64,000 bases of DNA. Source: Candidatus Eiseniibacteriota bacterium (GTDB lineage: Bacteria > Eisenbacteria > RBG-16-71-46). Below the pieces are notes generated by a model that saw only the letters and a list, made by a program, of their open reading frames with translations, made no database searches and had not been told where the DNA came from. Below are positions 1 to 64,000 of this stretch, piece by piece (the stretch's first letter is position 1; each line of letters starts with the position of its first letter). The translations under genes and the position numbers were made by a program. The stretch covers positions 448,001-512,000 of the forward strand of contig CAVQXP010000004.1 in the NCBI GenBank assembly GCA_963717935.1, written 5' to 3'.

Positions 1-710
1 CTTTCGGCCCCCACCCCGACGACGGCGAGATCGGCTGCGGGGCAGTGCTGCGCAAGATGAAGGCGCTCGGGCACACGACCGGCATCGTGGACATGACGAC
101 CGGCGACATGGGCTGGGGCACGGTCGAGGAGCGGTTGGCCGAGTGCGACGCGGCGGCGAAGATCCTGCAGTTGGACGTGCGCGAGAACCTGGACCTGGGC
201 GACAACCGCATCGAGGACACCTTCGAGAACCGTTGCGCGGTGGCGGCGAAGATCCGCAAGCACCGTCCGCAGGTCGTCTTCGCGCCCTACTACAACCTGC
301 CCATCGGGCGCGGACTGGGGCACAACGACCACTACAAGACCGGGCAGATCGTGGCGAACGCCTACAACCTCGCGCATCTTCGCAAGGCACCGGTCGAGGG
401 CGAGCCGCACCAGGCGAAGGCCATCTACTTCTACTTCCTGCCACCCGGCACACCACCCACGTTCATCGTGGACGTGAGCGATCACCACGAGGACTGGATC
501 AAGGCGCTCGAGTGCCACACGAGCCAGTTCGCGAACCCCGGCCGGCCGCGCCCGGTCGCGCTGCCGGCGCCGACCGACGCGTTCATCGCGTTCGCGCGCT
601 ACTGGGGCTGGCAGATCGGCGTGCGCTACGGGCAGGCGTTCCTCTCGATCGCGCCGCTGCGCGTCGGCGACCCGCTCACGCTCGTGAAGGACGTGGTCCC
701 GCGACCGTGA
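1..710 (+). CDS. PIG-L/LmbE family deacetylase (BshB1-like), 5' truncated by window edge
   Basis: Frame from base 3 reads FGPHPDDGEIGCG (HPDD metal motif); later R..E...AAKIL, HNDH, and KALECHTSQF, all typical of PIG-L deacetylases. Confidence 0.85.
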   Translation, partial: FGPHPDDGEIGCGAVLRKMKALGHTTGIVDMTTGDMGWGTVEERLAECDAAAKILQLDVRENLDLGDNRIEDTFENRCAVAAKIRKHRPQVVFAPYYNLPIGRGLGHNDHYKTGQIVANAYNLAHLRKAPVEGEPHQAKAIYFYFLPPGTPPTFIVDVSDHHEDWIKALECHTSQFANPGRPRPVALPAPTDAFIAFARYWGWQIGVRYGQAFLSIAPLRVGDPLTLVKDVVPRP

Positions 711-1543
711 CGCCGCGGGCCGCAGGCTCTTCCCCCGCCGCGTCCGCCCGGCGCTTCGGCCCGGCGACCCTCGTCACGCTGCTGCTCGCGGCCGTGCCCG
801 GCATCGCCGGCTCCGCGGAGGCCCGGGCGACACCGGCGGACACGCGCGTCGCCCGGCTCGCGGACGAGTATCGCGACGGACTCCTCGCGGACCGGCCCGA
901 CCTGGCCTCGCGTCTCGGCGACCACCGCGGCGACGACCGGCTCGAACCGGTCACGCAGGTCACGCTCGCGCGGGGGGCCGCGCGGCTGCGCTCGCTCGCC
1001 GCGCGGCTCGACTCGATCCCCCGCGCCTCGCTCGCGCCGGTCGCCGCACTCGAGCGCGACGCGCTCGCGGCGCGGATCGCCGCCGCGCGGCACGAACTGG
1101 AGGTGACGCGCCGCTGGGAGCGCGACCCGGCCGCCTACGTCGACCTCGCGGGCGACGCCATCGCGGCGCTCATGAAGCGCGGCGCGGGTCCGACCTGCGC
1201 CCGCACCCGCGCGATGGCGCGGCGGCTCGCGCGCGTGCCCGACGTGCTGCGCGCGGCCCGCATCAACCTGCGCGAGCCGCCGCGCGCGCTCATCGAGGCC
1301 GCTTTGCCGGACTACGAGCGCCTGCTGCGCTTCTACCGCGGGGGGCTCTCCGCGTTCGGCGCGCGCTGCCGCGAGCCGCGCACGCAGGCGGACCTCGCTC
1401 AGGCCGACTCCACGGCGGTGCGGGCGGTCGAGGATTTCCTCGATTACCTGCGCGTGGACCTGCTGCCGCGCGCCACCGGCGCGGAGCGCGGGCCGGGCAT
1501 CCTGCCCGATTCGGCCCGCGGAGCACCCGCGCAAGCCCCGTGA
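707..1543 (+). CDS. Secreted DUF885-like protein, N-terminal half only
   Basis: GTG overlaps upstream TGA; signal peptide then P..ASRLGDHRGDDRL and RLARVPDVLRAARINL resembling the DUF885 N-terminus; about 278 aa. Confidence 0.6.
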   Translation: MTPRAAGSSPAASARRFGPATLVTLLLAAVPGIAGSAEARATPADTRVARLADEYRDGLLADRPDLASRLGDHRGDDRLEPVTQVTLARGAARLRSLAARLDSIPRASLAPVAALERDALAARIAAARHELEVTRRWERDPAAYVDLAGDAIAALMKRGAGPTCARTRAMARRLARVPDVLRAARINLREPPRALIEAALPDYERLLRFYRGGLSAFGARCREPRTQADLAQADSTAVRAVEDFLDYLRVDLLPRATGAERGPGILPDSARGAPAQAP

Positions 1544-1674
1544 GCACGACGCGGCCCGTCGCGTCCGCCCTCTTCGTTGACGCTCCCGCTGCATCGCGGC
1601 TAAAGTGCCGTGGCCACACGACCCGATACCATGGATGGTCTGGGCCCGGCGCCCTCGGCGCATCAGGAGGTTCC

Positions 1675-2673
1675 ATGCTGTTGCGCGCCTTGCGCGCCTG
1701 GGGAGCGTTGTTCCTCGTCGCACTGGTGGCCTGGCCGGCCATGACGGCCGACGCCGCCACCCCGGCTTCCGTGGACGCGGCGAAGAAGACCCCGGCGAAA
1801 CGAACCGTCGTCACGGGCACGAAGAAGCCGGTCGGCGCGAAGCAGGCGGTCGCCACGCGCCGCTCCAAGAGCCGGCGCCGCCGTGCCCCGGCCCCGCCAC
1901 GGGGCGGCGTCTACGCCCGCAACGCCGTGGTCATCGATCCCGCGACGGACGAGGTGCTGTTCGAGAAACAGTCGCTGCAGACCGTGCCCATCGCCAGCCT
2001 CACCAAGCTGATGAGCGCGATGGTCTTCCTCGAGCAGAAGCCGGACCTGAGGCGCATGGTCGACGTGACGCGCGAAGAGATCCGTGGCGGCGGCCACACG
2101 CGGCTGTGGAACAGGGAACGCGTGGCCCTCTACGACCTGCTCCACATGAGCCTGATGAGCTCCGACAACGTGGCCACGCGGGTGCTGGCGCGCGAATCCG
2201 GGCTGCCGCCGGGGGAGTTCGTCCCGCGGATGAACGAGAAGGCGCGCGCGATGGGCCTGACGAACACGCACTTCGCCGAGCCGACCGGGCTCGACGAGCG
2301 CAACGTCTCGACCGCGGTGGACGTCGCGCGGCTGCTGCGGGCCGCGGCGGACCACTACCTGATCCGCGAGATCACGACCACGCCGGACTACGTGCTGGTG
2401 GGCGAGTACCCCGGGCGCAGGCGCACCATCGCGCGTTCCCACCAGATCGTGAACACCAACCGGCTGCTGCGCAACAACCGTTACGAGTTCTCGTGCAGCA
2501 AGACCGGTTTCATCAGCCAGTCCGGCTACTGCCTGGCGACCTGGGTGCGCGATCGCGGCCGTGACCTGATCACGGTGGTGCTGGGCGCGCCGACGAATGC
2601 CACGCGCTTCGCCGACGTCGTGCGCCTGGTCCAGCGGACGCAGACTCCGAGCCTCGAGCAGGTCCAGCCCTAG
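1675..2673 (+). CDS. D-alanyl-D-alanine endo/carboxypeptidase, peptidase S11 (PBP7-like)
   Basis: AGGAGG RBS before ATG 1675; signal peptide; SxxK (IASLTK), SxN (SDN) and KTG motifs. Confidence 0.9.
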   Translation: MLLRALRAWGALFLVALVAWPAMTADAATPASVDAAKKTPAKRTVVTGTKKPVGAKQAVATRRSKSRRRRAPAPPRGGVYARNAVVIDPATDEVLFEKQSLQTVPIASLTKLMSAMVFLEQKPDLRRMVDVTREEIRGGGHTRLWNRERVALYDLLHMSLMSSDNVATRVLARESGLPPGEFVPRMNEKARAMGLTNTHFAEPTGLDERNVSTAVDVARLLRAAADHYLIREITTTPDYVLVGEYPGRRRTIARSHQIVNTNRLLRNNRYEFSCSKTGFISQSGYCLATWVRDRGRDLITVVLGAPTNATRFADVVRLVQRTQTPSLEQVQP

Positions 2674-2685
2674 CCCGGACCGTCG

Positions 2686-3489
2686 ATGACCCGCTGCCGC
2701 GATCCCGTCACCGCCCTGCTGGTCGGGGTCGCGGCGGGGCTCGCGGGCGGACTCTTCGGTGTCGGCGGTGGGATCGTGCTCGTGCCGCTGCTCACCGGCG
2801 TGCTCTGCCTGAGCCAGCACCAGGCGCACGGCACCTCGCTCGCCGCCATCGGTGCCACCGCGCTCGCCTCGCTCTTCGTCTACGGCACTCACGGCAACGT
2901 GGCCTGGGGCACGGCGGCGCTGGTGGGCGGGGCCAGCATGCTCACGGCGCGCTACGGCGCGCGCCTGGCCGCCCGCGCCTCGACGCGCGATCTCAGGCGG
3001 GCGTTCGCGATCTTCCTCGTGCTCGTGGCGCTGCGCCTGCTGTGGAGGGCGCCCGCGGCCACGGGCTCACCGTTCCACGGCCTGCCGCTGGCCGTGGGCT
3101 TCGACCTGCTGCTGGGCGCGGCGGTCGGGGTGCTGGCCGGGTTCATGGGCGTGGGCGGCGGCATCCTCGCGGTGCCCGCCTTCGCGCTGGTGCTCGGGAT
3201 GTCCCAGCCGGCGGCGCAGGGCACCTCGCTCGCCGTGATCCTGCTCACCGCCCCGGCGGGCGCGTTCGAGCATCACCGTCACGGGAACGTGGCCCTGCGG
3301 ATCGTGCCCTGGCTCGCGCTGGGCGCCGCGGCGGGGGGCCCGGCCGGTTCGTGGCTGGCGCAGTGGCTGCCGCAGGCGGTTCTGGCCCGCGCGTTTGCGG
3401 TGTTCCTGCTCGCGAACGTCGTGCAGCTGTGGCTGCGGCCCGGTTCGGGCGGAAGGACCCAGCCGGGCCGCGAAGGGACCGCGAGCTGA
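2686..3489 (+). CDS. TauE/SafE (TSUP) family membrane protein
   Basis: Two internal repeats GLFGVGGG..VP / GFMGVGGG..VP followed by A.GTSLA; hydrophobic throughout. Confidence 0.9.
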   Translation: MTRCRDPVTALLVGVAAGLAGGLFGVGGGIVLVPLLTGVLCLSQHQAHGTSLAAIGATALASLFVYGTHGNVAWGTAALVGGASMLTARYGARLAARASTRDLRRAFAIFLVLVALRLLWRAPAATGSPFHGLPLAVGFDLLLGAAVGVLAGFMGVGGGILAVPAFALVLGMSQPAAQGTSLAVILLTAPAGAFEHHRHGNVALRIVPWLALGAAAGGPAGSWLAQWLPQAVLARAFAVFLLANVVQLWLRPGSGGRTQPGREGTAS

Positions 3490-3568
3490 GCCCTGACGCC
3501 TTTGCGAGACACCCCGGCCTTCCGGGGCTCGGAGCCGTTCCCCGCGGCTTCTTGTGGTTCTTTATGGA

Positions 3569-3597
3569 TTGAACATCGCACGGCGATTGTCTATGAT
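3569..3597 (+). promoter_or_regulatory. Sigma70-type promoter, copy 1
   Basis: TTGAAC (3569-3574), 17 bp, TATGAT (3592-3597); hexamers and spacing conserved in copy 2 although the spacer differs. Confidence 0.75.
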
Positions 3598-3621
3598 TCT
3601 TCCGGTTTAAGTGAATTGCGC

Positions 3622-3745
3622 GTTGCCAGAGAGCAGCGCCATCGGGGTCGCCCGTCCTCGACACGGGCACGAGTCCACCGTGGGAACCGCAACCAGAGTC
3701 CATCCCCCAGGCAAGTCGGGACAAGGGTCAGGGGTCCACACGACA
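3622..3745 (+). repeat. Conserved 5' leader, copy 1 (candidate cis-regulatory RNA)
   Basis: 3622-3702 matches 5075-5155 at 78 of 81 positions; looser similarity continues to the RBS. Confidence 0.85.
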
Positions 3746-3779
3746 TCACAGTCCGCGCACTTCTCAAGGAGACCCCTCA

Positions 3780-4705
3780 ATGCGCAAGACTGCTATCACG
3801 CTCCTCGCATCCGGACTCATGGTGACGCTCCTCGTCGTGGTCGTGCCGGCGCTGGCCGGCCTCGGCGGGCACGATGAGACCATGGAGACCTACGCCACCG
3901 GCTGGAACGCCGCGACCGGTTCCGTCGCAACACCCGGTACCGTGTGCGCCGGGATCACGGGCACGCACCTGCTCATGACCGAGGTGGGCTGGCGTGGGCT
4001 GAACAGCAAGGCCCTGGCCGATTCGGTCGAGTTCATCGAGATCTACAACCCGACCACGGAGCCCATCGACCTCACGAACTACTACGTGTCGGACGTCAAC
4101 GGCTACTCCGCGTTGCCCGTGGCCGGGACGATCGACCTCGCCGGCACCTCGACGGACTTCGGGATGAGGTTCCCGAGCGGGGCGACGATCGGACCGGGCG
4201 CCGTCAAGGTGATCGCGATCGACGGTGGCCGCTGGAAGCGCGGCGTCGGCACCGACGCCGACTTCATGTTGTTCAACGCCGGCGGCGGCGCGACCACGGC
4301 CCTCCCGATGGTGGACGTCCACGTCAACGGCGGGACGACCTATCCGACCTACGGCGAATTGCTCAACACCGGCGAGTTCGTGTGGCTGTTCTCCTGGAAC
4401 GGCCTCGACGACCTGGTCTGTGACGTCGACCTGGTGGCCTGGGGGTCGCAGCCGGGCGACAACTGCCCGTTGAAGAAGACCGCGGCCACGTGCCAGGACG
4501 GGCCGGATGCGGACGTCACTGCCAGCTGCTACAGGGGGATCTTGGCCCCATCGTGACCCTCGCGACGCCCAGCAGCGGCTCTGGCACCCGCCAGCGCACC
4601 GGCCCCGAGGCCGGGGAGACGGCGACGGGCGGCAACGGCTGCCTCGACATCGCGGTCTCCGCGATCCACAGCACGTGGGGCAGCGTGAAGGCCATCTACC
4701 GGTAG
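3780..4705 (+). CDS. Secreted lamin-tail-domain protein with C-terminal STWGSVKAIYR; frameshift near 4535
   Basis: Signal peptide; LMTEV...EFIEIYNPTTEPIDL lamin-tail motif; one extra G in the G5 run at 4534-4538 joins ORF 3780-4556 to ORF 4490-4705. Confidence 0.75.
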
Positions 4706-4742
4706 GCCCCCCGCGCGGGTGACCGCGACGGGAGCACCTCAA

Positions 4743-4774
4743 ACGAAGGCCCGGCGGCGCCGCCGGGCCTTCGT
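4743..4774 (+). terminator. Terminator-like hairpin, copy 1
   Basis: Perfect 14-bp stem ACGAAGGCCCGGCG / CGCCGGGCCTTCGT, loop GCGC; weak U tract. Confidence 0.7.
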
Positions 4775-4810
4775 GCTGGCGTGCGGGCGGGTCCCGGCCG
4801 CCGCCCGGCC

Positions 4811-4945
4811 GGCGCGGCGGCTTCCGCAAGTGGTTCCGGGCCCGCGTAGTTGCGGCATCCCCGCCCGCGAACGTCATGCGATTGTGGACACGGTCGGCCC
4901 CGGGCGGAAAGACCCAGCCGGACCGTGAGGAAACGGCGAGCTGAG
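4811..4945 (+). pseudogene. Degenerate duplicate of the 3' end of the TauE gene (3357-3490)
   Basis: CGCGAACGTC...GGGCGGAA.GACCCAGCCGG.CCG...GCGAGCTGAGCC aligns with the last ~45 codons and stop of 2686-3489, with many substitutions. Confidence 0.7.
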
Positions 4946-5021
4946 CCTTGACGTCGCGCGAAACGCCACGGCTTTCGGGGGTTCCGGGCCGTCGTTCGCC
5001 GGTCTTTCCGCGGCTTTGGGC

Positions 5022-5050
5022 TTGAACATCACGCGAGGATTCCCTATGCT
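5022..5050 (+). promoter_or_regulatory. Sigma70-type promoter, copy 2
   Basis: TTGAAC (5022-5027), 17 bp, TATGCT (5045-5050). Confidence 0.75.
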
Positions 5051-5074
5051 TATCGCGGTTCAAATGAATTAAGG

Positions 5075-5197
5075 GTTGCCAGAGAGCAACGCCATCGGGG
5101 CCGCCCGTCCTCGACACGGGCACGAGTCCACCGTGGGAACCGCAGCCAGAGTCCACCCTCCAGGCGGATCGGGACGAAGGTCAGGGTCCACACGACA
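5075..5197 (+). repeat. Conserved 5' leader, copy 2
   Basis: Near-identical to 3622-3745. Confidence 0.85.
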
Positions 5198-5230
5198 CCA
5201 TGGTCCACGCACCACAGGGAGACCCCCGAC

Positions 5231-5998
5231 ATGCGTAAGATTGTTATCACTCTCGTCGCACTCAGCCTCGTCGCGGCCACGTCGGCGTTCGCCGCCACGC
5301 TCCTGAGCGAAAGCTTCAGCTACCCCGACGGGGGCCTCGTCCCGAACGGTGGCTGGGCGGTCTACAGCGGCACCACCACCGACATCCAGGTCGTCAGCGG
5401 CCGCGCCAACGGCTGGGGCCCGAATGCGATCGACGACCACGTGGCGTTCACGCCCCAGACGAACACGGTCTCGACCTACGCCTGCTTCGAAGTGAGCATC
5501 CCGGCCGTCGTGGGCGCGCCCAAGCCCATCTACTTCGCGGGGCTGAAGGATGCCGGCACTTCGCTCATGGTCGCGCGCGTCTACGTGCTGCCGATCGGCG
5601 AGGGCTGGACGTTCGGAATCTCGACGACCAGCACCAGCACGGCGTTCGGCGTGACGCCGTGGACGTCGACGCTTTCCTACGATACGCCCTACAACCTCGC
5701 CATCAAGTACGACGCGGTGGCGCAGTCCGCGACGCTTTGGGTGAATCCGGTGTCGGAGGCCAGCCCGAGCGTCACGGATGTGAACACGTACTACTCGTCG
5801 ATCGCGGTTTCCACGTTCTTCCTCCGCCAGAGCGCCTCGGCCGCCACGTTCCCCGCCCCGGGTTACCCGGGAACGGTTGACTGGGGTTTCTCGGTGGACA
5901 ACGTCGGTGTCGGCACGACGTTCGACGAAGCCTGTGTCGCCGGACCGACCCCGACCAACGCGAGCACCTGGGGCAAGCTGAAGTCCCTGTACCGGTAA
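5231..5998 (+). CDS. Secreted beta-rich protein with C-terminal STWGKLKSLYR
   Basis: Signal peptide MRKIVITL...AFA; LLSESFSY start and Thr/Ser/Val-rich jelly-roll-like body; tail shared with upstream gene. Confidence 0.85.
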   Translation: MRKIVITLVALSLVAATSAFAATLLSESFSYPDGGLVPNGGWAVYSGTTTDIQVVSGRANGWGPNAIDDHVAFTPQTNTVSTYACFEVSIPAVVGAPKPIYFAGLKDAGTSLMVARVYVLPIGEGWTFGISTTSTSTAFGVTPWTSTLSYDTPYNLAIKYDAVAQSATLWVNPVSEASPSVTDVNTYYSSIAVSTFFLRQSASAATFPAPGYPGTVDWGFSVDNVGVGTTFDEACVAGPTPTNASTWGKLKSLYR

Positions 5999-6033
5999 CC
6001 CGTCCGCGGGTGACCGCCCGAGTACCGCATCCA

Positions 6034-6065
6034 ACGAAGGCCCGGCGGAAACGCCGGGCCTTCGT
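6034..6065 (+). terminator. Terminator-like hairpin, copy 2
   Basis: Same 14-bp stem as 4743-4774, loop GAAA. Confidence 0.7.
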
Positions 6066-6225
6066 GCTGGGGGCGGGCGTGGGTCGCAGGCGCCGCCGGG
6101 TGGTAGAATCATGGCTGGATCCACGAACCGAAGTCGTCTGCCACACTCCCGACAGGGGGCCCGCCGTCCTGACCCCGCCCTGCCGAGTCTCCCCGAACCT
6201 CACCCCCGAAAGGCGGGCAGGAAGC

Positions 6226-8973
6226 ATGAAGAAGTGGGCCGGTCTACTCCTCGCTGCAGCACTCATCCTCCCGGCGCTCGTGCCCGCGCAGGCCCGGTCG
6301 GCCATCATCATCTCCGAGCTGTGCGATCCCAATCTCAACTACCTGACGGACCGCTTCATCGAGGTCGCCAACGCCGGCACGGACACGGTGGACCTCGCGG
6401 GTTGGACGTTGATCGCCGTGGGGAACAGCGTCGACATCCAGACCTGGCCCCTCTCGGGCCTGATCGCTCCCGGCCAGGCCAGGGTCTGCGGTAACTCGAC
6501 GACCGTCACCGGTTTCACGGTGGATTTCCCGAGCGCCACCTGGGCGACCAACAACGCCACCTGGAACGGCAAGGTCGGTGACGGCGCGAGGCTGGTGAAC
6601 GCGAGCGCGGTGACGGTGGACTACGCCGTCGTGCCCGGGACCGTCTTCGAGAACATGGACCTGGTCCGCAATCCGAGCATCTACGTGCCGAACACCGCGT
6701 TCACGGCCGCCGAATGGACCGCGACCGCCGTCACGCTGGCCACCGACGCGAGCCCCGGGACGCACGTCCTGAACCCGCGGCCGCCCGGACCGTCCATCAA
6801 GCTGGTCGTCACCGATCCGACGATCCCGCTGGCCGGCGCGGGCGTGAACGTCCAGGCCGCCGTGACCGATTCGGCCGCGACCATCACCTCCGTCACCCTG
6901 CTCTGGGGCACCAGCTCGGGCTCGCTCTCCAACTCGATCCCCATGCCGTGGCTCTCGGACAGCACCTACCGCACCGCGAGCCAGATCCCGGGTCAGGCCG
7001 AGGGCGTGACGATCTACTACAAGGTCCAGGCCAGCGACGCCTCGGTGACCAACCTCTCCGAGTTGAAGAGCTACGCGCTGGACTACGTCAGGACCATCCA
7101 CCAGATCCAGGGCGAGGTCTCGAGCTCCCCCTACAACGGCCTCGGGGTCATCACGCACGGCATCGTCACGGCGGTCTACCCGTCCTACTTCGTGGTGCAG
7201 GACGGGCCCGGTGCGTGGAACGGCCTCTGGGTGCGCAGCAGCGCGACGCCGGCGCGCGGCGACTCGGTCACCGTGCGCGGACTGGTGACGGAGAGCGACG
7301 TGCAGGGCCTCGCCGGCAACACGCTCCTGACGAGCGGGCTCGTGTTGAGCGACGCGCCGGGCGCCACGCTTCCCGCGACCGCCGTCGTCTCCACCGCCAC
7401 CGCGTCGACGGAGGCGTACGAAGGCGTCCTGGTCAAGGCCGCGAACGCGGTCTGCACGGACGCCGCCCTGGGCTCCGGGCAGTGGCTCGTGAACGACGGC
7501 AGCGGCGCCAGCCGCGTGGGCCCGCTGGGCTACGCCTTCACCCCGACCCTCGGCACGACCTACGACGCCACGGGGCCCGTCAACTACAGCGGCGGCGCCT
7601 TCATGATCGAGCCCCGGGACGCCGGCGACGTCGTCTGGGTGGCGGATCACTCCGCACCCGTCGTGGTCGCGCTCTTCGAGGAGAGCGACTCGACCCTGCT
7701 CGTGACCTTCTCCGAGCCGCTCGAGCAGGCCAGCGCCGAGACGCCCGCCCACTACGCCGTCGGCGCGCTGCCCGCGACGGCCGCCGCGTTCGACCCCGCC
7801 CATCCGGCCGAGGTCCTGGTCACCGTGCCCGGCATCCCCGCGGGCCCGGTCACCATCGTCGCCACCGGCGTGGCCGACCTGTACGCGAACGCCACCGCGG
7901 GCGCGACCTGGACCTTCAACTTCGTGGACACGCGCATCCCCGCGGGCTACTACGACAGCGCCCTCGGGTTGCGGGGCACCGCGCTGCGGGCCGCGCTGCA
8001 CGAGATCATCAAGAACCACGCCTCGCAGAGCTACGACTACGCGCTGATCGCCTTCCAGACCACCGACGTCAAGCCCAACCGCAAGGTCTGGGACGTCTAC
8101 TCGGACATCCCGGGCGGCACCCCGCCCTACGAGTACGACTTCGGGCAATCGGGCGGCGGGACCACGGAGGGCGACGGCTGGAACCGTGAGCACTCGTGGC
8201 CGCAGTCCTGGTTCGGCGGTTCGCTGCCGATGTACTCCGACCTGTGGATCCTGTATCCGACCGACGCCAAGGTGAACGAGTACCGCAGCAGCTGGCCGTA
8301 CGGCGACGTCTCCTCCGCGAGCATCACGTCGCTGAACGGGAGCCAGGTCGGACCGTGCTCCGACGACGGTTACACCGGGACCGCGTTCGAGCCGATCGAC
8401 GCCTTCAAGGGCGACCTGGCCCGCAGCTACTTCTACGTGTCCACCCGCTACTACACCGAGGACGCCGCCTGGCCGGGAAGCCCGGCCACGAGCGGCGCGG
8501 ACCTGCTGCCCTGGGCGAACACGGCCTACCTCGCCTGGCACTACAACGACCCCGTGAGCCGCAAGGAACAGTTGCGCAACGGCGCCATCTACGTGATCCA
8601 GCACAACCGCAATCCGTTCGTGGATTACCCCCAGTTCGCGGCGCTGCTCTTCGATTCGACCTCGAGCGCCGCCGTGGGCGACGAGCCGGCCGTGGCGTTC
8701 CGCCTGCACCAGAACGCGCCGAACCCGTTCCACCCGGCGACCACGATCCGTTTCGACCTGCCCCGCCGGGCGCCGGTCAGCCTGCGGATCTACGACGTGG
8801 CGGGCCGGTTGGTGCGCAGCCTGGTGGCGGGGAGCGCGCTGGAGGCGGGCCGCCACGAAGCGGCCTGGGACGGCCGGAGCGAGTCCGGGCAGACCGTCGG
8901 CGCGGGGCTCTACTTCTACCGCCTGCAGGCCGGAGCGTTCAGCGAGACGCGGCGGATGGTGTTCACGAACTGA
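6226..8973 (+). CDS. Secreted multidomain nuclease: lamin-tail + OB-fold/Ig-like + endonuclease I + FlgD-Ig C-terminal domain
   Basis: Signal peptide; IIISE..DRFIEV; TIHQIQG..SSPY; WNREHSWPQSW, FEPIDAFKGDLAR, QHNRNPFVDYP (endonuclease I); QNAPNPF...IYDVAGRLVR..WDG..GLYFYRL tail; TGnTAGAAT extended -10 at 6101-6109. Confidence 0.9.
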   Translation: MKKWAGLLLAAALILPALVPAQARSAIIISELCDPNLNYLTDRFIEVANAGTDTVDLAGWTLIAVGNSVDIQTWPLSGLIAPGQARVCGNSTTVTGFTVDFPSATWATNNATWNGKVGDGARLVNASAVTVDYAVVPGTVFENMDLVRNPSIYVPNTAFTAAEWTATAVTLATDASPGTHVLNPRPPGPSIKLVVTDPTIPLAGAGVNVQAAVTDSAATITSVTLLWGTSSGSLSNSIPMPWLSDSTYRTASQIPGQAEGVTIYYKVQASDASVTNLSELKSYALDYVRTIHQIQGEVSSSPYNGLGVITHGIVTAVYPSYFVVQDGPGAWNGLWVRSSATPARGDSVTVRGLVTESDVQGLAGNTLLTSGLVLSDAPGATLPATAVVSTATASTEAYEGVLVKAANAVCTDAALGSGQWLVNDGSGASRVGPLGYAFTPTLGTTYDATGPVNYSGGAFMIEPRDAGDVVWVADHSAPVVVALFEESDSTLLVTFSEPLEQASAETPAHYAVGALPATAAAFDPAHPAEVLVTVPGIPAGPVTIVATGVADLYANATAGATWTFNFVDTRIPAGYYDSALGLRGTALRAALHEIIKNHASQSYDYALIAFQTTDVKPNRKVWDVYSDIPGGTPPYEYDFGQSGGGTTEGDGWNREHSWPQSWFGGSLPMYSDLWILYPTDAKVNEYRSSWPYGDVSSASITSLNGSQVGPCSDDGYTGTAFEPIDAFKGDLARSYFYVSTRYYTEDAAWPGSPATSGADLLPWANTAYLAWHYNDPVSRKEQLRNGAIYVIQHNRNPFVDYPQFAALLFDSTSSAAVGDEPAVAFRLHQNAPNPFHPATTIRFDLPRRAPVSLRIYDVAGRLVRSLVAGSALEAGRHEAAWDGRSESGQTVGAGLYFYRLQAGAFSETRRMVFTN

Positions 8974-9273
8974 CCGGGACGCCAGGGCAGCGCAGACGGC
9001 GGGGGCGGTTGGAGGGTCTCTCCAGCCGCCCCCCGTCGCAGCGCCCCGGCCACGCCCGTGACACCTCCGCGGTCGGGGAGCCGCGCCATTCCCGCGCGGG
9101 GCCCACGGGGCGACACCGGCTGCTATCTATGCGCCCGCCGGCCGTGCCGGCTTCATCCTTCCCGGCACGGGACCGGCCGGAAGCCCGGTGATCTGCCGGT
9201 CATCCTCCCGACGGGACCATCCCACAACACGTTAGACCGGCTGAACGGCCGCGGCATCCCAAAGCCTGGCCCC

Positions 9274-9287
9274 GGCAGACGGCTTGC
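9274..9287 (+). promoter_or_regulatory. Sigma54-type -24/-12 promoter of lon
   Basis: GGCAGACGGCTTGC(A): GG-N10-GC with TTGCA, 97 bp before ATG. Confidence 0.6.
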
Positions 9288-9383
9288 ATATCGCAAGTGA
9301 CGGGCACCGCCCCGTCGAGGGTCCCGGAGGTTCTCTCCTCGACCCTGAGAACCCTGCGCCCACAGCCCAGCGACGGAGGAGAC

Positions 9384-11229
9384 ATGCCCAGACACCTGCG
9401 CTCCCCGGCCAACCCGAAGGGCCCCGCCCGCGGCATGCGCGCCTCCGCCCTGCCCGAACGCGCGAGCCCGGAGGGGCCGCAGTCGGCCCGGTTGACCGAA
9501 GTCGCAGGCCTGCCGGCCGAGGTGTCGCGCCAGGCGCAGCGCGAGATGGACCGGCTGCGCCGCCTTCCGCCCGGCTCGCCCGAGGCGGGCCAGGCACGCA
9601 CCTACCTGCAGTGGCTCTGGGCCCTGCCGTGGGAGCGCTCGGCCCCCGAGGACGCGAACCTGAAGCGGGTCGAGGCGACGCTCAACCGCGAACACTTCGG
9701 CCTGGCCAAGGCCAAGGAGCGCATCATCGAGTACCTCGCGGTGCGCCGGCTCAAGCCCGATCTGCCCGGCCCCGCGTTGTGCCTGGTCGGCCCGCCGGGG
9801 ACCGGCAAGTCCTCGCTCGCCGCCGCCGTGGCGCACGCGCTGCACCGGCCCTTCGTGCGGCTGGGCGTGTCCGGCGCGGGCGAGATCGGCGGCCTGCGTG
9901 GCGTGCCGCGCGCGCTGCCGGGCGCCCAGCCCGGCAAGATCGTCAGGGCGCTGCGCGAGGCCGGCGTGCGCAACCCCGTGATCATGATCGACGGGGTGGA
10001 CCGGCTCGCCGGAGAGACCGGGCTCGGCGCGTTCGAGACCCTGCTCGAGTTGCTCGACCCCGCCAGCAGTGCGCGCTTCATCGACCAGTACCTGGGGCTG
10101 CCGCTCGACCTGTCGCACGCCGTGCTGCTGCTGTGCGCCAACAACGCCGAACTGGTGCCCGAGCCGCTCCAGGACCGCCTCGAATTGATCGAGGTGCCCG
10201 GCTACGGCGAGACCGAGAAGCTCAGGGTCGCGCGCCGCTTCCTGGTCCCGCGTCTGCTGCGCGAGCACGGGCTCGGCCCGGGCGACCTGCGGCTGACCGA
10301 CGGGGCCCTTCGCGCCATCGTTCGCCAGTACACGCTCGAGGCCGGAGTGCGCGGGCTCGCGCGCCAGATCGCGACCGTGTGCCGCAAGGTGGCGCGTCGC
10401 CCGCGCGACCGGCGACGCGAAGCGGCACGTCGTGACGCCGCGCCGGCTCGAGCGTTACCTGGGCCATCGGCTGTTCACGCTCGAGACCGCGGGCAAGAAC
10501 GACGAGGTCGGCGTGGCCACGGGGCTCGCCTGGACCTCGACCGGCGGCGAGATCCTCACCGTCGAGGCGCTCAAGATGCCCGGCGAGGGCCGCGTCGTCA
10601 CCACCGGCCAGCTCGGCGAGGTGATGAAGGAGTCCGTGCAGGCCGCGCACTCCTACGTGCGTTCGCGCGCCGACGTGCTGCAGATCGACGCGCAGGCGTT
10701 CGCCGACTACGACATCCACATCCACTTCCCCGCAGCCGGCGTGCCCAAGGACGGCCCCTCGGCGGGTATCACCGTGGGGCTCGTGATCGCCTCGGTGCTG
10801 AGCGACCGGCCCATCCGCCACGACGTGGCGATGACCGGCGAGGTGAGCCTGCGCGGCAAGGTGCTCGCCGTGGGCGGCCTGCGCGACAAGGCGCTGGCCG
10901 CGCACCGCGCCGGCTTCCGCGCCATGCTCTACCCGGCGATCAACGAGAAGGACCTCGAGGACGTCCCGTCCGACGTGCGCGACCGGCTCGAGATGGTGCC
11001 GGTGGCGACCATGGACGACGTGTTCGCCGTGGCCCTGCACCGCGTCATCGTGCCGCGCCGGGTCGGCGACGAATACGTCATCGAGGTGAACGAGGACGAC
11101 GTGCTGCCGGGCACGGAGGGCGAGGACGGCGCGGAGGCCGTGGAGAACGCGGAGGCGTCCGCCGCGGAGACCGCGCCGGAGCCGCCACCCCGGCGCAGGC
11201 TGCTGGGGCCGGACGGCAACGAGCTGTAG
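9384..11229 (+). CDS. lon: Lon (S16) protease paralog lacking N-domain, degenerate AAA+; frameshift near 10400
   Basis: GGAGGA RBS; HFGL..AKERIIEYLAV, GPPGTGKS, YTLEAGVR; second frame gives GVATGLAWT, PKDGPSAG (Ser) and VGGLRDK (Lys). Confidence 0.85.
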
Positions 11230-11460
11230 CGGGGTGGACGGAGAGGACCGCGCCCGGGACGGCGGCCCGGCGGCACGTTAGGCGCCGGACGGAGTGCCCG
11301 GTAGAATGGGATCGTGAGACTCGCGGCACGGGCTCCCCGCTTCCCGCCCGGCGATCCCGCGTCCGGGCCCGGGCCGGCGACCCCGAGGGAGACCGTGCGG
11401 AGCCTTCTCGCCGCCAGCGCCTGACTCGACTCTGCCGATTCCCATCGTCCCGGAGAAGCC

Positions 11461-12240
11461 ATGTTCCGTGACAAGAAGGTCGTCGTCGTCATGCCCGCCT
11501 ACAATTCCGCGCGGACGCTGCGGCGGACCCACGAGGAGGTCCTGGCCCAGGAGGTCGTGGACCTCGTCATCGTGGTGGATGACGCGAGCCACGACGACAC
11601 CGTGGCCGTCGCCCGCACGCTGCCCAGGACCCGGGTCGAGATCCATCCGCAGAACCGGGGCTACGGCGCCAACCAGAAGACCTCGTACCGCCTCGCGCTC
11701 GAACAGGGCGCCGACATCGTGATCATGGTGCACCCCGACTACCAGTACACGCCGAAGCTCATCCCGGCGATGGTCGCCCTGATCGGAAACGGCCTCTACC
11801 CCTGCGTCCTGGGCTCGCGCATCCTGGGCGGCCACGCCATCGGTGGTGGCATGCCCTGGTGGCGCTACATCGCGAACCGCTTCCTCACCCTGGCCGAGAA
11901 CTTCCTGCTGGGCTCCAAGCTGTCCGAGTTTCACACCGGCTACCGGGCCTTCTCGCGGGACCTGCTCGAGCGCCTGCCGCTGGAGCGGAACTCGGACGAC
12001 TTCGTCTTCGACAACCAGGTGCTCGCGCAGGTCCTCTGGCTCGGGGACCAGATCGCCGAGGTGTCCTGCCCGACGAGTTACTTCGCCGAGGCCTCTTCGA
12101 TCAACTTCGTCCGCTCGGTGCGCTACGGCTTCGGCTGCCTCGCCACCGGGCTGGCCTTCCGTCTGGCCCGGTGGGGGCTGCGCTCGTCCTCGCTCTTCCC
12201 CGGTCCCCCGGGGCGGCGTGGCGCGCGCGAAGCCCGCTGA
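11461..12240 (+). CDS. Glycosyltransferase family 2 (DPM1-like)
   Basis: VVMPAYN, VVDDASHD, NRGYG, HPDYQY, HTGYRAFSR. Confidence 0.9.
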   Translation: MFRDKKVVVVMPAYNSARTLRRTHEEVLAQEVVDLVIVVDDASHDDTVAVARTLPRTRVEIHPQNRGYGANQKTSYRLALEQGADIVIMVHPDYQYTPKLIPAMVALIGNGLYPCVLGSRILGGHAIGGGMPWWRYIANRFLTLAENFLLGSKLSEFHTGYRAFSRDLLERLPLERNSDDFVFDNQVLAQVLWLGDQIAEVSCPTSYFAEASSINFVRSVRYGFGCLATGLAFRLARWGLRSSSLFPGPPGRRGAREAR

Positions 12241-12309
12241 CCGGCCGGCGCCGCTTCCCCGGCCACGACCGGGGTCGCCCGAACGACCGGCCGCGCGCGA
12301 CGGCGGACA

Positions 12310-13529
12310 TCAGGTAGAGCGCGACGCCGTGGCGCCCGACCTCGCGTAGTGCTCGCGCAGGCGGCGCGCGGCCTCGACCACGTCTTCCTTCCGCGTCGCG
12401 AGCGAGAACCGCACGCGCTCCGGGTATGGGCCGAAGGCGGTGCCGGGCAGCACCGCGACGCCCAATTCGAGCCACTCGCGCACCAGGTCCCACACCGTGC
12501 GCCGCTCGAGCGCGGCCGAGACGTCGGCGAAGACGTAGAACGCCCCGGCGGGCCTCGGCGCGCGCACGGCGTGCTGGCCCTCGAGCCCGGCGAACAGCGT
12601 GTCGCGTCGCGCCTGGTAGGCGCGCCGCATCGTGTCCACCACGCCCTGCGGGCCCCGCAGCGCCGCGAGACCGGCGATCTGCACCGCGGGGAACACGCCG
12701 TAGGTGGTGAGCGCGCAGAGCGTCGGCCCCAGCACCGGGCGCAGCGCCGGCGGCGAGACCGCGTAGCCCGAGGCGCCAGCCGGTCATGGCGTAGGACTTG
12801 GAGAAGAGAAGACGGTCACGGTGCGCGCGGACATGCCGGGCAGCGCCGCGATGCTCACGTGCGTGGCGTCGTCGAAGAGGATGTGCTCGTAGGCCTCGTC
12901 GCTCACCACCCACAGGTCGTGCTCGCGCGCCACTTCCGCGATGGCCTCGAGCTGCTCGTGCGTGAGCACCGCGCCGGTCGGGTTGTTGGGCGTGTTGACG
13001 TAGAGCCCGCGCGTCTCGGGCCGCAGGCTCGCGCGCAAGCCGGGTCGCGAGACCCGCGGGCGCGAGGGTGTCCTCCATGAGGTCGAGGTACGCCGGCACG
13101 GCGCGCCAGCGCGCGCCTTCGACCAGGCCGAGCATGCGCGGCAGCATCATCCAGTAGGGCGAGAGCAGCAGGACCTCGTCGCCGGGCGAGAGCAGCGCCT
13201 GGAAGACCATCGAGAGCGCATGCGTCGCGCCCGCGGTGATGACCACGTCCTCGGGATGGCAGGCAGATGCCGTTCTCGAGCGAGAGCTTCTCGGCCAGCG
13301 CCACGCGCAGCGGCAGCGCGCCGCCGGGATTCGCGTAGTGGGTCTCGCCCGCGCGCGCCGCGGCAGCGAGCGCCTCGACGATGTGAGGTGGCGTGTCGAA
13401 ATCGGGCTCGCCGCGCTCCAGGTGCAGGATGTGCTGCCCTTCGGCCTCGCGCACCGCCGCGGCGGTCATCACCTGGGCCAGGTCGGAAGCCGTACGGAAC
13501 ACCTCGCGGTCGGCGACGAGCCGGGGCAT
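12310..13529 (-). CDS. PLP-dependent aminotransferase class I/II; several frameshifts
   Basis: GEPDFDTP, VNTPNNPTG, SDEAYE, FSKSYAMTGWRLG and GAFY spread over four ORF pieces. Confidence 0.85.
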
Positions 13530-13625
13530 GCGCCATCCCTCCGGGGAGAGTAGGAGTGGGGGACAGGGGGAATCTTACCACGCGGGAGACCCGTGGCGGC
13601 CGAAGCGCCCGTGGCAGCCCCTGGC

Positions 13626-13639
13626 GGCACACGCCTTGC
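13626..13639 (+). promoter_or_regulatory. Sigma54-type promoter of GAF gene
   Basis: GGCACACGCCTTGC, 50 bp before GTG. Confidence 0.6.
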
Positions 13640-13688
13640 CTTTCCCCGGCGTCCGCTACCCATCGGCACTCTCAAGGAGGGACCTCCC

Positions 13689-15149
13689 GTGTCCAAGTTC
13701 GACCTGCGCGACATCTCGGACCGCCTGACGGGGTCTCGGGACACCGAGGCCTTGGTTTTCGAGTTCCTGGGCTATCTGCAAGCGGTACACCCGGATTGGC
13801 GCGCCTCGCTGGCCTTCTACGAGGTCAGCCGGGACGCCCTGGTCAACGTCTACCACCGCGCGGGCCAGCGGCTCGTCCGCCGGGACATCGACCTGCCGGT
13901 GGACGAGCTGCCGGCCCGGCTCGTGCGAAAGTTCTTCCACCCCAGTGCATTTTTCAATCATGCGGAGCGCCGCTCCCTCCTGACCCACGTCTTCGGCGCC
14001 TCGCCCGTCCTACGAGCCCGACCCCCTCGAGGCCCCCGGACTGACCGCCCTGACCGCCACCGATTTCTGGCAGGCGTGCGTCTGCCTGCCCATGGCGGAC
14101 GCCGAGGACGTGCTCGCCCTGCTGGTGATCGTGAGCGAGAAGCGCGGCGCCTTCGGCGGCAAGGCGATCTCCGACCTGATCCCGGTCAAGAGCATGGCCG
14201 CGCTCGCGCTGGCCCAGCACCTCCACCGCGCCGGGCGCACGCGCGCCACCGACCCGGCCATGCCCGCGGCCGCCGCCGAATTCCAGGACCGCATCCAGCA
14301 GCTGCACGCGCACAGCGAGCAACTCGAGGCGGAGAACCAGACCAAGGCCCAGCAGCTCGAAGCGCTGGCGCAGGAGATCGAGCAGCTCGACAAGAACTCG
14401 ACCCAGTACCAGCAGGAGCTGGAACGCGTGAAGTCGGCGCTGTTCGCGCTCGAGGAACAGGCGGGGGCCGCGACCGGGCACCTGACCGACGCCTACTCCG
14501 AGCTGAACTCGACGCAGCGCCAAGGCCGCCGAGCTGCAGCGCACCGTGGGCTTCATGAAGGACGTCTTCCAGCTGCTCGCGCAGGAACACGATCCGGGCC
14601 GCGCTGCCCGACACGCTGGTCCAGTGGTTCTGCGAGCACTTCCAGATCGAGCGCTGCAGCCTGATGCTGCTCGACGCCCAGAAGGAGACGCTCTCGATCG
14701 CCGCCCAGCGCGGCATCGACCCGGCCGTGGCGGGCAAGGTGAAGGTGCGCCTGGGACAGGGCATCGCCGGCTGGGTGGCGCACAACCGCAAGCCGCTGTT
14801 CGTGCGGGTGCGCGACGACGCCGACCCGCCGCTGCACACCGACCAGGACGCCTACAACTCCGACTCCTTCATCTGCGTGCCGCTCACCTACAACGACCGG
14901 GTCTGCGGCGTGCTCAACCTGAGCAACAAGCGCGACGGCGAGGTGTTCGACGAGTTCGACCTGGACCGCGCGATGCTGGCGGGCTCGATCATCGCCATGA
15001 CACTGGGCGGCCAGGAACAGGTGCGCCGGGCGGCGACGCACGACCTGGGCGTAGGCGACCGACCCGGAGCAAGACGACGGCCCGGCACCTTCCTGGTGCC
15101 GGGCCGCGTCGTTCGGGACGGCCTGAGTGGGTGCGAATCCCTTCTCTAG
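13689..15149 (+). CDS. GAF-like / coiled-coil / GAF protein; frameshifts near 14010, 14520, 14600
   Basis: AAGGAGG RBS + GTG; heptad-rich centre; C-terminal GAF (CSLMLLD, GQGIAGWVA, SFICVPL, GVLNLSNK, FDEFD). Confidence 0.7.
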
Positions 15150-15715
15150 AAGGCCTTCCGCCCCGCGATCACGATGGCTTCGAGCGTGCTCAGCTCGATG
15201 CGGCCGTTGAGCGGATCACCCGCTCTCGGGGCCGCGCAACGACGTCGTCACGCTGAGTCTCATCCTGCGCTGAACGAACAGCTCCGCCACCCGCGATTCC
15301 GCGGGCACCGTCACGTTCAGCGTGGTGTCCTGGCCCGCGGCGAGCTTCACCACGGCCTCCACCACCGGGCGGCGTCGCGAGCGGGTGGGTGTCCTCGTCG
15401 CTGGCGTAGATGCGCAGCGTGTCCGAGCCGGACCCCGTCGAGTCGTGCGCGAACACCGACAGCACGATCGAGACCGACTGGACTTCGGCCACGCTGCTCA
15501 GGCCTTCGAGCAGCTGGATGGTCTCGTCGTCCACGAGTGCCTGCTCGCCGCTGACGATGGCGGGCCGACGACGCCGGCACCGGCCCGATGGCCGCGGTCC
15601 GCAGCGCGGGGTCGAGGTAGCTGAGCACATCCACTTTGAGCACGAGGTTGTGGTCACCGCAACCCGTCAGGGCCAGTGCGGCCACCGCGATGACGATGAG
15701 TGCACGCGTGCGCAT
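15146..15715 (-). CDS. Hypothetical lipoprotein (~185 aa); frameshifts
   Basis: GGAGG RBS; MRTRALIVIAVAALALTGC lipobox; pieces continue to LEAIVIAGRKAF-TAG at 15146. Confidence 0.6.
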
Positions 15716-15723
15716 GGCGCCTC

Positions 15724-17056
15724 CTAGTGGTAGAACGCCAGCCCGGCCCCGAGTTCGAGGCCGCGCTCGCGCGAGAGGTTGCGGCTGTGGCTGGCGACGG
15801 CGAGGTCCACGCCGATGGCGCCGAGGCGCACTCCCGTGCCCGCGGTGTACTGGAGCAGCTCGTTCGCGTCCAGGTACGCGCCGGCCCGCACGGCGAGGGC
15901 CTTGTTCAGCCAGGTCTCGGCGCCCAGGTGCCCGGTCGTCACGTTGACGCCGCGCACCACGTCGCCCGCGACCAGGAAGCGCCCGAGATGCACCGCGGCG
16001 TTCGCCACCGCGGTCGTGGGCACCTTGCTCGTCAGGGGCACGTCGCGCGCGATCACCTGCTGCACGTAGTCGCCCGTGACGGGGTCGTCGTAGGCGATGG
16101 TCTCGCGCACGCGCCAGTCGAAGGTGCGTGCCGATGTCGTTGACGCCCAGGCCGACCTCGGCGCCCCCGGCCATCCAGACCGCGCCCAGGTCGAGGCCGC
16201 GGCCGAAGCCGCCCGCCCTCGGGGCCGGTCGTCGTAGAAGTGGCCGAGGTAGTTGACGTCCACCGGGTCGAGGGCGAAGAGCGTGTCGGCCGTGGTGAAC
16301 GCCACCGAGTTGTCCGCGCTCGCCGTAGGCGAGGCCGCGCATCAGCTTCACGCGCGCGCCGGCGTAGAGCCCCATGCCCTTGCCGCGCGGGTCGCCCGCC
16401 TGCACGCAGCGGGCCGGCCCAGCCGAGGTGCACGCCCGACAGCGGCCTGGCCGTAGCCCCGGTCGAGCATCTCGTAGCGTGGTGTTCGGGCGGAACTCCT
16501 CGCCGTCGATGGCGTCCCGCAGCGCGTCGTTGAAGGAGAGTTCGTTCTCGTAGTGGACGAGCGGCGCGGCGGCGAGGAAGAAGCGCCTGACGCCGAAGCC
16601 CAGCGCCGGACCGTTGGCGACCGCGCCGATGCCGGCTCTGCTCTTCGGGGAAGACGGTCCTCACGTCGCCCAGGTCCACGGCGAGGTGGTCCTTGCCGAT
16701 CGTGATCGTGATGTCGTTGCCGGGCGTCGGCGGGCGAGCGAGCTGCAGGTTCCAGGGCGGGTTGTAGAGCAGGTTCGCCAGCTCGTAGACGTTGAAGTCG
16801 GGCTCGTCGGGATCGAGCTCGGGCGGGTCCGCCAGGAGCGGGATGAGGCCGATCGGCAGCGGCAGGGTCCAGCCGGAATCGGGGCTCGCTGGGCACGGCC
16901 CGGTAGGCCACGTTGGCGCCGCGAACTGCCCGCGCCACCACCGGCCAGAATCACACCACCCATGGCCATGCGCCTTGCACTGAAGGTCTGGGCACCGGCC
17001 AGTCGTCCGCCCGCCACGAGGACGAGCAGGGACAACATCAAGATGCGCTGAAGCAT
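15724..17056 (-). CDS. Putative outer-membrane beta-barrel (PorV/FadL/TraF-like); frameshifts
   Basis: Signal peptide then SARRMAMGG; G.GLDLG, GLGVNDIG, VRAG strands; C-terminal ELGAGLAFYH. Confidence 0.6.
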
Positions 17057-17124
17057 GTGGTTAGGCTCCTTGAAGGTGTGTCCCCGGGGCCCGTCAGCGG
17101 CATGCTGACCGCTGCCGATGAGGC

Positions 17125-17138
17125 GCAAGGACCGCGCC
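17125..17138 (-). promoter_or_regulatory. Sigma54-type promoter of beta-barrel operon
   Basis: Minus strand CTGGCGCGGTCCTTGC, 69 bp before ATG. Confidence 0.55.
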
Positions 17139-17200
17139 AGCCGGGAGCCGGGCGCCCGCGCGGAGCACCCCCGGCCGCGCCCGGCCACTTCCCGTCGAGC

Positions 17201-17707
17201 TCAGTGGCGTCCGAAGTAGTCCTTCAGCGCCTGGCGGTGCGCGGCGAACGCGATCGCGCGCGGAAGCCGGGCACGCGGGAACCATTCCGCCTCCAGCGCG
17301 TCGTCGCCCGGGCGCAGCCGCCCGCCCTCGCGCTCCGCGGTGTAGAGGATGAGCACGGCGCGGGCGCGCGGATCGTCCAGGCCGGCGTAGACACCGAAGA
17401 GACCCGTGAGCCGGACCACGAGCCCGGTCTCCTCTTCGACTTCGCGCACCGCGCAGTGCTCCGGGGTCTCGCCGTACTCCATGAAGCCCGCCGGCAGACA
17501 CCACGCGCCCACGCGCGGCGCGTACTTGCGCTTCACCAGGAGCACCTCGCCCCTGCGCTCGAGGATCACGCCCGCCGCAGGCACCGGGTTGCGGTAGTGG
17601 ACCCAGCCGCAGAGCGGGCAGACCGGACGCGCGTGGCCGTGGTCGTCGAGCTTCTCGAGCGGCGTGGCGCAGCGCGGGCAGTAGCGGAACGGCAGCCGTT
17701 TCGGCAT
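17201..17707 (-). CDS. NUDIX hydrolase with N-terminal zinc ribbon
   Basis: CPRC..CPLC; Nudix box GFMEYGETPEHCAVREVEEETG. Confidence 0.9.
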   Translation of the reverse strand: MPKRLPFRYCPRCATPLEKLDDHGHARPVCPLCGWVHYRNPVPAAGVILERRGEVLLVKRKYAPRVGAWCLPAGFMEYGETPEHCAVREVEEETGLVVRLTGLFGVYAGLDDPRARAVLILYTAEREGGRLRPGDDALEAEWFPRARLPRAIAFAAHRQALKDYFGRH

Positions 17708-17911
17708 GGGAGGACGACAGTACGCGCGGCTCCACGCGCCACGCAAACGAAGAAGACCCGGCCGATGGTCTGGCCGGGTCTCCCCTGCGCAACCGGGGCA
17801 GGACGTCGCGCTGCACCTTCCCGCTCGATCAGACACCCCTGTCGGACACCTTCTCGATGACGCGGGTCGGATCGATCGTCCTTACCGTTCGCGCTTGCTC
17901 TTCGACGCCGG

Positions 17912-18999
17912 CTACTCGCCTTCGTCATCCTCCCGCTCTTCGTCGAGCCGCTGCCGCAGCTCTTCCATCTGCTGCTTCAACTGGTCCAGCTCGTGTCGCA
18001 GATCGCCGCGGTCCGTCTTCCGCAGGATGATCCGCTTCTGGGCCCCGGGGCGGTCTTCGAGTTCGTCTCCGAAGAACCGGATGCGCGACGGCTCGGGCTT
18101 CTCGAGTTCCGCCTCGACGGTGCGCAGCGCGCCGTGGCGCACGACCCGCAGCGCGACCTTGCCTTCCTTACCCCGCAGGGCGTCCACCAGGTCCGTCCCG
18201 TTCGCCACGGCCTCCTCGCCCACCCGGGTGATGACATCTCCCGCCTCGAGGCCGGCCCGCTCGGCCGGAGAGTCCTTGATGACCTCCAGCACCAGCACGC
18301 CCTTGCCGTCCTTGAGGCCGAAGTAGCCGCCCAGTCCGGGGCTCAGCGATTCGATGCGCACGCCCAGACGTCCGCGGGGGGCGGAGCCGAGGAAGGCCAT
18401 GGCGCCCTGCGGCAGGTCGAGTTCCTTCAGGCCCTTGAGCCCTTGAGGTCCTTGAGGCCCTTGAGGCCCTTGAGGTCCCGGATGACGATCCGCTTCGCCT
18501 GCCGCTGTCCATCCGGCGACGGACGGGCATGCCAGGCCGGGGGCTCGGGCGCCTCGAGCGCCTCGGGGGTTTCCGGGGCCTCCGGGGGCTCCGGCCTCTC
18601 CACCCGGTACCTCGCCTCGTCCGGGCGGGCGTCCAGCCACACCGAGACGATGCGGCGCTCGCCGTCGCGGAACGCCTCGACCGACACGCTCTGGCCCACG
18701 CGGGCGGCGCGGACAATGCCTCGCAGCTCCTCGGGCGAATCCACCGTGCGCGAGTTGACGCGCACGATCACGTCGCCCTTGCGCAGGCCCGCCCGGGCCG
18801 CGGGGCCGTCCGGAACGACGCGGCTCAGGATCACGCCTCCGTCGCCCCGGTAGTCCATCCCGTCGCGGAGCTCGGGCGTGAGCTCCTGCATGTACACTCC
18901 CAGCCAGGGCGTCTGCCCGGCGGCGGCGCGGGCATGATTCACGCCCGTGAGGCCGGTGACGAGCAGCAACCCTGCGATGAGCGCGGCGTTCTTTCGCAT
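17912..18999 (-). CDS. Secreted tandem-PDZ protein; frameshift near 18440
   Basis: Signal peptide; PWLGV..GPAARAGLRKGDVI and RGRLGV..SPAERAGLEAGDVI; no protease domain; coiled-coil tail. Confidence 0.85.
18424..18477 (-). repeat. 9-bp tandem repeat encoding (G/D)LK x6
   Basis: CTCAAGGGC / CTCAAGGAC units; one unit is a base short. Confidence 0.8.
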
Positions 19000-19127
19000 G
19001 ACTTTCCTCCTGTGCTAGCGTCCCACGTGGGATCAGCCGGGCGACGGCTGTCACCGTGTCTGACACGGCGTTCCGTCACTCCGTTCCGGGAACCCTCCCA
19101 CCGCGGACTTTTGCGCATCCCAACGCC

Positions 19128-20561
19128 ATGAAAGTCAACGACCTGTTAGGACTCGACATCGCGGATGTCGCACTGGGCGGCAAGGCCCTGGCGCGGCACG
19201 AGGGGCGCGCCGTGTTCGTGGACCGCGGCCTGCCCGGCGACCGCGTGCTGGCGCGGGTGACGCGGGTCAAGCGCGCGTGGGCGGAAGCACGACTCGAGCG
19301 CGTCGAGTCTTCGACGGCGCTGCGCGTGGATGCCGGGTGCCCGCATTTCGTCTCGGGCGTCTGCGGTGGCTGCCGCTTCCAGGACCTGCGCTACGACGAG
19401 CAACTCGCTCTCAAGGAGCGCCAGGTGCGCGAGACCCTCGTGCACCTGGGCGGCATCCAGGAGCCGCTCGTGCGGCCCATCCGCCCCGCACCCGACACGA
19501 GCGGCTACCGCAACAAGATGGAATTCAGCTTCTCCCCTGCGGCCGACGGCGACGCCGTGCTCGGCCTGCACGAGCGCGGCACCTTCGAGGGCGTGTTCGC
19601 GCTCGAGACCTGCATCCTGCCCGGCGCGCTGACGCTCGAGATCGTGCATCTGACCCAGCGCTTCGCACGCGAGCGGCACTGGCGCGCCTACCACCCACGG
19701 CGCCATGACGGAGTGGTGCGCTACCTCACCGTGCGGCACCTGCCGCACACCGGGCAGTGCGGCGTGCACCTGGTGGCCGCGTCGGAGGACGTGCCCGGGC
19801 TCGCGGAATGGGCACGGGCCGTGGCCGCGCTCTCGAACGAGGTGCGTACCGTGACGCTGCTCCTCAACCGCTCGCGCTCCAACGTGGCGTTCGGCGAAGA
19901 GGAGCGCGCGCTGAGCGGTGACGGCGTGATCGTCGAACGGCTGCTCGGGCTCGAGTTCGAGGCCACCGCCAGCACCTTCCTGCAGACCAACAGCCGCCAG
20001 GCCGAGGCGCTCTACGCGGCCGCCATCGAAGCCGCCGCGCTCCAGCCGCACGAGGCCGTGCTCGACCTGTACTGCGGCACCGGCACGCTCACGCTGCTCA
20101 TGGCGCGCGTCGCCGGCTTCGCCGTGGGCGTCGAGTCGGTGGGCGACGCGAGCGAGCGGGCGCGCCGCAACGCCGCGAAGAACGGCATCGGCAACGCACA
20201 CTTCTTCACCGGCGAGGCTCGCCCCCTGCTGCGCGAGTGGGCCCGCGGAGAGCGCCCCGCGCCGTGGCCCGCGGAGAGCGCGGCGTCCCGCCCGTCACCC
20301 GCCGCGGGCGCCCGCGGCACGCCCGGGCCGCACGTCGTGGTCGTGGACCCGCCGCGCGCCGGGCTCCACCCGCGCGTCGTGTTCCGCATCGCCGAGCTGG
20401 CGCCCGAGCGGATCGTCTACGTCTCCTGCAACCCCGCCACGCTCGCGCGCGACCTCAAGGACTTCGCCGGGTACGGCTGGCGCCTGGCCGAGGTCGCGCC
20501 GTTCGACATGTTCCCGCACACGCCCCACATCGAGTGCGTGGCGCGGCTGGCGAGGGGATAG
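19128..20561 (+). CDS. rlmD: 23S rRNA m5U methyltransferase RlmD/TrmA family
   Basis: TRAM start, CPHF..CGGC, YRNKMEF, FLQTN, DLYCGTG, DPPRAG, YVSCNP, DMFPHTPHIE. Confidence 0.92.
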   Translation: MKVNDLLGLDIADVALGGKALARHEGRAVFVDRGLPGDRVLARVTRVKRAWAEARLERVESSTALRVDAGCPHFVSGVCGGCRFQDLRYDEQLALKERQVRETLVHLGGIQEPLVRPIRPAPDTSGYRNKMEFSFSPAADGDAVLGLHERGTFEGVFALETCILPGALTLEIVHLTQRFARERHWRAYHPRRHDGVVRYLTVRHLPHTGQCGVHLVAASEDVPGLAEWARAVAALSNEVRTVTLLLNRSRSNVAFGEEERALSGDGVIVERLLGLEFEATASTFLQTNSRQAEALYAAAIEAAALQPHEAVLDLYCGTGTLTLLMARVAGFAVGVESVGDASERARRNAAKNGIGNAHFFTGEARPLLREWARGERPAPWPAESAASRPSPAAGARGTPGPHVVVVDPPRAGLHPRVVFRIAELAPERIVYVSCNPATLARDLKDFAGYGWRLAEVAPFDMFPHTPHIECVARLARG

Positions 20562-20676
20562 GCACGCCCGACGCCCGCACGACCCACCGGCCCCGGGCGG
20601 GCCATCGCCACGCGGGCCCCCGGCGCGCCGCCGCGCATCCCCCGATCCAGCCACGGGAACGCGCCCGGCCTTCGCC

Positions 20677-20976
20677 TCAGCCCAGCTTCGACTCCACGCT
20701 GCGGACCTTGTCCTCGAGCGTCTGGTCGCGGTCGGTGCGGGTGCCGACCTGGAGCGTCGTCGTGACGCGCGGCGCGCCCATCTCATGCAGTGTCTCGTGG
20801 CAGCGCCTGAGCGCGGCGAAGACCACGTCCCACTCGCCCTCGACGTTCGTGCCGTTGGCGTGCAGCTGCGGGCGCAGGCCGGCCTCGCCGAGGATCCGCT
20901 CGCACGCGGCGACGTAGGCGGAAAGCGACACGCCGACGCCCAGCGGCACCACCGTGAGACCCGCCAGGACCTTCAT
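20677..20976 (-). CDS. MTH1187/YkoF thiamine-binding family protein
   Basis: VVPLG.GVSLSAYVA..LHANGTNVEGEWD..RTDRDQT.EDKV.SV. Confidence 0.85.
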   Translation of the reverse strand: MKVLAGLTVVPLGVGVSLSAYVAACERILGEAGLRPQLHANGTNVEGEWDVVFAALRRCHETLHEMGAPRVTTTLQVGTRTDRDQTLEDKVRSVESKLG

Positions 20977-20993
20977 GGCCCCTCCGCTCCGCG

Positions 20994-23156
20994 CTACCGC
21001 AGCCGCACCAGCCGCTGCGAGAACACCCGGCCCTCGGCCGACAACCGCACGAAATAGAGCCCTGCGGGCGCCGATCCGCGCCCCGTGCGCCCGTCCCACG
21101 TCGCCGCGTGACGGCCCGCGGGGAACACCCCGTCCGCCAGCACCGCGACCTCGCGGCCCTGCAGATCGAGGACGCTGAGCCGCGCGCGGGCCGCGCGCGG
21201 AAGGACGAAGCCGATCTGACCCGTGCCCCGCATCGGGCTGGGCCGCACCGGCTCGAGCGCCAGCGCCTCGAACGACCCGTCCCCGACGTCGGTCGAGGGC
21301 TCGAACGTCGCCGTCACCGACTCGTTCGCGTACATCGTCAACGTGATCGGGTTCGCGCTGTCCGTCGTGTCGCCGCTCCAGCCCGTGAAGGAGTAGCCGG
21401 CCTCCGGCCACGCCTGCAGCGTCACCGTGCTGCCGTGCTGGTACTCGGCCAGATCCGGGTCCTTGTCCACCGAACCGTTCCCCACCACCGTCACATCCAG
21501 CGTGTAGGTCCGCACGTCGGCGGTGAGGTCGAGGATGATGTTCCCGCCCACTTCCTGGATGTTCGTGGCCGCGACCAGGCCGTCGCAGGAGTTGTACGTG
21601 TAGTAGGAGCTGGTGTTCGGAACGGTGCCGGGCGTGAACGACGCGACGCCGGTCGCGCTCGAGTAGAAGTCCGTCCAGCCACTGTTGCCGCCCAGCTCGA
21701 GCTGATAGAGCCCGTCGGCCTGCTCCACCGAGATCCCGTACCACTTCTCGCCGTTCGAGGGGTTGGCGGGCAGCGTGTCGCAGTCGCAGTTCTTCTGGCC
21801 GCTGTAGACGCCACCGCTCACGCATTCGGCCTCGTTCGGCCGCCAGAAGGAGCGCGCCAGGACGTTCTCGTCCACGTGGTAGATGCACAGGCCGTGGGCC
21901 TTCAGGCCCATGCGCGAGAACCCCGCGTCAAAACCGATCTGCTGGCGGTTCTCGAACAGCCAGTACTCCATCCCGTCCGAGCCGGGATGGACGACCTTGT
22001 AGATCGCCCCGGGACCGGTGGTCTCGCTGGGCGGGATCGTGATGCCGGTCGTCAGCGTCGTCACGACGATCGGCGTGACGAAGTCCAGGTAGGCCATCCC
22101 CCAGGCGCTGGGCTGGGCGGGCGAGTTGCCGGCGCAGTCCGGGTAGATGTTGGGCGTCCGGTTCCAGCTGCCACCCGCCATGAGGCTGATGTAGCCGGTG
22201 CCCGTGGATTCATAGCCGTAGTCGTACTCGTCGGGGAGCCCGAGCACGTGGCCGAATTCGTGGGCATAGACACCGACCGTGGGCAGCAGCGGCCCCGTGA
22301 CCGCGCCGCCCTCCTCCCCCAGGGTGTTTCCGCCCGCCTCCGGCTCCATCGAGTAGCTCGCGATGCGGACCCCGTCCGCGTAGAGCGGCGGCGGAACGGT
22401 GCCGTAGCCGTCGTTGTCGGTGATGCTCCAGGCGTGCGACCAGATGAGAGCCGGGCCACCGCTCCATTCCGCACCGGAACCGGCGTGCACGACGAAGAGG
22501 TTCCGCACCACGCCACCGACCGCGTACTGGGAGAAGTCCACATAAGGATCCGCCGCCAGCACCGCATCCATGACCAGGCGCTGGACGTTGCGGGGGTAGG
22601 GACCGAAGCCGTTGTCGTGCGTGCCGTCGGGTTCGCAGTAGTAGGTGTAGCCGTTCGGCGCGGTCAGCCAGCCCGTGGCGCTCGGCAGGTCGAGCGTCAC
22701 GATGTCCACGGCGCCCTGGGAGATCGAATTGTAGAAGTGCTTCAGCGTGTGCGTCGTGGTCGTGTCGACCCCGCCGCGGATGTAGTTGTCGCGGAACAGC
22801 ATGCTGTCCCAGATCGTGGAGCGGAACCTCGTCGTGGGCCCGCCCGGCGGGTCATCCGTGAACTCCACCAGCAGGACGATCGCCTTCACGTCGGTGGAGG
22901 TGAGTGCGGCGGGGCGCTCGAGCCGGTTGATGCGGACGTTCGTCCGGTCGGCGAAGCGGGCCTCCGCGCTGGAGCGTGGCACCTGCCGGCCGGCCGCCTG
23001 GTACGACTGGACGAGGTCCGGATCGAGCGGCATGAAGTCCGGCGCGAGGCCGGGGACGCCCGGCGTGGACGCCGGCTGCGCGAGCGCGTGGCCCGGGCTT
23101 GCGATCGCAAGCAGGAGGCCGAGGAGCAGGAGCAAAGCGACGGGGCTGGTCTTCAT
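20994..23156 (-). CDS. Secreted M6 (immune inhibitor A-like) metalloprotease with InlB-B-like repeat and FlgD-Ig tail
   Basis: VLLVEF, HAGSGAE, IWSH, HEFGHVLGLPD, ENRQQIGFD; GYSFTGWSGD repeat; DLQGREV..WDG..GLYFVRL. Confidence 0.9.
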   Translation of the reverse strand: MKTSPVALLLLLGLLLAIASPGHALAQPASTPGVPGLAPDFMPLDPDLVQSYQAAGRQVPRSSAEARFADRTNVRINRLERPAALTSTDVKAIVLLVEFTDDPPGGPTTRFRSTIWDSMLFRDNYIRGGVDTTTTHTLKHFYNSISQGAVDIVTLDLPSATGWLTAPNGYTYYCEPDGTHDNGFGPYPRNVQRLVMDAVLAADPYVDFSQYAVGGVVRNLFVVHAGSGAEWSGGPALIWSHAWSITDNDGYGTVPPPLYADGVRIASYSMEPEAGGNTLGEEGGAVTGPLLPTVGVYAHEFGHVLGLPDEYDYGYESTGTGYISLMAGGSWNRTPNIYPDCAGNSPAQPSAWGMAYLDFVTPIVVTTLTTGITIPPSETTGPGAIYKVVHPGSDGMEYWLFENRQQIGFDAGFSRMGLKAHGLCIYHVDENVLARSFWRPNEAECVSGGVYSGQKNCDCDTLPANPSNGEKWYGISVEQADGLYQLELGGNSGWTDFYSSATGVASFTPGTVPNTSSYYTYNSCDGLVAATNIQEVGGNIILDLTADVRTYTLDVTVVGNGSVDKDPDLAEYQHGSTVTLQAWPEAGYSFTGWSGDTTDSANPITLTMYANESVTATFEPSTDVGDGSFEALALEPVRPSPMRGTGQIGFVLPRAARARLSVLDLQGREVAVLADGVFPAGRHAATWDGRTGRGSAPAGLYFVRLSAEGRVFSQRLVRLR

Positions 23157-23276
23157 CGGTTGCCTGCCTTCATGGAGCGAGGGTGCCGGGGGCGACGGGT
23201 GAATCCGTGACTCCTGATTGTCCCGCTTTGGGCGGCTGGGTTCAAATCCGGCGGCTGGGTGAATGCGCTCAGCCGC

Positions 23277-23783
23277 TCAGGCCGCCCCCGACCCGGCCAG
23301 CGGCACGCGCACGATGATCCGGCCCCCCACGCGCGCGATCAGCGCGGAGAACGAGTCGCGCGAGGCCCGGCGCAGCGGCAGCACCTTCCCCCCCGCCGGC
23401 GTCACGTCCACGAACAGCGCCTCGGTCGTGTCCGCGGGCACGTCGAAGCACACGGTCAGGTCCGCACGGCCGTCGCCGTCCAGGTCGACCTCTTCCGTGA
23501 CCCGGGCGGGGAGCGCTCCGGCCGGGTCCCACGCGAGCTGCACGAACGCCGCAGGGCGGGCCAGCAGCGCCCGCGAGCGGACCGGCCGGTTCACGGTGAT
23601 GCGGTAGCCGTCCCGCTCGATGATCCGGGCGGTCTCGCCCCCCGAGTAGACCGGGTCCACCTCGATGCCGGTGGCGGCGACGCCCTGGGTGAAGAACGGG
23701 AAGAGCACGAAGGGCATCACCAGCATGGCCACGACCGTCAGGATCGCGCCCGCGTACCCGAGGACGGTCTTCAGGTTCTGCAT
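23277..23783 (-). CDS. Hypothetical membrane-anchored protein
   Basis: GAGGGAGG RBS; N-terminal TM helix; DLDGDGRAD Ca-loop-like motif. Confidence 0.7.
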   Translation of the reverse strand: MQNLKTVLGYAGAILTVVAMLVMPFVLFPFFTQGVAATGIEVDPVYSGGETARIIERDGYRITVNRPVRSRALLARPAAFVQLAWDPAGALPARVTEEVDLDGDGRADLTVCFDVPADTTEALFVDVTPAGGKVLPLRRASRDSFSALIARVGGRIIVRVPLAGSGAA

Positions 23784-23793
23784 GGTGCCTCCC

Positions 23794-24966
23794 TCAGCGC
23801 GCGAGTTGGAGCAGCTTCGTCAGCGTGCCGGCGATGATGCTGCCGCCGAACAGGGTGGCGAAGGCCCACGCGGGGAACAGGTAGAGCAGCCGGGCCGTCT
23901 CCGGCGAGGCCGTGAGCGGCGTGCCCTTGATGTGCCAGCGCACGGCGCCCCGCGTGCATGCATCCACACAGGCGCCGCACTTCATGCAGGACATGCCCGC
24001 CCGGCCCTTCGCGAGCGATGTCTCGTCCAGCACCAAGGTGGGGCACGCGCGCCGGCAGGTGACGCAGTCGGCGCACTTCGCCGGGTCCATGCGCACCTCG
24101 AACACGCTGAGCTTGTTGGAGAGCGCCTGGAAGGGGCCGAACGGGCAGAAGAAGGCGCACTGCGTGCGCAGCTTCGTCAGGAACGGGAGCACCAGCACCA
24201 GCCCGATGAACAGCGAGCCGAAGATGCCGGCCTGGAGCACGGTCTGCGCCGAGCGCACCTCGGGGAACTCGGTGACCGCCTTGAAGGGGCAGAGCCAGGA
24301 ACAGTAGACCGCTTCGTAGGTCGCGGCCGAGAGCAGCACCACGGCCGCGAGCACCGCCCAGGGCGCCCAGCGCCAGCGCAGGTCCACCTTCCGGATGCGC
24401 GCCTTCTTCGCCAGCGCGGCGCAGCCCTCCTCGATGCCGCCGAAGAAACAGCCGTAGGCGCACCAGCCCTTGCCCAGCACCAGCGTGGCCGAGAGCCACA
24501 GGGCGATCATGGGCGCCACCGCGTACGGGTTCGAGGCCGTCGGCAGGATCGAGCCCGGGAAGATGAGCGTCTTCGTGAGCGCCGCGGGCACGATCATCAT
24601 CGGGATCGCAAGGAAGCAGAACGGCGTGTCTCCGCCGATCATGCGCTCGATCGGGATCGACATGGAGCCGCGCAGGGCGATGAGATCCCAGATGAACCCG
24701 ACCGGGAAGAGCACGCCGAGCGTGACGAAGAAGATGCGCCGCCAGCGGTGGGTCTCCCTCGTCCGCATCATCAGGAAGAAGAGCCCGGTCATGAAGAGGA
24801 AGGTCAGCAGCGCCGCCAGCTTCGGGGCCGCTCCGGGCAGGTGGAGCGAGCGCGAGAACATGAGCAGTCCCCACAGCGCGACGGGCAGCGTGAGCAGCAG
24901 GGACCGGCCGGCCGAACGGCCCGCGGCCCCCGGCGCGACGGCGTCAGGAATGGTCGTGCCAGGCAT
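23794..24966 (-). CDS. Membrane 4Fe-4S protein (NapH/MauN/NosR-like)
   Basis: Multiple TM helices; WCAYGC, CSWLCP, CAFFCP; CADCVTCRRACP and CMKCGACVDAC. Confidence 0.85.
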   Translation of the reverse strand: MPGTTIPDAVAPGAAGRSAGRSLLLTLPVALWGLLMFSRSLHLPGAAPKLAALLTFLFMTGLFFLMMRTRETHRWRRIFFVTLGVLFPVGFIWDLIALRGSMSIPIERMIGGDTPFCFLAIPMMIVPAALTKTLIFPGSILPTASNPYAVAPMIALWLSATLVLGKGWCAYGCFFGGIEEGCAALAKKARIRKVDLRWRWAPWAVLAAVVLLSAATYEAVYCSWLCPFKAVTEFPEVRSAQTVLQAGIFGSLFIGLVLVLPFLTKLRTQCAFFCPFGPFQALSNKLSVFEVRMDPAKCADCVTCRRACPTLVLDETSLAKGRAGMSCMKCGACVDACTRGAVRWHIKGTPLTASPETARLLYLFPAWAFATLFGGSIIAGTLTKLLQLAR

Positions 24967-25615
24967 GGAGGAGCGCTCCTCCCAGGGCGATGACCCCGAG
25001 GTACCCATAGTACGCGGCGACCAGGGCAGTCGTGAAGCGGGCGACGACCCGGAGGCCGGTGAGGCGCCGCGCGGCGCTCACGCCCAGGAAGGGCAGGAAC
25101 CAGACCAGCGTGCCTGCGAAGAAGAGCAGGAAGAACTCCAGCGCGCCGGGCAGGCTGTGCCGCTGCGCGGCCCGCACCCCCGCCACCAGGAACGGCGGAC
25201 ACAGATTGAGACCCGTGAGGAGCCCGAGCGCGGCGGGGCCAAGTGCGCGGAAGCGGACCGCCCGGGCGCGCCCGCGCCCGGCGGAGAGCTCGCCCGGGCA
25301 GGCCCCCGGGTGCGGTCGCAAGGTCGAGAAGGCGTACCACGCGAGGGCCGCGGCGAGCGCGAGATGGACGGCGCCGAAGAGCACGGTGGTCGGCCCGGCG
25401 GGCAGCGGCAGCGCAAGGCCGAGCGCCCACGCCGCGATCGCGAACCCCAGGTAGCCGGCGAGCCGCCCTGCCAGGAACTGGCCGAGCAGCACGCCGGTGC
25501 CGCGCAGTCCCGCGCCTTCGGACACGAGCCAGGGCAGCAGCACCGGGCCGCAGGCAGCCAGGCACAGGAGGCCGGACGAGAAGCCGAGCAGGGCAGGTTC
25601 CGCGAGGGATCCCAT
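24944..25615 (-). CDS. DsbD_2 / UreH-like membrane protein
   Basis: CLAACGP, GRLAGY, GLLTGLNLCPP, FFAGT. Confidence 0.8.
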   Translation of the reverse strand: MGSLAEPALLGFSSGLLCLAACGPVLLPWLVSEGAGLRGTGVLLGQFLAGRLAGYLGFAIAAWALGLALPLPAGPTTVLFGAVHLALAAALAWYAFSTLRPHPGACPGELSAGRGRARAVRFRALGPAALGLLTGLNLCPPFLVAGVRAAQRHSLPGALEFFLLFFAGTLVWFLPFLGVSAARRLTGLRVVARFTTALVAAYYGYLGVIALGGALLHAWHDHS

Positions 25616-25711
25616 CACGCCGCGCAGGGTAGGCCCGGGGGCGGCCCCGGACCAAGGGGCGCCGGGCGGGGCGGGGCGGATCTCGCGCCGGTTATGCTAC
25701 TATTTCCCGTC

Positions 25712-26539
25712 ATGCCACGCTCCAGTCGGGCCACCCACGCGTTTCGCGCGGCGCTTGCCGCGGGTCTCGCCGCCGCCGCACTCCTCCTGGCGCTCGTTCC
25801 GCAGCGCTCCTGCGCGCAACCCACCACGTCCGACGGGGACAAGCTCGAGACCCTCTCGACGTCGCGCGGCAACATCCTCGACGAGGGCGTGTTCATCGTC
25901 TCCCAGAGCGGGACACCGGTGCGCGTCGAGGAATTCGCCATCGAGCGGATGCGCGACACGCTCCTGGTGAGGGCCGCCAGCAGGGTGTCGCTCCCCGGGC
26001 AGACGGCGCGGCCCGTGGACAAGAGCATGATCCTCGTGGTCGGCCCCCTCGACTTTGCCATGGGCAGCTACTGGTCGCAGCTGGCTGCCGGGACCGACAC
26101 GCTCCGGCGCGGGGTCGAGGTCACCCCGGGCGACACCGTCTTCACGCTCTGGCGGGAACTCAACCGGGCCGGCGCCGGGGACAGGCTCGCGATGCCGCCG
26201 GGACGCCTGTACATCCTCGATCCGCCGCTCTTCACCACCTTCAACTTCATCGGATGGACCCTGCAGGGGAAGGTCTGCGACCGGCGGCCGGTCAAGGTGT
26301 TCGTCCTCGGCGCGCGAGACTCGATGGTGGACGCCTCGGTGACGGACGTCGGCAACGAGACCATCCGCTGGGGCGGCCGGCCCGTGCAGGCGCGCAAGCT
26401 CGTCATCGCCGACGAGGTGACGTCCTTCACGGCGTGGTTCTCGCCCGACGGCCGCATGCTCAGGCTGGAGCAGCCCCGGGACAGTATCCGCGTGGACCGC
26501 AAGGCCCCTCCGCTCAAGCGCCAGCCACCGCGCAGGTAA
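25712..26539 (+). CDS. Hypothetical secreted protein
   Basis: Signal peptide; beta-rich body ending WFSPDGRMLRLEQP; start uncertain. Confidence 0.7.
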   Translation: MPRSSRATHAFRAALAAGLAAAALLLALVPQRSCAQPTTSDGDKLETLSTSRGNILDEGVFIVSQSGTPVRVEEFAIERMRDTLLVRAASRVSLPGQTARPVDKSMILVVGPLDFAMGSYWSQLAAGTDTLRRGVEVTPGDTVFTLWRELNRAGAGDRLAMPPGRLYILDPPLFTTFNFIGWTLQGKVCDRRPVKVFVLGARDSMVDASVTDVGNETIRWGGRPVQARKLVIADEVTSFTAWFSPDGRMLRLEQPRDSIRVDRKAPPLKRQPPRR

Positions 26540-26541
26540 CC

Positions 26542-26625
26542 GGGGCGTCGTGGTGCGGACGGGGCCGGTAGGCGAGCGTGTCCGCACTTAGCCGCCCACC
26601 GGCCCCGTCCGCACCACGACGCCCC
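26542..26625. repeat. 33-bp inverted repeat between convergent genes
   Basis: 26542-26574 is the reverse complement of 26593-26625 with one mismatch; 18-nt loop. Confidence 0.85.
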
Positions 26626-26669
26626 GCCTGCACCGCGGCGCTTGCCCGCCGCCGCGACGCGCGCCCCCG

Positions 26670-28175
26670 CTACGTCTCCTTCGCCCGCCGCGCGAGCCAT
26701 TCCAGCAGCAACCGCACGCCGTAGCCGGTGGGGCCGCGCCGCTCGTGCGGCCGGTCCGCGGGCGCCCAGGCCGTATTCGCGATGTCGAGGTGCGCCCAGC
26801 GCAGGTCGCCCGCGAAGTGCTTGAGGAAGCGCGCCGCGATGCAGGCGCCGCCGTCGCGCGAAGCGGCCGCGTTGACGATGTCGGCCGTGTCGCTCTCGAG
26901 GTCCTTCTCGTACTCGTCCCACAGGGGCAGGCGCCACAACCGCTCACCCGAGGCCTCTCCCGCCGCGAGCAACTCGGCGGCCAGGCCGTCGTCGGTGGTG
27001 AACAGGCCCGCCACGTAGGGGCCCAACGCGATCCCGATGGCGCCCGTCAGCGTCGCCAGGTCCACGACCGTCGCGCCCTCGTAGCGCTTCGCGTAGACCA
27101 GCGCGTCGGCCAGCAGCAGCCGCCCCTCGGCGTCCGTGTTGGTGACCTCGATGCTGGTGCCATTCATCGCGCGCAGCACGTCACCGGGCTTGAGCGCGCG
27201 CCCGCCGGGCATGTTCTCGGCCGCCGGGATGAGCCCCACGATCCGCAGTGACAGCGTGCCGTCGGGCAGGGCCGCGAACAGCCCGAGCACGGCCGCGGCG
27301 CCGGCCATGTCGTACTTCATCTCGTGCAGGCCGTCACGCGGCTTGAGCGAGATGCCACCCGCATCGAAGGTCACCCCCTTGCCCACCACCACGACCGTGG
27401 GTGGATCCTGGCCGCGCGGCGCCTTCGGCCCGCGTTCGAGCACGATGAAGCGTGGCGGGTGCGCGCTGCCCCGCCCCACGCCCAGGATGGCGTTCATGCC
27501 GAGGCGTTCCATCGCGGGCACATCGAGCACCTCGATCTTCGCCCCCGTGGAGCGCGCCACCTCCTTCGCGCGCTCCACGAGCCGCTCCGGCGTGAGGTCG
27601 CTGCCCGGCATGCTGGTGAGGTCGCGCGCCAGCACGACACCCTCGGCCCAGCGCCGGCCGCGCCCGACCGCCAGGGCCAGCGCTGCCGCCCGCTCCGTGC
27701 CGGGCTCGACCACCTCGACACGCCTGAGGGCCGGGGCGCCGGGCTTCGTCCGGTAGGCGGTGAAGCGCCAGGGCCCCAGCACGGCGCCTTCGGCGGTGGC
27801 CTGCGCGGCCGCGACCGGATCGAGCCGGTCCGCGCCAAGCGCAGGGATGACGACGGTGCCAGCGCGCAACTCGCGGGCCTTGCGCACCGCGGACGCGGCG
27901 GCGAGGCGAACGCTCCGGAGCGAGAGCCCCGCCCGCGGCCCGAGGCCCACGACCAGGATCCGCTTGGCCTTGAGGCCCTTCGGGTAGAGCACGACGATCT
28001 CGGCGTTCGCACCGCTGAAATCGCGACGGGCGAGCAGGGCCGAGAGGATGCCCTGCGCGGCGCGGTCCACGGCCGCGGCCGCTCCCGCGAGCTTCCGCTC
28101 GCCCTTCAGGATGCCGACGACGAGCGCGCCGGCCGGGCGTTGTACAAGGTTCCCGCAGCGGAAGACGATGTCCAT
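26670..28175 (-). CDS. pepA: Leucyl aminopeptidase (M17)
   Basis: GKGVTFDAGG, MKYDMAG, NTDAEGRL, ATLTGA, WAHLDIA. Confidence 0.95.
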   Translation of the reverse strand: MDIVFRCGNLVQRPAGALVVGILKGERKLAGAAAAVDRAAQGILSALLARRDFSGANAEIVVLYPKGLKAKRILVVGLGPRAGLSLRSVRLAAASAVRKARELRAGTVVIPALGADRLDPVAAAQATAEGAVLGPWRFTAYRTKPGAPALRRVEVVEPGTERAAALALAVGRGRRWAEGVVLARDLTSMPGSDLTPERLVERAKEVARSTGAKIEVLDVPAMERLGMNAILGVGRGSAHPPRFIVLERGPKAPRGQDPPTVVVVGKGVTFDAGGISLKPRDGLHEMKYDMAGAAAVLGLFAALPDGTLSLRIVGLIPAAENMPGGRALKPGDVLRAMNGTSIEVTNTDAEGRLLLADALVYAKRYEGATVVDLATLTGAIGIALGPYVAGLFTTDDGLAAELLAAGEASGERLWRLPLWDEYEKDLESDTADIVNAAASRDGGACIAARFLKHFAGDLRWAHLDIANTAWAPADRPHERRGPTGYGVRLLLEWLARRAKET

Positions 28176-28505
28176 GGGGACGGCCCCTTCTGTCGTGAGG
28201 CAAGACGGCGGTGGACCGCGGGAGACTAGCCCATGGGGGAGCGGTTCCCCAACGGGGACTCGCGCCGCTTTCGCAGGCCCGTGGCGAGCGTCTGGAACCA
28301 TCCGCCGGTCCGACTCATCCAGCCGGAGACACCAAAGCGCTTGCGCCTCACGAACCCCCGCTGTCATCCTGCAGCCGGATGGCCCGGGCCCCTTGTCCGG
28401 GCGAGCATGGCCGCAGCGCATCAGGGACTGGATGCGGAGATGGTCCCGCCAGCCGGCGGGCGAACGAGCCCCCAAGGAATCCGGGGCGACACGAGGAGAA
28501 ACGAC

Positions 28506-29273
28506 ATGCGACTTCGTCCGTGGATCATCCTGAGTCTCGCGATCGTGCTGGCTGCCTCCGTGGTGGGCTGCGGCGCCAGGAGGGACGCGGAGACCACGAT
28601 GGCCGACAGCACCGCCTTCGCGACCAACCCGACGGAGCAGGGCCTGGGGGATCTCGCCCCACAGGGACAGGTCCCGCCGCCCGAGCCCACGCCGGAGCCC
28701 CGGGTGGAGACCCCGAAGAGATCACCCGCGCCGAAGCCGAAGGCTCCCGCGCCCGCACCGGACCCGGGCTACACGGTGCCGGCGGGCACGGCCATCACGA
28801 TCACCGTCACCGCACCGATCTCCTCGGAGACCGCGCAGGTCGGTGACGCATGGAGCGGCGTGGTGAAGGACAACGTCGTCGTCGGCGAGAAGACCGTGAT
28901 CCCGGCCGGCAGCACCGTCAGCGGCACCGTGAGCGCGGTGAAGCCCGCGGCGAAGGGTGACCGCGCCATGCTCGATCTGGTCGTCGGCTCGATGATCGTC
29001 GAGGGTGCGGACTACACGGCGCACGCCACCACCGAAGCGATCGAGGCCGGCTCCACTCGCGCGCGGAACCTCGGCGCCATCGCGGGCGGCACGGGAGCCG
29101 GGGCGCTCATCGGCGGGGCGGTCGGCGGCAAGAAGGGCGCGCTGATCGGCGGCCTGCTCGGCGGCGTGGGGGCCACCGGCGCAGTGGCGACATCGAAGGG
29201 CTACCAGGTCGTGCTCAAGGAGGGCACCGAGCTCACCTTCTCCACCAGCGAGCCGGTGAGCATCAAGCGCTGA
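28506..29273 (+). CDS. Lipoprotein with Pro-rich linker and glycine-zipper
   Basis: GAGGAG RBS; VVGC lipobox; VPAGT..VIPAGS..G.V; GAGALIGGAVGGKKGALIGG. Confidence 0.8.
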   Translation: MRLRPWIILSLAIVLAASVVGCGARRDAETTMADSTAFATNPTEQGLGDLAPQGQVPPPEPTPEPRVETPKRSPAPKPKAPAPAPDPGYTVPAGTAITITVTAPISSETAQVGDAWSGVVKDNVVVGEKTVIPAGSTVSGTVSAVKPAAKGDRAMLDLVVGSMIVEGADYTAHATTEAIEAGSTRARNLGAIAGGTGAGALIGGAVGGKKGALIGGLLGGVGATGAVATSKGYQVVLKEGTELTFSTSEPVSIKR

Positions 29274-29447
29274 GCCGGCGGATCGGCCCGCGCGTTGCAG
29301 GACGGCCCCGGGGCGATGCTCCGGGGCCGTTCGCGGTGTCCCGGGGCAGCACCGGCCGCGACGACAGGTGCCCCGCCGGGTACACCATCGGCAGCGAATC
29401 GACGGGGCTCCCGTTGGGGCGCTTGGGGTTCGCCGGGCGTCGGGTGC

Positions 29448-29461
29448 GGCATGCAGTTTGC
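29448..29461 (+). promoter_or_regulatory. Sigma54-type promoter
   Basis: GGCATGCAGTTTGC(A), 78 bp before ATG 29539. Confidence 0.65.
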
Positions 29462-29538
29462 AATGCCGTCCGAACGCCGTTTCCTTCCCCCTGGTCAGTC
29501 AACGCTGTGGCCACCGCACCGGGCACAACGGAGGACCC

Positions 29539-30507
29539 ATGAGAAGCAGACTCCTGCTCGCAACGTCCCTGCTCGCGGCCGCCGGCCTGCTCGCCGGCTG
29601 TGGAACGAGCACCGTGAACTCCCCCCTCGCGAACGACACGTCCTCGCTGGACCAGGCGCAGGTCGCCAGCGTGGTCGCCGCCCTGCCCGAGGTGGTCGAG
29701 GACGGCCAGTTCGAGAGCGCGGAGATCACGAGTCTGGGCGCGGGGGCAAGCCCGGTCGGGGCGTTTACCGCCATCAGCCCGCTGCATTTCTGGCGTGTCA
29801 TCACCGACGTGGACCGGAGCTTCGAGTTCGCCTTCGCGGACTCCGACTCGACCGGGCGGCCCACGACCGCCATCGTGACCGTGCACAAGTCGCTCACCGG
29901 ACGCTTCAACATCCTGACCGGCGTGCCGGGTGGCGACACCACGGCCATCGACTCTTCGGTCGCCGTCATCCACAAGCCGCTGGCCGACCACTGGGTGCGT
30001 CGCATCCTGCTCAAGCGCTTCGCCGTGGGCGACCTGGCGCGGGGCGGATGGCGCGTGGTGGCGACCTCGGGCGTCAAGATCACGTCGCGGGCCGCCACGA
30101 CCCGGATCGTGAGCCTGCGCCTCCAGGCCGCCGGCGTGGACACCACGCTCACCGACCCGCTGGCCTTCTTCTACCTGCCCCGCATCCTGAGGCTCGAGCC
30201 CGGCACGCCAGCCACGCTCACCGTGACCACGCTGCGCGACGACGACGTCGTGGTGCTGTGCCGCCTCGGACACCGGTTCCGCTTCCGCAACAACGGCGAC
30301 AACACCTACGCCGGGGTCTGGCTGGTGCCGGACCTGCGCGTGGGATCCGGGCCGCAGCCGGGCCCGGGCCGCCCGCCCGTCTTCCACTTCGGCGTGAACG
30401 CGCTCTCGCACGGCACGCTCTTCGACGACCAGGCTCCATACGACTCGCAGGCCTGGCTGCTGCCCGTCCTGATCGCGCCGGACCAGATCGCGGACGCACT
30501 GCCTTAG
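29539..30507 (+). CDS. Hypothetical lipoprotein
   Basis: GGAGG RBS; LLAGC lipobox; long ORF with GC3 bias. Confidence 0.8.
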   Translation: MRSRLLLATSLLAAAGLLAGCGTSTVNSPLANDTSSLDQAQVASVVAALPEVVEDGQFESAEITSLGAGASPVGAFTAISPLHFWRVITDVDRSFEFAFADSDSTGRPTTAIVTVHKSLTGRFNILTGVPGGDTTAIDSSVAVIHKPLADHWVRRILLKRFAVGDLARGGWRVVATSGVKITSRAATTRIVSLRLQAAGVDTTLTDPLAFFYLPRILRLEPGTPATLTVTTLRDDDVVVLCRLGHRFRFRNNGDNTYAGVWLVPDLRVGSGPQPGPGRPPVFHFGVNALSHGTLFDDQAPYDSQAWLLPVLIAPDQIADALP

Positions 30508-30711
30508 CAGGGTTCTTTGCCGGGACGTCCCCCAGCCGGACGGGCGGGCCAGTCGGCCCGCCCGTCGGCCGTTTGGGGCGCTCGCCTGTCGCCCCGGGCG
30601 CCAGACCGGTATGTTCCTCCCCGCCGAGCGGTGCCTGATCCCGCCGCCACCTCTTCGTCCGTGCCCCGGGCGCGTCCCGGGGGATCGTCCTTTCGCTGGA
30701 GGCCTGCATCC

Positions 30712-31557
30712 ATGTCTCGCCGAAACAGCACCGGCGCACGGCTCCGCGCGCTCGCGCGGGCCCTGGGGGTCCTGTCCATCGCCCTGCTCCCTGCCACCGT
30801 CGCGGCGCACTCCGACGCCCGATGGAAGCGCTTCGGCGGCGAGTTCAAGCTCACCGAGCCGACGCCCCTGGCCGAGTTGGCCGCTCACCCCGAGAGATAC
30901 TTCAACCGCCAGGTGCGGATCGAGGGCGTCATCGCCTCGGCCTGCACCAACGAAGGGTGCTTCATCGAGGTCGTCCCGGAGGGCGGGGGCGAGGGCGTCG
31001 TGGTCAACTTCCCCGAGTTGACGCAGCTCTTCCCCACGAGGTGCGCCGGCGCACGCGCCATCGTCGAGGGCCTGTTCTACCAGAAGGTCTATCCCGCCGC
31101 GCGCCTGCTTCACTGGCAGGGCCATTCATTCCACGCGGGCCAGCCGATGCCCGACTTCGCGCTCATCCGGCGGATCGGCGCGACCGCGGTCCGCATCACC
31201 GACGAGACGGGGGCCCCGCCGGCGCCGGGCGAGATCGCCCGGGCGCAGACGGACCGGCTCGATCTCGGCGCGGTGGAATTCGAAGCGGAGGGATTCGGCG
31301 TCGGACGGAAGTGGCTTCAGCCGGGCGACAGCACCGAGTCCCACGGCACGGGGAACAATCGCGAGATCGTCATCTGCCTGGAGGGGAAGCTCGCGGTGCT
31401 CAGGCCCGGAGCCCCCCCGGTCGTCCTGCTGCCGGGGGAGATGACCTATCTCGCGCCGGAGACACGACACGGACTGAAGAACCCGGCCGACCGGCCGGCC
31501 GCCTACGTGTTCGTGTTCTCGCGAAGGATCGAGCCCGAGAAGCCGCACGAGCACTGA
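30712..31557 (+). CDS. Secreted DUF4920-like OB-fold + cupin fusion
   Basis: Signal peptide; VRIEGVI..AC...GCFI; cupin H.....EIVICLEG..GEMTY.P...HGLKN. Confidence 0.7.
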   Translation: MSRRNSTGARLRALARALGVLSIALLPATVAAHSDARWKRFGGEFKLTEPTPLAELAAHPERYFNRQVRIEGVIASACTNEGCFIEVVPEGGGEGVVVNFPELTQLFPTRCAGARAIVEGLFYQKVYPAARLLHWQGHSFHAGQPMPDFALIRRIGATAVRITDETGAPPAPGEIARAQTDRLDLGAVEFEAEGFGVGRKWLQPGDSTESHGTGNNREIVICLEGKLAVLRPGAPPVVLLPGEMTYLAPETRHGLKNPADRPAAYVFVFSRRIEPEKPHEH

Positions 31558-31681
31558 CCTCTGACGCCGCGCAGACAGGGCGCCGGCGCGCGACCCGACG
31601 CCTGCGCTGGCCGGGAGGATCCATGACCCGCGGCAAGCGCGATCCGGACCGCGGACCGCCGCGGGTCATGGATCGTCCCGG

Positions 31682-32228
31682 CTAGAGCCCCTCCTCCTTC
31701 TCGTCGTCGCTGCCGTCGTCCTCCTCCTCCGGCGGCAGCTCGTCGCTGACGCGGCCGTGGCGGAAGATCTCGGCCCACTCCTCGACCTCCTTCTTCGAGA
31801 GCGTGACCGGCTTCTCGGGATGCTCCGGCGAGACCGGGCCCAGCACGCTGGCCAGGAACAGGTCCGAGAGCGAGACGTCCGCGCCCATGGCGCGAGCGTG
31901 GCGCGCGACCTCGAGGTCCGCGGTCACCACGGTGATCCGCTCGACCCACCTCATCTGCTCCTCGACCAGCTCGCGGATCACGTCGTCGGCTGTCTTCGGC
32001 GGCCGCGAGTAGCGCACCTCGACGCGGCCCTGGCGCTCGTCGGAGACGACTGCCCTCGGCGCCATCGAAGACCACGACGAACTTCGCGTCCCCCGAGCCC
32101 ACCGCCCACGACAGCAGGTTCACGAGCTTCTCGCGGGCCTGGCGCAGGGTGCGCTCCGCCCCCGGCCGCAACGCCGCCGAGCGGTGAATGAGGTTGTAGC
32201 CGTCCACGATGATGAGGCGGTCGCCCAT
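31682..32228 (-). CDS. NYN/PIN domain protein (YacP-like); frameshift near 32060
   Basis: IIVDGYNL, VVFDG, TADDVI, VVTAD. Confidence 0.8.
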
Positions 32229-32416
32229 GGCGCGCTCCGGGAAGAGGGCAATCGGAGGATCGCAGCCCCGGACTATAGCGCAGAGCAGAGGCGCCCGGAC
32301 AGGCGCGGCGTGACTACGCGGCCGTCTCCCGGCCGGCGAACGAGCGCCGCACCCGGGGCCGCGCGACGACCCGGTGCGCCTTCCCCGGGTCGCGCGCGGT
32401 CCCGGCCGGTCCGCCG

Positions 32417-33662
32417 CTACTCGCCGCCCGACGCCGTGTGCCGGATGGTCCCGTTGTCACCCACCACCCAACCCCGCAGCGCGTCCACGAAGAACACTCC
32501 GCGCAGCCGGAACTGGCTGTTCGCGACCTGGGGGATCCAGGTCGCGCCATCATCCGGACTGTGCAGCACGAATCCGGCGGTGCCATTCCAGCCGACGGCG
32601 TAGCTCGCCGATGCGCTCCCGGCGCACACGCCCTCGAGCTGATACAAGTTGCCCACGTTCGCCAGCGTCCACGCCACCGAGTCCGGCGTGGCCGAGGTGC
32701 CCGGCACGACGCCCTGTGCGCCCACGGCCACGGCGCGCTCGACACTGCGGCGCCACACGGCCTTGAGCGCCTCGCCCGTGATGGACGGCTGCACGATGAA
32801 CCACGAGACGCCGCGATCGTGAGTGCCGACGATGATGCCGCCATCGCCCACGGCCCACCCGTCCTTCGTCCCGGCGAACATGACGCCGTTGAGCGTCACG
32901 CCGCCGCGGTTGACCTTGTTCCACGTCGCCCCGCGGTCGTAGGTGGCCATGAGCAGGCCGTTCCCGCCGACCACCCAGCCGGTGTCGCGCGTGGCAAAGT
33001 AGACGTCCATCAGGTTCTCGCCGCGTGGCCGGGCTGGTGAGGCGGGTCCAGGTCGAGCCGGCATTCAGCGTGTGGAGCACGGTGCCGCTGTGCGCCCACG
33101 GCCCAGCCCTCCTCCGCGCTCGTGAACCAGACGCCGCGCAACGTGAAGGTGGTCGGCGTGCGGCGCGTCCAGGTAGCGCCCGCGTCGGGGGTCGTGAGCA
33201 CGACGCCACCGGAGCCCACGGCCCAGCCGAGGCGGCCGGCTCCGTCGAAGAAGACGTCGTACAGGTCCTCGATGGCATTGCCCGTCTGGACGACCCAGCC
33301 CGTGGACCCGGGGTAGACCGCCAGGTACGCGGTGTCGGCCTGGCCGCCACCCGCGACGACGAGCAGGGCGGTGCCTTCGCCAAGGGCGCGTCACGAGGCC
33401 GGTGGCGGTGACGGTGAACACGCTCCCGATCGCTCGAGGTCCAGCTGAGCGGGCCCGTGTAGGGGTCGCCAGCCGTGTCCACGGCCGTGGCCGTGAACTG
33501 GCGCGTCTCGCCCACGACGAGCGTGTCGACGTGCACGGACAGCGTCACGGACGAGAGTGGCGGGACGACGATGGGGGCGACCAGGGTCGTGGTCTTCCCG
33601 CAGCCCGCCAGGAGAACCAGCAGGCCGAAGAGGGGCATCAGGCGCTTGAGGGTCGGGTTCAT
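32417..33662 (-). CDS. Lipoprotein with Big_2 Ig domain and YCF48/BNR propeller; frameshifts
   Basis: LLAGC lipobox; GETRQFTATA..WTSSD; repeated GWAVG..G.....T.D.G.TW. Confidence 0.8.
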
Positions 33663-33730
33663 GGTCTCACCGCGGGTTCGGGAGACACGAGGCGAACGGA
33701 CGGGCCGCCGCCGGGACCTACCTTCGGGTT

Positions 33731-33744
33731 GCAATTTCAGGGCC
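33731..33744 (-). promoter_or_regulatory. Sigma54-type promoter
   Basis: Minus strand GGCCCTGAAATTGC(A), 69 bp before ATG. Confidence 0.55.
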
Positions 33745-33957
33745 GGACACCTCCGTTGCAGGCGCGGGAGTTAGCGTCCCGCCACGATGCAGGATGCGCG
33801 CGGGCCGCATCGTTTCTGCGCAGTCCAGCGCGCGCTGGTCTGCCTCGCCCGGCCGCGGACCCCGGCCTTGAGCCGCGGGCCGGGTTCTTCTAGGCTACTC
33901 CATCCGCACCGCACTTTCCCCTCCCTATCGGGACGCAGCCCGCCCTGGAGACTCCTG

Positions 33958-34909
33958 ATGCTCGAAGTCCGCGACATCGTCAAGACCTTCGATGGCCGGG
34001 CGGTCGTGAACCACGTGTCGTTCGAGGTCCGGCCGGGCGAGATCTTCGCCCTGCTGGGACCCAACGGCGCCGGCAAGACGACGCTCATCCGCATGATCAC
34101 CGACATCCTCAAGCCCGACTCGGGCGAGATCGTCCTCGACGGCAGCCGCGTCGGCGGCGATTCGCGGCGGCAGATCGCCTACCTGCCCGAGGAGCGCGGC
34201 CTGTACCGGCGCGTCTCGCCGATCGACGTGCTGGTCTACTACGGGGAACTCAAGGGCCTCTCCGCGCATGCGGCACGCTCCGCCGGGCTCGCCCTGCTCG
34301 AGCGGATGGAGCTCGCAGCGTGGGCCACGAAGCAGGTGCAGACGCTGTCGAAGGGCATGCAGCAGAAGGTGCAGTTCTGCACGGCGCTCATCGGCGAACC
34401 CCGCCTCCTGATCCTGGACGAGCCCTTCACCGGCCTCGACCCGCTCAACACGCAACTCTTCGAGGAGATCCTCGCCGAGCGCCGCGCCGCGGGCAGCACG
34501 GTGCTGCTCTCGACCCACCAGATGAACAAGGTCGAGGAGTTGTGCGACCGCGCGCTGATGATCAACCGCGGGCACATGGTGCTGTACGGGTCGGTGCGCG
34601 AATTCCGCCGCCAGTACGCGGATCACGCCGTGATGGTGCGCTGCGACCGGCGCCCGGACACCGTGACCGGCGTCCACCGCATCGAGCCCGTGGATGGTGA
34701 ATGGAAGCTCATGCTCGAGCCTTCCGTCAGCCCGCCAGTCGGTGCTGCGGGATCTGGTGGCTTCCGGGCTGGGGATCGAGTCGTTCTCGATCGCGAACCT
34801 GCCGCTCGAGGACGTCTTCGTACGGGTCGTCCGCGAGGGCCTCGGTCTCGACCACGGCCAGAGCGGGCCCACCGGGCCGGAGCCGGCCACGAAGGGCGGT
34901 GCGCGATGA
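33958..34909 (+). CDS. ABC transporter ATP-binding protein (NatA-like); frameshift near 34735
   Basis: GPNGAGKT, YLPEERGLY, LSKGMQQK, ILDEPF, STH; tail LEDVFVRVV in second frame. Confidence 0.9.
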
Positions 34910-36201
34910 CGCTCTCCTGGAGACGCGCCCTGATCGTGGCGCGGCGCGAGTACCTGACCGCGGTGAGACGGAAGGCGTTCCTCTTCACGCTCATCGCGGT
35001 GCCACTGTACTTCGGCGGAGTCATGGCCCTGGCCACGCGCGGCCAGACGTCGACCCGGCGTGATTCCCTGCGTTCCTTCACCCGGCTGGGCGTCGTGGAC
35101 TCCTCGGGGCTCTACGCCGGCCGCCACGCGCACCCTCACCACCAGCATGGCCGTGGACCCGACCGGCGACCCCGCGGAGCGCGAGACCTATCGCACCGAC
35201 GTGGTGTTCTACGCGGACCAGCAGAGCCTCGAGCGGGCGCTGCGCTCCGGCGAGGTCCCGCAGGCCCTCGTCATCTCCGCGGACTACCTGGCCTCCGGCG
35301 CACTGCGCCGCTACTCGCGCGTGGACGGCATCTTCACCTCGAACTCGGCCCAGCGCTCGATCGAGCGTTGGCTCGCACGCAACCTCCTGGCCGGACGGGC
35401 CGACTCGCTGCGCGTCGAGCGCGCCACGCATCCGTCCCTCTCGATGAGCCGACGACTACACCCTCAGCAAGGCGGGCAAATTCGAGAGCAAGAACGACCG
35501 GCGCGAGATGCTGGAGTTCATGGTCCCGTTCATGTTCTCGATCCTGCTGGGCATGTGCATCATCACCGGCGGCCAGTACCTGCTGCAGGGCGTGAGCGAG
35601 GAGAAGGAGTCGCGCATCCTCGAGTCGCTGCTCTGCGCGCTCTCCCCGGAGGACCTGCTGGCCGGGAAGCTGCTGGGCCTGGGCGCCACCGGGCTCACGC
35701 TCGTGGGCGTGTGGATGGGCGCGGGCGTGGCCCTGGGCGGACCGATGATGGCGCTGGCGGACGTGCAGCTGCCGCCCGCGCTGCTCGCGCTCGCGGTCGT
35801 GTACTTCCTGCTCGGGTACCTGTTCTACGCCGGCCTGATGACCGGGATCGGAGCGGTCACGAACAACATGCGCGAGGCGCAGCAGTTCGCGATGATGTTC
35901 ACGTTCGCGAACTTCGTGCCCTTCATCCTGCTGACCACCCTCCTGTCGAAGCCGGACGGGCCCCTGGCCGTCGGCCTCTCGCTGTTCCCGCCCGACCGCG
36001 TCCACCACCATGATGCTGCGGCTGGGCACCGCGTCGGCCAACGTCCCGGCCTGGCAGATCGCCACGTCGCTCGCGTTGCTCGCGCTCGCGGGCTGGCTGG
36101 TGCTGCGCGGCGCCGCGCGGGTGTTCCGCATCGGGCTGCTGATGACCGGCAAGACGCCGAACCTGCCCGAGATCTGGCGCTGGGCTCGCGCCGGCAAGTG
36201 A
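34906..36201 (+). CDS. ABC-2 permease (NatB-like); frameshifts
   Basis: ATGA overlap; IVARREY..VRRKAF; VSEEKESRILESLL, LLAGKLLG, ARVFRIGLLM.GK. Confidence 0.85.
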
Positions 36202-36407
36202 GCGGCGGCAGCGCTGCCGCTGCGGCAGGTGGCCGGGAGACGCGGGGCGGCGGACCAGCAGGCTGGAGCCTGGCCGCGGGACACCGCCCCGGTCCGTCCC
36301 GGCCCTCGATCGCTTCCCCTTTTCAATGGGACTTTCGTAGCCCCGTCATGGCATTTCGGAAGGGCACGGGGGGTGGGAGCACGCAATTCGCGAAGGCCAC
36401 TTTGTCC

Positions 36408-36437
36408 TTGGCGACACCGCCCCATCGTTGAGACAAT
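36408..36437 (+). promoter_or_regulatory. Sigma70-type promoter of candidate ncRNA
   Basis: TTGGCG, 18 bp, GACAAT preceded by TGn; no co-oriented CDS downstream. Confidence 0.5.
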
Positions 36438-36443
36438 TAGATA

Positions 36444-36713
36444 GGTGTCCTTGGGACCCGGGTGTCCCCTGGCTCACCTCTTGCGTTTGGCAGACGCGGG
36501 AGGCTGGACTCGGGTCCGGTCTTTCAAGGCAAGTTCACGAGCCGCCACGGGCAGGTAAGCCGGGTCCGCAAGACCCCCTGCCACGCGACGGGGTGGGAGT
36601 CGAGGCGTACGGCGATCAAGCGCTGTCGCCCCCGCTTCCCTCATGAACGACGCGGGCGGCTGCCTGCCCGCGAGCAAACGGGATCGCCCGGGTGTCCCCC
36701 GGGCGTTTTCGTT
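36444..36713 (+). ncRNA. Candidate structured ncRNA (~270 nt), family unknown
   Basis: Promoter, nested helices and intrinsic terminator between convergent genes. Confidence 0.5.
36685..36713 (+). terminator. Intrinsic terminator
   Basis: CGCCCGGG-TGTCC-CCCGGGCG followed by TTTTCGTT. Confidence 0.75.
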
Positions 36714-36795
36714 GGGGAGGCGCCCTTCCGGGTGTGGCGGCGCGGTCGCCGCCGCCCCGCGCGTCCCCGCGCGCAGGCTCCGCGCGATGTGTCCG

Positions 36796-37413
36796 TCAGG
36801 GGCGGCGCGTGAAGCGCTGCAGGACCCCCGTCAGGCACGCCATCGCGTCGGCGGGCATGGGCGCCCGCCCCGCGCCGACGGTGCAGGGCCCCGCCACGGC
36901 GTTGAGCAGGACCAGCGGCAGGCGATCGCCGGTGCGCAGCGGCGCCCGCACCCACGGGAGCACGGCCCGCACCGCGGCCTCGGCCACCGAGGCCACGCGC
37001 GGCCGGTCCTCGGGGACGCAGACGAAGCGCGCTCCGTCCCAGCCCAGCACGGCGGCCACGCAGCTCTCGTAGATCTCGTCCCCGTCGGACGAGGTCAGCA
37101 GCGTGGCCACGCCCGGGAGGCGGACGGTGTCGTACGCGTTCGGCGGGCCCGGCTTGGGGAACGCGCCTCGATGCGCCGCGAACGGGGAGACCCGCCGGCG
37201 AACCGGCATCCCCGCGACCAGGCGTGAGCCCGCCAGGCGCCTGGTCCGCAGCTCGCCGTCCGTCGCCGCGACGCCGTAGATCCCCGGCGTGGCCACCCGG
37301 GCGAAGCGCCGGAATCCGGCCTGGACCTCCGGACCCTCGGGCGCAAGCCGCTCCGCATGGAAGTCGTGGAGCACCACGCCCGCATCGGTCACCCGCAGCG
37401 TCGTGTACCTCAA
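36796..37413 (-). CDS. Short aminotransferase class IV-like protein (PabC-like)
   Basis: YTTLRV..DFHAERL, K in FPKPG, DGDEIYES..A, LLNAV; TTG overlaps pabB-like stop. Confidence 0.6.
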   Translation of the reverse strand: MRYTTLRVTDAGVVLHDFHAERLAPEGPEVQAGFRRFARVATPGIYGVAATDGELRTRRLAGSRLVAGMPVRRRVSPFAAHRGAFPKPGPPNAYDTVRLPGVATLLTSSDGDEIYESCVAAVLGWDGARFVCVPEDRPRVASVAEAAVRAVLPWVRAPLRTGDRLPLVLLNAVAGPCTVGAGRAPMPADAMACLTGVLQRFTRRP

Positions 37414-38393
37414 CGCAGCGCCCCCAGCTTCACGTGCAATTCCTCGAGCTCGAGGCCCGGGTCCGAATCGTGGACGATGCCGCCACCGACGCCGTAGACC
37501 CAGCCCACGGCGTCGCGGGTGGCGGTGCGGATGAGCAGGCTCATGGTCGTGCGCCCGCCAGCGTCGAAGCCGAGGGCGCCACAGTACGCGCCCCGCGGCG
37601 AGCGCTCGAGCCGGTCGATCATGGCCCCGGCCGCCCGCTTGGGCGCGCCCGTGACGGAGCCGCCCGGGTGCAGCGCGGCGAGCGCATCGAGCGCAGTCAG
37701 GCCGGGCAGCAGCTCGCCTTCGACGTCACTCACCGTCTGCGTCGCATAGGGCAGCGGGACGAAGCGGCGCTCGGCGCGCACCGCGACGCTCCGCGGCCGG
37801 CACAGCGGCGTGAGGTCGTGGCGCACGAGATCCGTGATCATGGCCAGCTCGGCGCGATCCTTCTCGCTCGCCGCGAGCGCTGCGGCATCGTGGGGGCCCA
37901 CGGTGCCCTTCATCGGCTCCGAGCGGATCCTCCCGCCATCGATCTCGAAGAGCAGTTCCGGGGAAGCCGAGACGAACTCCACGCCGCCGGGCAGACGGAC
38001 CCACGCGGCGAAGCGAGGCAGGCCGCGCGCCGCCATCCGGGCGAGCAGCGAGGCTCCGGCCACCGGCGCGAGGCGCGCGCGCACCGTGAGACATACCTGG
38101 TAGACATCGCCCGCGGCGATGGCCTCCCGGATCTCCTCCACGGCTTCGGCGTACCCGGCGACATCGAGCCGCGGTTCGAGGACGGCCGCAGGAGGCAGTT
38201 CGAGCGCGGCCACGGGCTGGACCTCCCCGTCCAGGAGCAGGGCGTCGCGGCCATGGGTCTCGTACGGGGCGAAGAGGAGCCGCGGGGCGCGCGACGTCGG
38301 ACGAAGACCCGTGAGCAGCAGGGCCTCGCCCCCACCGAAGCCCGGCCCCAGAAAGGCGAACGCCGGCAGGCTCTCGAGGTCGACGAGCCTCAT
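37410..38393 (-). CDS. Chorismate-binding enzyme (PabB/TrpE-like), compact
   Basis: AIAAGDVYQV, SASPELL, PMKGT, KDRAELAMITDLVR, GSVTGAPK, RGAYCG, GGGIV.DS. Confidence 0.85.
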   Translation of the reverse strand: MRLVDLESLPAFAFLGPGFGGGEALLLTGLRPTSRAPRLLFAPYETHGRDALLLDGEVQPVAALELPPAAVLEPRLDVAGYAEAVEEIREAIAAGDVYQVCLTVRARLAPVAGASLLARMAARGLPRFAAWVRLPGGVEFVSASPELLFEIDGGRIRSEPMKGTVGPHDAAALAASEKDRAELAMITDLVRHDLTPLCRPRSVAVRAERRFVPLPYATQTVSDVEGELLPGLTALDALAALHPGGSVTGAPKRAAGAMIDRLERSPRGAYCGALGFDAGGRTTMSLLIRTATRDAVGWVYGVGGGIVHDSDPGLELEELHVKLGALR

Positions 38394-38953
38394 GCGAGCC
38401 CCCGGAAGAAGGCCTCGATCATCTCCGCCCCTCGGGGCGTCGCGAACGAGTCGGGATGGAACTGCAGACCGGCCAGGGAGAGCTCCACGTGCTCCACGGC
38501 CATGACGACGCCGTCCTCGCTGGTCGCGACCACGCGGAGCGGGGCCGCGACGTCGGCGAGCGCCAGGGAGTGGTAGCGCATCACCGTCTGGGGGCCGGCG
38601 AACGCGGCGAAGAGACGCGCGCCCGTGAAGGATGCGACCGAGCGTTTCCCGTGGCGGGGCGGCGTGCGCACGAGTCGCGCCCCGAAGGCCAGCCCGATGG
38701 CCTGATGTCCGAGGCAGATGCCGAGCGTGGGGAGCCGCCGCGCCGCCGCCGCGCGGACCACGCCGACCAGGCCGGTGCGTTCCGGGTCCGTCGGCCCCGG
38801 GCCGATGACGAGCACGTCCGCGCCCGCAAGCCGGTCCGGGTGCGCCGCGACCTCGCGCCCGGGGACGACCACCACCTCGTCCCGCGCGCACGGCAGCCGG
38901 TCGATCACGTTCCACGAGAACGAATCCTCGTTTTCCAGGAAGAGCACACGCAT
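38390..38953 (-). CDS. Glutamine amidotransferase (PabA/TrpG)
   Basis: NEDSFSWN, GPGP, GICLGHQ, RYHSL, QFHPDS. Confidence 0.9.
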   Translation of the reverse strand: MRVLFLENEDSFSWNVIDRLPCARDEVVVVPGREVAAHPDRLAGADVLVIGPGPTDPERTGLVGVVRAAAARRLPTLGICLGHQAIGLAFGARLVRTPPRHGKRSVASFTGARLFAAFAGPQTVMRYHSLALADVAAPLRVVATSEDGVVMAVEHVELSLAGLQFHPDSFATPRGAEMIEAFFRGLA

Positions 38954-39072
38954 GGGACAGAAGGGAAGCGCAAGACGGGGCCACGCACAAGCCCGCGGCC
39001 GGGCCTCCCGGGCCAGGCCCGGTCCGCCCCGCGCTTGCGCCCTCGCGCCCGACCCCGCACAATCGCGGTGCG

Positions 39073-40797
39073 ATGCGCTCCCTGCGACTCGGCCTGGCCC
39101 AGTTCAACCCGACGGTCGGCGACCTCGACGGCAACTTCGAGCGGATCGTCGCCGCGATCGGGCGCGCCCGCGCCCTGGGCGTGGAGGTTCTGGCCTTTCC
39201 CGAGCTGGCGATCACCGGCTACCCGCCCGAGGACCTGCTGCTCAATCCCTCGTTCGTCGAACGGGCCGTGCAACGCACGCGCGACCTCGTCCCCCATTCG
39301 GCGGGCATGACCCTCGTCGTGGGCACCGTGGAGCGCGAGGCGGAGCAGTTCGACGCGGCCGCGGTGCTGCACGACGGCCACTGGGCCGGTGTCTACCACA
39401 AGCACCATCTGCCCAACTACGGCGTCTTCGACGAGAAGCGCTACTTCGCCCCGGGCCGCGGGAACATGGTGTTCGTGCGCGACGGCGTGACGCTCGGCGT
39501 GAGCATCTGCGAGGACATCTGGTTCCCGGGTGGGCCGATCGAGGAGCAGGCGGGGCGCGGCGGCGCCGAGGTCCTGCTCAACCTGTCGGCTTCGCCCTAC
39601 CATGCGGGCAAGGCCGGCGCGCGCCAACGCATGCTGTGCGCCCGCGCCACCGACCACCGCGCGATCGTCGCCTACGTGAACCTGGTGGGCGGGCAGGACG
39701 AGGTGCTCCACGACGGCGCGAGCCTGATCCTCGGGCCCCGGGGCGAGGTGCTGGCCGAGGGCGCGATGTTCGAGGAGGACCTGATCGTCGCCGACCTCGA
39801 TCTGGACGTTGTCTCCGACGCCCGGCGGAGCGCTCCGCCGACGCCCGGGGAACGGGCGGCGCGGGGCGCCGAGGAGCTGCCGCGCGTCCCGCTGGCCGCC
39901 CCGGCCGCGGCCGCGAAGCCCGCATTGCCGGCGCGCCCGGCCCCGGCCGCGCGTGATCTCGAGGCCGAGGTGTACGACGCGCTGGTCCTCGCCACGCGCG
40001 ACTACGTGCGCAAGAACGGCTTCGACACGGCGGTGCTCGGGCTCTCCGGGGGCATCGATTCGGCGCTCTGCGCCTGCATCGCCGCCGACGCGCTCGGCCC
40101 GCAACAGGTCGTGGGCGTGAGCATGCCGGGCCCCTACAGCGCGGGCTTCTCCCGTGAGGACGCCGAGGCGCTGTGCCGGGCGCTCGGCCTGCGCTTCTAC
40201 GTGATCCCGATCGTGGACGTGTTCGAGTCCTACGGCCGCGCGCTGGCGCCGGCCTTCGCGGGCCGCGCGAGCGACACCACCGAGGAGAACCTGCAGGCGC
40301 GCATCCGCGGCAACTACCTGATGGCGCTGTCGAACAAGTACGGCTGGCTCGTGCTCACGACCGGCAACAAGAGCGAGACCTCGGTGGGCTACAGCACGCT
40401 GTACGGCGACACGGCGGGCGGCTTCGCGGTGCTGAAGGACGTCTACAAGACCATGGTCTACCGGCTCGCGCGGCACCGCAACGGGCGTTCGGCCGTGATC
40501 CCCGAGCGCACGTTCACGCGCCCGCCCACGGCCGAGCTCAGGCCCGATCAGACCGACCAGGACACGCTCCCGCCCTACGAGGCGCTCGACGCGATCCTCG
40601 AGGCCTACGTCGAGGAGGACTGCTCGGTGGCCGAGATGGTGGCCGCGGGCCACGACGAGGCGAGGGTGCGCCGAGTGATGCGCCTGGTGGACGCGGCCGA
40701 GTACAAGCGCCGCCAGAGCCCGCCGGGCGTGAAGATCACGCCGCGCGCCTTCGGCCGCGACCGGCGGCTCCCGATCACGAACCGCTGGCGGGGTTAG
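39073..40797 (+). CDS. nadE: Glutamine-dependent NAD+ synthetase
   Basis: FPEL..GYPPEDL, LPNYGVFDEKRYF, ICEDIW; SGGIDS, ENLQARIRG, TGNKSE, EYKRRQ. Confidence 0.95.
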   Translation: MRSLRLGLAQFNPTVGDLDGNFERIVAAIGRARALGVEVLAFPELAITGYPPEDLLLNPSFVERAVQRTRDLVPHSAGMTLVVGTVEREAEQFDAAAVLHDGHWAGVYHKHHLPNYGVFDEKRYFAPGRGNMVFVRDGVTLGVSICEDIWFPGGPIEEQAGRGGAEVLLNLSASPYHAGKAGARQRMLCARATDHRAIVAYVNLVGGQDEVLHDGASLILGPRGEVLAEGAMFEEDLIVADLDLDVVSDARRSAPPTPGERAARGAEELPRVPLAAPAAAAKPALPARPAPAARDLEAEVYDALVLATRDYVRKNGFDTAVLGLSGGIDSALCACIAADALGPQQVVGVSMPGPYSAGFSREDAEALCRALGLRFYVIPIVDVFESYGRALAPAFAGRASDTTEENLQARIRGNYLMALSNKYGWLVLTTGNKSETSVGYSTLYGDTAGGFAVLKDVYKTMVYRLARHRNGRSAVIPERTFTRPPTAELRPDQTDQDTLPPYEALDAILEAYVEEDCSVAEMVAAGHDEARVRRVMRLVDAAEYKRRQSPPGVKITPRAFGRDRRLPITNRWRG

Positions 40798-40926
40798 CGC
40801 GACTCGCGTTCGGGGGTCGGAGCGGCCCGGGCACGCCCTCCCGCACTCCACCGCGCGCGAGAGCCTGTCCCCGGACAAGCGAAACGCCGGACGGGTCGTC
40901 CCGTCCGGCGTCCGGCCTCCTGCGGG

Positions 40927-41475
40927 CTACTTCCCCGCGTCGATCACCGCCACCAGGACGCCGTGATCGATGCGGAACGAATAGTCCCCGCTCGCGCCCA
41001 GGGCGTAGAGCGTGAAGACGCCGTCGCCCTTGATCTCGGTGAGCAGCGCGGTCTTGCCGCTCTGGAACAGCGCGGCCGACTGGTCCCACGTGATCCTCGT
41101 CGTCGCGCCGACGGCCAGCCGGAGAGGGCCCCACACCTTCACCGCGCCGGGCTCGGTGATGACGCTGGCCGCGTCACCGAGGTCCGTGAGGGCCGGGGTC
41201 ATCCAGAGCTCGACGCTCACCGGCGCGTCGCCGAGGTTGGTGAACTCGCCGAGGATGGCGACGTCGGACAGACCCTTCAGGTCCGACTTGTGGTCGTTGT
41301 AGGTGCCCACCGTGTTCAGGTCCACGGCGGCGCGCTGAACGTCCGCCGGGCTCGCGATCGTGACCGGATCCGGCAGATCGTAGGAGACGATGAACTGGCC
41401 GGAGACCAGGATGCAGCCGGCGGCGAGCAGCACCGCCAGCACGAGGGTCGGGATGGTCCAGCGAAGGTTTCTCAT
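40927..41475 (-). CDS. Hypothetical lipoprotein
   Basis: LAAGC lipobox; 182 aa; follows a beta-barrel gene. Confidence 0.8.
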   Translation of the reverse strand: MRNLRWTIPTLVLAVLLAAGCILVSGQFIVSYDLPDPVTIASPADVQRAAVDLNTVGTYNDHKSDLKGLSDVAILGEFTNLGDAPVSVELWMTPALTDLGDAASVITEPGAVKVWGPLRLAVGATTRITWDQSAALFQSGKTALLTEIKGDGVFTLYALGASGDYSFRIDHGVLVAVIDAGK

Positions 41476-41487
41476 GGCAGTCCCCCC

Positions 41488-42033
41488 TTACGGCAGGCTC
41501 AGGAAGTGGTACGAAACGCCGGCCGTCACGTTGGCGAACTTCCGCGAGGTCTCGCCCAGCGTGATCATGTTCAGCTCCCCGCGCACGTCCACGTCCAACT
41601 TGGGGATGGCCGAGAGGCCGAGGCCAAGGCCGAAGTTGTAGCCGACCTTGGTCAGGTCCCCCGTCCCTTCGCGCGTCAGCTTGTGGGAGCCGATGCCGAC
41701 GAACGGGTAGAAGCGCACGGGCCCCCCCGTCGAGAGCATGGCGTTCACGCCGTAGGCCGTGATCTTGCCGCCGTCGCGCGTGTACGGGAGCGTGCCGAAC
41801 GTCTCTTCCGCGTCGCCCAGGGAGGCCGTGGCCCAGTAGGGCTCGACCTTGAGCAGGGGCAGCAGGCTCACCGGCAGGCGCAGCCCGTAGAGCGTGCCCT
41901 GCGTCGAGTCGTCCTGCAGGATGGGGATGCTCACGCCTCCGAACACGCCGCCGCCGACGCTCACGCCGATGGCGCTCGCGGCGCCCGCGCCGAGGACGAG
42001 CGCGAGCAGCACGCCGGGTAGGATCCTCTTCAT
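41488..42033 (-). CDS. Small outer-membrane beta-barrel (OMP_b-brl-like)
   Basis: GGAGG RBS; signal peptide; YPFVGIG, GYNFGLG, VTAGVSYHF. Confidence 0.8.
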   Translation of the reverse strand: MKRILPGVLLALVLGAGAASAIGVSVGGGVFGGVSIPILQDDSTQGTLYGLRLPVSLLPLLKVEPYWATASLGDAEETFGTLPYTRDGGKITAYGVNAMLSTGGPVRFYPFVGIGSHKLTREGTGDLTKVGYNFGLGLGLSAIPKLDVDVRGELNMITLGETSRKFANVTAGVSYHFLSLP

Positions 42034-42083
42034 GTGCCGTTCCCTCCTTTGGGTCATCGTCCCGGGACGAGTCCCAGGATGGC

Positions 42084-42770
42084 TCATTGTGCCACGCGCA
42101 CAGCCACCACGCGAGCGGAGGCGTGGCGCGTGAGACGGCCTGCGATGTGCTCCAGCATGGTCGAGAGGTGACCATCGGCCCGTTCCACCGGGCAGAACAC
42201 CACGACCAGCAGTCGCGTGGTGGTCGCGGTGACCGATGTGCGCTCCGAGTCCGACGTCGGTGCCCCGAAAGGGCCCTCGTCGTCGGCCAGCAGCAGCCGC
42301 CCGGCCAGGTTCACCCGTTGCTTGCGGATCCCCGGGTAGCCTTCCCCTTCGCGGCCGGCCCGCGCATGCACCGCGCCCTTCACGTGCTCGCGGTCGTACA
42401 GACCGAGGGGCAGCTGGTGCTCGAGCGAGCACAGGTTGCAGATGTCCACCGCGAGGTTGACCCGGGGCAGGCCCTTGCCCTGCACCACCCGGCGCAGCAG
42501 CGCCTCGCTGCTCGGGCGGGTCTTGGTGGGGTCCACGCCGAGCCGGTGGAACAGCGCGCGGGCCTCGGCGACGCCGGGAATGCCGACCGGCGGCTGGCCG
42601 GCGTGCTCACCCTCGAGGCGGGCGCAGACCTGCGCGCACTCCTCGTCGAACTCGCGCGGCACCGGTTCCATCCGAACGTTCTCGGCCTCGAGCAGACCCA
42701 GGGCGAGCGCGCCGCGGAGCGAGGCTTCGACCGTGAGGCCCAGTTCCGGTGCGTGCGCCTCCATCCCCAT
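42084..42770 (-). CDS. Stand-alone B3/B4 (PheRS-beta-like) domain protein
   Basis: GVDPTKTRPSSEALLRR, VNLAVD.CN..S, P.GLYD, DDEGPFG.PTSDS.RT. Confidence 0.85.
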   Translation of the reverse strand: MGMEAHAPELGLTVEASLRGALALGLLEAENVRMEPVPREFDEECAQVCARLEGEHAGQPPVGIPGVAEARALFHRLGVDPTKTRPSSEALLRRVVQGKGLPRVNLAVDICNLCSLEHQLPLGLYDREHVKGAVHARAGREGEGYPGIRKQRVNLAGRLLLADDEGPFGAPTSDSERTSVTATTTRLLVVVFCPVERADGHLSTMLEHIAGRLTRHASARVVAVRVAQ

Positions 42771-43075
42771 CGCGGTCACTCCGGTGACGGGTCCCGGCGG
42801 CCCGGGCTGCCCTCGAAACGGCACATGCGCGCCGGGGCACGCGGCGCGGACGGCGATCGCGTGCCCCGGCGGGCTTCTGTCGAGCTTCTGCTGACTACCG
42901 AGTGGGCGGCGGGAAATCCCTTTCCGACCCAACAGTCGGGACGACGATGTCGTCCGTCGCTGCGGCCAAACGTCATTGTCTTCGCCGCCCACACGAAATC
43001 ACGACATCGAGTGGGCGCCGCTTCGCTGGGCGCGCCCATCGCGGCGGAAATGCGATGGGCAGCAAACTCGCAAGC

Positions 43076-43104
43076 AACATAGCGTGAATGGCCGCAGGTG
43101 CCAA
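43076..43104 (-). promoter_or_regulatory. Sigma70-type promoter ~300 nt upstream of B3/B4 gene
   Basis: Minus strand TTGGCA, 17 bp, TATGTT. Confidence 0.55.
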
Positions 43105-43223
43105 GCGGGAATTCACGGGCGCGGATGGCATGGCGCGTGGCGCAACGACCGTGCCGAAGGCGTGCGGCCCGGGTCGTCCGCCGGAATGAACCTGCCCGGC
43201 ACGGCCGGGGCCGGACCGCGACG

Positions 43224-45935
43224 TTACGTCCCGCTCTGGGGGAGCCTGCGCTCGACCGAGACGACGCGCCAGCGTCGGCGCTCGGCCCCCTCACCCAACT
43301 CCACCTCGTCGCCGATCGAGCGGCCCGTGAGCGCGCGGCCCACCGGGGCCTGGAACGAGATCACGCTCTCGCCGTGATGGTGCTCGTCCTCGCCCAGGAT
43401 CCAGTAGTGGCGCAATTCCTGGTCGCCGCCCTCGAGCACGACCTCCGTGCCGAGCCCCACGACGCCATCGCGGTACTCGGCGTCGTCCACGAAACGAGCC
43501 CGCGCAAGGCGCAACTGGAGCGATGCGACCAGCTGGCTGACGTTGGCCTGCTTGAGCTTCGCCGAGTGGTACTCCGCGTTCTCGCTCAGGTCCCCCAGCT
43601 CGCGGGCCTTCTGGATCGCCGCCGGGATGGTGGTCCGCAGCTCGCGCTCGAGACGCCCGAGCTCCTTCTGGAGACGCTCCCAGGTCGCGTGAGTCATGAC
43701 CGGCAGTTGTGCACCCTCGACCTGCTGGCCCACGCCCTCGAAGAGCCGGTCCGTGCGTTTCTGCCGCTCGTCGCGGATCACCGCGACCTCCTCGGCGAGC
43801 CCAAGCCGGTCGAGCGCGTCGAGCGCCGGGAACAGGTAGCGGTCGCTCGAGCGCCACGCCCGGAACAGGATGCGCACTTTGAGCTGCACCTCCCCCGGAC
43901 AGGGCCGGGCCTGCAGCAGGCGCTCGAACGCCCCGCCCGCCTCGAGCCAGCGCTGCACCTTCTCGGCGACCGAGCGCTTCGGCCGGTCCTCGAGGAGCGC
44001 CAGCGCCGACCACAGCACGAGCCAGCCATCGGGCGGGGCAGGGGAAGCCTCCAGCTCGTCCTCGATCGAACGCAGGGCCGCGCCGGGATAGCGCGCGGCG
44101 TGCAGCAGGAGCGTGCGCCGGAGATTCGTGCGCCCGTCATCATCGAGCAGCGCGCGTCGCCGCTCGGCCTCCTCGCGCACGGCCGAGAAGCGTGAGTCGA
44201 GCGCGGAGAGGATCGCGTCGGACTCCACCTCGGGCCCGCGTGACACGGCGAGCAGCGCCAGCTGCTCCGTCTCGCCCGAGAGGTCGGCGACCGCCAGGCC
44301 CTGCTCCCAGAGTTGCTCGAGCACCGCGGTCCACTCCGCGGCGCGCCCGGGGAACCAGCGCGCGAAATAGAGCCCCGCCCGCGCGCGGTCCACGCGCTCG
44401 CCCTCCTCGTCGAGCATGGTGCGTTCGACGAACTTCCCGAAGCGCTGCGTCAGCGCCGGCTCGGCGGCCGGGTGCTGCGAGAGGAACTTGCGCAGCGTCG
44501 CCAGGTTCGCGCGCGCGGGCTTGCCGACCGCGAGGCCCGGCAACGGCGCGTCCCCCATCGCCCCCCCGGGGACCGGGGCGACCTCGCCCTCGGCCCGCAG
44601 GCGGTAGAATTGCTCGAAGGCTCGCCCGGTGTCGATGCGGGGGTGCCCCGGGGCGCCCGCGCGCGCCTGCCGCCAGAACGGGCTCCACTCCTTGAGCGGC
44701 ACCAGGTCCGTGCCCACCAGGAAGACCTTGAGCCGCTGCGCATCGCCAGCGCCGCCGATCGCCTTGAGCGCGCGCGCCAGCACCTCGGCGGGCTCTTCGA
44801 CGCGCAGGCGCTTCACCTCGGCCGGCCGCGTGAGCTGCAGCAGCCGCAGGTCGTCCTCCTCCATCGGCAGGAGCGACCGTTTCGCCGCGCTGTACGGCAT
44901 GCGGTGGCTCTTCGAGCGCGCGAAATCGAGCACCACCACCTCGCCGTCGTCCGCGGTCACCCGGCCGGCCTGGAAGGTCCCGTGCCAGACCGCGCGGCCC
45001 GGCGGCAGCGCGGCGATGCGGTCGAAGCGCTCGAGCGCCTCGAGCAGCGGGCGCGTCCGCTCGGCCACGCCCGACGTCTCGATCACCACTGCCATGTCGG
45101 GCAGCGCCACGCCCGGGCCCTGGCGCAGGGCCTCGACCAGCGCGGCGCGGAAGCGCTCACCGCCCGGGCCACCCTCCTTCTCCAGCGCGGGCCCGACCAC
45201 GGCGCGCAACGCCGCTTCGCATTCGCCCGCGCGGCCCGCGCGCGCCACCTCGGGCAGGGCGATGCGCACGAGCTGGTCGCAGGATTCGATCTCGCCGCGC
45301 TCCGCCGGCGCGGGCAGCGCCTGGACCAGGGCCACGAGCCCGTCCACGGCACCGTGCTCGACGAATTCGAGTGCGGCTTCCTCGAGCCCGACGAAGCGAT
45401 TCTCGGCCGCGAATGCAGGGATCATCTCGGCCAGCAGCTGCCGGCGCAGGTCGCCCTCGCCCGCTTCGCCCAGACGCTGCGCGAGCAGCAGGCCGAGGTC
45501 GAGGTCGTCCGTGAGGATGCGGAAGGCGCGCTCGATCGCCTCGAGCCGCTCGGGATCGCGCGCAAGACCCTCGTGCGCGCGCACCAGCAACCGCGCACCG
45601 GCGTGCGTCTCCTCGAGCGCCAGGCTCCGCTCGGCCACCGCAGCCAGGGGCTCCCACTGACTCCCGGCCACCAACCGCTCCCCGAGGGAGAGCAGCGTCT
45701 GTAGTGCGCGCTCGGTCTCGCCGTTCAGGGCGCAGGCCAGGCCGAGGAGATACTCCACGCCCGGGGTGCAGCCGGACTGCCGCTGGCGGCTCGCGCACTC
45801 GTCGCGCACCATCGTCAGGGTGCGCTCCGCCAGCGCCTCGGCTGCGAAGGTCTCGAGGCGCTCGCGTGTCGCGGGCGTGAGTTCGGCGGCCTCTTCGCCG
45901 CGCAGGACGGAAGAGAGGAAGATTCGAAGGGTCAT
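43224..45935 (-). CDS. GreA/GreB elongation factor with ~750-aa N-terminal extension
   Basis: C-terminal ARELGDLSENAEYHSAK, VGLGT.V, ISFQAPVGRAL.G..GDEV; helical N-terminus. Confidence 0.85.
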   Translation of the reverse strand: MTLRIFLSSVLRGEEAAELTPATRERLETFAAEALAERTLTMVRDECASRQRQSGCTPGVEYLLGLACALNGETERALQTLLSLGERLVAGSQWEPLAAVAERSLALEETHAGARLLVRAHEGLARDPERLEAIERAFRILTDDLDLGLLLAQRLGEAGEGDLRRQLLAEMIPAFAAENRFVGLEEAALEFVEHGAVDGLVALVQALPAPAERGEIESCDQLVRIALPEVARAGRAGECEAALRAVVGPALEKEGGPGGERFRAALVEALRQGPGVALPDMAVVIETSGVAERTRPLLEALERFDRIAALPPGRAVWHGTFQAGRVTADDGEVVVLDFARSKSHRMPYSAAKRSLLPMEEDDLRLLQLTRPAEVKRLRVEEPAEVLARALKAIGGAGDAQRLKVFLVGTDLVPLKEWSPFWRQARAGAPGHPRIDTGRAFEQFYRLRAEGEVAPVPGGAMGDAPLPGLAVGKPARANLATLRKFLSQHPAAEPALTQRFGKFVERTMLDEEGERVDRARAGLYFARWFPGRAAEWTAVLEQLWEQGLAVADLSGETEQLALLAVSRGPEVESDAILSALDSRFSAVREEAERRRALLDDDGRTNLRRTLLLHAARYPGAALRSIEDELEASPAPPDGWLVLWSALALLEDRPKRSVAEKVQRWLEAGGAFERLLQARPCPGEVQLKVRILFRAWRSSDRYLFPALDALDRLGLAEEVAVIRDERQKRTDRLFEGVGQQVEGAQLPVMTHATWERLQKELGRLERELRTTIPAAIQKARELGDLSENAEYHSAKLKQANVSQLVASLQLRLARARFVDDAEYRDGVVGLGTEVVLEGGDQELRHYWILGEDEHHHGESVISFQAPVGRALTGRSIGDEVELGEGAERRRWRVVSVERRLPQSGT

Positions 45936-46064
45936 GGGCGTCCTGGGAGAGGTGTCCGGATGGCCGAAAGGGCACCCATCTTTGCTCAGGCGGGACCGCG
46001 AGGCAAGGAGGGCGCGGGACGAGGCCCTTGTGCCTCTCCACACCGCACCCTAGACTGCTGCCCC

Positions 46065-46616
46065 ATGAGGATCTACACCCGCACCGGCGACGATGGCACG
46101 ACCGGACGGCCGGGCCCCGGCCGGGTCTTCAAGGACGCAGCGCGCGTGGAGGCCTGCGGCAGCGTGGACGAGTTGAACGCCGTGCTGGGCGTGGTCCGCG
46201 CCCTTGACCTGGACAACTGGCTGGCCGCCGAGCTCGCCACGATCCAGTCCAGGCTCTTCCACGTCGGGGCCGAGCTGGCCGCCGGCACGCCGGACCTCCC
46301 GGTGAAGCCGCAGCGCATCTGCGACGAGGACGTGGCCGCGCTCGAGCGCTGGATCGACCGGCTCGACGCCGAGCTGGAGCCGCTCACGAGCTTCGTGCTG
46401 CCGGGCGGCTCCGCGCTCGGGGCCGAGTTGCACGTCGCGCGCGCGGTCTGCCGCCGGGCCGAGCGTCGGACCGTGGCGCTGCTCCGGGCCGAGCCGGTCG
46501 AGCCCCGCCTGGTGTGCTACCTGAACCGCCTCGGGGATCTGCTCTTCGTCATGGCGCGCTGGTGCAACCGGCGCGCCGGCGTCCCCGAGACGGAGTGGCA
46601 TCCCCGGCGGCCCTGA
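46065..46616 (+). CDS. PduO-type cob(I)alamin adenosyltransferase
   Basis: IYTRTGDDGTT, GSVDELN, FVLPGG, RAVCRRAER, YLNRL.D.LF. Confidence 0.92.
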   Translation: MRIYTRTGDDGTTGRPGPGRVFKDAARVEACGSVDELNAVLGVVRALDLDNWLAAELATIQSRLFHVGAELAAGTPDLPVKPQRICDEDVAALERWIDRLDAELEPLTSFVLPGGSALGAELHVARAVCRRAERRTVALLRAEPVEPRLVCYLNRLGDLLFVMARWCNRRAGVPETEWHPRRP

Positions 46617-46724
46617 CCCCGCCGGATCGCCCCCGGAACGGCGCCGATCCGCGGACGCCGGGGCCTCTGGACAAGCGGCGGCCCTGCGAGGATAATGCTG
46701 CTGCACACCCTCCGAGGAGGATTC

Positions 46725-47119
46725 ATGCAGCGGGTGCCCGACTTCACGTCGCATCCGGCCGTCGCTCCCCTCGTGAGTGGCTCCCCGCCCTGATCCTCGC
46801 GCTCCTGCCGTCTTCCTCTGCGAGCGCGGACGTGGTGATCAAGGGAGAACCGAGGGCCTGGGTGGCCCCGGCAACAGGACCACCCGTCGCGCGCTGATCG
46901 CGCGCGGGCCGCCCCCGGGGGGGGCTTGACGGGTTCTTGGCGCGCAAGGCCACGCGCGCGGCGCAGAAGAAGGCTGAAGACAAGGTCGAGAAGAAGACCG
47001 AGGAGATGTCGTCCCCGGGCCCGGCGGCAGGCGGCCCCCTGATGAAGGTGGTCACCGAGGTGATCCGTATCACCACCTCGCCCGTCCCGGCCAGCTACAG
47101 GTTGCAGAAGAAGGCGTGA
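46725..47119 (+). pseudogene. Broken remnant of a secreted protein gene
   Basis: TGGACA-17-GATAAT promoter and GAGGAGG+ATG, but the signal peptide (..SASADVVIK) and tail (PLMKVVTEV..ITTSPVPASYRLQKK) lie in separate short frames. Confidence 0.45.
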
Positions 47120-47278
47120 GGGTCGGCGGGTAGAGGCCCGCGGGCGCGGTGGAGTCCGTTCCGCGTCCGCGTGGGTTTCCCCGCGCGGCTCCGCAGTGAA
47201 CACCCCACGTCCGCTCGCTGGCGCCCCCACAGTCGGCTCATCCGGCGCCGGGACGAGGGACCCGCAGAAGGAACGTCC

Positions 47279-48487
47279 ATGAGATCACGTCGCCGCCGGC
47301 CACGAGGACCACGCCCGCCCCAGCAACCAGGGTCGGTCGCAGGTGACCCAGGTCTCCCCCAGGCCGGCGCGGAGGGTGCTCCGCCCTCCGGTTCTGGCGG
47401 ACAGCCGGGACCCGGCGGTCGCGGCCGCCGCAGCAGGCGCGGCGGAGGCCGCCCACTCAGCAACGCCTCCCCCCAGCCCTACGGGAGCCCCCAGGGCGGC
47501 CCACGCCCGCAGGGCCCACGCCAGCGTCGCCGCGGCCGCAGCGGTGGCGGCGGCGGCGGAAGCAACCAGCCGGCCAAACGGCGCGGCCTCGAGTTGCTCC
47601 GCGACCTGCAGCAGGCCGGCGCGGCGCTTGACCCGACCGAACGGTTCGTCCTCGAGTTGTTGCCCGGCGAGGGGAATCCGCCCTACGGCGACCGCACCAC
47701 GGGACGCTGCATCGACATCCTCGCTCCGCTCGGCCGCGGCCAGCGCTGCCTGATCGTCTCACCACCCAAGGCCGGCAAGACCCGCATCCTGCAGAGCATC
47801 GCCGCTTCGATCGCGCACAACCATCCCGAAGTGGCGATCTATGCACTGCTCGTGGACGAACGCCCCGAGGAGGTCACCGACTTCCGGCGCAACACGCCCG
47901 CGAACGTCATCGCCGCCTCGAGCGACATGACCATCCAGGAGCACATCGAGACCGCCGAGCGCGCCATGGAGACCGTGGCAAGCCAGGTGCTCGAGGGCAA
48001 GGACGTGGTGCTGCTGCTCGATTCCATCACCCGCCTGTCGCGCGCCTACAACAACGCCTCCGAGGGCTCGGGTCGCACGATGTCCGGCGGGCTCGACGCC
48101 ACCACCATGCAGGCGCCGCGCATGATCTTCGGCGCCGCCCGCAAGATCGAGGGCAGCGGCTCGCTGACCATCGCGGGCACCGCGCTGATCGACACCGGCT
48201 CGCGCATGGACCAGGTCATCTTCGAGGAGTTCAAGGGCACCGGGAACAGCGAGATCTACCTGTCGCGCGAACTGGCCGAGCGCCGCATCTACCCGGCCAT
48301 CGACGTCGCCAAGAGCGGCACGCGCAAGGAGGAGAAGCTCTACCCGGCCGAGATCGTCCCGCGGCTCCACATGCTGCGGCGGGGGCTCGCCGGCCTGCAC
48401 TCGCAGGAGGCGATGACCAAGCTGCTCGAGCTGATGAACCGCTGCAAGACGAACGCGGAGATCTTCGAGCTGCTGGCGCGGGCGTAG
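47279..48487 (+). CDS. rho: Rho-like termination factor with ATPase domain but no RNA-binding domain
   Basis: PLGRGQR.LIVSPPKAGKT, LVDERPEEVTD, LLDSITRL, SGG, FEEFKGTGN, SGTRKEE; first ~100 aa Arg/Gly/Pro low-complexity. Confidence 0.9.
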   Translation: MRSRRRRPRGPRPPQQPGSVAGDPGLPQAGAEGAPPSGSGGQPGPGGRGRRSRRGGGRPLSNASPQPYGSPQGGPRPQGPRQRRRGRSGGGGGGSNQPAKRRGLELLRDLQQAGAALDPTERFVLELLPGEGNPPYGDRTTGRCIDILAPLGRGQRCLIVSPPKAGKTRILQSIAASIAHNHPEVAIYALLVDERPEEVTDFRRNTPANVIAASSDMTIQEHIETAERAMETVASQVLEGKDVVLLLDSITRLSRAYNNASEGSGRTMSGGLDATTMQAPRMIFGAARKIEGSGSLTIAGTALIDTGSRMDQVIFEEFKGTGNSEIYLSRELAERRIYPAIDVAKSGTRKEEKLYPAEIVPRLHMLRRGLAGLHSQEAMTKLLELMNRCKTNAEIFELLARA

Positions 48488-48829
48488 CCGCCGGGCGCCC
48501 GCGGGGCGCGCAACCCGGTGCGCTGAATCCCGAGTCCGGGCCCGGCGCGAGCACGGACTCGAGGCCCGAAGGCCGGGAGCGAGCCCTCGTCCAGCGGGGC
48601 CTCGCACGCGGGTGTTTGCCCTGGCTATCCACCCCTCAGCCCGCTTGGACCGTCGCCATTTTCAAGTCCTTGACCCGCATGGCGTCGCGAAGGTGTACCT
48701 TCGCTTCGGGACGGAATCCTCCGCGAATCCTTTTCGGGGAGGCACCATCAGAAGAGCAGGTTTGGGAGACGGTGTTCGAAGACCCTTGGGTGCGGCCCCC
48801 GAGACTTTGGATGCCTCTCCCATTTTCTC

Positions 48830-48869
48830 CACCCCGCTTGCCTCACGGTGAGCGGGGTGCATTCTTCTG
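48830..48869 (+). terminator. Terminator-like hairpin between rho and efp
   Basis: CACCCCGCTTGCC / GGTGAGCGGGGTG 13-bp stem, then CATTCTTCT. Confidence 0.6.
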
Positions 48870-48943
48870 TGCCATCGCGCGCACCGGCGCAGGCGCGGCC
48901 CCCGGGATGATCCGGGGTGGTGGCGGCGATGCGGTGGCCGCGG

Positions 48944-49501
48944 CTACGCGCGCTCGACGAAGTCGCCCGTGCGCGTGTCGATCTTCACGCGGTCGCCCAC
49001 TTCGATGTAGGGCGGCACCTTGATCTCGAGCCCGGTCTCGAGGACGGCGGGCTTCGCGGTGTTCTGCACCGCCGCGCCCTTGATGTTGGGGGTCGTCTCC
49101 TTCACCTCGAGTTCGATGAACATCGGCACCTCGATGCCCACCACGCGGCCCTCGTAGTACAGGGCCTCGATCACCATGCCTTCGGTGAGGTAGCCGACGT
49201 TGCCCCCCAGCACGTCCGAGTGGAGCGACATCATCTCGTAGCTCTCGGTGTTCATGAAGTGGTAGTCGTCACCGGCGCGGTAGGAGTACTGGAGCTTGTG
49301 CTCCTCGAGCGGGGCACGGTCCACCTTGTCCTCGGAGCGGAACCGGTGCTCGGCGTTGCTGCCGGTCTCGATGTTCACGAGGCGGGTCTGCACCATGCCG
49401 CGCCAATTCCCGGGCGTGACGTGCAGCACGTTCGTCACGCGGTGCGGCCTGTTGTTGTGCATGATGACCATGCCCACCTTGAGCTGGGTCGCTGCAATCA
49501 C
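48944..49501 (-). CDS. efp: Elongation factor P
   Basis: GTG start; HVTPGNWRG, FMNTESYE, KPAVLETG...VP..I..GD..KIDTR. Confidence 0.95.
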   Translation of the reverse strand: MIAATQLKVGMVIMHNNRPHRVTNVLHVTPGNWRGMVQTRLVNIETGSNAEHRFRSEDKVDRAPLEEHKLQYSYRAGDDYHFMNTESYEMMSLHSDVLGGNVGYLTEGMVIEALYYEGRVVGIEVPMFIELEVKETTPNIKGAAVQNTAKPAVLETGLEIKVPPYIEVGDRVKIDTRTGDFVERA

Positions 49502-49688
49502 TTCGGACTCCTTGAGGCTGGGATGGCGAGCAGGGGGACCACGGCCCCTCGAAGAGCCTCCCCTTGCGAAACGCGGAGCAATAGTGTGCCCGATGCCGGC
49601 CCGGGGGCGCAAACAACGCCCGGTCCCGGGTTGATTCGAGCGCCGGGGCCGGGATGGCGAGGGGCGCCGGCTCCGCGGCGGCCCCGGT

Positions 49689-50411
49689 TCACCAGGGGAT
49701 GCGCCGATGGTCGCGGAAGAAGCCTCCATTCGGCCCGCGGGATGACAGCGTCGCCAGCCAGACGACGCCGCGAGCGGCATCCTCCGGGGAACGCGCGGCG
49801 GGCGAGCGGAGCGATGCCGGCCCCCCCATCCGCGTGCGCACCCAGCCTGGGTGCGCGGCGTTCACCTTGACGTCGCCACGCACCGCGGCGGCCAGCTTCA
49901 CGGTGAGCGCGTTCAGGGCGGCCTTCGAGAGACTGTACGCTGCAGGGCCCTCGAGGCCGGCGCCGAAGGAGCCATAGTCGCTCGAGACGTTCACCACCCG
50001 CCCGTAACCCGCCGCGAGCATGGCGGGCACGAAGGCCCGGCAGGCCCAGAGCGCGCCCGCGAAGTTCGTCGCGAGCGCTTCGCGGAACGCCTCCGGCGGC
50101 GCCTCGAGCAGCGAGCCTTCCGGATAGACCGCCGCGTTGTTGACGAGCACGTCCACCCGGATGCCGGCCTGGCGCAACCGTTCCGCCAGCACCGCCGCCG
50201 CCCCCTCCTGGCGCACGTCGAGGATCGCGTCCAGGACATCGAGCCCCTCGACGCACAACGCGGTCGCGGCCGCACCGGCCGCGCCCCCGTCGCGCCCCGT
50301 GAGCACGACACGCAGTCCCCGGTGTCCGAGCTGGCGGCAGACCTCGAGACCGATACCGCGGTTGGCCCCGGTGACGAGCGCCGTGCGCGGGGAAGCGGGT
50401 CTTCGCTTCAT
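49689..50411 (-). CDS. Short-chain dehydrogenase/reductase
   Basis: [27 protein letters not shown]. Confidence 0.9.
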
Positions 50412-50512
50412 GGACGAGACTCTACACGATGAAAGTCGCGCTTTCGCCCGAATTCGCACGAGCGGCCCGGACACTCGTCCGGGCCGCTCGCCTTGCTTCC
50501 GTTCGGTGAGGC

Positions 50513-52166
<1,654 letters not shown>

Positions 52167-52228
52167 GCTGCCTCCTTCGGATGAGAACGGGCTCCGCCCG
52201 GCCGCCGGGCCGGGGGCCCGCGGATGGT

Positions 52229-52526
52229 CTACTTCGCGGACGCCAGGATCCCGAGCACGTCGTCCTCGCGGAGGATCGTGTACTCGACGCCGTCGATCTT
52301 CACTTCCGTGCCGCTGTACTTGCCGATCAGCACGCGGTCGCCCTTCTTGACCTCCATGGCGAGCGCGCTTGCCGTCGTCGGTCATGCGGCCGGGGCCCAC
52401 GGCGACGACCTCGCCCTCCTGCGGCTTCTCCTTGGCGGTGTCGGGGATGATGATGCCGCCCCGCACGGTCTCCTTCTCCTCGATGCGGCGGACCAGGATG
52501 CGGTCGGCGAGAGGCTGGATCTTCAT
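52229..52526 (-). CDS. groS: Co-chaperonin GroES; frameshift near 52365
   Basis: [23 protein letters not shown]; second frame [24 protein letters not shown]. Confidence 0.95.
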
Positions 52527-52623
52527 GAGTTCCTCCTCGTGGATTCGGGTTGGTCCCACTGGGGCCACGCGGAAGTGGCTGCGCTCGGCCGGGCCTGTCT
52601 GCGACTGCGCGCGCCATCACTCC

Positions 52624-52802
52624 GCACTCGTCGTGCCGTCCACGCCCATGGTGCCGGGCGGCCACGCCGGTCACGCGAGCCACGGTTGTCGGGCTGCGCC
52701 GATCGGCCTGGATCTGAGAACGGTCCCCGGGATCACCTCACGAGTCCTGCCAAAATGGCACAGACTGCCTGGCGGTCGCCTGCGGGGACCGCCAAGCTGG
52801 CA
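52624..52802 (-). promoter_or_regulatory. Sigma54-type promoter plus two upstream TGCCA-N3-TGGCA-type palindromes
   Basis: Minus strand GGCACGACGAGTGC (52637-52624); TGCCAAAATGGCA 52748-52760 and CGCCAAGCTGGCA 52790-52802. Confidence 0.5.
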
Positions 52803-52925
52803 AGAACGGACCGCCCTGTCAAGTGGAGCGGGGCGGGGGCGGGGGCGGAGGCGTGCGGGACCGCGTGGAATGCGGTCGGAATCCCCGTGGGGGCGCCGGG
52901 GCGCCGATCCGTGGCGGGAGGGCGA

Positions 52926-53834
52926 CTACTGCGCCCCGGCGACGTCCTCGAAGAGGGCCTGGCGCGGGATGCCGTCGAGGAAGCCCGTGCTGACCTGCCC
53001 CTTCACGGTGATGACGTCGTGGGGCTTCGGCATCTGGGTGCGTGTGAAGGTCACGATCGTGTCGCGCCCCTGCACCAGGTAGAAGGCCCAGCCGGCGCCG
53101 ACGGTGAAGACGTCGTTCCCGACCCGACCACGCACGGTCACGGTCTGGCCGTCGAAGCGAGACGGATAACGTCGCAGTTCGGACAGCGAGGTGGTGCCCA
53201 CGCCGCGCGGCCACAACCAGCAGGCCATCAGGACGAGCGCCACGAGCGCCACCGCCACCGTGATCTGCGCCGGGCGGCTGGTGCGCAGGCCGTCGAGCGC
53301 GATGACCCACCATGGCTCCCGGAGGGCGGCGAGCGGGGGCGGGGGGGGTGCGACCTCGCGCGGAAGATCCTCGTCACGGCCGGGCAGCCCCCGGGGGTGG
53401 GCGGCGGGCGCCACGGAGGACCCATCCTCGACCGGTTCGGGCTCGACCGGCAGGGCCAGCTTGAGGGCCGGCACACTGCTCGCGACCGGCGCCCAGACCC
53501 CGGGCGGCGCGACGCGGCGCGGACGGACAGGCTCGGCAACGACCTCCGCTTCCACCGCTTCCTCGGCCTTCGCCCCCGGCGCTCCGGGCTCGTCGTCCGT
53601 CACGAGCGCGGGCGGGGGTGCGGGGGGGCCGCCCGGCCGCCTGAGGACGGGTTGCGGGAGCGTCTCGGGGGCCGCCTCGTCGGTGGTGTCGTCGTGCGGG
53701 TCGGGGGCCGCGTCCAGGCCGTCCGCAGGCCCCGTCAACCAGTCGGGGACGGCTCGAGGCGGGAACGGCAGGATTTTCCCCGGCTGGGAAATCCGCGGAT
53801 CATCGAACTCGAAATCGTCCGCTTCGGAAAACAC
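52926..53834 (-). CDS. Hypothetical protein: Pro/acidic N-terminus, TM helix, C-terminal OB-fold
   Basis: GGAGG+GTG; single TM; L...PSRFDGQTVTVRG.V...VKGQV. Confidence 0.7.
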   Translation of the reverse strand: MFSEADDFEFDDPRISQPGKILPFPPRAVPDWLTGPADGLDAAPDPHDDTTDEAAPETLPQPVLRRPGGPPAPPPALVTDDEPGAPGAKAEEAVEAEVVAEPVRPRRVAPPGVWAPVASSVPALKLALPVEPEPVEDGSSVAPAAHPRGLPGRDEDLPREVAPPPPPLAALREPWWVIALDGLRTSRPAQITVAVALVALVLMACWLWPRGVGTTSLSELRRYPSRFDGQTVTVRGRVGNDVFTVGAGWAFYLVQGRDTIVTFTRTQMPKPHDVITVKGQVSTGFLDGIPRQALFEDVAGAQ

Positions 53835-53954
53835 GATTCGAACCTCCGAGGGCCGGGCGCGGCCTGCTTGGGCTCGTTATCGGCAGGTGGACGGGGAGGG
53901 CTTAGCGCCCGATTCAGAGGACGCCGCCCGCGCTTCCTGCGTCCCGGGCGGGAC

Positions 53955-55369
<1,415 letters not shown>

Positions 55370-55373
<4 letters not shown>

Positions 55374-55840
55374 GTCAGACCTTCGAGAGCGGCCAGGGCG
55401 GCCTCGGTGCTGGGAATCTCCGTGGGCGTGGAGCTGATCTCGCGCCAGACGATGCGCCCCTGCTTGTCCACGACGAAGTACGCGCGGTTGCTGTAACCGC
55501 GCTCGGAGATGAGCACCCCGTATGCGGCGCAGGTCGAGCGGTCGAAGTCCGAGAGCAGCGGGAAGGACAGGCCCAGCTTCCGCGCGAACTCCTGGTTCGA
55601 GTACCACGAGTCCACGCTGATGCCCAGCACCTCGGCGTCGAGCGCCCGGAACCGCGCGATCTCCCGGTGGAGTTCGGGGAGCTGGTGCGCACACACGGGC
55701 GAGAACGCCAGGGGGTAGAAGGCCAGCAGCAGGTTCCGGTTGCCGCGATACTCGGACAGCATGAACGGCTGCCCCCCCGGGCCCCTGAGCTTGAATTCCG
55801 GAGCGGGTTGTCCCACGCCGGGCGGGTCGTTCACCTGCAT
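55370..55840 (-). CDS. Peroxiredoxin (AhpE/BCP-like)
   Basis: [40 protein letters not shown]. Confidence 0.9.
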
Positions 55841-55934
55841 GGAGCCTCCCGCGGAAAAGCCCGCCGCCCAACTTCGAGTCACACCATTATTCGGGGCCGC
55901 AGGCGCGTGTCAACCGGGACCTCCCCGGCCTTCG

Positions 55935-56543
55935 TCATCCGGCTCGCGAACGCCGGCCCGCGAGGCGGAGCGCGTCCTGGCTCGCGGCGGCCAGCTCCAC
56001 GACCGTGCGCACGCCCCGTTCGCTCTCCCAGCGCGCAGCCAGCACCCGCAGCAGCCGCGCGGTGGTGAGCGCGTCGCCCAGGGCCCGGTGCGCGGTCTCG
56101 GCCGGCAGGCCGAGGCGGGCCGCGAGCGCGCCCAGCGAGTTGCCGCCCTGGTCGAAGAGCCCGCGCGCCAGCCCGAGCGTGTCCACGACCGCGGGGAAGA
56201 ACGGCGGGCGGCCACCCCGGCGCAGGAGCGCGGCGAGGAACGGCAGGTCGAAGGCCGCGTTGTGGAAGACGAGCGGCAGACCCGCGCAGCGCCGCTCGAG
56301 CTCGGCGGCTACCACCGCCGGACCCGGGGCGTCCCGCACCATCGGGTCGGTGATGCCGTGCACGGCGGCCGCGTCCGGCGGGATGGGCCGACCCGGGTTC
56401 ACGAGCGTGGACCAGGTCTCGCCGATCTCGCCATCGTCGAGCGCGACACAGGCGACCTCGACGAGCCCGTGCCCCTGGCCGGGATCGAGCCCGGTGGTCT
56501 CGGTATCGAGCACCGCGAGCCGGGTGCCGTCGAAGAGGGTCAT
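55935..56543 (-). CDS. DEDDh 3'-5' exonuclease (DnaQ-like)
   Basis: LDTETTG, VHGIT, HNAAFD, DTL, HRALGDA. Confidence 0.92.
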   Translation of the reverse strand: MTLFDGTRLAVLDTETTGLDPGQGHGLVEVACVALDDGEIGETWSTLVNPGRPIPPDAAAVHGITDPMVRDAPGPAVVAAELERRCAGLPLVFHNAAFDLPFLAALLRRGGRPPFFPAVVDTLGLARGLFDQGGNSLGALAARLGLPAETAHRALGDALTTARLLRVLAARWESERGVRTVVELAAASQDALRLAGRRSRAG

Positions 56544-56580
56544 ACGTTCGCCTCCGGTCCGGGCGCGGGTGCGGGCTGCA

Positions 56581-57099
56581 TCAGCGGCGCGGGCGGTCCC
56601 CGCCGGCCTTCCCGGCGCGCATGAAGTCTTCCAGTCTCTCGCCCCGGTCGGCGTGCCCGTCACCGATGAAGCGCAGCAGCAGCAGGAAGTCCTGGGGCGC
56701 CGAGTAGCCCGGGACGTTCCCGAGGTGGGCCCCTTTCGCGCCCAGGAACAGGGTCGTCGGATAGCCGGTCACGCCGAACCGCGCCGCCAGGGTGCGCGAG
56801 GTGTAGGTCCGCCCCTGGTAGTGCGCGGCGTCGCCGCTCTCGGCGTTGAGCTTCACCGTCACGAACTTGCGGGCGAGGTAGTCCTGCACGTCGGCCCGCG
56901 CGTAGACGTCCCGGTCCATGCGCTTACACCACCCGCACCAGTCCGTGTAGACGTCCACCAGCACCGGGCGGCCCGAGCTCCCGGCCTCGCGCAGGCCCGT
57001 GTCCCATGACCGCCACGCCGGGCCGGCAAGGGCGATCGCGGGGTGGAAGGAAAGCGTGACGGCCAGGGCGCAGAGCGCCGGGAACAGGGCGCGTCTCAT
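56581..57099 (-). CDS. Exported thioredoxin-fold protein (SoxW-like)
   Basis: Signal peptide; YTDWCGWCKRM; GYPT. Confidence 0.88.
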   Translation of the reverse strand: MRRALFPALCALAVTLSFHPAIALAGPAWRSWDTGLREAGSSGRPVLVDVYTDWCGWCKRMDRDVYARADVQDYLARKFVTVKLNAESGDAAHYQGRTYTSRTLAARFGVTGYPTTLFLGAKGAHLGNVPGYSAPQDFLLLLRFIGDGHADRGERLEDFMRAGKAGGDRPRR

Positions 57100-57283
57100 C
57101 GAAGCACCTCGAAGGTCTCGGGAAGCGTGAACGGCCGGGAGGTACGACTATCGTATCATGGGAGTCACGGACGCCCCGCCGGGATCCGGGGCTGCGGACC
57201 CCCGCCGGCCGCGGGGTGGCCCGGGTCCCGGCCGGGCGTCTCATGGCGCTGCGCCGGCCCGTCCCGACGCGCCCCGGGGTTGC

Positions 57284-58129
57284 TCAGCCGAACACCGTGT
57301 GCCGCAGCGTCTCCTCGATGCGGCGCGGGTCGAACCACGCGCCGCACAGGCGCACGGTACCGAACTGGCCGGGGTTCACCACCACCGTGCGGCCGATCCT
57401 GTCGCGCCAGGCGCCCGAGACCCGGGGTGACTCGTGGATGTGGCCGCTCAGAACGAGCGGCGGCTGGCGGCGCTCCACGAACGTCCGGATCGCGCGCGAG
57501 CCGACGTGGACCCGCGCGCCAATCAGGTCGCAGTGGGTGTCGCGCGGCGGCGAGTGCAGCACGTAGAGCGCTCCCGGGCCCGCCTGCGCCGCCAGCTCCT
57601 CGAGCGCGCCGGCGATCGTGGGCGAGCGCCGCGCGGGGTCGAAGCTCATGGGCTCGACCCCGCCGACGTGGCTCCGCCAGCCGTCCAGGCGGGGCGGATC
57701 CTCTTCGGCGGCGTCCTCCCAGCGTTCCCAGTCCTTCATGCCGAACGGCGTGATGGGCACCCAGGACAGGCCCGCGACCTCCACGCCATCCACCTTCACC
57801 ACCCGCCCGTGCAGCGCGCGCCAGAGCGCCCCATCGTGGGCCTCGAGCACGTCCTGGTTGACGCTCCAGTCGTCGTTGCCCATCAGCACCAGCAACTCGA
57901 GCCCCTGCGCCACCTCCCGCAGGCGGCGCGCGAACTCGACGAAGAAGCCCTGCAGGAAGAGCCGCTGGCGCCGCACGCCGTCCACGCCCGCCCCGTGGGG
58001 CGCAAGGTCGCCGCCCAGCAGCAGTGCCGCCGGGCGGTGCGCCGCCACGAGCGCCACCAGCTGCTCGTAGAGTGCGCCCTGGCCGTGCAGGTCGGAGGTG
58101 AAGAACCACTCGGACACGCTGGGCTCCAT
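57284..58129 (-). CDS. Calcineurin-like metallophosphoesterase
   Basis: SDLHG, GGD, GNDD, HSPP, GHIHE, NPG. Confidence 0.88.
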   Translation of the reverse strand: MEPSVSEWFFTSDLHGQGALYEQLVALVAAHRPAALLLGGDLAPHGAGVDGVRRQRLFLQGFFVEFARRLREVAQGLELLVLMGNDDWSVNQDVLEAHDGALWRALHGRVVKVDGVEVAGLSWVPITPFGMKDWERWEDAAEEDPPRLDGWRSHVGGVEPMSFDPARRSPTIAGALEELAAQAGPGALYVLHSPPRDTHCDLIGARVHVGSRAIRTFVERRQPPLVLSGHIHESPRVSGAWRDRIGRTVVVNPGQFGTVRLCGAWFDPRRIEETLRHTVFG

Positions 58130-58364
58130 CGTAAAGGGGGTGCGCCGGGTCGGACTCTATCGGAGCGCTTCCGGCTCCCGCAACGGAGCCGGGGTGGCGG
58201 CCCCGCCAGGACGGCGCGGGGGCCCGCCGGGCCCGTGGCCTTCGGGGCGCCCCGGGCCACGGACACGACGACACCTTGACCTTCGCGCCCCCGGCTTCTG
58301 ATACTCTCGGGGTCGATCTGCCCCGCCTTCGTGACCTTTGCCGCCCTGCCGAAAGGAAGAGAGC

Positions 58365-59597
58365 ATGTTCCGGACGCCGCCCACCTTCGTGATCCTCTGG
58401 CTCGCCGCCCTGACGCTCGTGCTCGCGGCCGCCGCTCCGTGCACGGCTGCGGACCCGTCCGGTGAGTTGCTCCTGAATCCCGGCTTCGAGGACTCGCTCG
58501 AGACCCACCCCTGGATGCCCTCGGCCTGGGACACGTCCCAGACCGCCCTGCCCACGGTGTTCTTCGGGCGCGACACGCTCCTCGCGCACGGCGGCCGTTA
58601 CGCGGTGAGCGTCGCGAACACCAGCACGCTCGTGCCCACCTGGCACAACTGGAGCCAGACCGTCCTCGTGGGCCCGGAGTCGTGGGGAAAGGACCTGGTC
58701 TTCTCGATGTGGACGCGGAGCAACGGCCTCCAGGGTCGCGCCTACATCCTGCTGCAAGCCTACCGTGACACCATCGGCAAGATGACGAAGATCCTGGGCA
58801 TCCCGCGCGACCTCGCCGGAAGGCGCATCGGCATCAACAAGCTGGACGACCCCCTGCTCGACCTGGGCTGGAAGCGCGTCTACTTCAGCGAGCCCGAGAC
58901 CGACTGGGTGCGGCGCGAGGCGCGCGTGTTCGTGCCGCCCAGCACGAACGTGATCTACGCCCGCTGCGGACTGGTGGGCACGGGCCAGGTCATCTTCGAC
59001 GACGCCTCGCTCAGGCTGGAGACCGCGCGCCCCACCCCCCCCCCACCGTTGCACACGAACCTCCTCGTGGACCCCGGCTTCGAGGGTGACGGCAACGACT
59101 GGGAGTACTCCATGCCGCCGTACTCCGGCCTGCGCATCGACCGTGACACCACTCAGGCGCACTCCGGCAAGGCCTGCATCCGCTACACGGCCAGCAAGCA
59201 GGGCTACATCCAGGCCCGCGTGGGCGCCTGCCAGGTGTTGGGCCGGGGCCTCGCGGGCAACCGGGTGCGCCTTTCGGCCTGGGTGAAGACGGACAGCCTG
59301 ACGGGCTCGATGACCTACACGCGGCTCTACTGCAACAGCCTGAGCCGCGGGCTGGTCCAGAGCGAACCCGGGCAGAGCCTGAGTCTCACGAACGACTGGT
59401 CGCCGGTCTCCTTCGAGATGGACCTGCCGCCGGACGCAGTCGAGATCTGGGCGTGGTTCGCGTACAACGTGCCCGCGACGGGCACGGTCTACTACGACGA
59501 CGTCTCGCTGGAGGTGCTGGGCCCGGCGAGCACGGCGGCCCGGCCGGCAGTGGAGAAGCCCGCCGCGCCCACCGCGAAGAAGAAGCCCGCCCGCTGA
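58365..59597 (+). CDS. Secreted protein with two CBM4/9-like modules
   Basis: Signal peptide; LLLNPGFE..W..AHGG..GQVIFDD and LLVDPGFE..W..AHSG..GTVYYDD; TTGACC-18-GATACT promoter at 58276-58305. Confidence 0.75.
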   Translation: MFRTPPTFVILWLAALTLVLAAAAPCTAADPSGELLLNPGFEDSLETHPWMPSAWDTSQTALPTVFFGRDTLLAHGGRYAVSVANTSTLVPTWHNWSQTVLVGPESWGKDLVFSMWTRSNGLQGRAYILLQAYRDTIGKMTKILGIPRDLAGRRIGINKLDDPLLDLGWKRVYFSEPETDWVRREARVFVPPSTNVIYARCGLVGTGQVIFDDASLRLETARPTPPPPLHTNLLVDPGFEGDGNDWEYSMPPYSGLRIDRDTTQAHSGKACIRYTASKQGYIQARVGACQVLGRGLAGNRVRLSAWVKTDSLTGSMTYTRLYCNSLSRGLVQSEPGQSLSLTNDWSPVSFEMDLPPDAVEIWAWFAYNVPATGTVYYDDVSLEVLGPASTAARPAVEKPAAPTAKKKPAR

Positions 59598-59664
59598 CGC
59601 CGGGGGCCGGGTCGCGCGTCGGAGCACGGCGCGCGCCCCGGCCGGGCCTGCGCATCCGCACGCA

Positions 59665-59694
59665 TTGACAACTGCCGGACCCGCGGCACACACT
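59665..59694 (+). promoter_or_regulatory. Sigma70-type promoter of candidate large ncRNA
   Basis: Consensus TTGACA, 18 bp, CACACT; no credible CDS downstream. Confidence 0.55.
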
Positions 59695-59699
59695 TCTGG

Positions 59700-60155
59700 T
59701 GCAGCCGGGCAGAAAGGCCTCCTTGGCAGGGAGCTTTCCGACCCGACCCGGGGTCGCGTTCGCTGCGCGCGACCCGTCGTACGCTCGAACTCGCGGAATC
59801 TACAAGAGCGAGGTGGTCCGCAGGGAGAGCGGTGCGGCCAAGCGGGGCGGGGGCTGCGCGACGCACGAAGCGCCCGCCCTGGCGATTCCCTCTCGTGTGG
59901 TCAGGAGCGTCCCCCCCCTCCTCACGACGCGCCTGGCAGCGGGGTTCCGCAGCGCAGGATTCATCGCGCGCACGCCGCGGGAGGCGCGCTTCGGTCGCGC
60001 TCCCGGACCCGCCAGCCACATCCAGCGCTCCCGCCCCGGGAACCCCCGCGTCACGCGGTCGTCACCGACAGCAGCAGCCACGCGAAGACGGCCGGATGCG
60101 CGTGAAGCCAGCGAAACCCGGGGGAAGACCCACTCCCTGACGAGCGGCCGTACGG
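59700..60155 (+). ncRNA. Candidate large structured ncRNA (~450 nt), family unknown
   Basis: Series of nested helices, cUUCGg tetraloop and long-range pairings between convergent genes. Confidence 0.45.
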
Positions 60156-60174
60156 CCGGCGCGCCGGCATCGGA

Positions 60175-61095
60175 TCATGCGCGCGGCCCTTCGCCGCGCG
60201 CCAGCAGGAACGCCTGGCGGCAGGTCGCAAGGTGGATCTGGACGGTGTCGTCGAGGCGCCGCGCGTAGCCGCCGCCCAGCGTCACCGCCACGGGCACGCC
60301 GCGGCGCGCGCAGCCCTCCAGCACCATGCGGTCGCGCGCCTCCAGGCCTTCGAGCGTCAGCCCGAGCCCGCCCAGTTGGTCCTCGCGGTACGTGTCTGCC
60401 CCGGCCTGGTAGATCACCACCTCGGGCGCGGCGTCCCAGACCCGCTCGAGCGCCCGCTCGAGTTGCTCCAGATACTCGGCGTCGCCGGTCCCGTCCTCGA
60501 GACCCACATCGAGGTCGCCCGGTTCCTTCGGCATGGGGTAGTTCCGCTGCTGGTGGAGCGAGAGCGTGAAGACCGTGTCGTCGCCGCGGAACGCGCGCGC
60601 CGTGCCATTGCCCTGGTGCACGTCGCAGTCCACGACCGCGGCCCGCCGCACGCGGCCCTCGTGCTGCAGAGTGCGAATGGCGACGGCGATGTCGTTCAGG
60701 TAGCAGAAGCCCTCGGCGTGGTCGGGGTAGGCGTGGTGGAACCCCCCGCCCAGGTTGACTCCGAAGTTGCGCGCCAGGGCCTCGCGCGCCGCGAGCGTGG
60801 TGCCCCCTGCGGCCAGGCGATAGGCGCGCACGATGTCGTCGGTCAGCGGCAGTTCGGAGCTCATGGTGCGCAGGGTCCAGCGCAATTGCTCGAGGTCATC
60901 CACGTACTCGGCCGTGTGGACCCGCAGCAGGTCCTCGCGCGAGGCTGGCCCGGGCTCGAGGAAGGCGTCCCCGGCGACGTCACCCGCGTCCACCAGACGC
61001 TGTCGCAACAGCCCGTACTTCTCCATCGGGAAGACGTGGGCCCCGATGTCGCAGTGGTACCCGGGCGAGTGGACGACGGCGGCTTCTCGGACCAT
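60175..61095 (-). CDS. Histone deacetylase family protein
   Basis: HVFPMEKY, GGGFHHA, GFC, DCDVHQGNGT, QAGAD, GGGY. Confidence 0.93.
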   Translation of the reverse strand: MVREAAVVHSPGYHCDIGAHVFPMEKYGLLRQRLVDAGDVAGDAFLEPGPASREDLLRVHTAEYVDDLEQLRWTLRTMSSELPLTDDIVRAYRLAAGGTTLAAREALARNFGVNLGGGFHHAYPDHAEGFCYLNDIAVAIRTLQHEGRVRRAAVVDCDVHQGNGTARAFRGDDTVFTLSLHQQRNYPMPKEPGDLDVGLEDGTGDAEYLEQLERALERVWDAAPEVVIYQAGADTYREDQLGGLGLTLEGLEARDRMVLEGCARRGVPVAVTLGGGYARRLDDTVQIHLATCRQAFLLARGEGPRA

Positions 61096-61191
61096 GAGAC
61101 GCATCGTGCCATGCGGCTCCGCGCGGCGCAAAGGCGGCTCGCGCGGCGCCTGTGTCGGCAGGCGCGGCTCGGTTACAATCTCCTTCCTGCC

Positions 61192-62439
61192 ATGACCGAC
61201 CGCACACCGCAGAACGCCCTCGCCTTCCGCCGTCTGAGGCGGGCGCTCGTCGTGCGCCGCCTCCGGCGGCTCGACCCCGTCCTGCGCCTCGAATTGGCCC
61301 TCCTCGGTGCGCTCGGCGCGGCGGGCATCGCGTGGCAGGTCCGCCTGCCGCTCGACCGGCTCGCGCGGAGCGGAGGACCGGGCACGGTCGCCACGGCCCT
61401 GGCCGCCGGGCTCGGCGCCTGCGCGGCGCTCGGCGGAATGGTCGCCTGCGCCGACCACGTGCGCCGTCTCGGCCGCCACCCCGCGGGCCCCGAGTGGCTG
61501 GCGCTGCCCCTCCCGCTCCAGGCCGTCGCCGGGCAGTCGGCGTGGGAGTCGGGACTGCACGCGTTCTGGGTGCTCCCGCTGGCCCTCGGCCTGTTGGCTG
61601 CGGCCGCGGGGCTCGTGCCGTGGTGGGCGCTCGTCGTCCTCGCCGCGGCCTTCCTCGCGCTCCTGATGCTCGGCAGCCGCGCGGGCGGAGCGTTCGCCGT
61701 GGAACTCGCCCGATGGCGCCCCGGCGCCATGCCGTCGCAACGGACGGGAACCCGCGCGCTCGAGCGGCTCTTCGTGACCACGCGGGCCGTGCGGGCCGCG
61801 AGGCGGGCCCCGGCGCGCTGGAGCGGCGGGGCCGCCCGCGCGTTCCTGCGCAAGGACCTCGCGCGCACGCTGCGCGGCACTCCGGCGCGCACGCGGGCCG
61901 CGGCCTGGGCGCTGCTGCTGGTCCTCGCGATCGCCGTCTGGGCGCTGCCGCTCGAGCCCCCGGCGGCGGCGACGTTCTCTGCCGTGCTGCTCCTGGCCGC
62001 GGCCGCCGCGCTGGCGGACTGGATGGTCGCTCTCTCGTCGGGCGACCCCTATCCGCTGCTGGCCGCGCTGCCCCTGCGTGCGCGTCGCGTGTGGACCCTG
62101 CGCGCGGCCGTCGTCGCCGCCGCGGCCGCCGTCACGGCCCTGCTCCTCGCGCTCGTCGCGTGGCCGCTCGAGATCGGAGCGCGCTCGCAGTTGGTCGCGG
62201 CCCTTGCGCTCGCCACGCTGCTCATCGGGACGCTGGGCGTGACCTACGGCGTGACGCTCTTCCCGCGGGTCGAGACCGCGCAGAGACTCGTCCTGCTCTG
62301 GCTCGCGCTCGCCCTGGCCGCGAGCGTCATGTTCCCGCTGGCGGGCTGGGTCATCCTGCTGGGGGCGCTTTTGCACGCCCTGCGGCGGCTCCGCGACCGC
62401 GTCACGCTCGCGGCCGACGTCGCGGCCGGGGAGCTGTGA
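61192..62439 (+). CDS. Putative ABC-type permease / membrane protein
   Basis: Many TM segments; FLRKDL..LR and LAALP motifs; coupled to ABC ATPase. Confidence 0.65.
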   Translation: MTDRTPQNALAFRRLRRALVVRRLRRLDPVLRLELALLGALGAAGIAWQVRLPLDRLARSGGPGTVATALAAGLGACAALGGMVACADHVRRLGRHPAGPEWLALPLPLQAVAGQSAWESGLHAFWVLPLALGLLAAAAGLVPWWALVVLAAAFLALLMLGSRAGGAFAVELARWRPGAMPSQRTGTRALERLFVTTRAVRAARRAPARWSGGAARAFLRKDLARTLRGTPARTRAAAWALLLVLAIAVWALPLEPPAAATFSAVLLLAAAAALADWMVALSSGDPYPLLAALPLRARRVWTLRAAVVAAAAAVTALLLALVAWPLEIGARSQLVAALALATLLIGTLGVTYGVTLFPRVETAQRLVLLWLALALAASVMFPLAGWVILLGALLHALRRLRDRVTLAADVAAGEL

Positions 62440-63182
62440 TGCTGGTCCTCGAGGGGCTGACGCGCCGCTACGGGGCGCGGCTCGCGCTCGACCGCGTGTC
62501 GCTCGAGGCGCACCCGGGCGAGATCCTCGGGCTCCTCGGGCCCAACGGAGCCGGCAAGAGCACCCTGCTGCGCACCGCCGCCGGGCTCCAGCCCGCGGAC
62601 GGCGGCCGCGTGAGCGTCGGCGGCGTCGACCTCGACCGGGACCCGATCGAGGCGCGGCGCCGTCTGGGCTACGCCGCCGAGGAGCCCGCCTTCTACGACG
62701 AGCTCTCGGCGGCCGAGCACCTCGCGTTCGTGGCCGCGATCCGCGGGCTCGCCCCGACCGCCGCGCGCGAGCGGTCCGAACGGTTGCTCGCCGCGCTCGA
62801 CCTGGCCGGACGCGCCGACGAGCCGGTGGCGGGCCTGTCGCACGGCATGCGCAAGAAGCTCTCGTTCGTGGCCGCCGTCCTGCACCGCCCGGCCGTGCTC
62901 CTGCTCGACGAGGCGCTCGAGGGCTTCGACGCCGCCTCGGCCCTCGCGGCGAAGCTCGAACTGCGCGAGTCCGCCACGAACGGCTCCGCCGTGCTGTTCG
63001 CGAGTCACGTCGTCGAGACGGTCGAGCGCCTCTGCGACCGCGTCGTCATCCTGCATTTCGGCCGGGTCGTCCGCACCCTCGCCCGCGCGGCGTGGGGCGG
63101 GCCCGAGCACGGGCCCTCCCCCCTCGAGCACGAGTTCCTTTCCATCGTCCAGAATCCACCCGCCCGGGAGGACCCCCGATGA
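62439..63182 (+). CDS. ABC transporter ATP-binding protein
   Basis: GPNGAGKST, LSHGMRKK, LLLDE, ASH. Confidence 0.9.
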   Translation: MLVLEGLTRRYGARLALDRVSLEAHPGEILGLLGPNGAGKSTLLRTAAGLQPADGGRVSVGGVDLDRDPIEARRRLGYAAEEPAFYDELSAAEHLAFVAAIRGLAPTAARERSERLLAALDLAGRADEPVAGLSHGMRKKLSFVAAVLHRPAVLLLDEALEGFDAASALAAKLELRESATNGSAVLFASHVVETVERLCDRVVILHFGRVVRTLARAAWGGPEHGPSPLEHEFLSIVQNPPAREDPR

Positions 63183-64000
63183 GATCCTTCGCACTGCTGT
63201 CCCTGCTGCTGCTCGTCTGCGCGTTCCCGGCGCTGGCGGAGCCCCCGGCGACGCCCGCCCGCGCACTGCTCACCCTGGCGGACACGCCCGCCAGCCTGCG
63301 CTCGCAGTTGCTCACCTACGCCGACTCCGCCGTCGACGCCGGCGACCACGTCGGCGCCGGCGAGGCGCTGAGCTACGCGGGCACGAGCTTCCAGCGCGAG
63401 GGCCGCCTGGACAGCGCCATCGTCTGCCACCGCCGCGCCCTCGAGCTGCTCGGCACGCGAGGAGCCGCTGCTGGCCCTCGTGGACCAGCTGCTGCTGCGC
63501 CGTGGCGCCGGGGACGCCGCCGAGGCGATCGGCGCCTCACCGACCGCGCGGGCGAACGTCCGAGCAGGCCGCGCCGGCTGCCCTCGTCGGCCGGATCGCG
63601 TGGGCGCATTTCCTCCAGGGGAAGGCCGACACCGCGGCGAAGCTCTTCGCCGCCGTCGAGCGCCAACTGCTCCCGCACCACGAGTGGCGCTTCCGCATGG
63701 CCCGCGTGGCGTTCGCGCTGAAGGACTACCGCCGGACCGTGGACCTGCTGCTGCCCGTCGCGGTCCGCGCGCGCGGCACCGACGACGAGGTGGTCGAGAT
63801 GCTCGAGCAGGCCGGCAAGGACCTCGGGATCGCGTCCCGCCTCAAGGCCGAGGTGCTCCGCGGGGTGGACGCCCACGATCAGCCCGAGACCGCGCTGGCG
63901 TCCTCGCTGGGCGGGCGGTTGCTCGCGCTCACCGCCTCGGACGGCTTCCCGCTCGGCGGCCTCCTCGTGCCCTCGGCCCGCGCGCCCGCCCGCGGCCGCC
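63179..64000 (+). CDS. Secreted TPR-like protein, probably continuing into an alpha/beta-hydrolase; frameshifts; 3' truncated
   Basis: ATGA overlap; signal peptide; TPR-like helices; LTASDGFPLGG at window end. Confidence 0.55.

Follow-up and report, generated by a model that had tools for sequence, protein, structure and literature searches.

A conserved plus-strand RNA of about 230 nt in Eisenbacteria genomes, probably a new family of stand-alone structured non-coding RNA

The locus lies in a 64,000-nt stretch of DNA from a Candidatus Eiseniibacteriota bacterium (GCA_963717935.1, contig CAVQXP010000004.1, positions 448,001-512,000 of the forward strand). This whole stretch is called the window, and all coordinates count from its first letter. 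To our knowledge, no member of the phylum Eisenbacteria has been cultured, all that is known of it comes from assembled genomes, and a full-text literature search listed no relevant paper linking it to non-coding or structured RNA, riboswitches or sRNAs. Near the end of the window, the gene of a 419-aa protein and a histone-deacetylase-family gene converge on a gap of 577 bp (59598-60174), in line with the roughly 580 bp given for it in an initial annotation. There, the gap had been proposed to hold an unclassified structured RNA of about 450 nt on the plus strand with a promoter of its own. The structured RNA, its strand and its promoter were borne out; the length was not, and the 3' half of the proposed stretch lies outside the RNA. 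With a probability of roughly 85%, we regard 59699 to about 59935 as a stand-alone structured non-coding RNA gene of about 230 nt and a new family, found in two families of one Eisenbacteria order as far as searched; strand, single copy, conserved promoter, covarying structure, non-coding status and absence of a known family are each established. The features of the locus are listed in Table 1.

Table 1. Features of the gap between the convergent genes and of its flanks, in window coordinates.
Feature	Position	Strand	Remark
Upstream neighbour, 419-aa protein gene	58338..59597	+	no Pfam family over cut-off
-35 box TTGACA	59665..59670	+	TTGACN precedes the RNA in all 76 distinct loci
-10 box CACACT (nAnAnT type)	59689..59694	+	conserved position
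Conserved RNA, covariance-model match (model positions 1-227)	59699..59927	+	190.4 bits
5' domain closed by P1 (59701-59706 with 59852-59857), enclosing P2, P3, P4 and P5	59701..59857	+	
P2 hairpin, near-invariant loop UUGGCAG (59723-59729)	59712..59738	+	11 pairs
P4 hairpin, near-invariant loop UUCGCUGC (59759-59766)	59751..59775	+	
P5 arm: P5a 59776-59782 with 59832-59838; P5b 59793-59797 with 59817-59821	59776..59838	+	
Invariant GAGCGAGG in the loop closed by P5b	59806..59813	+	
3' domain: P6 59863-59868 with 59893-59898, enclosing P7 59869-59874 with 59881-59886	59863..59898	+	
P7 loop GCCC	59876..59879	+	
Junction UUCCCUCU between P7 and P6	59886..59893	+	
Terminal hairpin, 59902-59909 with 59928-59935; C-rich tract CCCCCCCCUCCUC (59911-59923) in its loop	59902..59935	+	
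Unconserved spacer, including the UUCG-capped stem 59979-60004, outside the RNA	59936..60015	.	aligns only with the nearest relative L002
3'-end fossil of corA (Mg2+/Co2+ transporter)	~60016..60125	-	frameshifted
Downstream convergent neighbour, histone-deacetylase-family gene, 309 aa	60175..61104	-	PF00850, E 1.9e-61

The tabulated match to the covariance model R1 is the only one in the window's genome. The consensus computed by RNAalifold has 47 pairs, 33 of them with compensatory changes. Among 76 distinct sequences, 94.9% of the cells were paired, compared with 81.6% in shuffles and 41-53% with a slid partner, and 36 of the 47 modelled pairs changed on both sides with the pairing kept. Compensatory cells numbered 538 against 158 in shuffles and none of 500 shuffles reached any of these measures; the pair counts come from alignments fitted to the model, a bias toward structure, and the shuffle counts overstate the significance because the sequences are kin. 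An independent metagenome set of 68 distinct sequences from outside the model building gave 96.2% paired cells and 33 of 47 pairs (0 of 500 shuffles). Lack of covariation had been named in the initial annotation as a result that would speak against its RNA, and covariation is strong in both sets.

On the plus strand, G-U occurs in 323 cells and A-C in 38, an 8.5-fold difference. Since G-U cells outnumber A-C cells, we assign the RNA to the plus strand, on which the promoter also lies. Covarying secondary structure on one strand, the generic mark of a non-coding RNA gene, is thus what the locus displays. Folding energies were compared with those of dinucleotide shuffles and gave z = -0.19 (plus strand) and +0.73 (minus strand) for the whole gap and z = -0.04 for the RNA alone. 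As the stability is no better than that of shuffled sequence, the case for the RNA rests on covariation. Thermodynamic stability was set aside as evidence; z-scores carry no information in such G+C-rich DNA.

Using blastn, the core (about 59680-59933) was found in 23 of the 24 other genomes of the window's family. R1 gave one full-length match each in 55 of 59 genomes of this family and in five of the six genomes of the sister family f3, no match in the three genomes of f2, and one marginal match (E 0.008) in the other 82 searched genomes of the phylum. In this search the RNA is present across at least 33 genera. A pattern scan combined with the model identified 51 of 62 GTDB loci as full-length homologues.

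The 5' domain is a multi-helix junction in which P1 closes P2, P3, P4 and a long P5 arm, followed by the second domain P6/P7 and then by a G-rich/C-rich hairpin as the putative end of the RNA. Changes on both sides were found in four of the six pairs of P1 (98.9% of cells paired), five of the 11 pairs of P2 (97.6%), all nine pairs of P4 (97.2%), all six pairs of P6 and five of the six pairs of P7. The hairpins first drawn at 59712-59738 and 59751-59775 are therefore real covarying helices, P2 and P4. A further one, drawn at 59893-59926, was borne out in part, sharing sequence with the terminal C-rich hairpin and with the 3' strand of P6, and that at 59845-59879 clashes with pairing supported by covariation, its arms belonging to P3'/P1' and the P7 loop. 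At the base of P5a there are three pairs, all of which covary; the longer P5a stem in Table 1 is a predicted one, the best helix that a script found in the window's copy alone. P5b could not be aligned by MAFFT, and for this reason we used an anchored permutation test. Its stem has at least 4 bp in 71 of 74 sequences and at least 5 bp in 58 of 74 (permuted-partner mean 26.9, maximum 38).

Besides the helices, there are near-invariant unpaired stretches, namely GGGCAG after P1, UUGGCAG in loop 2, UCGCUGC in loop 4, GAGCGAGG in loop 5, GCCC in loop 7 and UUCCCUC between P7 and P6. UCGCU in loop 4 and AGCGA in loop 5 are complementary to each other, as are GGGC after P1 and GCCC in loop 7. Owing to these complementarities, two tertiary contacts could lock the domains together. 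Both sides of these putative contacts are invariant, and no compensatory change was found in them: the variants L136, L138, L130, L019 and L131 are one-sided or not compensatory, with L131 being the one divergent member that varies in GGGC and GCCC. Two other readings of the loops were rejected. TGGCAG-N5-TTTC at loop 2 resembles a sigma-54 promoter, but by eye it has no -12 GC and its flanks form a covarying RNA stem. Similarly, GAGGUGA in loop 5 could be taken for a Shine-Dalgarno sequence, but no start codon follows it in the sequences inspected and only GAGG is invariant.

The promoter TTGACA-18-CACACT was found exactly as described in the initial annotation. It is of the sigma-70 type and would drive the RNA's own transcription. 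Of 74 scored loci, 72 have a spacer of 17 or 18 nt between the boxes, and in 68 the -10 box ends 4-5 nt ahead of model position 1. CACACT is identical to TATAAT at three of six positions and a consensus promoter and terminator scan of 59400-60400 scored no sites; the promoter is assigned because its boxes are conserved across loci. From its position, transcription of the RNA would start at about 59700-59702. The terminal hairpin is probably the 3' end or the terminator of the RNA. Its stem reaches at least 6 bp in 52 of 74 sequences (permuted-partner mean 33.1, maximum 44), and the U tail after it is weak.

One metatranscriptome run, X1, contains a 449-nt contig in which 59712-59933 is matched by a relative's copy that has 17 differences. 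This suggests, short of proof, that the RNA is transcribed; the contig is an assembled one from a relative, from which strand, ends and level cannot be read, and such libraries can contain DNA. The run has no cover over 59300-59707 or 59980-60115, which counts neither way.

A same-strand gene of 398-496 aa ends ahead of the RNA in all 23 family loci. In 14 of 14 further family loci its product is homologous to the 419-aa protein of the window (47-59% identity). One of 14 homologues had a sub-threshold CBM_4_9 match. Homologues of this protein were found in 58 of 59 genomes of the window's family (f1), in six of six of f3 and in none of three of f2, with two marginal matches in the other 82 genomes. 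The protein shares its clade distribution with the RNA, but we did not retain it as a functional partner, as both could date from one ancestor and as it is encoded in the sister family on contigs other than that of the RNA.

On the other side, 20 of the 23 family loci have a convergent next gene for CorA or Hist_deacetyl; the other three are L002, which was outside the Pfam search, and L017 and L023, which are unassigned. The four loci fetched from the sister family all have the same tail-to-tail layout. A POT transporter gene follows the RNA on the same strand only in L097, L110 and L120. The end of the RNA and the open frame of corA are 14-50 nt apart in six loci (L007, L011, L021, L022, L116 and L127), and the RNA is intact in seven loci from which corA has been lost (the window, L003, L009, L010, L013, L016 and L020).

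A search of the whole window with Rfam 15 (4227 models) gave no matches at the gathering score. With E values up to 10, 59500-60300 gave one noise match, to HepC_CRE (12.1 bits), in the promoter region on the minus strand, and the loci of 12 relatives gave two, both outside the RNA. The RNA thus matches no Rfam family; a known-family match was another result that the initial annotation had named as speaking against its RNA. The RNase P RNA (Rfam: RF00010, 262.9 bits), tmRNA (Rfam: RF00023, 161.7 bits), small SRP RNA (Rfam: RF00169, 60.5 bits) and 6S RNA (Rfam: RF00013, 68.8 bits, at G000:C1:22376-22597) of the same genome are all encoded elsewhere, above the Rfam cut-offs, and none of these four models matches at the RNA locus. 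The Eisenbacteria RNA is like them in its single copy, own promoter and clade-wide conservation. 6S RNA folds into a rod with a central bubble, whereas the consensus here is a multi-branch junction.

In general character, the RNA is close to the raiA motif RNA, OLE, ROOL, GOLLD and HEARO, which are 'orphan' bacterial non-coding RNAs with complex folds. Both they and the RNA described here have a stand-alone gene, an own promoter, a terminal hairpin, a length of at least about 200 nt, many covarying helices and invariant loops or junctions, and are found in a single lineage. The Eisenbacteria RNA is at the small end of this group and differs from its members in host phylum, helix layout and conserved motifs. 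RNAs of this complexity are often ribozymes, sensors or parts of ribonucleoprotein machines. The presence of at least eight covarying helices and about 40 near-invariant unpaired nucleotides, kept across this range of genera, argues for a role that is specific to both sequence and shape. We consider it about an even chance that the RNA adopts a compact tertiary fold that would act in trans and bind a conserved cellular partner, either a protein or a small ligand, via its invariant loops. The RNAs of the window's family may also pair with G-rich, Shine-Dalgarno-like sequences through the C-rich 3' loop.

This loop could instead be the functional part of an ordinary base-pairing sRNA, with CCCCCCCCUCCUC as an anti-Shine-Dalgarno-like seed that blocks the ribosome binding sites of its targets and with the rest as a scaffold. 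Across the window's family, the C-rich tract is retained in the loop or the 3' arm of the terminal hairpin, despite differences in the surrounding stem. Moreover, C-rich seed loops are known from 6C of Actinobacteria, RsaE and the CcsR/cuckoo RNAs, with which the Eisenbacteria RNA shares the high-GC host and a C run including CCUCC in a hairpin loop near the 3' end. However, four members of the sister family have a complete core but no long C run, and a seed leaves the strongest conservation, in the loops of the 170-nt 5' domain, unexplained. C-rich-loop sRNAs such as 6C are short and have at least two hairpins with C-rich loops, whereas here a single such hairpin lies behind a conserved 200-nt fold. 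We judge this account to be unlikely.

The neighbouring genes point to another possibility. The RNA could be a conditional terminator and antisense regulator, in which the 5' fold responds to a signal such as Mg2+ or a metabolite and thereby controls termination at the terminal hairpin; without termination, transcription would continue, antisense, into the convergent corA or deacetylase gene and lower its expression. The arrangement fits in several respects: the RNA stands tail to tail with corA, or with the deacetylase gene where corA is gone, the gap to corA is short, an aptamer-like domain is followed by a hairpin, and the G-rich 5' arm could pair with CCCUCU of the junction in place of the C-rich 3' arm. 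As in the M-box and other riboswitches, a conserved junction-type fold precedes a hairpin, and the ancestral neighbour is the gene of a Mg2+ transporter; binding of a ligand is hypothetical. Unlike a riboswitch, the RNA lies outside any same-strand 5' leader apart from the three loci with the POT transporter gene, its neighbour is mostly convergent and it persists intact after the loss of corA. Furthermore, common neighbours among kin may reflect inheritance only, the alternative pairing is without covariation when the alignment is inspected by eye, and no known riboswitch family, for Mg2+ or otherwise, matches. We judge this reading to be quite improbable. Slimmer still is the prospect of a new class of compact functional RNA, sensor or ribozyme, whose ancestral coupling to corA is functional and sets the antisense run into corA or the deacetylase gene. 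If true, it would mean riboswitch-type control through convergent transcription and not from a 5' leader.

A single multidomain RNA of about 450 nt over 59665-60160, closed by helices 59782/60141 and 59821/60133 as in the initial annotation, is very improbable. Both pairs of complementary words are present in the sequence, and the minimum-energy fold of the single sequence pairs distant parts of the gap. The pairings are not conserved, however, and are at chance level: 59665-60160 contains 25 long-range complementary 7-mers compared with 20.3 +/- 6.5 in shuffles, and the z-score of the whole gap given above shows no excess stability. In every relative except the nearest, conservation stops at about 59930, close to the end of the model match. 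In addition, the relative's contig from run X1 joins 59933 directly to 60148 and is therefore without the whole 3' half.

What follows the RNA is the spacer and, on the other strand, the remains of a corA gene, which lack the GMN motif and everything upstream of it. On the minus strand, 60057-60122 reads PGFRWLHAHPAVFAWLLLSVTT, which has 15 of 22 positions identical with the C-terminus of CorA in L004, a locus from the same genus, and RERWM is encoded at 60019-60033 in another frame of the fossil. An intact CorA (Pfam: PF01544) occupies the corresponding place in relatives. The nested arms at 59939-60049, the UUCG-capped stem and the hairpin at 60079-60104 that had been attributed to the RNA thus lie in sequence that aligns only with L002 or in the corA fossil. 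Hairpin spotting in a single sequence is unreliable in DNA of 72% G+C, in which half of the proposed structure proved to be a gene fossil.

Finally, that the locus is no RNA and instead encodes a small protein, for instance in the 59699-60268 frame, or consists of regulatory sites in DNA is hardly credible: open frames of 93-189 aa do cross the region and one phase shows a mild rise in third-position GC (0.80-0.84, compared with 0.92-0.98 in the flanking genes), but no frame stays open across relatives, paired columns change together and neither DNA sites nor codons predict the excess of G-U over A-C. Whichever frame is taken, at most 33 of the 76 sequences are free of stops. No period-3 signal was found across relatives, and 448 of 486 indel runs have a length that is not divisible by three. 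Protein-like conservation, which the initial annotation had singled out for the 59699-60268 frame as a sign against an RNA, is absent from this and every other frame, and the open frame, periodicity and indels in threes of a coding gene were all lacking.

The motif pattern of the RNA gave no matches in viral contigs and was found in at least 120 metagenome contigs. Of 80 metagenome loci among the matches listed, 75 were full-length homologues by pattern scan and model, and R1 allows the RNA to be annotated in metagenomes.

The intergenic gap contains a structured non-coding RNA of ~230 nt on the plus strand (59699 to ~59935, helices P1-P7), which is a real and new RNA family. The initial annotation had proposed a single multidomain RNA of ~450 nt (59665-60160) with a TTGACA-18-CACACT promoter, in a gap of about 580 bp between convergent genes. 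The gap and the promoter words are as described, the promoter is conserved upstream of the RNA across loci and a structured RNA is present, while the proposed length, 3' domains and closing helices did not hold. The features are listed in the table.

Coordinates of the features at the locus (window positions) and of known RNA genes elsewhere in the same genome (G000)
Feature	Position	Strand	Details
419-aa protein gene	58338-59597	+	upstream of gap
Intergenic gap	59598-60174		577 bp, between 419-aa gene (+) and histone-deacetylase-family gene (-)
-35 box TTGACA	59665-59670	+	followed by 18-nt spacer
-10 box CACACT	59689-59694	+	
P1	59701-59706 with 59852-59857	+	
P2 hairpin	59712-59738	+	loop UUGGCAG
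P3	59747-59750 with 59843-59846	+	
P4 hairpin	59751-59775	+	loop UUCGCUGC
P6	59863-59868 with 59893-59898	+	
P7	59869-59874 with 59881-59886	+	loop GCCC
Terminal hairpin, window's genus	59902-59909 with 59928-59935	+	whole C tract 59911-59923 in loop
Histone-deacetylase-family gene	60175-61104	-	PF00850, E 1.9e-61
6S	G000:C1:22376-22597		68.8 bits, above Rfam cut-off
Small SRP RNA	G000 C4:1233146-1233245		60.5 bits, above Rfam cut-off
RNase P RNA	G000 C4:1930677-1931095		262.9 bits, above Rfam cut-off
tmRNA	G000 C4:921511-921870		161.7 bits, above Rfam cut-off

Comparing the gap by blastn with 40 relatives gave a match in 23 of the 24 other genomes of the window's family. The core common to these relatives is query 83-336 (about window 59680-59933), and 59700-59771 keeps 80-88% identity across genera. 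In an alignment of 23 loci the TTGACA and an nAnAnT box are conserved, followed by a ~230-nt block with obvious compensatory changes, and the similarity ends 3' of a C-rich tract. TTGACN was found upstream of the RNA in all 76 distinct loci. Of the 74 loci scored, 72 have 17 or 18 nt between the two promoter boxes, and the -10 box varies (CAGACT, CACAAT, CACACT and similar). A consensus promoter scan did not score this promoter, because its -10 box fits TATAAT at only three of six positions. Between the end of the -10 box and the first position of R1, our covariance model of the RNA, there are 4-5 nt in 68 of 74 loci, and the promoter spacing places the probable transcription start at ~59700-59702.

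RNAalifold predicted 47 pairs, 33 of them changing on both sides. Pairs were counted in 76 distinct model-aligned sequences and in 68 distinct metagenome sequences from outside the building set of R1. Standard pairs filled 94.9% and 96.2% of the cells, respectively, compared with 81.6% and 84.2% in column shuffles and 41-53% and 39-48% when the 3' partner was slid by 1-3 columns, in alignments which are fitted to R1 and consist of related sequences. The helices covary, with changes on both sides in 36/47 and 33/47 pairs and with 538 and 403 compensatory cells against 158 and 121 in the shuffles; none of 500 shuffles in either set equalled any observed measure. P2 and P4 had already been drawn in the initial annotation, and P1 has a clean switch from A-U to G-C in six of the 76 sequences. 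G-U cells far outnumber A-C cells in paired columns (323 vs 38), indicating that the RNA is read from the plus strand.

P5b and the terminal hairpin lie outside R1 and were tested by permuting partners between sequences. P5b, which encloses a loop of ~19 nt (nUUCACGAGCGAGGUGAn), has a stem of at least 5 bp in 58 of 74 sequences (permuted mean 26.9, maximum 38), and there are 58 distinct stems. The hairpin around the C tract has at least 6 bp in 52 of 74 (permuted mean 33.1, maximum 44), and in most relatives consists of a G-rich/C-rich stem of 6-9 bp that closes a C5 loop and is followed by a short tail with U. Termination at this hairpin is only plausible, since the U tail is weak (only 22 of 73 sequences have at least three U within 8 nt). 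One locus (L074, G060:C185:5709-5986; 278-nt match, 121.5 bits) has an insertion of ~50 nt within the P5 arm, so P5 tolerates expansion.

Folding energy is uninformative at this locus: against dinucleotide shuffles, z was -0.19 (plus strand) and +0.73 (minus strand) for the whole gap and -0.04 for the RNA proper. Long-range complementary 7-mers in 59665-60160 numbered 25, compared with 20.3 +/- 6.5 in shuffles. Hairpins and closing helices drawn from a single sequence are thus the chance expectation of 72% G+C DNA (71.7% in the window).

The region is not protein-coding; the initial annotation had noted no credible ORF. No frame, on either strand, stays open in more than 33 of the 76 sequences, a period-3 signal was not found in column entropy, and 448 of 486 indel runs relative to the window's copy have lengths not divisible by three. 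Best-phase third-position G+C is 0.80-0.84 in the RNA region vs 0.92-0.98 in the flanking genes. Rfam 15 gave no match at gathering score over the whole window, only one 12-bit noise hit when 59500-60300 was searched with E up to 10, and no match on the RNA at 12 relatives' loci, so the RNA is unclassified. The initial annotation had noted that RNase P, tmRNA and SRP signatures are lacking here; together with 6S these identities are ruled out, as the genome carries all four elsewhere.

3' of ~59936, the gap aligns only with the nearest relative (L002), and in most relatives the RNA is followed next by a convergent corA gene, reached at its stop codon (Mg2+/Co2+ transporter; PF01544, E down to 1e-68). 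The minus strand of 60057-60122 reads PGFRWLHAHPAVFAWLLLSVTT, which agrees at 15 of 22 residues with the C-terminal membrane helix of the CorA encoded at a same-genus locus (L004); the terminal RRRWM is kept as RERWM in a different frame, and the GMN motif and everything upstream of it are lost. Thus 60016-60125 (-) is a frameshifted corA fossil of the last ~40 codons. The convergent downstream neighbour in 20 of 23 loci of the window's family is intact corA (13) or directly Hist_deacetyl (7); the window's genome has lost corA here, as have its nearest relatives. The UUCG-capped stem of the initial annotation lies within the unconserved spacer, its nested arms extend from there into the fossil, and its hairpin at 60079-60104 is in or next to the fossil, as are the 3' partners of both long-range pairings, whose 7-mer matches are at chance level. 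The GC-rich UUCG stem (59977-60006), which only the nearest relative shares, may be the leftover terminator of the lost corA.

One public RNA run, the metatranscriptome X1, contains part of the stretch (word share 0.07). One of its contigs, 449 nt long with a mean word depth of 103, spans 59712-59933 with 17 differences and continues with the deacetylase 3' end. It fuses 59933 directly to 60148, so a relative exists without this 214-nt stretch. A close relative's copy of the RNA occurs in an RNA library; transcription is only suggested, because contigs give no strand, ends or level and the library may contain DNA.

A three-motif pattern scan of GTDB species genomes yielded 62 loci, which nhmmer divided into 51 full-length homologues, mostly in records titled 'Candidatus Eisenbacteria bacterium', and 11 chance matches. 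Full-length homologues L025, L029, L044 and L059 come from MAGs whose record titles name Methylomirabilota, Limnocylindria, Acidiferrales and Verrucomicrobiia; L029 has the same sequence as L023, a locus placed in the window's family, and at least the title of L029 looks mislabelled. We searched 151 phylum genomes with R1 (227 positions, 47 pairs, from 62 distinct sequences). Besides the window's own genome (190.4 bits, 59699-59927), it matched 55 of 59 genomes of the family; the other four are draft assemblies, 80-96% complete, in which a missing match does not equal absence. In the sister family five of six genomes matched (70-88 bits; four of five without the unpublished G026), in a further family none of three, and in the remaining 82 genomes there was one marginal match only (E 0.008, 21.7 bits). 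In the genomes searched, the RNA is restricted to two families of one Eisenbacteria order. The motif pattern was found in at least 120 metagenome contigs and not in a viral contig collection; among the matches listed, 75 of 80 metagenome loci are full-length R1 matches. Matching genomes have one R1 match each, except G133 with two. Two copies in one MAG (L080 and L082) both have 15-20 extra nt ahead of the terminal hairpin; such doubling within one assembly may be a true duplication or may stem from mixed strains or contamination.

Some forty unpaired nucleotides are near-invariant across both families (GGGCAG, UGGCA, CGCUGC, GAGCGAGG, GCCC, UUCCCUC). Such a combination with covarying helices would be typical of a compact tertiary fold for partner binding or catalysis, and not of simple antisense RNAs. 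Loop 4 UCGCU is complementary to loop 5 AGCGA, and GGGC after P1 to loop 7 GCCC, making two tertiary contacts plausible from sequence complementarity; covariation is uninformative on both since both sides are invariant, and the few variants are one-sided or not compensatory. We give a probability of about 0.5 to an RNA that would fold compactly, act in trans and bind a conserved protein or ligand. By kind, not homology, it is closest to complex-folded orphan RNAs such as raiA and to small RNAs with C-rich loops such as 6C. Base pairing through the C-rich loop, possibly as an additional and family-specific function, is a less likely alternative. A conditional terminator, with antisense transcription fed into corA or the deacetylase gene, is unlikely; the RNA persists despite corA loss. 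A ribozyme, to which the same compact fold could belong, is the least probable.

Upstream, 60-130 nt separate the RNA from the end of a same-strand gene (about 400-500 aa) in 23/23 loci of the window's family, and in 14/14 additional loci of that family its product has 47-59% identity to the 419-aa protein. This protein matched 58 of 59 genomes in the family, six of six in the sister family (including G026) and, marginally, only two of the other 85 phylum genomes searched, with none in the three genomes of the further family; it is clade-specific. Its distribution mirrors that of the RNA, which one shared origin would explain. In the sister family the two are on different contigs, and the downstream neighbour is CorA in two loci and the deacetylase in two. 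These neighbourhoods indicate that the RNA was linked tail to tail with the deacetylase-corA pair before it became linked with the upstream gene. At L097, L110 and L120 a same-strand POT/PTR2 peptide-transporter gene directly follows the RNA, replacing the convergent corA or deacetylase gene. Pfam assigned no family to the 419-aa protein, and one of 14 homologues has a sub-threshold CBM_4_9 hit.
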